From the NCBI GenBank assembly GCA_038893835.1, contig JAWAQR010000012.1:1-36587 (forward strand): 36,587 nt of DNA, written 5' to 3'. Every line of letters begins with the position of its first letter. Position 1 is the stretch's first letter. The notes beneath the pieces are model-generated. The model was given only the letters and a program-made list of their open reading frames with translations, was not told where the DNA came from and did no database searches. Shown here piece by piece: positions 1 to 36,587 of this stretch. The translations under genes and the position numbers were made by a program. Origin of the DNA: Archaeoglobaceae archaeon (lineage in GTDB: Archaea > Halobacteriota > Archaeoglobi > Archaeoglobales > Archaeoglobaceae).

Positions 1-1
1 G

Positions 2-1459
2 ATGGATGGACTGGAAGAGAGGGGGCAAGTTATAGTAATAGCGGCAACGAATCGTCCAGATGCAATAGATCCAGCACTTCGCAGGCCTGGAAGGTTTGAT
101 AGAGAAATAGAGATAGGGGTTCCGGACAGGGAAGGAAGATTTGAGATTTTACAAATCCACACTAGAAACATGCCTTTGGAGCCAAAGTATCTAAGAGAAT
201 TTGCCTTAGAGGCTCTTTCAAGAGTTAAAAAGAACGTTGAAGATCCAAAAGTCGTAAAGGATATAGATTTCTTGATAGAGGAAGTTAAAAGGCTGGAAAG
301 GGAAGATGAGATAGAGAGGGCTATAAAGGCTATTCTGAACCAAGAGATCCTGAGCGAGGTTGAGGCAGAGATAATAAGGGCGATGCTGAAAAAGCTGGCA
401 GATCAAACTCATGGCTTTGTCGGTGCAGACATTGAGGCTCTCTGCAAAGAGGCTGCAATGAAGGCTTTGCGCAGATACTTGCCAAGCATAGACTTAGAGG
501 CGGAGGAAATTCCAGTGGAAATTCTAGAATCGATGCGAGTTAAATGGGAAGATTTCCTGGAAGCTTTGAAGGAGATAGAGCCATCTGCAATGAGAGAGGT
601 GCTTGTAGAGATTCCAAAAGTGACTTGGGATGACGTTGGGGGTCTTGAGGATGTGAAGAGGGAAATAATAGAGGCTGTTGAGTGGCCATTGAAGTATCCG
701 GAGAAGTTCAAGAAGTTTGGTATAAGGCCACCGAAAGGAGTTCTTCTTTATGGCCCTCCTGGGACAGGGAAGACTTTGATAGCGAAAGCGGTTGCGAATG
801 AGAGTGAGGCGAATTTCATAAGCATAAAAGGTGGAGAGTTGCTGAGCAAGTGGTTAGGAGAGAGTGAGAAAGCCGTGAGGAAGATATTCAGAAAGGCCAG
901 ACAAGTTGCGCCATGCATAATATTCTTCGACGAAATAGATGCGATTGCCCAGATGAGGGGAATGGATGAGGGAAGTAGAGCCGTGGAGAGAGTTCTGAAC
1001 CAGCTTTTAATAGAAATGGATGGACTTGAAGAGCTACATGGAGTCGTTGTTATTGGAGCAACAAACCGCCCAGATATCTTAGACCCAGCCCTTCTGAGGC
1101 CTGGGAGATTTGATAGACTTGTCTACGTAAGACCACCTGACAAAAAGAGCAGACTTGCCATCTTCAAGATTCATACGAGAAACATGCCTTTGGCGGAAGA
1201 CGTTAATCTTAACGAACTGGCAGAGATTACAGAGGGATATGTTGGAGCAGATATAGAGGCTATATGCAGGGAAGCTGTAATGTTAGCCTTGCGAGAGAAT
1301 CCGAATGCAGAAAAAGTTGAAATGAGACACTTCTATGAAGCGATAAAGAAGATAAAGCCAAGCGTAAGCGATGCAATGCTGAGCTTCTATGAAAGATTTG
1401 AAGAGAAAATAAGGACAGAAAAAGTCAAAGTTTCTGCAAAGCCTATAGGTTACGGTTGA
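2..1459 (+). CDS. cdc48: CDC48/VCP (VAT-like) AAA+ ATPase, 5'-truncated at the window edge
   Basis: End of D1 ([23 protein letters not shown]) and a full D2 (Walker A GPPGTGKT, Walker [12 protein letters not shown]). C-terminal GYG is an HbYX-like motif. D1 has a helical insertion. Confidence 0.95.
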
Positions 1460-2474
1460 TTTCGAAGAAGAGATCTCTTCTTTCCAAAACTTTTTTCATA
1501 ACTTCTTCATAACTTCCACTAGCTAGTATTGAAACGAGAGGTTCACCCTTTTTATAAAAACCATAAGGTATGTCCGCATAGAAAGGATTTCCTGTCAAAT
1601 CCTTTTTCACAATCATATCTTCTTTTGCAAAAAGCACCGCTCTGATCGCAAATCTTCTAAACTTGGGCTTCTCAACTCTTTTACCCTCAAAAGCCATGAC
1701 GTGCATCGAAAAAATGTTCACATCACAACTCCATTCAACGCTATCCAGCGATCCCTGAAATCTTGGATTCAGCTCCAAAACGTATGGTTTATCTCCAAGT
1801 ATAAAATCTACACCTATAGATCCTTTTACTTCAAAAAGCTGAACTGTTTCGATTGCAATTTTTTCCATTTCCTTTCTTTTTTCCTCATCTATCTTCAAAG
1901 GTGTCAGATTACCACTATATCTGAAAGCTTCGGCATTCATTTCCTTCCAGCCTGAAAAAATTAAATTACAGGCAATTGGAAGAATCTCTTTTCCTGAAAT
2001 CAGTGAAACGCTGCAAGGAATCCCCTCTATAAATCTCTGAAGTATATAGCCATCCTCAGCTTTTTCCGCAAACTTTATACCCTCCCCACCACCCCCAAAC
2101 CTGGGTTTTGCTATCGTTTTCCCTTCAGGCTCCTTCATGAGTTCAGGATGTGGAATTCCGGCTCTCTCCAAGGTTTTGTAAAACTTAAGCTTATCGACGA
2201 TTTTTTTGCTAACTTTTGGATCGTTGCAAAGCAGTTCTGCATTTACTTCCATCGTTTCTGCATTGGAGCAAAGGACTACTTTTGCATTCATTTCCTCCGC
2301 AACTTTTTTTGCTAATTCTCTGCAATCTTCTCTCATTTCATAAATTCTTTCACAGTAAATCTTCAAATCAAGATCAGGATATTTCGTGATCGCATAAACC
2401 CTGTATCCAGCCTTCCTTGCAGATTCAGCCACGTTTCTGACGTTAGTACCTATCAATAGCACCTTCTCAGACAT
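1443..2474 (-). CDS. ATP-grasp domain protein (putative carboxylate-amine ligase)
   Basis: [21 protein letters not shown] and ELNPRFQG motifs of the ATP-grasp fold. Overlaps the end of cofE. Confidence 0.85.
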
Positions 2475-3205
2475 CTCCTAATTACATCTTCCTCCTCGCT
2501 CCTGTATATTTCCCTGGCGCTCCCCTCACCCAAAACGTTCAGTCCTCTAAATATCACAGCCGGAATACCATCTCCAGCTTCACCCATGAGCAAATTGGCA
2601 AATCCAGCAATCTCGTCTGCAATGCATTCAACCGTAACTTCCAATTTGTTCCCATAAAGATCCTCTTCCCCTCTCCAATCCCTCATCGCATGAACGCCTG
2701 AAATTCCCATCGCTATTCCAACGACACCCTTTCTAAAGCATCTTCCATTAGTATCTGTAACGATCACTCCAACTTTCTTACCCATTTTTTCGAATTCCTT
2801 CCTAATTCTTTCAGCACTTTTGTCCGGATCTATAGGAGGAAGTATGATTTTCCCTTTTTCTACGTTAGAAGCATCTATACCCGCATTTACGCAGATGTTT
2901 CCATACTTTGCTTTCACGAGTAAAAAGGGTTCCTTAACAAGTATTTCCTCACTTTCTTCCAGCACAGCCTGGATGAACTCTGGTGGTTTCGATATCTTTT
3001 TACTGAGCTCAATTGCCATCTCGCTCGGCTTGTATTCAGATAAATTCCTGACTCTTCCCTCAGATTTCGATACGATCGTTGAGCAAATCACGATTATGTC
3101 ACCATCCTTTACCTCAACTTTTTCAGCTATTAACTTCGCTATATTATCCCCTTCCTTTATTATCGGCAGTCCTTTCACTGGAATTATCTCAAGCTTTCCT
3201 AGCAA
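2453..3205 (-). CDS. cofE: Coenzyme F420-0:L-glutamate ligase
   Basis: GLPIIKEGD, STIVSKSEG, NAGIDASN, TDTNGR and ADEIA motifs. Start re-assigned to TTG at 3205 (250 aa) because the ORF-track extension lies inside alaS. Confidence 0.9.
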   Translation of the reverse strand: MLGKLEIIPVKGLPIIKEGDNIAKLIAEKVEVKDGDIIVICSTIVSKSEGRVRNLSEYKPSEMAIELSKKISKPPEFIQAVLEESEEILVKEPFLLVKAKYGNICVNAGIDASNVEKGKIILPPIDPDKSAERIRKEFEKMGKKVGVIVTDTNGRCFRKGVVGIAMGISGVHAMRDWRGEEDLYGNKLEVTVECIADEIAGFANLLMGEAGDGIPAVIFRGLNVLGEGSAREIYRSEEEDVIRRCLRRCY

Positions 3206-5879
3206 GATATTCGAAGAGGATACGAAGAATTTCTTCTCTGCTTGGTAAAACTGCAACTGCTCCTTGGGCAAGCTCTTTTTTTCCTCCTCCACTTCCTTTT
3301 GCATATTTACCAATCACCTTCATTATCTCTCTTGCATCATAATCCTTCCCAGCAAAAGTTACAACCAAAACCTTCCCTTCACTTTTCGCCATCAAACAAC
3401 CCACTGCCCCTTTCTTCGCAAGATAATCCCCAAGCTTCAGCAATTCACTCATATCTGCACTGAGAATTTCAGCAACTACTTTGATCGAATTGAAATCTTC
3501 AGCATTGCTTATAAGAATCTCTCCTTTAACTCTAGCTAGCTCTTCTTTCAGTCTTTCAATCTCCTTCCTCTGCTCCTTCCATTCTTCAAAAAATCTCTCC
3601 ACGGTCTTTGGCAAAACCTTCGGCTCAACTCTTAAAATTCTGCTCGATTCCTTTAAAATAGACTCCATCCTTGATATCGCTTCTAATGCTGCCTCTGCAA
3701 CTGCAAATTCGAATCTTATGACCCCGTCTTGAATTGCATCAGCGCTTAGAATCTTTATCAAACCTATTTCACCTGTGCTTGAACAATGAGTGCCCCCACA
3801 AGCCTGAACGTCATCACCGACTTTTACAATCCTTATTTCCTTCCCTGGAGGTACTCCACCCTGATAAAGTCGAAAGCCAAACTTTCTTTCTGCCTCTATT
3901 CTATCCATCCAGAACCATTCGATTTTCTTGTTTGCAAATACTTCCTTGTTCACGAGCATTTCGATTTTCTTAACCTCTTCCTCACTCAACTTTTTGTAAT
4001 GTGTTACATCCAACCTCGCTTTCTCAGCCTCCTTTTTCGCTCCAGCTTGCCATATATGCTTTCCATATACTTTCTGTAATGTATAAAGGAGGAGATGAGT
4101 TGCAGAGTGATGTCTCATGTGTCTTAACCTTTTTTCAGCATCTATTACTCCAACAACTTCTCCAGAAATTTCTCTAGCATTTTCCAACTTATGCAAAACG
4201 ACTCCATCAACTTCAAGAACCTTCGAAACTAAGAACTTCTCACCGTTCAAAATTATGTACCCCGTATCGCTATCCTGTCCCCCGCTTTCTGGATAAAAAG
4301 CGGTTTTGTCCAAAATCAGATATCCATTTTCAAATCCAAGCACTTTTGCAGAGAATTCAAACATCTTTGGATTGTCATAATACAGTTTTAAAGTTTTTGG
4401 ATAGCTTCCCTTAAGCTTGATTGCATCCTTTCCCTCTTTCACAGTTTTAGAATGAATTCGAGCGAGTTCGCTGTAGATGTCTGTAAATTCAACCTCTACA
4501 CCTCTCTCTTTTGCTATCTTTGAAACCAGTTCAGCCGGAAGACCATGAGATTCATAGAATTCAATCAAATCATCTTTCGTAACTTTCCTCTTTTTCTCAA
4601 CAGTTCTCTCCACTATTTTTATTCCCTTTTCTATACTTGACCTAAATCTCTCCTTTTCAATTTCTAGTATCTCATATATCGTTTCAAGAGGTATTTCAAA
4701 TTCAATTCCAAGCGTCTTTTTATGCAATTCTACGAGATCAAAAAGGTCGCAATCCAGTTGTAATTCTTCAGCAAGTCTCAAAGATCTCCTTATCATCAAC
4801 CTTGCAAGATAACCTGCTCCAGCATTTGATGGCACAAGACCATCGCCAAGCATGAAGAGAATACATCTCGTATGATCTGCCAACGCATATATTTTTGCAA
4901 CAGATTCTATGATCTTCCCAACTTCTCCGCTGTCCATTTCAAACTTCTTTGCAACTTCGATTGGCAGCAGATCTTTAGAAATTCCAGTTCCAGCCAACCT
5001 TGATGCTTCAGAAATTATCTTCTTCAAATCCCTATTCCTCAAATTTTTCAGTCCGCTAGATTCGTAAATTCTATCCAAAACTTTTTCAAAAATGGCATCG
5101 TAAACTGTTGGACTTCCTTTACTCATCCAGACAAATCTCTCAAGTCCATAACCAGTATCTACGATGTAATTTTTCATCTTCCTATACCTTTCTCCCTTTA
5201 TCACTATATCCCCATCCTCACTAGCCTCCAAGTTCATGAAGACGAGTGTGGCAACTTCAAGACCACGAACTATAGCTTCTAAACATGGTCCAGCATTACC
5301 TCCACCAGCCCAAGGTTCCTCTTTGTAAACTATCTCCTCCTTTTTAACTCCAAGTTTTTCCAGCAACTCCGTGCAGTATGCAACGGTTTCATTCTTCCAG
5401 TATATCTCCTTTCCCGGATAATTGAACGCATGATGTGCCATCATTTCGAAAAGAGTTAAATGCCTCCCCGTCCTTCCAACGCTTTCTAAGTCATCCAACC
5501 TTATACAAGGTTGGGATATCGTGAGAGGATTTGCTGGAGGAGGAGAGATGCCGGAAGTTACAAAAGGCTGAAAGTCGGCAATGCTGGCAATCGTTAAATA
5601 TATATCATCCCTCCATCTAGCAACGACTGGATATCTTTCAATTCTCTTATGCCCCCTCTCCTCAAAGAAACGGAGATAAAATTCCCTCATTTCAGAAATA
5701 TCAAAACTCCTTTTAAACGGTGAATTATTTATAAAATTATAACTCCCACATGGAGGGTCACCACAGATTTCTCTTTCACTCACAGTCCAAAAGTATTTTC
5801 CGCAAATCGGACACTTCTTTCTAACAAATCCATTTTCCTTTAGAAATGATATGTCCAAGTATTCCTTCTCGAATGTCAT
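3189..5879 (-). CDS. alaS: Alanine--tRNA ligase (archaeal type)
   Basis: N-terminal Zn ribbon, ASIADFQP, DTGYGLERF, editing motifs HSATH and CGGTHC, C-terminal GSGGG. Confidence 0.97.
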   Translation of the reverse strand: MTFEKEYLDISFLKENGFVRKKCPICGKYFWTVSEREICGDPPCGSYNFINNSPFKRSFDISEMREFYLRFFEERGHKRIERYPVVARWRDDIYLTIASIADFQPFVTSGISPPPANPLTISQPCIRLDDLESVGRTGRHLTLFEMMAHHAFNYPGKEIYWKNETVAYCTELLEKLGVKKEEIVYKEEPWAGGGNAGPCLEAIVRGLEVATLVFMNLEASEDGDIVIKGERYRKMKNYIVDTGYGLERFVWMSKGSPTVYDAIFEKVLDRIYESSGLKNLRNRDLKKIISEASRLAGTGISKDLLPIEVAKKFEMDSGEVGKIIESVAKIYALADHTRCILFMLGDGLVPSNAGAGYLARLMIRRSLRLAEELQLDCDLFDLVELHKKTLGIEFEIPLETIYEILEIEKERFRSSIEKGIKIVERTVEKKRKVTKDDLIEFYESHGLPAELVSKIAKERGVEVEFTDIYSELARIHSKTVKEGKDAIKLKGSYPKTLKLYYDNPKMFEFSAKVLGFENGYLILDKTAFYPESGGQDSDTGYIILNGEKFLVSKVLEVDGVVLHKLENAREISGEVVGVIDAEKRLRHMRHHSATHLLLYTLQKVYGKHIWQAGAKKEAEKARLDVTHYKKLSEEEVKKIEMLVNKEVFANKKIEWFWMDRIEAERKFGFRLYQGGVPPGKEIRIVKVGDDVQACGGTHCSSTGEIGLIKILSADAIQDGVIRFEFAVAEAALEAISRMESILKESSRILRVEPKVLPKTVERFFEEWKEQRKEIERLKEELARVKGEILISNAEDFNSIKVVAEILSADMSELLKLGDYLAKKGAVGCLMAKSEGKVLVVTFAGKDYDAREIMKVIGKYAKGSGGGKKELAQGAVAVLPSREEILRILFEYLARKA

Positions 5880-5899
5880 TGAGTTTTGTTAAGCTCTCG

Positions 5900-5907
5900 A
5901 TATATAT
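5900..5907 (-). promoter_or_regulatory. TATA box for a probably leaderless alaS-cofE-ATP-grasp transcript
   Basis: ATATATAT just over 20 nt upstream of the alaS ATG, with no SD site. Confidence 0.55.
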
Positions 5908-6025
5908 CTTTCACGCAACGAGCCCTAACTTAATGTGATCTTTTTTAATGCCGTAAATCGATGTATGGGACTCTAAAAACCGCAAATTATTTATGTAAAG
6001 GGTAGAAGTAAAGAGGGGTGATCCG

Positions 6026-6373
6026 ATGCCAGAACTAGAGGTAAAGGGTAAAAAGCTTAGGCTAGATGAAGATGGCTTCTTGCAGGATTGGGAGCAGTGG
6101 GATGAGGAAGTTGCCCAAGCTTTGGCGGCAGATACAAGATTTAGCCCCGCACCGATACAGCTGACTGAGGAGCACTGGAAGATTATAAGATATCTTAGAG
6201 ACTACTTCATAAAATATGGTGTAGCACCGCCAATTAGGATGCTCGTAAAGCAAGCGAAAAAAGATATAGGACCACACGTCGATTTGCAGTACATTTACAA
6301 ACTATTCCCGCAAGGCCCAGCAAAGGATGCGTGCAGAATTGCTGGCCTGCCCAAACCCACTGGTTGCGTCTAA
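6026..6373 (+). CDS. dsrC: DsrC sulfur-relay protein (TusE/DsrC family)
   Basis: LDEDGFL..W, LTEEHW, LFPQGP and C-terminal CRIAGLPKPTGCV with both cysteines (CX10C). SD GGGGTGA upstream and a T-tract after the stop. Confidence 0.92.
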   Translation: MPELEVKGKKLRLDEDGFLQDWEQWDEEVAQALAADTRFSPAPIQLTEEHWKIIRYLRDYFIKYGVAPPIRMLVKQAKKDIGPHVDLQYIYKLFPQGPAKDACRIAGLPKPTGCV

Positions 6374-6396
6374 TTTTTTAATCTTTAGTTTTAAAA

Positions 6397-6927
6397 ATGC
6401 TTACAGATTCGTTAATAAGGAGATTAATAGAAGTTGGTTCGCTTAAATTTGGAGATTTTGTTCTTTCTTCTGGGAAAAGAAGTAACGTTTACGTCGATAT
6501 AAAGCTGGCAAGCACGTATCCAGATATTTTAGACATGATCGCAACTGCAATTGCAGAGAGGTTAAAGGATTTGAAGTTCGACAAAATAGCATGTATAGAA
6601 CTTGGAGGGGTGCCAATAGCAATTGCTCTATCCTTGAAGGTTAAAAAACCTGTTGTAATATTTAGAAAAGAAAAAAAAGGTTATGGACTTGGAGAAGATA
6701 CTATCGGAGAGCTAAAAAACGGAGAAAAAGTTGTTATCGTTGAAGATGTTGTGACAACCGGCAAATCCGCTCTCTCTGTTGCTGAGAGGGTAAAGCAAAG
6801 AGGAGGAGAAGTTGTGAAGATTTTCGCAGTTGTAGACAGAGGGGAGTCTAGCATAGAATTTGAGAGTGTTCTCAAGCTTGAAGATTTAATAAAAACTAAG
6901 AATCTCCTGGACTCTTCCAAAGCCTAA
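6397..6927 (+). CDS. pyrE: Orotate phosphoribosyltransferase
   Basis: FGDFVLSSGKRSNVYVD, RKEKKGYG and the PRPP-binding motif VEDVVTTGKS. Confidence 0.95.
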   Translation: MLTDSLIRRLIEVGSLKFGDFVLSSGKRSNVYVDIKLASTYPDILDMIATAIAERLKDLKFDKIACIELGGVPIAIALSLKVKKPVVIFRKEKKGYGLGEDTIGELKNGEKVVIVEDVVTTGKSALSVAERVKQRGGEVVKIFAVVDRGESSIEFESVLKLEDLIKTKNLLDSSKA

Positions 6928-7812
6928 TTCTTTGATTTCCCTTTCCAAATCCTCGATTTCAACGTCGAATCTGTAGTTTGGAAGGGATTTTTTTATAAGT
7001 TTCTCCGGCATTCCTATCAATTCAGCTAGCTTTTTTACCCCTTTACTCGGCAAAGTTTTATCGTAATGTTTTAGGAATTCTTCAAAGAGTTCATGATTTG
7101 TCGCCAAAAAATCCTCATTCACGGCTAAGGAGCAGCAGATAAAATCCCCCAATACATCGTTAAAGCGTTCCACTCTTTCAAACATTGAAAGATAAGGCTC
7201 CCATATCGCTATTCCCTTCAATCCCTGAATCCTTTCTATCATCTCCTCTGGACTGTCGAAGAAAAAGATCTCTCCCTTTAAACCCTTAACCTTCAGATAC
7301 TTCCTCAATATCCTTTCCATCGTTGAAAACTCCGAGCAACCAAAGCCTTTGCCATCTGAAATCGCAACACCGCTTCCGTTCATCGCTACTACTCTGAAAA
7401 TCTTTATGTTTTTCATAAGAACTCCAAAAAAAGTCTGAGTGATGAAGGGAGAAGCTAAAACGTCCACAACTCCATGTACGAGATCTCTTGTCGCCTCAAT
7501 TCCATTTCTGTAAACTTTAAAAATGGCCTCAACTTTCTCTCCAGCACCAACTATGCGCGCGTATTCACTGGCTTTAAGTATACCGATTCTCAAAATCCCC
7601 TTTATTGCTCCAGGATGATATTTCAAGAGCCAGACATGATAACTCTTTTGCGAAACTTCCCTTCTAACAACGATTCTCTTTTCTTCCAATTTCGATAGTA
7701 TTTCTGAGACTGTTGATTTTGACAAATTCAGCTTCCTGACAATTTCACTCTGTGGAACTCCTTTCTCCCTTGCCGCTTCAAGCAGCGATAATATCCTTTC
7801 TTCAGCCCTCAT
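6886..7812 (-). CDS. Winged-HTH (MarR-like) regulator fused to a solute-binding-like (NMT1/TauA-type) domain
   Basis: N-terminal QSEIVRKLNLSKSTVSEILSKLEEK HTH. C-terminal domain has LRIG, AIWEPY and CCSLAVNEDF, typical of TauA-like binding folds. No signal peptide. Confidence 0.7.
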   Translation of the reverse strand: MRAEERILSLLEAAREKGVPQSEIVRKLNLSKSTVSEILSKLEEKRIVVRREVSQKSYHVWLLKYHPGAIKGILRIGILKASEYARIVGAGEKVEAIFKVYRNGIEATRDLVHGVVDVLASPFITQTFFGVLMKNIKIFRVVAMNGSGVAISDGKGFGCSEFSTMERILRKYLKVKGLKGEIFFFDSPEEMIERIQGLKGIAIWEPYLSMFERVERFNDVLGDFICCSLAVNEDFLATNHELFEEFLKHYDKTLPSKGVKKLAELIGMPEKLIKKSLPNYRFDVEIEDLEREIKELGFGRVQEILSFY

Positions 7813-9140
7813 TTTAGAACGTTAAGGACCCATTCTACAACCCTCTCTACTCTTTCAACTGCAGTCCCCAAGTAATTCTCAGGTCTAAGGATCTCAACTA
7901 GCTCTTCTTTTGTGAAGAACTTCAATATTTCCTCCTCTTTCAATAATTCCTCAAGTAAACTCGTTCCGTTTGCATAGGCTCTAAGGGAAACTTTTCTCAG
8001 AATTTCATGTGCCACTTGCCTGTCAACGCCCTTTTTCGTGAGCGCAATCATTACAGCTTCGCTCATGTTTAGCCCCCTTTGCATCTCCAAGTTTTTCTTA
8101 ACGTTCTCAACGTCTATGGTGATTCCGCTCACGACCTTTATCATCTTCGTAAGAATATGGTCTGCAAGTATTGTCGCTTCAGGTAGCGTTATTCGCTCAG
8201 CTGAAGAATTTGTAAGATCCCTTTCCTCCCAAAGAATTGCTGACTGGTGCTGCGGCTCTACAAATGCTCTAACTATCCTCGCAAGACCACAGATATTTTC
8301 GCTGTCTATGGGGTTTCTCTTGTGAGGCATTGTTGAGCTGCCAACCTGTTTTGTCTCAAATTTTTCCATCAATTCTCCAACTTCACTTCTCTGAAGAATT
8401 CTGAAGTTTAAAGCTATTTTTTCCAGAGTTGTTGCGAGATTTGCGAGGAACTCCAAGTACTCACAGTATACGTCTCTAGGTATTATCTGCGAAGAAATTA
8501 TAGCCGGTTTCAAATTCAGCAATCTCATTACCTCATTTTCAATTTCAAAACCATCTTTTCCAAACGCAGCCTGTGTTCCAACAGCACCGCTCATCTTCCC
8601 AACCAAAAGTCTTTCCTTCATTTGCTGAAGCCTTATGTAATGTCTCGCAATTTCAGATGCCCAGATGGCAAATCTGAAGCCATAAGTTGTTGGAAGTGCG
8701 GCTTGACCATGAGTTCTGCCAAGACAAACTACGTTTTTGAATTCAATCGCTTTTTCAGCCAGAACTTTTCCAAGCTTTTTTATTTTTTCCTCTAAAATTA
8801 AAACGCTATCCCTCAGCTGCGTTGCGGTTGCTGTATCGATTATATCATTCGATGTCGCACCGAAGTGAATCCACCTGCAGTCAGAAACTTCGCTCATAGC
8901 CTTTACTAAAGCCATTATATCATGCCTGATCTCTTCCTCTATTTCCTTAACTCTCTCAACTTTTATCTTCAAAGCTCTTTCACGAACCTTTCTAACTTCC
9001 TCCTCACTCAAATAACCGATCTTTGCAAGCGCTTTTAATAGGGCTATCTCAACACGGATCATTCTTTTTATTTTACTCTCCTCACTCCAGATTCTCTTCA
9101 TCTCCTTTGTTCCATATCGGTATTCTATCGGATGAATCAT
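7809..9140 (-). CDS. purB: Adenylosuccinate lyase
   Basis: HFGATSND, GRTHGQ and the GSSTMPHKRNP signature. Confidence 0.97.
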   Translation of the reverse strand: MIHPIEYRYGTKEMKRIWSEESKIKRMIRVEIALLKALAKIGYLSEEEVRKVRERALKIKVERVKEIEEEIRHDIMALVKAMSEVSDCRWIHFGATSNDIIDTATATQLRDSVLILEEKIKKLGKVLAEKAIEFKNVVCLGRTHGQAALPTTYGFRFAIWASEIARHYIRLQQMKERLLVGKMSGAVGTQAAFGKDGFEIENEVMRLLNLKPAIISSQIIPRDVYCEYLEFLANLATTLEKIALNFRILQRSEVGELMEKFETKQVGSSTMPHKRNPIDSENICGLARIVRAFVEPQHQSAILWEERDLTNSSAERITLPEATILADHILTKMIKVVSGITIDVENVKKNLEMQRGLNMSEAVMIALTKKGVDRQVAHEILRKVSLRAYANGTSLLEELLKEEEILKFFTKEELVEILRPENYLGTAVERVERVVEWVLNVLK

Positions 9141-9149
9141 GCCTCAATT

Positions 9150-9659
9150 TCAACTCAACTTTAAAACTTTTTTACCCCTCTCACAGGGAATTATCTTCAT
9201 CTTAGCGTTATCGAATTCGATCGTGAAAACCTTGTTCAAAAGTCTGTCCAAAAAAACTGCTAATGCAGCAACTTCGCTATGCGGCTGTAATCCTATGGAA
9301 ATATTTAAATCGCAAAGCTCGTAAACTTCCCTTGGCACCTTTTCAGCTCCAACGACTACCAAAACTTTCTCAGCTTTTCTTATCTCTTCAATTCTTTCCG
9401 GAAGAGGTATTCCGTACATCGTCAAATGAACTTTCAAACCTGGAAAAGTTCGAAGAAATTTCCTCCATTCCACAGTTTCTATAAAGAAATCTCCCCCCCA
9501 GTTTTCAACCACTTTTTTAACACTTTCAAACAGGCTTTTGTCGAATTTGTCGAAGTAAATACCTTTAGCACCAAAAGCTCTCGCTGTTAGAGCAACATGA
9601 GTGGATATGCGCTGATCTCTGCTAATTCTATGCCCAAGACGAAGGACATAGACTTCCAC
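9150..9659 (-). CDS. trm56: tRNA (cytidine(56)-2'-O)-methyltransferase aTrm56
   Basis: [38 protein letters not shown] and [14 protein letters not shown]. Start set at GTG 9659 behind SD AGGAGTGA. Confidence 0.93.
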
Positions 9660-9748
9660 ATTATCACTCCTCTTTAAAATTTTTGGTTTATCCTTCGTTA
9701 GAGAAAAGCGCAAAATGGTTAAATAGAAATTATATTTAAAGATGAAGT

Positions 9749-10840
9749 ATGCGTTTCAGAATTTTAACTAGTCTAGCCATAATTTTGACACTACCATTTT
9801 TCCTCCTCTGCGTACAGCCGGGGGAAGAGAAAAAGGTGAACTGGACAGAGAACTTTAAAACGAGCCTGCATTATACAAGGGAGGGAAAGATAACCTTTTA
9901 CTCAGCAAAGAATGGTGGAATGGAATTACTGACAAACAAGCCAATAACGGATTTTGACTGCATAAAATGTCATGCAGAAACGAAGGCCAATGGAGAAAGA
10001 ATAGTGACAGAAAAATACACTCCAGACTGCTATGACTGCCATGTAATCCCTGGGGATAGAGTGAACGACTCAATTTGCCTTGGCTGTCATGCAAGGCAAA
10101 GAACGGAAATAATAGCGCTAAAACTTCCGGATGTTCATAGAGATCGCGGAATGAGATGCATGGACTGCCACACAAAGGAAGATGTGATGGGAGATGGAAA
10201 GCACTATACGACTTTGCTTAAAAGAGAGACGAGTGTTAAATGTGAGAGATGTCATGAATACAAAACAAACGTTGCCCACATTCTTCATGGAAGGGTTTAC
10301 TGCACTTCCTGCCATCAAACAACGGTTATAAGCTGTTATAACTGCCATCTGGAAAGTGCGGAGCAGCATCAGAAAAGAGCCTTTGGACCACTAGTCGGCT
10401 TTGAGATCCTCGTAAACTTCAATGGTAAGATATATCCGGCAAACTACATGACCGCTGTTTACAGAAATAAGACGTTTGTCACAATACAACCATTCTATTC
10501 ACATTCAATAACAAAGAATGCGAAGGAATGCTACGAGTGCCATGGAAATAGAAATGTGGAGGAATACCTTGCAACTGGAAAGATCGTGATGACAAAATGG
10601 GATGAAGGGAATAAAACGATGAGTTCGATCAAAGGAGTAGTCCCCCTTCCCCCTGACTGGAAAGAAGCTTTGATCTTCGACTACATAACATACACAGGTA
10701 ATCCCTCAGATCCTGTTAAATTCGATCCACGCAACTGGACATTTGTAAAGAACAGCTCAGATTTGATGCAAATTTGCTGCGCAGAACCTTTGAATAAGGA
10801 GCAATTGGAAAGAATTGCTAAGAAGTTTGGTCAAAAATAG
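9749..10840 (+). CDS. Octaheme c-type cytochrome, predicted lipoprotein or secreted
   Basis: Eight CxxCH motifs (CIKCH, CYDCH, CLGCH, CMDCH, CERCH, CTSCH, CYNCH, CYECH). N-terminal basic plus hydrophobic signal ends in Cys (FLLC). Confidence 0.9.
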
Positions 10841-10841
10841 T

Positions 10842-11132
10842 TTAAAACTTCAGATATCCTTTTCTTTCCAACCACTCAACCTGTGGATTCGTATACTTCC
10901 AAACTATGTCAGCCCGATCTTTTTGAAAGCTCCAAGGAACTACGATAACGACATCTCCTTCCTTTATCCATATTTTTTTCCTCATCTTCCCTGGAATTCT
11001 GCCCAATCTTTCAACTCCATCTTCACATCTCACCTTTATATGCCCAGCTCCAAGCATTGAGGAGACAATACCAAACATCTCTCCCTTTTCCCTGTCTGGA
11101 AGCCGAACTCTGATTACCTCCTCTTCGCCCAG
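10842..11132 (-). CDS. eif1a: Translation initiation factor aIF1A, probable CTG start
   Basis: [38 protein letters not shown]. The conserved N-terminal IRVRLP lies upstream of the first in-frame ATG (11078). SD GGAGGTG is 5 nt before an in-frame CTG at 11132. Confidence 0.9.
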
Positions 11133-11137
11133 AGTGA

Positions 11138-11172
11138 CACCTCCAAAAAAGAATCTGGGCTTTGTTTAAATA
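11138..11172 (-). promoter_or_regulatory. TATA box (TATTTAAA) and perfect SD (GGAGGTG) of aIF1A
   Basis: TATA at about 11165-11172 and SD at 11138-11144 on the minus strand. Confidence 0.65.
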
Positions 11173-11174
11173 AT

Positions 11175-11507
11175 TTATCTAAACAACTTCCGCTGAAGTG
11201 AGTCTATCTTTTCTCCAAGTTCTCTTATTTCCGGTCTTATAGCTTTTGAGATCCTATCTTCAAGCTCGTCGGAGCTTATTGCTATGGCTCTCTTAACATT
11301 CTGAAACTCCTCAGTCATCGTCTGCATCCTCAATTCTACACTTATCAAAAAAAGCGCAAGACTTGAAATCAACAAAGCTGCTAGAAATATTATTACATGA
11401 TCCACCTTGTCGTAGAGAGATAGCCACTTATAAACAAGTCCTGTCGCGGAAAAAATCATCACAATCGAGAGAACTATTTCCCTACCAATTTCTCTCCATG
11501 ATAGCAT
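11175..11507 (-). CDS. Hypothetical membrane protein (two TM helices plus coiled coil)
   Basis: Two hydrophobic segments followed by a heptad-like C-terminus. TATAAATA box lies about 22 nt upstream of the ATG. Confidence 0.75.
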   Translation of the reverse strand: MLSWREIGREIVLSIVMIFSATGLVYKWLSLYDKVDHVIIFLAALLISSLALFLISVELRMQTMTEEFQNVKRAIAISSDELEDRISKAIRPEIRELGEKIDSLQRKLFR

Positions 11508-11541
11508 GTCCTAGATAATGTGTAGAACTATTTATATTTTT

Positions 11542-11561
11542 TTACAATCCAAGAATTGTAA
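11542..11561. promoter_or_regulatory. Inverted repeat TTACAAT-N6-ATTGTAA, candidate operator
   Basis: Perfect 7-bp arms in the divergent intergenic region between 11507(-) and 11626(+). Confidence 0.35.
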
Positions 11562-11625
11562 CTTCAAAGCTCTAAACTTAATTCCTTAATCGCAATACTT
11601 TAATCTTTAAAATCGAATTGACACC

Positions 11626-12666
11626 ATGGATCTAGGCTGTAGACTTGTCAAAGAGGGCTTTGAACCTGGAGATTGTCTTGTTTATCATGCAAACGAAAAA
11701 AGACCAGCCTGCAAGGTTACACTTAGATGGAAGGATGGTAATCCCTACAGACTAATACATTCCTACGCACATAAATCACCCGAGCAATATCTCTCCATTT
11801 ATCAATCAGGATGTAACTGGAGTTGCAAGAAATGCCATTCTTGGCGTTTTACTCGTTACTCCTCTGGTTTTTGGATGTCTCCAGAAGATATCGCAAGGAT
11901 TTCCATGGAATACTGGATGAGAAACAGAGATAACATTTACAAAGAACCAAGAGAAAGAGCTACAAGCTGGCATGTCCATGAGCTTTGCAGAGGTTGTGGC
12001 TCATGCATTTTGAACGTTAGAAGGTCAAAATTTTGCCCTGGAAGACTTAGACTGGATCAGATAACTTTACTCGACGACTTAACCTGGGGCGCGGCGAGAA
12101 ATATAATATCATTTACAGGCGGAGATTTGGCTTGTCAACCGGAATTCTATGCTGAATCTGCAAAAGCGATCAAAGATTTGAATCTTGATCTTTGGGTTTT
12201 ATTCGAAACAAACGGTTACGGATTAATTCCAGAAACTCTTGATTTATTCAAAGACTCCGGAATCGATTCTTTTTGGTTAGACATCAAGGCTTACGATGAA
12301 AAAATTCATAGAACGCTAACCGGTGTTTCGAACAAGCGAATTTTGGAGTTGCCGGAAGAGATTGTTGAAAGAGATTTTGTCTTAGAAGTCTCAACTGTTT
12401 ACATTCCTGGCTGGGTGGAAGAGGATCAAATAAGGAAAATAGCAGAATTGCTTTCAAGTGTGGATCGGAAGATACCTTATGCAATAATTGCGTTCATACC
12501 AGAATACGAGCTCAGAAATTTGAACCCTCCAAATTTTCAGCAAATGTTAAAGGCTTATGAAGTTTCAAGGGATGCTGGATTAAAGAACGTGAGATTGGGG
12601 AATGTAGGAGTATTTGTGAAAACCTTGGAAGAATATGAGGAATTGATTCGGATTGGTGCAATTTAA
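11626..12666 (+). CDS. Radical SAM protein, PFL/glycyl-radical activase-like
   Basis: CNWSCKKC radical SAM motif, extra CRGCGSC...CP cysteine cluster, SFTGGD, ETNG and LDIKA motifs. Confidence 0.8.
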   Translation: MDLGCRLVKEGFEPGDCLVYHANEKRPACKVTLRWKDGNPYRLIHSYAHKSPEQYLSIYQSGCNWSCKKCHSWRFTRYSSGFWMSPEDIARISMEYWMRNRDNIYKEPRERATSWHVHELCRGCGSCILNVRRSKFCPGRLRLDQITLLDDLTWGAARNIISFTGGDLACQPEFYAESAKAIKDLNLDLWVLFETNGYGLIPETLDLFKDSGIDSFWLDIKAYDEKIHRTLTGVSNKRILELPEEIVERDFVLEVSTVYIPGWVEEDQIRKIAELLSSVDRKIPYAIIAFIPEYELRNLNPPNFQQMLKAYEVSRDAGLKNVRLGNVGVFVKTLEEYEELIRIGAI

Positions 12667-12700
12667 AAAGTTTGGATATCCTAACATAAGAAAGCAAAGA

Positions 12701-12775
12701 TGGGTCCGCGGGGCTTTGAACCCCGGACCTTTCGCTTATCAGGCGAACGCTCTAACCAGGCTGAGCCACGGACCC
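12701..12775 (-). tRNA. tRNA-Ile (GAU), no intron, CCA not encoded
   Basis: Reverse complement GGGTCCGTGGCTCAGCCTGGTTAGAGCGTTCGCCTGATAAGCGAAAGGTCCGGGGTTCAAAGCCCCGCGGACCCA has acceptor stem GGGTCCG/CGGACCC, anticodon stem TTCGC/GCGAA with loop CTGATAA, and a TTC T-loop. TTATAA box lies about 25 nt upstream. Confidence 0.96.
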
Positions 12776-12860
12776 TTGTAAAGTTGTCCTAAAATCTACT
12801 TATAAGCTTTTTGATCTCGATAGCTCAAAGCATATAAACTCAAAGAATTTCCATTGAAAC

Positions 12861-14042
12861 ATGCCCGAATGCGTGGCAATCGTTGGGGTGGGTCATTCAA
12901 AGTTTGGAACTAGGAAGGACGTGAACATAGCAGAACTCTGCTGGGAAGCGATGAAACCGGCCCTCGAGACAGCGAATCTAGAAACCAAGGAAGTAGAATT
13001 CTTTGTGGTCGGTACAGCTGGAATGTGGAGCAGTGAGCAAGCGGTGCCGGCTTTAATTGCTGAATATGCAGATCTTACTCCAAAGGGTTCTATGAGGGTT
13101 GAGGCGGCATGTGCAACAGGAAGTGCTGCAATAAGAGTTGGATATATGTCGATAAAATCCGGATTGGCAGATATCGTTTTGGTTCTTGGAATTGAAAAGA
13201 TGCAAGAATCTCCAAATCCGACGGTAATAGAAATGATTGGCAGATTTGGAAGCTATTTCTGGGAATTCGAGAACTTTGGATTGACTTTCCCTGGCTACTA
13301 TGCGCTCCATGGAACAGCTTATATGTCCAAGTATGGCGCAACGGAAGAGGATTTTGCAAAGGTTGCGGTCAAAAATCACTACTATGGAGCCAGAAATCCC
13401 TATGCCCAGTTCCAGAAGGAGATAAGCATAGAGACCGTTTTAAAAAGCCCCTACATCGCCTGGCCCTTCAAGCTTTTCGACTGTTCACCAATAACAGACG
13501 GCTCTGCTTGCGTAATACTTGCAAGCGAGAAAAAGGTCAAAGAAATGGGAATTGAGGAAAAGGTATGGATCCTCGCCCAAGGAGTTGGAACTGGAACTGC
13601 GAATCTCAGCAGGAGAGAAGATTTCACAAGCTTAGCTTCAGCCAGATTTGCAGCTGAGCAAGCATATAAGGTTGCGAAGATAGAAGAGCCTGTAAAAGAA
13701 CTTGACGGCGCAAACGTCCACGACTGCTTCACAGCTGCTGAGATAATAGCTTATGAGGACCTTCTTTTCTGCAAACGTGGCGAAGGAGTGGAGCTAATAA
13801 GGAATGAGCAAACATACATAGGTGGAAGGATACCCGTCAACGTTGATGGCGGTTTGAAGGCTAAGGGGCATCCAATTGGTGCTACTGGAGTAAGTCAGGC
13901 TGTTGAAGCTTACAAACAGCTGTTAAGCAAAGCAGAACCTGGGAGACAGGCAGATATAAGAAATGGAAGATGGCTTACACACAACGTTGGAGGGACAGGG
14001 CATTATGCATATGTTACAATTTATGGACTTGAAAAGAGGTGA
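12861..14042 (+). CDS. Thiolase (SCP2/SCP-x-type acetyl-CoA acyltransferase family)
   Basis: VEAACATG nucleophilic Cys, HDCF, KGHPIGATG and HNVGG motifs. Confidence 0.9.
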   Translation: MPECVAIVGVGHSKFGTRKDVNIAELCWEAMKPALETANLETKEVEFFVVGTAGMWSSEQAVPALIAEYADLTPKGSMRVEAACATGSAAIRVGYMSIKSGLADIVLVLGIEKMQESPNPTVIEMIGRFGSYFWEFENFGLTFPGYYALHGTAYMSKYGATEEDFAKVAVKNHYYGARNPYAQFQKEISIETVLKSPYIAWPFKLFDCSPITDGSACVILASEKKVKEMGIEEKVWILAQGVGTGTANLSRREDFTSLASARFAAEQAYKVAKIEEPVKELDGANVHDCFTAAEIIAYEDLLFCKRGEGVELIRNEQTYIGGRIPVNVDGGLKAKGHPIGATGVSQAVEAYKQLLSKAEPGRQADIRNGRWLTHNVGGTGHYAYVTIYGLEKR

Positions 14043-14047
14043 TCTAA

Positions 14048-14524
14048 ATGGAAAAAGATCTCATTGAAAAAACAGGATTTCCAATTTTGGCAGATGAGAA
14101 GACTGGCCAACTACAATGGATGGATTTGAGAGAGCTAAGGATAAGATACGTGATCTCAATTGAGGGAATAAAGAAGTTCTTTGAAGGGCTTAAAGATGGG
14201 AAACTGCTCGCAACGAAATGTAAATGTGGTAGAATCTTCTTTCCTCCACAAAAGGATTGCCCGAGCTGTATGAAATCGGAGATGGAATGGATTGAGCTGA
14301 AGAAAGAGGGAATTCTTGAAACCCTTACTGTAATCTTTGTCCGTCCTCCAAGTTTTTCGATGCATGAGCCATATACAGTTGCAATTGCAAAACTAGACGA
14401 TGGCGTTAGAGTGCTTTCTTGGCTCAGAGGAGATCCTAAATCTGTAAGACCGGGGCAAAGAGTTAGAGTTGAGGTTTCTAAGAGAAAGGAAGGGCACTTG
14501 ATGTTCGAACTTGTGCCGATCTAA
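14048..14524 (+). CDS. DUF35 Zn-ribbon/OB-fold thiolase partner protein
   Basis: KCKCGRIFFPP..DCPSC Zn ribbon and an OB fold (PYTVAIAKLDDG). Directly follows the thiolase. Confidence 0.88.
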   Translation: MEKDLIEKTGFPILADEKTGQLQWMDLRELRIRYVISIEGIKKFFEGLKDGKLLATKCKCGRIFFPPQKDCPSCMKSEMEWIELKKEGILETLTVIFVRPPSFSMHEPYTVAIAKLDDGVRVLSWLRGDPKSVRPGQRVRVEVSKRKEGHLMFELVPI

Positions 14525-14566
14525 TTTTTAATAATTTTTGAAAATAATATTCCAAAATTTTGATCT

Positions 14567-15373
14567 TTATATTTTAAAACGCCAATCTCTACGAATTTCA
14601 GGGAAGTCGGCAAAGGGGTTCCTTTTTATGAACTTCAAGTCTTCAAAATCCATATAATTCAGGACTCTCTTCAAGTTAAAAAGAATGCAGCCAGGAATTC
14701 TAACTTCTGCTATTTCCGATAAATCCAAGGCAGCTTTTAAAAATTCCCAGATACTCCCAGCCCTTTCCAAGTCCAGTTTTTCCATTAGCTCCAAGTTTTG
14801 TCTATAAACTGAGATCGGTTGTAAAAATAGCTCGTCTGCAAAACTCGCTATTTCTGCGATCTTTTCAAGTTCTCCATCGTTGATTCCAGGCATAAAAATC
14901 GTTCTAATGATCGTGTAAGTTGTTTTTGAGCTTATCTTTATGTTCTCAATCACTTTTTCAAAAAAATCGCCCTTGGTTATCTCAAAGTACTTTTCCTTAT
15001 TCCCCGCGTTCAGACTTATCATCACGATATCGAAATTCTCACAGATCTTTTCAGTCAGCAGGATTCCATTCGTCTGCAGATCTAATCTCACATTTCCAAA
15101 AAAATCTCTTAGTGTATTCGCTATCCTTATCACTTCACTTTCCCCAACAATCAGAGGTTCACCGAATTGAGATATCGTTATAACCTTTGGCTCCAAATCA
15201 CCGTAATAACCTGCCCTTATCCCTATTTTTCTCGCAACTCTAGAATAGCAGAAAATGCAATCGAGGTTGCATTCCATTGTTATCTCATAGCTCGGATGAT
15301 GCCTGGGTTCTTCAACATCGCTTATTCCTTCACAATGCTCACAATGAGCGGGATATTTCAGCTTTGATATCAT
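14567..15373 (-). CDS. Uncharacterised radical SAM protein
   Basis: CNLDCIFC motif, QFGEPL and LQTNG, plus an N-terminal HCEHC motif. ATGA-coupled to cofD. Confidence 0.85.
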
Positions 15374-16263
15374 AGCCTGTCAAAGACTTTCAAAACGAAT
15401 TCCGAAAGTCTTATTGCATCTTCTTTCGATCTCATAACAATTTTTGTCACAATAAATCTTTCAGATTTCAGAAATGAGTCCGATTCGTCGATTATCAGCA
15501 GATCGAGGAAATCCTTGTAAACTTCGAAAACACCAATGGGGGATACTTCAAAACCCTTCGCCTTCATGAATTTCCCTGCTGGACCACTAATGGGATTTTT
15601 CCCAACAATTGGGGATATCGCCACAACTTTCTTATCCTTCAAAATCTCTTTCATGTTTTCGACACTTACTATAGGCAATATGCTAGTTATTGGGTTGCTT
15701 GGACCTATTAAAATTTCCTGATCTCTCTTGAGCACTCTCTTAACCTCTTCAGGAATCTTTGCAACTTCTATTCCCTTGAAATAAACATCCAAAACATTAG
15801 GTAAACCTCTTTTTTTTACCCAGAACTCCTGAAAATGCATTTCACCCTCATCTGTCACTACAATTGTTGCGACGTCCTCATTGCACATCGGGAAAATTTC
15901 CTGTTTTACTCCATAAGCTCTCGCAACCTCTCTAGTCGCTTCAACAAGCGTTTTTCCTCTTCTCAACAACTCACTCCTAAAGATATGCGTAGCCCTATCA
16001 AGATCTCCAACCGCCATTACTTCATCGATTCCAAGCTTTTTCAGAGCTTCATGGGTTTTAAAAGTATCTCCCTTTATCCCCCACCACTTCTCATCATCTA
16101 TTATCTCTGCAAGAGCGTAGATCACCGAATCTATATCTGGGCAAATCTTGTTGCCGGAGATCCAGATATCTTCTGCAGTATTCACGATCACGGTAAAGTC
16201 CGTTAATTCCTTCATCCCCCTCAAAAGTTTAGGCGTCCCTGTGCCACCAGAAAGAACGATCAT
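15370..16263 (-). CDS. cofD: 2-phospho-L-lactate transferase
   Basis: [51 protein letters not shown] and SGPAGK motifs. Confidence 0.95.
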
Positions 16264-17954
16264 CGGAATTTCTCACCAAAATCTTCTATAGGTCTTTCCG
16301 TTGTTAGGAGTTCTCGCAGAATTTTGGGAAGATCATTAACCCTTACTCTTACCTGTCCAGTTGTATCTCTATCCCTTATCGTCACGGTTTCATCTTCGAA
16401 AGTCTGATGGTCAACGGTTACACAGAATGGGGTCCCAATTTCATCATATCTTCTATACCTTCTCCCTATACTGCCAGAATCGTCATAATCTGTGTAAAAT
16501 CCGCTTCGCTTTAGTTGATTCGTTATTTCTATGGCTTTACTTATAAAAGGCTCTCTAGAAAGCAATGGCAGAACTGCAACTTCTATAGGAGCCAACCATC
16601 TCTTCAATCTCAAAACTCTCCTTTCCTCCCCTTCAACAATGTCTTTATCAAAAGAGTGTTCCAAAACCGCATAGCTTATTCTATCAAGCCCAAATGATGG
16701 CTCTATAACGTGAGGAACCACTCTTTCTCCACTTATCTCTTCTTCAACCTCTCTGACTTCAAAGAACTCCTTACTGATCCTTATCTTTTCTCCATCCAAT
16801 TCTATCTCTATCTCATCGCTGTTAACTTCCATATTCGCTAGAATTTCCGCAATTTTCTTAGCCTTCTCTTTAAAAACTGGGCCGAGAACGTTCATTTTTG
16901 GAATCGTCTTTTTCCTCTTTACAACTATTGGTTTATTATATGGAATAAAAATGCTCAGATCTTCTCCGCTGAACTTTGAGTGTCTTATGAGATCGTAGTC
17001 AGTTCTATCAGCAATTCCAACAACTTCTATCCAGCCAAAGCTCGTAAGAACTTCCGCATCCCAGCAATCACTCGCATAATGTGCTCTCTCATCATCCTTG
17101 TGCTGTCTGAAGCGAAGTCTTTCATCTTTTATACCTATTTTTAATAAAAATCTTCTAGTTTTTCCGATGAAATATGCCAAAGCCTCGTTGGCGATTATCC
17201 CCTTTTCAACCGCTTCTCCCAAGCTTATTTTATTCATCCTTTCGAATTTGTCCAAAAGATTTACCTCATCGTTTGCAAACTCCTTGAAGTTAGGATGCCT
17301 CTTTTCCCTCGGATGAACAAAGAATTCCAGTTCTGCTTGATTGAATTCCCTCAGCCTTATAACTCCTTGCCTTGGGCTTATTTCATTTCTGAAAGCTCTT
17401 CCTATTTGCGCAACTCCAAATGGTAATTTATCTCTGAAATAGTTTGAGATTCTCTTGAAAGCAATGAATATCCCCTGTGCAGTCTCAGGGCGTAGATATG
17501 CATTCTTTCCCCTCCCCGCTCCAATCTTCGTTGAAAACATCAGATTCATAAAAAATGGTTCCTTAAAACTGCCACCACACTCGCATTTCAACCCATAAGT
17601 TTGCAGAACCTCTTTTATGACATCCTTAGAAACTTCTACTTCCAGATTTAGCTTCTCCTTTATATAATGATCTGCCCTATAAACCCTTCCGCACTTCTCG
17701 CACTCTATCGCTATGTCGAAGAAAGAAGTCGCATGCCCAGAAGCGATGAAAACTTCCTCTATCCCGATCAATGGTGTATCGATTTCGACAACTCTCTCGT
17801 TTATCACAAAGAATTCCCGCCAGATATTTTCGATTTTTCTCCTTAAATTGTTTCCAAGAGGAGCGTAATCCACAAATCCAGCCATTCCACCGTATATCTC
17901 GAAAGATTGCCAGAGAAAACCTCTTCTGACAAGCATTTCCATTAGATCACTCAT
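16260..17954 (-). CDS. glyS: Glycine--tRNA ligase (archaeal/eukaryotic type)
   Basis: [28 protein letters not shown] and [16 protein letters not shown] motifs. Confidence 0.97.
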
Positions 17955-18052
17955 GCAAGATGCGTAATACGTTCAACATAAAAGTTTTAAGGTATTCAAG
18001 AGGGTTGCTTTAAGTTTCAGCAAAATTTTTATCTCTGCTTTCAACTTCTTTT

Positions 18053-18241
18053 ATGCCCATTGTCCCTCACAGACATTGTGTGATCTGTGGAAAGGCTATA
18101 GAAGCAGATAAATTCGTTTGTGGAGAGGAATGTCAAAATAGACTCGAAAAAGAGAGAAAAAGACAAAGAAACTTTACGATTTTCATGTTTGCAATGCTCA
18201 TTTTGCTACTATTGCTCATCTGGCTGCCATACATCAGGTGA
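18053..18241 (+). CDS. DUF2116-like Zn-ribbon small membrane protein
   Basis: HRHCVICGKAI....CGEEC followed by a basic helix and a C-terminal TM helix. TATA-like TTTTTAT lies about 20 nt upstream. Confidence 0.8.
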   Translation: MPIVPHRHCVICGKAIEADKFVCGEECQNRLEKERKRQRNFTIFMFAMLILLLLLIWLPYIR

Positions 18242-19594
18242 AAAAATCTCTCCAGGAACTGGAACCGGATATCTAGCAGTCAAGCAGGCGACACAAAAAC
18301 CTTTACCCCCAAGTTTTTTTAGCGCTGAAAAAAGGCCTTTAAGGCTCAGATATCTTAAACTATCAGCTCCAACAATTTTCCTTATCTCTTCAACTGAATG
18401 ATTTGCAGCTATAAGCTCTTCTCTCGTTTTCATGTCTATGCCAAAGTAACAAGGTGCAATTATCGGCGGACTGCTAACACGGAAGTGCACTTCTTTTGCT
18501 CCAGCATTTTTCAGCATTTCAACGATTCTCTTCGAAGTCGTTGCTCTAACTATGCTGTCATCTATCAATGCTATTCTTTTTCCTTCAACGTTTTCTTTTA
18601 TTACGTTCACCTTCATTCTAACGAGTCTTTCTCTTAATTCTTGTTTCGGCATTATGAAAGTTCTGCCAGCATATCGATTCTTGATCAACGATTCCATATA
18701 AGGTAATCCAAGTTTAATCGCATAACCAATAGCAGCTGTAATGCCGCTGTCAGGTACTGCAGAAACAAAATCAACACTTGCTGGCGATTCTTCAGCCAAG
18801 TTTTTCCCCATTTCAGTTCTAGCCTTATAAACGCTGATTCCATCGATCACAGAATCTGGACGAGCAAAGTAAATGTATTCAAATATACATAAAGTCTTTC
18901 TTTTGCTTTCAGAAAATCTAAAGAACTCTATTTCTCCATCGCTTATTATTACAGCTTCTCCAGGATTTAGATCCCTTATCAATTTCCCATCCAAAGCATC
19001 TACGGCGCAGCTTTCACTGCAAACAATGTATCCATCGCTAACCTTTCCAATGCAGAGTGGGCGAAAGCCAAGAGGGTCGCGAAATGCTACAATCGTATCG
19101 TTTACCATTAAAACGCAAGAATAGCTTCCCAAAAGCTTCTGGCTGAGAATTGCTAGAGCATTTTCTATATCCCTTTCACTCATCAGAAGTTTCGAAATGA
19201 GTTGCGCTATCACTTCCGAATCCGTATCCGTGGTAAAAACGCTGCCCTCGTTTTCCAATTCCCTTCTCAAACTTTGATAGTTTACGAGATTTCCATTGTG
19301 GGCAACGACTATGCTACCTATCTTCGATTTCACAACAAAAGGCTGAGCCCCCTCTAAACTCGATGAACCAGCTGTTGAATACCTGACATGTCCAACAGCC
19401 ATTTTTGTGGGAAGCAAATCTTTTTCAGAAAAGACTTCAGAAACTAGTCCCATCCCTTTTTTGCATTCAAGTTTTTCCTTCAAAAAAGCTATTCCTGCCG
19501 ATTCCTGGCCACGATGTTGGAGTGAAAATAGCAAATAGTAAACGTATTTTCCTGCAAGAAAATTCTCACTGTATGCCCCAGCTATGCCGCACAT
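18209..19594 (-). CDS. purF: Amidophosphoribosyltransferase
   Basis: MCGI N-terminal Cys, QHRGQESAG, GHVRYST, IDDSIVRATT and Fe-S Cys (FCVAC). Confidence 0.97.
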   Translation of the reverse strand: MCGIAGAYSENFLAGKYVYYLLFSLQHRGQESAGIAFLKEKLECKKGMGLVSEVFSEKDLLPTKMAVGHVRYSTAGSSSLEGAQPFVVKSKIGSIVVAHNGNLVNYQSLRRELENEGSVFTTDTDSEVIAQLISKLLMSERDIENALAILSQKLLGSYSCVLMVNDTIVAFRDPLGFRPLCIGKVSDGYIVCSESCAVDALDGKLIRDLNPGEAVIISDGEIEFFRFSESKRKTLCIFEYIYFARPDSVIDGISVYKARTEMGKNLAEESPASVDFVSAVPDSGITAAIGYAIKLGLPYMESLIKNRYAGRTFIMPKQELRERLVRMKVNVIKENVEGKRIALIDDSIVRATTSKRIVEMLKNAGAKEVHFRVSSPPIIAPCYFGIDMKTREELIAANHSVEEIRKIVGADSLRYLSLKGLFSALKKLGGKGFCVACLTARYPVPVPGEIFSPDVWQPDEQ

Positions 19595-19772
19595 CAGTTG
19601 CTATCCTTTTTCTTTTTTACCCAATTATAACTTCTGAGCCTTTTGCTCCTGCCAAAGCCACAGGCAGCACAATATCTCTTTCTCCAGTGGAATGAATTTC
19701 TACCACACCTCCTACATCGCACATGGACCATTTTTCTATTCCTTCTACCCATTGCAGCTGTTCCATCTGACA

Positions 19773-19773
<1 letters not shown>
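19594..19773 (-). CDS. rpl37e: 50S ribosomal protein L37e
   Basis: [13 protein letters not shown]...CAACGFG. Typical Sm-L37e gene pairing. Confidence 0.95.
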
Positions 19774-20018
<245 letters not shown>

Positions 20019-20098
20019 TTAAACTTTCGATCTACTCCTGCTATTTAAAAGTATCGTTCTGATCTTTGTCAAATAAGTTTCAAGAAAACCGTGGCAAA

Positions 20099-20740
20099 TC
20101 AAAATAAGTGGTCTGAAAGTAGAAGAGATAAAGTTGCCATCAGTCCGGAGTAAGATAAAAGATACAGGGCGCTAAATACGTCGAAAATGCCGACATAGGC
20201 GAGATTCAAAAGCTTCATTGAAGGTAAGATGATTGGAAAAATAACCGGAAAGAGCATGGCTGGAAGAAGCATTTCTTTTCCCTTAGCAAAGGCTGAAATT
20301 GGGGAAAGAAGTGTTATTGATATCGAAATTGGGAAGGAAGAGATGAGAAGGCAGAGAAAAAGTAAAAGAAAGTTTCCACTGAGATTGAACAAGGCGTAAC
20401 AGATCGGAGTTATTATTGAAAGAAGGAGTAAAATTATTAGTAGATTCGAAAAAATCTTTGCAACCATTATTTCTTGAGCGCTAAGCATGGATTTCAGAGC
20501 TTCAATCGTTTCCATATCAAATTCCCGGATCACAGTGATAGAACATGCTAGTATTGAAGAGAATAAAATTACGAGAAAGAGTATTTGAGCAAAGAATTTT
20601 TCTGCATCGATTGAAAGGCTGAAGAGGAAGGATGATGCTAGGGCGAATAAGATCATTTGATTCAAACTCGCCTTACTCCTCGCTTCAACCTTGAGATCTT
20701 TCTTCACAACTTCCAGTATCGAGATGATCGATTGCCTCAT
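20099..20740 (-). CDS. ccmB: Heme exporter/cytochrome c maturation permease CcmB
   Basis: KKDLKVEARS start, about six TM helices, LLPAMLFPVIFPII motif, located downstream of a CcmA-like ATPase. ATG 20740 preferred as start. Confidence 0.75.
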   Translation of the reverse strand: MRQSIISILEVVKKDLKVEARSKASLNQMILFALASSFLFSLSIDAEKFFAQILFLVILFSSILACSITVIREFDMETIEALKSMLSAQEIMVAKIFSNLLIILLLLSIITPICYALFNLSGNFLLLFLCLLISSFPISISITLLSPISAFAKGKEMLLPAMLFPVIFPIILPSMKLLNLAYVGIFDVFSALYLLSYSGLMATLSLLLSDHLF

Positions 20741-21353
20741 CGTAGCTATCACCGAAGTAAGCTATTTTACCACTTCTAAGCACAAGAAACTTCTCGCAGA
20801 GCTTTGCCTCTTCAAAACTGTGAGTTGAAAGAAAAATAGAGCCATCGAATTCTCTTATCAGTTTTAGAAGTATTTTCCTTCCCTCTATGTCAAGAGAGGC
20901 AAAAGCTTCATCCAAGATCAGCAAAGATGGTTTCATCAAAATAGCCCTCGCAATTGCAACTCTTTGCATGTAACCTCTGGAAAGCTCTGAAATCTTGGCT
21001 TTCGATTTATCCCTAAGAAATAGTTCTTCCAGAACCCACTCCCAGTTTTTTACTTTGTAAAGCTTCGCAAAAAAACTTAGATTTTCCTCTACAGTCAGCT
21101 CCCTGTAAAGCATTGGATTATGGGTGACTATTCCTATTTTCCTCCTCATTTCAACATTTTTATATGGATCATTCCCAAAGACGAGAACTTTTCCAGAGCT
21201 TGGCTTTAGGATTCCTGCAACTATCTTTGCAAGTGTGCTTTTCCCAGCTCCATTGAATCCAAGCACAGCTAGACTTTTTTTAAAGCTAAAAGAAACTTTT
21301 TCTAGCGCAATTTTTTCGCCAAACCTCTTCGTAACTTCTTCACAAATTATCAA
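20685..21353 (-). CDS. ccmA: ABC ATP-binding protein, CcmA-like
   Basis: Walker A GFNGAGKST, LTVEENL, signature LSRGYMQR, Walker B LILDE and H-loop STH. Adjacent to ccmB. TTG start overlaps the hisB stop. Confidence 0.75.
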   Translation of the reverse strand: MIICEEVTKRFGEKIALEKVSFSFKKSLAVLGFNGAGKSTLAKIVAGILKPSSGKVLVFGNDPYKNVEMRRKIGIVTHNPMLYRELTVEENLSFFAKLYKVKNWEWVLEELFLRDKSKAKISELSRGYMQRVAIARAILMKPSLLILDEAFASLDIEGRKILLKLIREFDGSIFLSTHSFEEAKLCEKFLVLRSGKIAYFGDSYDEAIDHLDTGSCEERSQG

Positions 21354-21889
21354 TCAAGAACACCCTTCGCACTTCTGTATTCTTCACCAAACTTCCTCAA
21401 AGCTTGTCTAAGTGCCAAGGCAAATGCTTTAAAGGATGACTCCATCATGTGATGCGAGTTTTTGCCCTTAACTGCTAAATAAACGTTCAAACCGGAATTC
21501 CTCGCCAAGGTGTCGAAGAAGTGAATGAAATCCTCAGCCTTTATTTCACAATCCTTCAATTCTCCTTCAAAAACAAAAAACCCTCTTCCACTGAAATCGA
21601 CGGCGCATGTTGCTACAGATTCATCCATGGGGACTATTGCATAGCCAAATCTTTCTATTCCTCTCTTATCAATCTCTGCAATACTCTTTCCAAGACAGAT
21701 TGCCACATCTTCAATTAAATGGTGCACATCTTTACCCCTTGCCTTTACTTCAATACAAAATCCGGAGATCTTTGAAAGTGTTAAAAGCATGTGGTCAAAA
21801 AAATCTATTCCAGTGCTTATCTCTGTTTTTTCAGAGTTAAAAGTCGCAATTACTTCCGTTTCCTCCGTTTTTCTAGACACTCTCTTCAT
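21350..21889 (-). CDS. hisB: Imidazoleglycerol-phosphate dehydratase
   Basis: RKTEET, TGIDFFDHML, HHLIED and HHMMES motifs. Start re-assigned to ATG 21889. Confidence 0.95.
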   Translation of the reverse strand: MKRVSRKTEETEVIATFNSEKTEISTGIDFFDHMLLTLSKISGFCIEVKARGKDVHHLIEDVAICLGKSIAEIDKRGIERFGYAIVPMDESVATCAVDFSGRGFFVFEGELKDCEIKAEDFIHFFDTLARNSGLNVYLAVKGKNSHHMMESSFKAFALALRQALRKFGEEYRSAKGVLD

Positions 21890-22592
21890 ATTCGAGCTTA
21901 AGCGCTTCTTCAAATTTAATCTTTCCCATATAAAGTGCAGAACCCAATATCGCTCCTTTAGCTCCAAGTTTTTTCACAAAGGCGATGTCTTCGATGGAAG
22001 AAATTCCGCCCGCAATGTAAAAAGGTCTCCTAATTTTCCTAAGAAATTCCATCTTTTCCCTCTCTATCCCCATCATAAGCCCTTCGACGTCGACGTTCGT
22101 GTAAAGAAATGAAACATCACAATCCTCATAAAGTCTCGCAAACTCCAAAGGGTCAAGGAAACTTTTCTCCTTCCAACCTTTGAAAACAACCCTTCCTTCT
22201 CTGACATCCATTGCAACCATCACTCTGCCCTTCCACTTTTCTGCAAAATCCCTTACATCCTCTACTTTCTCAATGGCAAGAGTTCCGAAGATAACTCTCT
22301 GCACTCCAAGCTTTAAGAGTCTTTCAGCCAAATTTAAATCTCTTATCCCTCCTCCAACCTGAACTTCGATTCCAAGGGATATTATATCCAATATTTCTCT
22401 CTCATGCCTTAGCTTTCCTTCAAAAGCTCCGTCAAGATCGATGACATGTAAAACCTTCGCTCCTCTGCTAACCCAATTTTTCGCGATTTCCAACGGATTT
22501 TCAGCTTCAAAAGTTACCTCTTTTTCCCTACCCTGTCTCAATCTTACAACCTTTCCTCCTTTCAAATCGATCGCCGGAATCACTCTAAACAT
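21873..22592 (-). CDS. hisA: ProFAR isomerase
   Basis: IPAIDLKGGKVVRL, LHVIDLDGA, QVGGGIR and AGGISS motifs. Confidence 0.95.
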   Translation of the reverse strand: MFRVIPAIDLKGGKVVRLRQGREKEVTFEAENPLEIAKNWVSRGAKVLHVIDLDGAFEGKLRHEREILDIISLGIEVQVGGGIRDLNLAERLLKLGVQRVIFGTLAIEKVEDVRDFAEKWKGRVMVAMDVREGRVVFKGWKEKSFLDPLEFARLYEDCDVSFLYTNVDVEGLMMGIEREKMEFLRKIRRPFYIAGGISSIEDIAFVKKLGAKGAILGSALYMGKIKFEEALKLEYEESV

Positions 22593-23376
22593 TCAGCTCC
22601 GCTAACATCCTGTTGAAGTTCTCAGCCTTATTCTTTAGAATTTGCAGAGCCTGCTTTAAAACTTCTTTAACCGGCATCGCACCAGTCGATTCTGCTACGA
22701 ACAAGTAATCGTTTGTTTCAACGACTTTCAGAGCCTTTTGCTCGCACACCTTTACACATTCCATGCAAAGAGAGCACTCCAGCGGATTAACTTCGATCTT
22801 TTCATTTTCAATAGAAAAAACCTTTCTTGGGCATGCATTTATGCAATCTCCGCACAAATTGCATTTTTCATTCACTTCAATCTTCGGAATTATCCTGTAA
22901 TAGCACGCTGAAACTGGCTGGAATTTTGCATGCTCTTTTCCAATTCCCAATCTGGCAACTGCTTCGATCATCAGCTGCTGACCGCTGAAAAGTTCAAGAA
23001 CTGGGATGTCCTTATAAGCAAAGTGAACTTCCGGATCGTCGCTCACAAAGTCTCCGGAGTAAACTATCCTTGGCCCCTCCACGTTTAACCTGAAGGACAC
23101 CTGACAACTTGGACATCCAACTCCACCGCAACTGCAATCTTTCTGTAAGTTGAACTTCCCTGGAATCGTCTTTATCGGAATCATCGCAAGTCTATGCGCT
23201 ATCATTTCATCGTAAAAGTTGCTGGAATTTACGTAAAAGTCCACATAATCTATGGCCATTGTTGGAACCAATGACTTCATAGCCCTTCTTATAGAGTTGA
23301 CTAAAGCAGGAGATGCGTCTCTTAAAATAAAAATAATTTTATCCTCTTTATCTATCAAAAATTCTATGCTCACCAT
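22585..23376 (-). CDS. rpoD: DNA-directed RNA polymerase subunit D (Rpo3) with ferredoxin-like domain
   Basis: NSIRRAM, AHRLAMIP, HAKFQP, a CSC..CPSC motif and two CxxCxxCxxxC clusters. Confidence 0.96.
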   Translation of the reverse strand: MVSIEFLIDKEDKIIFILRDASPALVNSIRRAMKSLVPTMAIDYVDFYVNSSNFYDEMIAHRLAMIPIKTIPGKFNLQKDCSCGGVGCPSCQVSFRLNVEGPRIVYSGDFVSDDPEVHFAYKDIPVLELFSGQQLMIEAVARLGIGKEHAKFQPVSACYYRIIPKIEVNEKCNLCGDCINACPRKVFSIENEKIEVNPLECSLCMECVKVCEQKALKVVETNDYLFVAESTGAMPVKEVLKQALQILKNKAENFNRMLAELNV

Positions 23377-23768
23377 TACACTCTCCTACCCCTCCTCCCA
23401 CCTGGGGGTCTGCAGGTGTCATGCGGAATTGGTGTAACATCTTCTATTCTACCAATTCTTAACCCAGCTCTTGCCAATGCTCTTATTGCAGCCTGAGCTC
23501 CTGGACCTGGGATCTTGGACCTGTTCCCTCCAGGAGCTCTAACTTTTATGTGTACAGCGTTGATTCCTTTTTCCATCGCTATGCTCGCAGCCCTTAAAGC
23601 TGCCTGCATTGCAGTGTATGGATTCCCCTCATCTCTCGCAGCTTTGACTATCATACCACCACTAACCCTTGCTATGATTTCAGCACCAGTTATGTCGGTT
23701 ATCGTTATTATCGTGTTGTTGAAGGATGAATAAATATGTGCAATTCCCCACCTTATCTTTTCAGGCAT
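23376..23768 (-). CDS. rps11: 30S ribosomal protein S11
   Basis: [24 protein letters not shown] and DVTPIPHD. Confidence 0.97.
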
Positions 23769-24261
23769 TTTGCTTCACCCTCAACGCAACTTTAGATTCC
23801 TCATCCTTCAAAACTATATAGCTTGGACAGGTTATTTTCCTTCCATCAACTTCAACATGACCATGAACTATCAACTGCCTAGCCTGTTTTATCGTTTTCG
23901 CCAATCCTTGGCGGTAAACAATTGTTTGAAGTCTCCTCTCCAAAAAGTTTTCGACTGATAAGCTCAGAATATCGTCAAGAGTTGCATTATCCGGTAGAAT
24001 ACCAAATTTTTGCAGCTTCTTTATCACAGCCTGGACTCTAGCCCTCGCTATTTCTCCTTCTTTTCCTGGTAAATTTATCTTACCCAACATTTCTCTCGCG
24101 ACCCTTCTGTACTTCCTCAGTAAATTCTGAAATCTCCAAAGCTCCCTCTTATTCCTCAACCCATACTTAATCATCAATTGTGCCTCTCTTTCCAATCTGC
24201 TCTTATCCCAAGGACGAACAGGGGTTACGTATAACTTCCTGTTTCTCTTCGGATCACCCAT
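23761..24261 (-). CDS. rps4: 30S ribosomal protein S4
   Basis: [21 protein letters not shown] and ARQLIVHGH. Confidence 0.97.
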
Positions 24262-24270
24262 GAAATCACC

Positions 24271-24711
24271 TCACTTCTTCTTCCTTATAACCCCAACCGT
24301 CCTCCCTTTTCTACCTGTTGACCTAGTCCTCTGCCCTCTAACTTTTTTACCCTTTGCATGCCTTATGCCTCGATAACACTTCATCTTGATCAATCTTTCC
24401 ACGTCCAACATCTTCGCAAATTCAACATCCTTCGAAAGGAGGTGCAAATTTTGTCCAGTCACTGGATCGAAGCGTCTGTTGAACATCCAGACGGGTATTT
24501 TTTCCTCTATTTCTTCTTCAATCAATTTTCTGAGTCTCTCTATTTCATCATCGGAAAGATAACCAAGCTTCTTATTTCCATCCAAGCCAGCAGCATTCAC
24601 AATACTCCTTGCCATCCTTATTCCTACACCTGGGATCGCAGTTAGAGCATGAACAACGTTCTTTCTACCATCGAGATCTGTATCTGCTATCCTTACGATG
24701 TGCTTGAACAT
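24271..24711 (-). CDS. rps13: 30S ribosomal protein S13
   Basis: FKHIVRIADTDLDG and YRGIRH...VRGQRTRS. Start at ATG 24711 behind GGTGG. Confidence 0.96.
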   Translation of the reverse strand: MFKHIVRIADTDLDGRKNVVHALTAIPGVGIRMARSIVNAAGLDGNKKLGYLSDDEIERLRKLIEEEIEEKIPVWMFNRRFDPVTGQNLHLLSKDVEFAKMLDVERLIKMKCYRGIRHAKGKKVRGQRTRSTGRKGRTVGVIRKKK

Positions 24712-24811
24712 GTGACCACCGATGTAAAAACAAGTTTCTGGACGATATTTAAATGTTTTGCGAGTCTTTGCGGTTGGGGAAAGGTTATATACCGAAATTC
24801 CAACGCAGATC

Positions 24812-24961
24812 ATGGCGAGATTTCCAGAGGCTGAGGCTAGGCTTTTCAATGTAAAAATCTGTATGCGATGCAATGCCAGAAATCCGATAAAAGCTGAAAC
24901 CTGCAGGAAGTGCGGATATAAGGGGCTAAGACCAAAGTCGAAAGAAAGGAAAGGGAAGTAA
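24812..24961 (+). CDS. rpl40e: 50S ribosomal protein L40e
   Basis: [21 protein letters not shown]...[19 protein letters not shown] box at 24785-24791. Confidence 0.95.
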
Positions 24962-25408
24962 TCAATCACATGGAAAAAACTTGAGCTCTATTCCAGCTTC
25001 TTCCAACAATTTGAGCCCATTTTTGTCAGCGTATTCTTTTCCATAGACAACTCTTTTTATTCCAGAATTAATTATAATTTTAGCACATGTTATACAGGGG
25101 CAGTGAGTGGAGTAGAGGGTTGCATTTTCAACGCTTATCCCAAACTTTGCAGCCTGTATTATTGCATTCTGCTCTGCATGGACACCTCTACATAGTTCTT
25201 GTCTTTCTCCACTCGGAACTCCAAACTTCTCCCTCATACAACCAACCTCTTCACAGTGTGGAAGATTCGATGGAGCCCCATTATAGCCTGTGGCAAGAAT
25301 GCGCTTGTCCTTAACTATTACTGCTCCCACTTTTTGCCTCAAACACGTAGATCTTTTGGCAACAACCTTGGCTATCTCCATGAAATACTCATCTAATGTT
25401 GGGCGCAT
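24962..25408 (-). CDS. dCMP deaminase (ComEB family)
   Basis: RSTC, VGAVIV, TGYNG, HAEQNA and PCITC zinc motifs. Confidence 0.92.
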
Positions 25409-25409
25409 A

Positions 25410-26141
25410 CTAGACACCCAAAAATTTCATAGCGTTCTTCAAACAAATTTTTTCTGCCTCATTTCCAAGAAGTTTAGCCGTTTCAGCCACTGCGTTCACA
25501 AACTCATTGCCATACCCAGAATCGCTATTCAAGATGAACTTTTCACTCCCAAACTTTTCCACTATTTCAACAACATCCTTAGGCTCCAACTTCCCAAGTT
25601 GCACCGTTAAACCTATCCAGTATTCCTTTCCAACTACAAATTCTAAGTTTTCGAAGTTGACGTGGTCTATTACAGCGAGTTCTGGGGGGAAATTAATTTC
25701 TTCGAGAATCTCCAAGATCTTTTGCGTTATAACTCTCTTATTTCCTCTAGGTGTATGGATTATGCATGGAATATCCTTTTCCATGGCGATTTTCAGCTGA
25801 GAAATAAAGACTTCTCTTTCCTCATCGCTTGCATTCTCGAGTCCTATTTCACCAAAGAGATTCCAGTCTCCTGCCTCGAGATGTTCAAGAACTATCCGAT
25901 AATTTGACGGTATACAACGTGGATGTATTCCTATCCCTGGAATTGCATCTATTCCGAGAATCTTGCACCTTCGAACCTCGAATTCTTCAAGCTTTCTAAA
26001 GCCATCTATCAGCGTTTGAGGAAATATCGGTTTTATTGGATAAAAGGATAGAGTGCACAACTTTTCTATTCCGCTCTCCTTCATCTTCCGCAGTTCCGTA
26101 ACACCCAAACCCTCAGTATGGACATGGGGATCAAAAAACAT
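25410..26141 (-). CDS. TatD-like TIM-barrel metallohydrolase
   Basis: DPHVH, GIHP, GEIGL, IIHTP, DH and NSD motifs. Confidence 0.85.
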
Positions 26142-26215
26142 GTCAAAACTGCGACTGAATGGATAAAAAATTTTCGTAATTCAGAAGATTTTAAATACGC
26201 GAAAAGACTTGCTTT

Positions 26216-27397
26216 ATGAAAAAAGTAGTCCTAGCCTACTCAGGCGGATTAGATACTACCGTCTGCATCTTCTTGCTTAGGGAAAAGTACGGGTTTGATG
26301 AAGTCATAACGGTAACTGTAGACATTGGACTGCCAGAAAATGAGCTTAAAAAGGCTGAAGAAAGGGGAAAGAAATATGCAGACAAGCATTACACGATTCC
26401 AGCAAGAAAAGAGTTTGTTGAGGCAATTTATAAGCTAATAAAGGCGAATGCCGATTACGAAGGATACGTGCTCGGAACAGCGATGGCAAGACCCATAATT
26501 GCAGAAAAAGTTGCTGAAATTGCGATGAAAGAAAGAGCTGACGCAATAGCTCATGGATGTACTGGGAAAGGAAATGACCAGCTTAGATTCGAAAACGTGT
26601 TCAGACAATATGGTTTTCGTGTCATAGCTCCGATTAGAGAGCTGAATCTAACTAGAGAATGGGAAATAGAGTATGCAAAAAAACAAGGAATTGATGTTAC
26701 GGCAACAAAGGAAAAGCCATTCAGCATCGATGAGAATCTATGGAGCAGAAGCATAGAAGGTGGAAAGCTGGAAGATCCTAGCTTTATTCCGCCAGAAGAA
26801 ATTTATGAGTGGACAAAATCGCCAAAGCTTGCAGCGAATGAACCTGAAATTTTGAAGATAGAATTTGAAAGGGGAATTCCAATTGCAGTGAACGATCAAA
26901 GATTAGATGGTTTCGAGCTAATCAAACTCCTAAACGAGATTGGTGGAAGACATGGGGTGGGAAGGACGGACATGATGGAAGACAGAGTTCTAGGCTTGAA
27001 GGCAAGGGAAAACTATGAACATCCAGCAGCCACGATACTGATTACGGCACATAAAGACTTAGAAAGGCTTGTTTTGAGTAGAAGAGAGTTGAAATTCAAG
27101 AAAATAGTTGAAGAAGAGTGGGCAGAACTTGTTTACTATGGTCTCACGAACGAGCCACTTTTCGAAGACCTCAACGCTTTCATAGACAAAACACAGGAAA
27201 GAGTTACTGGATGGGTTAAAGTAAGACTATACAAAGGATCTGTCATGCCAATTGCCAGATATTCTCCATTTGCACTCTATTCTGAAGAACTTGTCTCATT
27301 TGACAGCGCAGTCTTGGATCAAAGACTTGCAGAGGGATTTTCGGTCTTCCATGGATTGCAGGGTAGAATTTATCAGCAGTTGAGGAGGAGGCTATGA
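26216..27397 (+). CDS. argG: Argininosuccinate synthase
   Basis: [22 protein letters not shown] and SIDENLW motifs. Confidence 0.97.
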
Positions 27398-28098
27398 AGT
27401 TCGTGATAATAAACGTTGGAAACGAGCTTCTCAGCGGAGACACGGTGAACACGAATGCATCCTACATGGCAAGAAAGCTCGTTGAAAGGGGACATGAAGT
27501 CAAGAGAATAATAGTTGTACCAGACAATGTTTCGGAAATTGCAGAAGAGGTTGAGAAGGCATCAAAGCTTTACGATTTCGTTTTGGTCACAGGCGGTCTT
27601 GGAGCTACACATGATGATGTTACGAATGAAGCCATAGCCAAGGCTTTGAAAAGAAAGCTGGTAGTTAATCAAGAAGTTTACAACTATCTGAAGAAGTTTA
27701 GCGACAAAGAAGAAGCTATAAGAAAACTTGCATCAATTCCAGAGGGTAGCGAAGTTGTCTGGAACGACATCGGTGCGGCTCCTGCTTATGTTGTGGAGAA
27801 CGTCGCAGTTATGCCAGGAGTTCCGGAAGAGATGAAGAACACATTTGCAAAAATACTTGAAAGATTTGAAAAACTGAACTACTTTGAGGAACAGGTTAGA
27901 ATAGATGGATACGAGGTTGGAATTCTTGAAGAACTGAACTCGATTGTTTCAGAGTTCCCAGATTTACAAATAGGTTCATATCCAAAATACGGTTATGTAA
28001 TTGTTAAATTCTCGGGAAGGGATAAGGAGAGGGTTAAAAAGGCTGTTTCTAGGTTCAGAGAACTCTTGAGAAATGCTGGAAGGGAAAATATTCTATAA
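27394..28098 (+). CDS. CinA N-terminal / molybdopterin-binding domain protein
   Basis: [26 protein letters not shown] and MPGVPEEM motifs. Confidence 0.85.
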
Positions 28099-29311
28099 AG
28101 GTCAATTCATAGAAACTGGGATTGAAATAGAGAATGGAAGAATAAAAAGGATAGGGAAGCTTATAAAGGGTAGGAAAATTGAAGGTGTCATTCTTCCAGC
28201 TGGAATAGATGTTCACGTCCACTTCAGAGATTTCAGGGAAAAGCACAAGGAAACGATAGAAACCGGATCTCTCTCAGCGCTCTACGGTGGAATCTGTCTT
28301 GTCGTAGACCAGCCAAATACAAAGCCTGTGATTGAGGATGAAAAAGTTTACTTTGAAAGAATGGAAATCGCTGGGAAAAAAAGTTATGTCGATTATTCAC
28401 TAAACTTGGCGCTGACAAAAAGGAATGCTGAAAGGATTGGAGAGATTGTAAAAAGAATAAGAAAGGAGTTCCATCTTCCCGCAATAGGAGAAGTTTTCTT
28501 AGAACACAGTGATGAAGAGTTAAAAATCGATTACGGAGTTCTTTCAAAAATTGCTGGGATTTGGAGAATTTCAGTCCATGCAGAAGATCCGGAATTTGCA
28601 AAAATAGGGATTCCGAATTTCTTGTATAGACCAAAAATAGCAGAAGTTTTTGCGGTAAAGAAGTGTTTGGAAATTTCAGATTTTCACTTCTGCCATCTAT
28701 CAACGAGAGAAGCAGTTGAACTTGCTGAAAAGACTAGTTCGAGCTTCGAAGTTACACCGCATCACTTACTGCTCAGCATCGAAGATTATGAAAGACTTGG
28801 AAAATTTGTAAACGTTAATCCGCCTTTAAGGGAGAAAGAAGAAGTTCTATGGCTTTTGAAGAACTTTTCGAGGATCAAGATACTTGCATCGGATCATGCA
28901 CCACATACAGTTGAAGAGAAAGAACTCGGCATTCCAGGTTTTCCAGGAGTTGAGACAATGTATCCAATTTTCGTAAGACTTGCAACCCTAGGAATCATTA
29001 GCTTTAAAGATTTGGTGGAGAAAATAGCAATAAATCCGGCCAGAATTTTCGGTTTTATGGATTATGGGGAGATTGAGATTGGGAAATTTGCGAATTTTGC
29101 GGTGTTTGATTTAAAAGATGTGAAAAAAATAAGGGCAGAATTTTTGCACTCAAAATGCTCTTGGACACCATATGAGGGTTTTGAGGCTATTTTTCCAAAG
29201 AAAGTTTTTATCAGAGGTGAAGAAGTTCTGGAAAGTGAATTAAAGAAAGGAATCGTGATCTCATCTCACTTCCGTTCTGGAGAACAAAATGGAGGCCAAG
29301 GAGAGAATTAA
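28073..29311 (+). CDS. pyrC: Dihydroorotase
   Basis: DVHVHFR, DQPNTKP, HAED, EVTPHHL, VNPPLR and SDHAPH motifs. Confidence 0.92.
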   Translation: MLEGKIFYKGQFIETGIEIENGRIKRIGKLIKGRKIEGVILPAGIDVHVHFRDFREKHKETIETGSLSALYGGICLVVDQPNTKPVIEDEKVYFERMEIAGKKSYVDYSLNLALTKRNAERIGEIVKRIRKEFHLPAIGEVFLEHSDEELKIDYGVLSKIAGIWRISVHAEDPEFAKIGIPNFLYRPKIAEVFAVKKCLEISDFHFCHLSTREAVELAEKTSSSFEVTPHHLLLSIEDYERLGKFVNVNPPLREKEEVLWLLKNFSRIKILASDHAPHTVEEKELGIPGFPGVETMYPIFVRLATLGIISFKDLVEKIAINPARIFGFMDYGEIEIGKFANFAVFDLKDVKKIRAEFLHSKCSWTPYEGFEAIFPKKVFIRGEEVLESELKKGIVISSHFRSGEQNGGQGEN

Positions 29312-30007
29312 AAAAAGATATAGTGCGATGACAACGAAGTCCAGAATTGGATCAAAGACTGTAAATCCAACCATCGCCCATCTAACCACATCTACTCCAT
29401 AGGTGAATGGACTGAGCTTTGAAGCGAATACAATCGCTTCAGGAAGCTCAGAAATCGGAAAAATCGCTCCTGAAAGGAGGAAGATTGGAAAAACGAAGAA
29501 GTTCACTATCAACTGAAATCCATGGATGTCTGTCATTATTGAAGAAATTGCGATTCCAGTTGCCGTGCAGAGCATTGAAAAAAGAAAAATCGTTAAAGCA
29601 GTGATCGGGATTGATGAGAGATCGATTTTAAAACCTAAGAGAGTTGATAAGGCTAAAAGAATTGAAGCCTGAATTGTTGCAATCGTCGCACCACCAAGAG
29701 TTCTGCCGAGGACTATGACCATCCTGCTAACCGGTGCAACCATTATCTCACGTAGAAATCCGAATTGCCTATCCCAAACAACTGAAACACCTGAAAGAGT
29801 TCCGGAAAATATCAGGACCATCGAAACTATTCCAGGGGTTAGGAAATCTATGTAGTCTATTTCTAGAGAGGGAAAAGTTGCTCTGCGAAATCCCAGGCTA
29901 AAGAAAAGTAGGAAAAAGAATGGTGTTGCAAGAGAACCAAAAAACCTGCTCCTAGCTCTTGTATATCTTTTCAAATCCCTAAGCCAGAGGATGTAAATCC
30001 CTCTCAT
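29261..30007 (-). CDS. ABC-2 type exporter permease
   Basis: About six TM helices with DRQFGFLREIMVAPVSR, LSGAIFPI and PFTYGVD. ATGA-coupled to cmk. Confidence 0.88.
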   Translation of the reverse strand: MRGIYILWLRDLKRYTRARSRFFGSLATPFFFLLFFSLGFRRATFPSLEIDYIDFLTPGIVSMVLIFSGTLSGVSVVWDRQFGFLREIMVAPVSRMVIVLGRTLGGATIATIQASILLALSTLLGFKIDLSSIPITALTIFLFSMLCTATGIAISSIMTDIHGFQLIVNFFVFPIFLLSGAIFPISELPEAIVFASKLSPFTYGVDVVRWAMVGFTVFDPILDFVVIALYLFLILSLASILFSRTEVR

Positions 30008-30519
30008 TTTAAAGCATTTATTATGATTTCCGCGATTTTATCTGCAGAAATCCTCGTGGAGTTTATGATCAAATCATATACACTCCAATCATCGACGTTG
30101 ATATTGTAGAACTTCTGATACCTCCTTTTCTCCATTTCCTCCCTCATCCTCGTCTCTTTGCGAACTATCTGAATGTCTTTTCCTTCCCTCTTTGCAATTC
30201 TGCTGTATCTGACTTCGGCATCTGCAAATATTAAAACTCGAAGGTCCGCATCTTTAACCATCCATGCAGAAAGTCTTCCCTCCACTATCGCATCTTTCTC
30301 CCTTTCCGCAACTTCCTTTTGAATTCTGTCTATGAGCAAATCTACTTCTGGATTTTCTTCTGCAAACTTGCTGAACTCTTCAACGCTCATACCTCTCTCA
30401 GATGCGAGCTGTCTGAAGATACTTCCAGCTGAGATCAGCTTAATCTTTAATCTTTCACTCAAAATCTTTGCAACAGTTGTTTTTCCGCTTCCAGGTGGTC
30501 CAGAAATCGTTATCTTCAA
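30004..30519 (-). CDS. cmk: Cytidylate kinase (archaeal type)
   Basis: ITISGPPGSGKTT, AGSIFR and EGRL motifs. TTG start overlaps the upstream stop. Confidence 0.93.
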   Translation of the reverse strand: MKITISGPPGSGKTTVAKILSERLKIKLISAGSIFRQLASERGMSVEEFSKFAEENPEVDLLIDRIQKEVAEREKDAIVEGRLSAWMVKDADLRVLIFADAEVRYSRIAKREGKDIQIVRKETRMREEMEKRRYQKFYNINVDDWSVYDLIINSTRISADKIAEIIINALK

Positions 30520-31154
30520 ATTCCCACCTTCAGCAACTTTTTAAGCACCTGACCGAACATAATGGAGCAAAGAATATACCAGATAAGCCACCATGGAAAA
30601 ATTGCTACGAACTCGTAAACGTGAATCGTTCCCCAGAATGGGGAAACTATTTCGAAGAGTTCGTTGTTTATATGGAACCCTTCAACGATCGGTTCACCAA
30701 ATTTAACGTTTCTATAGCTCAGGTAAGCCCTCTCCCAAAGCCAAGCCCAGATTGGTATTGAAACGATGAATGTGTAAGACATTGGTTTAAACTGCATGCT
30801 CATAAGCTCGCTCTGTAGAATTCTCATTTCCTCTTTTTTCTGTTCAAGTTGTTTCAGCTTATACTGATTCTTTTGCTTCACAGCTTCAATGTATTCCTTT
30901 TGATAGGCTGAAATTTTCTTCTGCAGTTCTTTCATCTTTTCGTAGTTCACCGTATACTTTTGGATCAAATTGGAATAAAGGGCTGTCAGTATTGCCATTA
31001 CCATCACCAATTCGTGGAACTTAAGCCCTGTGAATGGTGAAAAGATCATCTCTATTACAAGAGCGAGAAGTATTCTGAACTCGTAACTCAAAATTATTCC
31101 GAAGAATAAAAGAAAGCCAAATATCATTATAATCTTAGATATAAAGCTCCTCAT
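30516..31154 (-). CDS. DUF106 / EMC3-TMCO1-like (Oxa1 superfamily) membrane insertase
   Basis: TM, coiled coil, FKPM, WLIWYILCS. Conserved position after secY. Confidence 0.88.
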   Translation of the reverse strand: MRSFISKIIMIFGFLLFFGIILSYEFRILLALVIEMIFSPFTGLKFHELVMVMAILTALYSNLIQKYTVNYEKMKELQKKISAYQKEYIEAVKQKNQYKLKQLEQKKEEMRILQSELMSMQFKPMSYTFIVSIPIWAWLWERAYLSYRNVKFGEPIVEGFHINNELFEIVSPFWGTIHVYEFVAIFPWWLIWYILCSIMFGQVLKKLLKVGI

Positions 31155-32632
31155 ATTTTTTCACCAAGCATCCTCCTCAACAGAGGATGCATTTCAGTTA
31201 GCTGCTCCCTCGTAAGGTCTTGGTAAAAGCGATAAGCTATGCTCACAGCTAGAAGTAAACTAGTCCCGCCAACGTTGCCTATTGTTCCGAGCAAGTTTGA
31301 AATTAGGGCAAGAAGACCTATAAGCGCACCTCCTATTATCGTTACCTTCGGTATGTATCTTTCCAGCAACCTTTCCAGGGCAATTGGAGATTTTCTATAC
31401 CCCGGGATCATCATTCCAGATCTTGCTATCTGACTTGCAACAGTCTTGGCATCCATTCCAGTTGTTTGTACCCAAAAAACTGCAAAAAGTATTCCTCCTC
31501 CAATCAGGATTAGAGCATCGATCAGCAAATGTAAATAAATTGCCCAATCTGGGATTGTTGCAAAAGCCGCTCCTTTTGACCTTACAAGCTCCGGAACCCA
31601 ATCATAGGGACTATTGATAGGTGAAAGGAAAAACATTATCCCGCTAACAGGCTGATTGCCAACGTATTCGCCAAAAATCGTTATACCCCTTGAATAGAGT
31701 ATTTGCCCAAACATAACTAGATTTGCCTGCAAAGCCCTAACAAATATCATGGGCAGAACACTTGCGTAGATCAGCTTTATCGGAAATGTTGCTCTTGCCC
31801 CTCTCACAAGCGAGTGGGCTATTGGAATTTCAACTCTCGTACCTTCAAAGAAGACAACAAGCAAGATTATCAATGCAGTAGTTATCAATGCAAGAATTCC
31901 ACCTTCAAGGAACAACATTATCAGCCCATTTCCACTGAGCAGAAAGTCTATTGGATAGTTTTGGGCAAAATAAATCCATCTTGGAATTATTCCAGCAGGT
32001 AAAACTTGGTTTGGTGGCACAATCCAGTTGAAAAGTCCGATGATGATAGCTTGAGAAACACTAGCAAGGATGAATAAGCTGACTCCACTTCCAATTCCCC
32101 ATTTTGAAACGACTTCATCCATGTAGACGATCAAAACTCCACCGATGAACAACTGAATGAAGATTAAAAAAGATATAAACTCTATTGGGACTCCAAGTTT
32201 TTCAGCAAGCCTAGAATCTGGAACTAGAAATCCTGTAACGATCTGTGGAAAAGCTTCCACTGCGATCATCACGAATACCAAGAAACGCTGAAATTCCTGA
32301 TAAGCCGCTCTATCCTCGGGATTAGTTAAATCCAGCTTAATTATTCCTGCTCCAACTAAGAGTTGGAGTATTATCGAAGCCGTAACAATTGGACCTATGC
32401 CCAATGCCAGGATTGAACCACTGGCACCTGCAAATAGGGCTCGATAAGCTTCGAATATGTCTATCGATTCTGGAGATAATCCAAAGACTGGGACGTTGCA
32501 GAGGATAAAATAGAGTATCAAAATGGCGGAAGTCCACATGAACTTCTGCCTAAAATGCACATGCCCTACAGGACGCTCTACACTTGGAATTCTTTCAAGA
32601 TACGGTTTTAAAGCCCTTATAAGGGAATCCAT
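31151..32632 (-). CDS. secY: Protein translocase subunit SecY
   Basis: LGIGPIVTASIILQLL, SKWGIGSGVSLFI, IPGYR and GGTSLLLAV motifs. Confidence 0.98.
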   Translation of the reverse strand: MDSLIRALKPYLERIPSVERPVGHVHFRQKFMWTSAILILYFILCNVPVFGLSPESIDIFEAYRALFAGASGSILALGIGPIVTASIILQLLVGAGIIKLDLTNPEDRAAYQEFQRFLVFVMIAVEAFPQIVTGFLVPDSRLAEKLGVPIEFISFLIFIQLFIGGVLIVYMDEVVSKWGIGSGVSLFILASVSQAIIIGLFNWIVPPNQVLPAGIIPRWIYFAQNYPIDFLLSGNGLIMLFLEGGILALITTALIILLVVFFEGTRVEIPIAHSLVRGARATFPIKLIYASVLPMIFVRALQANLVMFGQILYSRGITIFGEYVGNQPVSGIMFFLSPINSPYDWVPELVRSKGAAFATIPDWAIYLHLLIDALILIGGGILFAVFWVQTTGMDAKTVASQIARSGMMIPGYRKSPIALERLLERYIPKVTIIGGALIGLLALISNLLGTIGNVGGTSLLLAVSIAYRFYQDLTREQLTEMHPLLRRMLGEKI

Positions 32633-32633
32633 T

Positions 32634-33158
32634 TTACACTACCCCACCACCTACCGCTCTTAGCTTTTCAACTGCCTTTTCTGTGGCCTTCCCAACTTTA
32701 ACCTCTATCGCCTTTGTAACGTTTCCAGAGCCAAGCAATTTCGAATAACCGAGCTGTTCGAGGTTAACAAAATATTTATCTCCTCTTTTTTCCGCCAAGC
32801 CAAGATTTACCAGCGTATCTATTATCGAATCCAGATCTCCAACGTTTATCTCTGTCTTCGATTTTAGCAACCTGTAAGTCCTTTCATCTAGCTTTCCTTC
32901 ATCCCTCAGCTCTTTAAGCCTAGAAATCAGAATTTTCTCTCTACTGAATTCCTCAACTACAGCTCTTGGTCTTGTAAATCCATGTTTTCCGAATTCATAC
33001 AAACCCAGCTTTGCAAGTTTTAGGAATTTCAGATATTTGTGCTTGTGAACCCCAGCATTTCCCCTTCCACCACGATGTCCAGCCCCTCTGCGCTTCTTAT
33101 GACTCCCACCACCACAGGTTCTTGATCCACGATATTTTTTAACCCTAAGTTTTGGCAT
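32634..33158 (-). CDS. rpl15: 50S ribosomal protein L15 with an insertion of about 30 aa
   Basis: RGSRTCGGG, RGGRGNAG, FGKHGF, INVG, KLLGSG and AVEKL..GG motifs. Confidence 0.95.
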   Translation of the reverse strand: MPKLRVKKYRGSRTCGGGSHKKRRGAGHRGGRGNAGVHKHKYLKFLKLAKLGLYEFGKHGFTRPRAVVEEFSREKILISRLKELRDEGKLDERTYRLLKSKTEINVGDLDSIIDTLVNLGLAEKRGDKYFVNLEQLGYSKLLGSGNVTKAIEVKVGKATEKAVEKLRAVGGGVV

Positions 33159-33162
33159 AATA

Positions 33163-33618
33163 TCACCTCATCCTGTAAAGTAGATCCTTTATATTACCAT
33201 GCTTTCCAAGATCTCCTCGCGGATAATGCCACTTTATGTTTTTCAAACCTTTTCTAGGCGGGTGAAGTCTAAAAACTGGCTTTAATCCTGGTATATCTGA
33301 AAGCTTGGCTTTTCCTTCAATCACAGCTTTTGCAAATTCCTCTATGCTTTTATAAGGTGTATTTTTCTGAACGTATTCATCTGTTAATGGAACATTGCCA
33401 CTCAATCTTCCGCGATGTCTGAGGAGCATGGCAAGGGTTTCTGAATCTATCTCACCATAAGCAACGTAATCCTTAACAACTTGTAGCATCCCGCGGTAGG
33501 ATGGAGTGTCTGGAACGACAACGCAATGATATCTTTTGTGAAGTCTCAAAAGACGAAGCGTTTCTTTTATCTTTCTGTGCACATCAACAGTTCCTCTTAA
33601 ACGAACTACTGCGATCAT
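33163..33618 (-). CDS. rpl30: 50S ribosomal protein L30
   Basis: [14 protein letters not shown] and FRLHPPRKG motifs. Confidence 0.96.
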
Positions 33619-33622
33619 TTTT

Positions 33623-34213
33623 TCACCTCTTCATGAAACAAGTTCTCTTCAGAGCATCAAAAGTAGCCATTGCAAAGTTTAAAGTCGTTCTCGTTTCACC
33701 ACTAGTCATAGACCAGACATCTTTTACTCCTGCAAGTTCTATAACCTTCTTAGCAACATCGGCAGCTACGATTCCAAGTCCCCTTGGTCCTGGGATTAAG
33801 GTTACTTTAACACTTCCACAGACACCCGAAACCTTAAATGGAACAGAGTGCTGCGTTCCACAACCACATTCCCATGATCCACATCCCCTTTCGACGCGGA
33901 AAATGTTTATCTTTGCATTTTCAACAGCTTTCTGAATTGCTGGTGCAACTTGGGAGGCTTTCCCAACACCAACACCAACATAGCCATTTCTGTTGCCAAC
34001 AACCGCAGTTACACGGAACTTTGTCCTTCTTCCACTATCCGTCATTCTCTGTACCATTGAAATCTCCAAGATGTCCTCATCCAGCTCAGGAAGAAGTAAA
34101 TCAACTATTTGCGGTTCTTTAATCGGCAATCCACTTGCCAAGGCTTCGTCTATTGTCCTTATCTTTCCCTCAGCAACAAGCTTTCCAAGCCTAGTTCTTG
34201 GCACCCATTCCAT
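33623..34213 (-). CDS. rps5: 30S ribosomal protein S5
   Basis: [25 protein letters not shown] and PGPRGLG motifs. Confidence 0.97.
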
Positions 34214-34217
34214 TCTA

Positions 34218-34775
34218 TCACCCTAATATCTTCGTCTTCACTTCCATAACATGCTCTGGCAATCTTTCAGGACTAAATCCTCTCTTCTCATACTCGCTAA
34301 ACTTCTCAGGATGCTCTCTGTAATAATCAGCTATATGCTTTCCAAGAATGCGATACTCATCTGGGAGAATCTCATCATCATGTGGAATCTGCAGTCCAGC
34401 CTCCACTGCCCCTTTAAGAACTGCAAAAACCCTAGCACCCTTTGTTGGAGTTCTCAGACCTATATCTAGAATTGCTTCTTTAATTCCAATTTCCAGAGCT
34501 TTTTTACCGATCAAAATTCCCGTCAAATAGCAGGCTGGAGTGTTGTTCAAGTCCCCATTCCATCCATAATCCCTGAGCTTCATCGAATCTACAGCTGCAA
34601 GAACCCTATCTCCTTCAGGTCTGTATTCAATTATCTGGGCTATAACTCTCTGATTCGTTATTCTAACGACAAGCCTTGGTTTCTTTGAAAGAAGGAGCTT
34701 TAATCTCTTTCTATAATTTGTCTTTCCTTCTCTTCTCCTCCTATGCGGAACTTTATACCTTGGACCTTTAGCCAT
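34218..34775 (-). CDS. rpl18: 50S ribosomal protein L18
   Basis: [21 protein letters not shown] and LDIGL motifs. Start at ATG 34775 behind GGTGA. Confidence 0.96.
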
Positions 34776-34779
34776 GAGA

Positions 34780-35217
34780 TCACCTTTTGATCTCTTGCAC
34801 AAACGAGTCGAGATGGGCTACACTTCTAAAAGCTCCACCCTTTGCCATTCTATATAGCATCCTGTAAGTCTTCGTATCTATTTCTCCATTCTTCTTTAAC
34901 TCTCTCAATCTTCTCCTCAAAGCCCTGATTCTCATAATCCACAGTCTCTTTCTTGGCATTCTGGCTGTCTTTTTACCCTTCCTACTTCCATGTCCCCTCC
35001 TTCTTCCCTTCCTTCTCCTCAGATTTACCCTAAACCTGCAAACACCTTTCAAAGGCTTCTTTTTTATCGCCCCTTTTTCTATCAGCTCCCTTATATCCTG
35101 CTTGGTCGATGCTGTGGATATTTCTTCAAGCATCTCCGGATTAAACCATACTCTGTTTTTCCCACATTTCAAAACTTCAGCTGCAAGTCTTCTTTGAAGA
35201 CTTAGATTCATGAGCAT
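34780..35217 (-). CDS. rpl19e: 50S ribosomal protein L19e
   Basis: [30 protein letters not shown] and YRMAKGG motifs. Confidence 0.96.
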
Positions 35218-35615
35218 CACCTTAACGGATTCAGAATCTTTAATCCTTTTTCCTTAGCTTTTGTTTCGATCAAAACTCTTTTTCTTAAACCAACACAACT
35301 CGCAATCCTCACAGCATGTCTTGCTGGATTTAGAGTTTCAAGTTGCTTTTCATTGTAAACGAGCACTTCTTCATATCCACTTGGATGCAACCCACGAACC
35401 AGCCTTGGTCCACGGAAACCTATCTTCACCTTCTTTCTCCCCGACCATTTTCCTCCATATTCCAATCTCATCGCATTGTCTAGACCTCTTGGCTTTCTCC
35501 AGCTTTTTCTTCTCAATTTCAGCTTTCTATCCCAGCAATACCTCCTGAACTCCGGTTTTCTTGATTTTAATCTTTTTCTCAATCTCAAAAGTGCTTTTAT
35601 GTTCATTTCAACCAC
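35217..35615 (-). CDS. rpl32e: 50S ribosomal protein L32e
   Basis: KPEFRR, WRKPRG, RGLHPSG and KILNP motifs. Confidence 0.96.
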   Translation of the reverse strand: MVEMNIKALLRLRKRLKSRKPEFRRYCWDRKLKLRRKSWRKPRGLDNAMRLEYGGKWSGRKKVKIGFRGPRLVRGLHPSGYEEVLVYNEKQLETLNPARHAVRIASCVGLRKRVLIETKAKEKGLKILNPLR

Positions 35616-36173
35616 CTAAGGTTTTTTCACTATGTAGATACCATCTTGGAAAACTCTTCTATCCTTCTGTTTTATTCTCGTAGCCCTTTCAAGATTTGCA
35701 GCAGTTTGACCGCATTCCTCGATGTCAACTCCCCTAACTATTATCTCCTGTCCTTTGACTTCAACCTTTGCTCTACCAACTATTTTCGCTCTTCTAGGTG
35801 TAGTTTCACCCAAGAAGTTTTCAATGATCACTTCATTACCCGAAACCCTTATTTTCATCGGAAAGTGGGCATATACAGCTTTGAGTCTGTATTCAAAGCC
35901 TTCTCTAACTCCTTTTATCAGGTTTTCTATATGAGCAGTAAAAGTTCCAACCATTGCCCTATATTTCGCCTTTTTATTTGATGTATATATCCTTATTTCC
36001 GAGCCATTCTTCTCTATGAATATCTCTCTGAACTTGAACTTCCTCGAATTCTCGCCCAAAGGCCCTTTTACTCTTACAACATAGCCTGAAATTGTATCGC
36101 CTTCAACGCTCACTTCTACATCACTTGGAATCTTCACAACACTTATGTATTCCCTTTCAGTAGACAAAGGCAA
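35616..36173 (-). CDS. rpl6: 50S ribosomal protein L6
   Basis: VKGPLG, YAHFPM, ENFLGE and DRRVFQDGIY motifs. The start is uncertain; TTG 36173 lies 6 nt after a GGAGGTG site inside rps8. Confidence 0.93.
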   Translation of the reverse strand: MPLSTEREYISVVKIPSDVEVSVEGDTISGYVVRVKGPLGENSRKFKFREIFIEKNGSEIRIYTSNKKAKYRAMVGTFTAHIENLIKGVREGFEYRLKAVYAHFPMKIRVSGNEVIIENFLGETTPRRAKIVGRAKVEVKGQEIIVRGVDIEECGQTAANLERATRIKQKDRRVFQDGIYIVKKP

Positions 36174-36543
36174 GAAGAACACCTCCAAGTCTTAGCTCCT
36201 TAGCCTCCTTTTGACTCATCACTCCCTTAGTTGTCGAGACTATCAGAATTCCAAAATCTCTAGCTGGAAGAAATCTCCTTTCGTAGAACTCGTATTCTGT
36301 TACCTTTGAAGAAAACCTTGGCCTTATTGGACCACAGTTGTTTATGTTCCCCGTGAGTTCGACGATGAACTTCCCTTTGATGCCCTCTTTCACGAATTCG
36401 TAGCCCTTTATATAGCCATGGTTTTTCATAACTTTAAGCACGTTTCCAACGAGCTTTGTCGCCATCACTTCGCAGTACTTCTTTCCAACCATTTCAGCAT
36501 TTCTTATCGCTATTATAGCATTTGAAAGTGTATCAACGCTCAT
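36157..36543 (-). CDS. rps8: 30S ribosomal protein S8
   Basis: DTLSNA, INNCGPIRPRF, LPARDFG and VSTTKGVMS motifs. Confidence 0.97.
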   Translation of the reverse strand: MSVDTLSNAIIAIRNAEMVGKKYCEVMATKLVGNVLKVMKNHGYIKGYEFVKEGIKGKFIVELTGNINNCGPIRPRFSSKVTEYEFYERRFLPARDFGILIVSTTKGVMSQKEAKELRLGGVLLAFVY

Positions 36544-36547
36544 AGGA

Positions 36548-36587
36548 TCACCAGTACTTCTTAAAACCTAATTCCATCGCAGTTTCT
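36548..36587 (-). CDS. rps14: 30S ribosomal protein S14, C-terminal fragment (window edge)
   Basis: Reverse strand reads ETAMELGFKKYW*, matching the archaeal S14 C-terminus in its expected position before rps8. Confidence 0.85.
   Translation of the reverse strand, partial: ETAMELGFKKYW

Follow-up and report, generated by a model that had tools for sequence, protein, structure and literature searches.

In bacteria the gene for the translation initiation factor IF3, infC, starts with AUU, a near-cognate codon kept behind a Shine-Dalgarno (SD) sequence, as in the archaeal aIF1A gene; CUG reportedly falls (Sussman et al. 1996), in E. coli, in the same poorly used codon class as AUU, against which IF3 discriminates. 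The likeness to the archaeal gene described below has its bounds: IF3 belongs to another protein family and another domain of life and is a direct proofreader, whereas aIF1A is a homologue of IF1, and feedback has been shown experimentally for infC, whereas the aIF1A start is known here from sequence. In eukaryotes the corresponding case is eIF1, which works in the same e/aIF1-e/aIF1A-e/aIF2 core and whose own start is suboptimal (Ivanov et al. 2010, as cited in PMC6237735). The weakness there lies in the context of a scanned AUG, whereas in aIF1A it lies in a non-AUG codon placed by an SD; moreover the archaeal counterpart of eIF1, aIF1, starts with an ordinary ATG in the genomes considered here.

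According to the literature, e/aIF1, e/aIF1A and e/aIF2 take a direct part in start-codon selection (PMC6412873), non-AUG complexes are destabilised by aIF1 (PMC6237735, PMC4705826) and the archaeal start codons are AUG, GUG and UUG (PMC4705826). Control of start-codon fidelity in archaea has otherwise been barely explored, and the CTG start of aIF1A offers a concrete way in that genetics in Methanosarcina or A. fulgidus could follow. Here a single gene, one that encodes an initiation factor, has kept a near-cognate start over deep divergences, which bears on the question whether feedback through poor start sites is a principle common to the initiation machineries of the three domains.

Start site of the aIF1A gene

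Within the window, by which we mean the whole stretch of 36,587 nucleotides that was analysed, the start region of aIF1A is made up of the following features:

10842-11132, minus strand: aIF1A coding sequence, 96 codons plus a TAA stop, with a CTG start, as given by the table-11 listing of open reading frames (ORFs)
11130-11132, minus strand: CTG, near-cognate and very probably the start codon; the sole SD-led start-like codon from the in-frame TAA up to the conserved block
11138-11144, minus strand: Shine-Dalgarno sequence GGAGGTG, 5 nt upstream of the CTG and complementary to the 16S rRNA 3' end
11166-11168, minus strand: in-frame TAA that closes the frame upstream, read from the sequence and the frame translation
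11076-11078, minus strand: ATG (Met19), the first canonical in-frame codon; on our reading internal and not the start, at a position that is not conserved in relatives

On the minus strand the TAA is followed by ACA AAG CCC AGA TTC TTT TTT GGA GGT GTC ACT and then, from the CTG on, by CTG GGC GAA GAG GAG GTA ATC AGA GTT CGG CTT CCA GAC AGG GAA AAG GGA GAG ATG, so that in-frame ATG, GTG and TTG are absent between TAA 11168-11166 and ATG 11078-11076. Five nucleotides, TCACT, separate GGAGGTG from the CTG, and since the 16S rRNA of the same genome ends in GGATCACCTCC, with which GGAGGTG pairs over 7 nt, the SD is a perfect one. As an SD-led near-cognate start we counted a codon standing 4-9 nt from a sequence complementary to the 16S 3' end and opening a frame devoid of canonical starts; at aIF1A the SD is in range and the frame has no canonical start. 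Two other candidates were set aside: GTG 11140 lies inside the SD and opens another frame, which a TAA closes after 8 codons, and ATC 11114 stands 1 nt after GGAGGT, at a position where many relatives have GTA, GTC or GTT.

Positions 10700-11400 are spanned by Logan contigs from two hot-spring metagenome runs of two studies (X1, X4), one of which runs may be the source sample, and the sole listed difference falls at 11349; the CTG is not a sequencing error, and because relatives carry CTG too this check is almost redundant.

The product is aIF1A. It matches PF01176 (E 5.6e-26; 90.4 bits against a cut-off of 30.2) and the TIGR00523 equivalog (161.3 bits against 102.9), it is the sole PF01176 match in the genome (G000; 1.17 Mb, 97% complete), and the organism, an Archaeoglobaceae-like archaeon of hot springs, thus has this one aIF1A gene. 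The 18 codons from CTG to ATG encode the conserved aIF1A N-terminus: the 96-aa form spans positions 5-98 of the 98 in TIGR00523, whereas the 78-aa form covers 22-98 only, a start at ATG 11078 thus costing profile positions 1-21. Among solved structures the protein matches M. jannaschii aIF1A (PDB 1jt8; E 3.3e-35), with residues 3-94 aligning with residues 6-98, and P. abyssi aIF1A (4mno, 5jb3, 6sw9; 4e-28); these belong to the same family and, compared at the protein level, the (E)VIRVxLP block encoded between CTG and ATG aligns with them. The N-terminal segment that precedes the OB fold in the solved archaeal proteins is present only if CTG is the start. The preliminary description of this locus had noted the lack of a canonical in-frame start before ATG 11078, the SD 5 nt before CTG 11132, a 96-aa protein from the CTG and a conserved IRVRLP segment encoded upstream of the ATG, and had allowed for a sequencing error at 11132: the layout re-reads the same, the ORF 10842-11132 is listed with table-11 starts, IRVRLP aligns with 1jt8 and TIGR00523, and the metagenome contigs show the same letters.

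Coding character sets in directly after the CTG, third-position codon periodicity starting at codon 2. Across 23 aligned family loci (L018 and L050 being omitted from this count because of indels), codons 2-5 have third-position entropies of 0.97-1.35 and invariant second positions; first-position entropy is 0.67 at codon 2, and first and second positions are at about 0 in codons 3-5. The CTG itself is invariant (23/23), and the leucine of RVR-L-P is encoded in these genes by CTT in 22, CTC in 17, CTG in 12, CTA in 7, TTG in 5 and TTA in 5. Upstream, conservation in the family is confined to positions -4 to -11, which hold the SD, and is not kept from -12 outward. Judged by these substitution patterns, the start-site CTG is no ordinary leucine codon and the stretch downstream of it is coding. 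The position of the window's Met19, on the other hand, is occupied in L018 and L026-L031 by CTC, CTT, ATT, ATA, GTC, GTA or GTG, and an N-terminus beginning LANY is common to Methanosarcina-type and Methanothrix-type loci. Taken together, the comparisons make it very probable, close to certain, that CUG 11132 is the translation start of aIF1A.

Conservation of the start within and beyond the phylum

Kin of the window were drawn from its own genus out to the phylum, giving 41 genomes with 48 aIF1A copies, the 5' region of each of which was read; four weak matches (E 5e-4 to 1e-3, in ORFs of 304-660 aa) were not counted as aIF1A. CTG is the start codon in 41 copies, TTG in 4 and ATG in 2, with 1 unclear. 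All 41 CTG copies sit behind an SD of the GAGGTG, GGGGTG or GGAGG type, and the 2 ATG copies, which are high-GC and haloarchaeon-like, are without one. Counted by genome, CTG is found in 37 of 41, by family in 12 of 14 and within the genus in 20 of 20, and three genomes have it at both of their aIF1A paralogs; several loci hold a stop codon inside or just before the SD, which leaves CTG as the only option there. An alignment of this kind had been proposed earlier as a check for a conserved near-cognate codon at the SD-defined position, with ATG throughout the close relatives as the outcome that would tell against it: the codon is conserved (41/48 copies), and the relatives proved to be the opposite of what that outcome required, all 20 genus genomes having CTG.

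A scan of species-representative genomes, confined to the window's phylum, added 80 named loci from Archaeoglobi, Methanosarcina, Methanolobus, Methanothrix, Methanocella, Methanomicrobiales, Methanoperedens, ANME-2 and Alkanophaga. With exact duplicates taken out before counting (3 from this set and 3 from the metagenome set below), there are 125 distinct loci spread over Archaeoglobi, Methanosarcinales, Methanotrichales, Methanocellales and Methanomicrobiales, of which 100 have SD plus CTG and 6 SD plus TTG under a classifier that works by exact substrings and so misses GGGGGGT (L023-L025) and a 2-nt spacer (L032), L041 being unclear. In 59 of the 100 SD-plus-CTG loci there is not one ATG, GTG or TTG from the upstream stop to the conserved block. 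ATG occurs in Methanimicrococcus and Methanolapillus, with a weak SD or none, and in the haloarchaeon-like pair; the mean SD match length is 4.5 at ATG loci (or there is no SD) against 5.8 at CTG loci. Far more often than for ATG, CTG has been swapped for another weak start (TTG, once ATA), though all such counts overstate the number of evolutionary events because kin are not independent.

Two local departures deserve a line of their own. The insect-gut methanogens Methanimicrococcus and Methanolapillus (L055, L057-L063, L066, L067), with ATG behind a weak AGGA- or AGGT-type SD or none, are the main reversion to ATG within the Methanosarcinales sample, and a Methanotrichaceae MAG contig (L073) reads ATA, then ATC, at the start position after GAGGTGG, one near-cognate codon exchanged for another.

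Across these lineages a factor that takes part in choosing start sites has a gene whose own start stays suboptimal. CUG appears, from the loci compared, to be kept in most SD-using lineages of the phylum, AUG being confined to cases of a weak or missing SD, and we consider it likely that the weak start codon of aIF1A is under selection.

The SD-led CTG is no chance arrangement. When G000 was scanned for GAGGTG with a codon 4-7 nt further on, no canonical start since the upstream stop and at least 60 open codons, the orphan SD-led codons were ATG at 67 sites, GTG at 10, TTG at 10 and CTG at 4, any other codon occurring at most 3 times. Widening the range of SD motifs and spacers gave 6 distinct CTG sites; on inspection two stand directly before an ATG, two belong to unlikely ORFs and two are left, namely aIF1A and a membrane gene resembling an antiporter subunit (G000:C17:17406-18833, L212, outside the window). 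The latter encodes 476 aa from a CTG placed 5 nt after GGAGGTGAT, in a CTGA overlap with the TGA of the preceding ORF. In the 12 readable loci of its relatives the start is TTG in 8 and ATG in 4, CTG being found in G000 only; with such an ordinary gene the start drifts within the genus, whereas that of aIF1A does not. By this comparison aIF1A is the only conserved CTG start in G000. The gene for aIF1 (SUI1) in the same genome starts with ATG behind AGGAGG, and its relatives in 29 readable loci have ATG in 28 and GTG in 1 (one locus in each set was unreadable: L220 in the antiporter set owing to an N run, and L241 in the aIF1 set at a contig end).

To look beyond the phylum, metagenomes were scanned with an aIF1A alignment from outside Halobacteriota, which yielded 77 distinct loci: 58 with SD plus TTG, 12 with SD plus CTG, 5 with SD plus ATG and 2 unclear. 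The 12 CTG loci are of Archaeoglobi and Methanothrix types, and the 5 ATG loci come from other lineages, one of them being 99% identical to an Asgard-named query. The TTG group has GGAGG(AG) with the TTG mostly 7 nt downstream, and its nearest named proteins, at 76-86% identity, are from Methanobacterium, Methanobacteriaceae, Methanobrevibacter and Methanosphaera. With 58 of 77 loci showing SD plus TTG, a strong SD with a non-AUG start is the rule in Methanobacteriales too, TTG being a canonical weak codon; Thermococci, Methanococci, Thermoplasmatota, TACK and Asgard lie essentially outside this sample. The Methanobacteriales-like loci (L134-L194, for example L150:389-691) have a near-invariant GGAGGAGAGTAT TTG leader at a locus GC of 17-41%.

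What the weak start may be for

Our preferred reading is a regulatory one. The 7-nt SD, lying 5 nt upstream, would place CUG 11132 as the start of the 96-aa aIF1A; initiator Met-tRNA would read that CUG with a first-position mismatch; and the mismatched complex would be intrinsically weak and of the type rejected by aIF1, together with aIF1A and aIF2, in the 30S core. Because the aIF1/aIF1A/aIF2 core rejects CUG-type complexes, the output of aIF1A would run inversely to stringency and to factor occupancy of the 30S subunit: synthesis would go down under high stringency of initiation or high aIF1A occupancy and up under low. The outcome would be a homeostatic negative feedback, analogous to that of infC with its AUU and IF3 and of eIF1 with its poor start context.

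Autoregulation of start-codon stringency of the infC/eIF1 type is plausible by that analogy, and deep fixation, a strong SD and near-exclusivity to an initiation-factor gene speak for regulation rather than a mere set-point, though they fall short of proof. The exchange of CTG for other weak starts far more often than for ATG lends indirect support as well, as does the ATG of aIF1 in the same genomes. That normal ATG also counts against feedback, aIF1 being the canonical proofreading factor. Archaeal aIF1A, moreover, has no eukaryotic C-terminal tail and only a short N-terminal one (PMC6412873), and with the eukaryotic tails absent it may alter stringency only slightly, or in either direction. 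On balance we put it at a little short of an even chance that the weak codon serves feedback, be it on stringency or on the amount of the factor itself. The wider proposition is that in SD-using archaea the CUG of the aIF1A mRNA (UUG in Methanobacteriales) may be a built-in sensor of initiation stringency, that aIF1A, the universal homologue of IF1 and eIF1A, may be an autoregulated fidelity node, and that all three domains may have independently wired one initiation-factor gene to a poor start; drawn by analogy, it has a probability of roughly 0.35.

No sensing by any factor is needed if CUG and a strong SD simply fix aIF1A synthesis at a low, constant rate, for example relative to a co-transcribed tyrS. 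Near-cognate start codons are inefficient, as known from work in E. coli; the gene is often in a tyrS operon, where tuning at the level of translation is the only route to a different output; and the ATG versions come with a weaker SD or none, which is consistent with a low output being kept. A fixed low set-point would in fact account for much of the same pattern. Such a set-point could, however, be reached in other ways (a weaker SD, GUG or UUG), so that drift would be expected, as at the antiporter start; CTG is instead fixed in 12 of 14 families and in both paralogs, and it is confined to an initiation-factor gene. We regard a constant low rate as the whole explanation as rather unlikely.

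The operon itself raises another possibility, for which the surroundings upstream of the start are needed:

11175-11507, minus strand: 110-aa ORF upstream of aIF1A, of no known family (no Pfam match), in the place of tyrS
11165-11173, minus strand: TATA-box-like TTATTTAAA, in the 42-nt gap; conserved in the genus loci that share the 110-aa ORF

In Archaeoglobus-like and several other lineages the ORF upstream of aIF1A is instead one of 327 aa, which we take to be TyrRS-like from its HLGH and KMSSS motifs and from BLAST between loci rather than from Pfam. It was found upstream in 29 of 186 classified loci, and in 20 of these its stop overlaps or abuts the aIF1A start (-7 to +5 nt; 15 CTG and 5 TTG), mostly as CTGA or TTGA; where tyrS adjoins, the SD of aIF1A lies inside the last tyrS codons. 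The CTGA form is seen in L018, L019, L024, L029, L030, L034, L050, L051, L205 and L208, and TTGA in L117 and L124. These NTGA overlaps look, from their layout, like a termination-reinitiation arrangement with a near-cognate start, and resemble the NTGA overlaps at which termination-reinitiation has been described in archaea (PMC10666635).

Ribosomes terminating on tyrS could then reinitiate at the overlapping CTGA, codon identity being of minor account and CTG a relic of the overlap, and it fits this idea that the other CTG gene of G000, the antiporter subunit, is also a CTGA overlap. The window itself departs from the scheme, with another upstream gene than tyrS and a 42-nt gap (45 nt if counted to the CTG from where the upstream stop codon begins), so that start and stop do not overlap here as they do in the 20 related loci. 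Elsewhere, upstream flanks of 300-1500 nt hold no TyrRS-like ORF at 87 loci that keep CTG all the same, and coupling therefore cannot be the general reason for it; nor does an overlap force CTG, because ATGA would need just one synonymous change, GTC to GTA, in tyrS. Coupling as the source of the CTG is on these grounds improbable.

Similarly small is the chance that CUG answers some other input, be it growth rate, stress, temperature or an aIF2/aIF5B-dependent route, or that it is even decoded by elongator tRNA-Leu; the genome does have a tRNA-Leu(CAG) gene and two tRNA(CAT) genes, but positive support comes from no result here. As to an RNA structure that might serve as sensor, folds around the start in 25 family loci taken singly have z-scores mostly from -1.6 to +0.9 against mononucleotide shuffles and are dissimilar, and RNAalifold on 21 loci gives -0.08 kcal/mol with 0 covarying pairs, that is, no conserved RNA structure. 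Several folds share a pairing between the SD and CUUCC in the Leu-Pro codons, which is without support. Among public runs none of RNA was found to cover the aIF1A locus, and one metatranscriptome run had zero contigs over it.

Annotation and surroundings of the locus

Public annotation speaks with two voices. NCBI MEM0302601.1 and others are the exact M-start product of the CTG ORF of locus L009, under the name 'translation initiation factor eIF-1A [Archaeoglobaceae archaeon]', and the metagenome locus L205 holds a CTG ORF that equals A. fulgidus aIF1A (O29481.2 / WP_048064286.1; 97 aa, MSSEDDVIRV...) from residue 2 on. Database entries thus already model the CTG start, the L205 ORF for the identical protein beginning at CTG. 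The A. fulgidus protein shares a 90%-identity cluster with close relatives of the window protein; its records give no regulatory interpretation, and the comparison is by protein, with the DNA taken from L205. Other pipelines deposit truncated aIF1A products of 78-88 aa, those of 78 aa being common in public collections, and gene callers restricted to ATG, GTG and TTG remove at least 18 conserved residues from aIF1A. That translation begins at ATG 11078 and gives 78 aa, in line with the output of many gene callers and with deposited products such as P0017 and P0027 from A. sulfaticallidus, or that the CTG is an assembly error or a pseudogene lesion, is highly improbable, since the internal Met is not conserved in relatives, the truncated form lacks 21 TIGR00523 positions, coding periodicity runs from the CTG on, two assemblies agree and CTG is conserved phylum-wide.

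In open-access full-text papers and preprints we found no description of a CUG start in aIF1A (supplementary start-site or N-terminome tables lie outside that search). The earlier statement that nothing of the kind had been described in archaea holds for that literature, but not for the databases, where NCBI and UniProt already annotate from CTG. As far as searched, then, the CTG start is absent from the literature and present in database annotation.

The 42-nt gap has features of its own. TTATTTAAA, at 31-33 nt from the CTG in four loci measured by eye, is a possible promoter element to judge from its sequence. Standard archaeal spacing would, if it is one, put the first transcribed base inside the SD or directly behind it, and with a transcript starting so near the SD the SD-led model would be complicated for this genus. 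The intergenic TTATTTAAACAAAG (window 11133-11180, minus strand) resembles the AAATATTTAAACAAG codons (K-Y-L-N-K) that related genera have at the 3' end of their tyrS, and it may, as a weak inference from this likeness, be what is left of a vanished tyrS and now serve as a TATA box.

On the plus strand, aIF1A is flanked by two genes of other kinds. A 363-aa multihaem cytochrome c (window 9749-10840), with eight CxxCH motifs counted from the translation and Pfam matches to Cytochrome_C7 and Paired_CXXCH_1, is convergent to aIF1A, their stops lying 1 nt apart, and a radical-SAM protein of 346 aa (window 11626-12666; PF04055, E 1.8e-20) is divergent from the 110-aa ORF.
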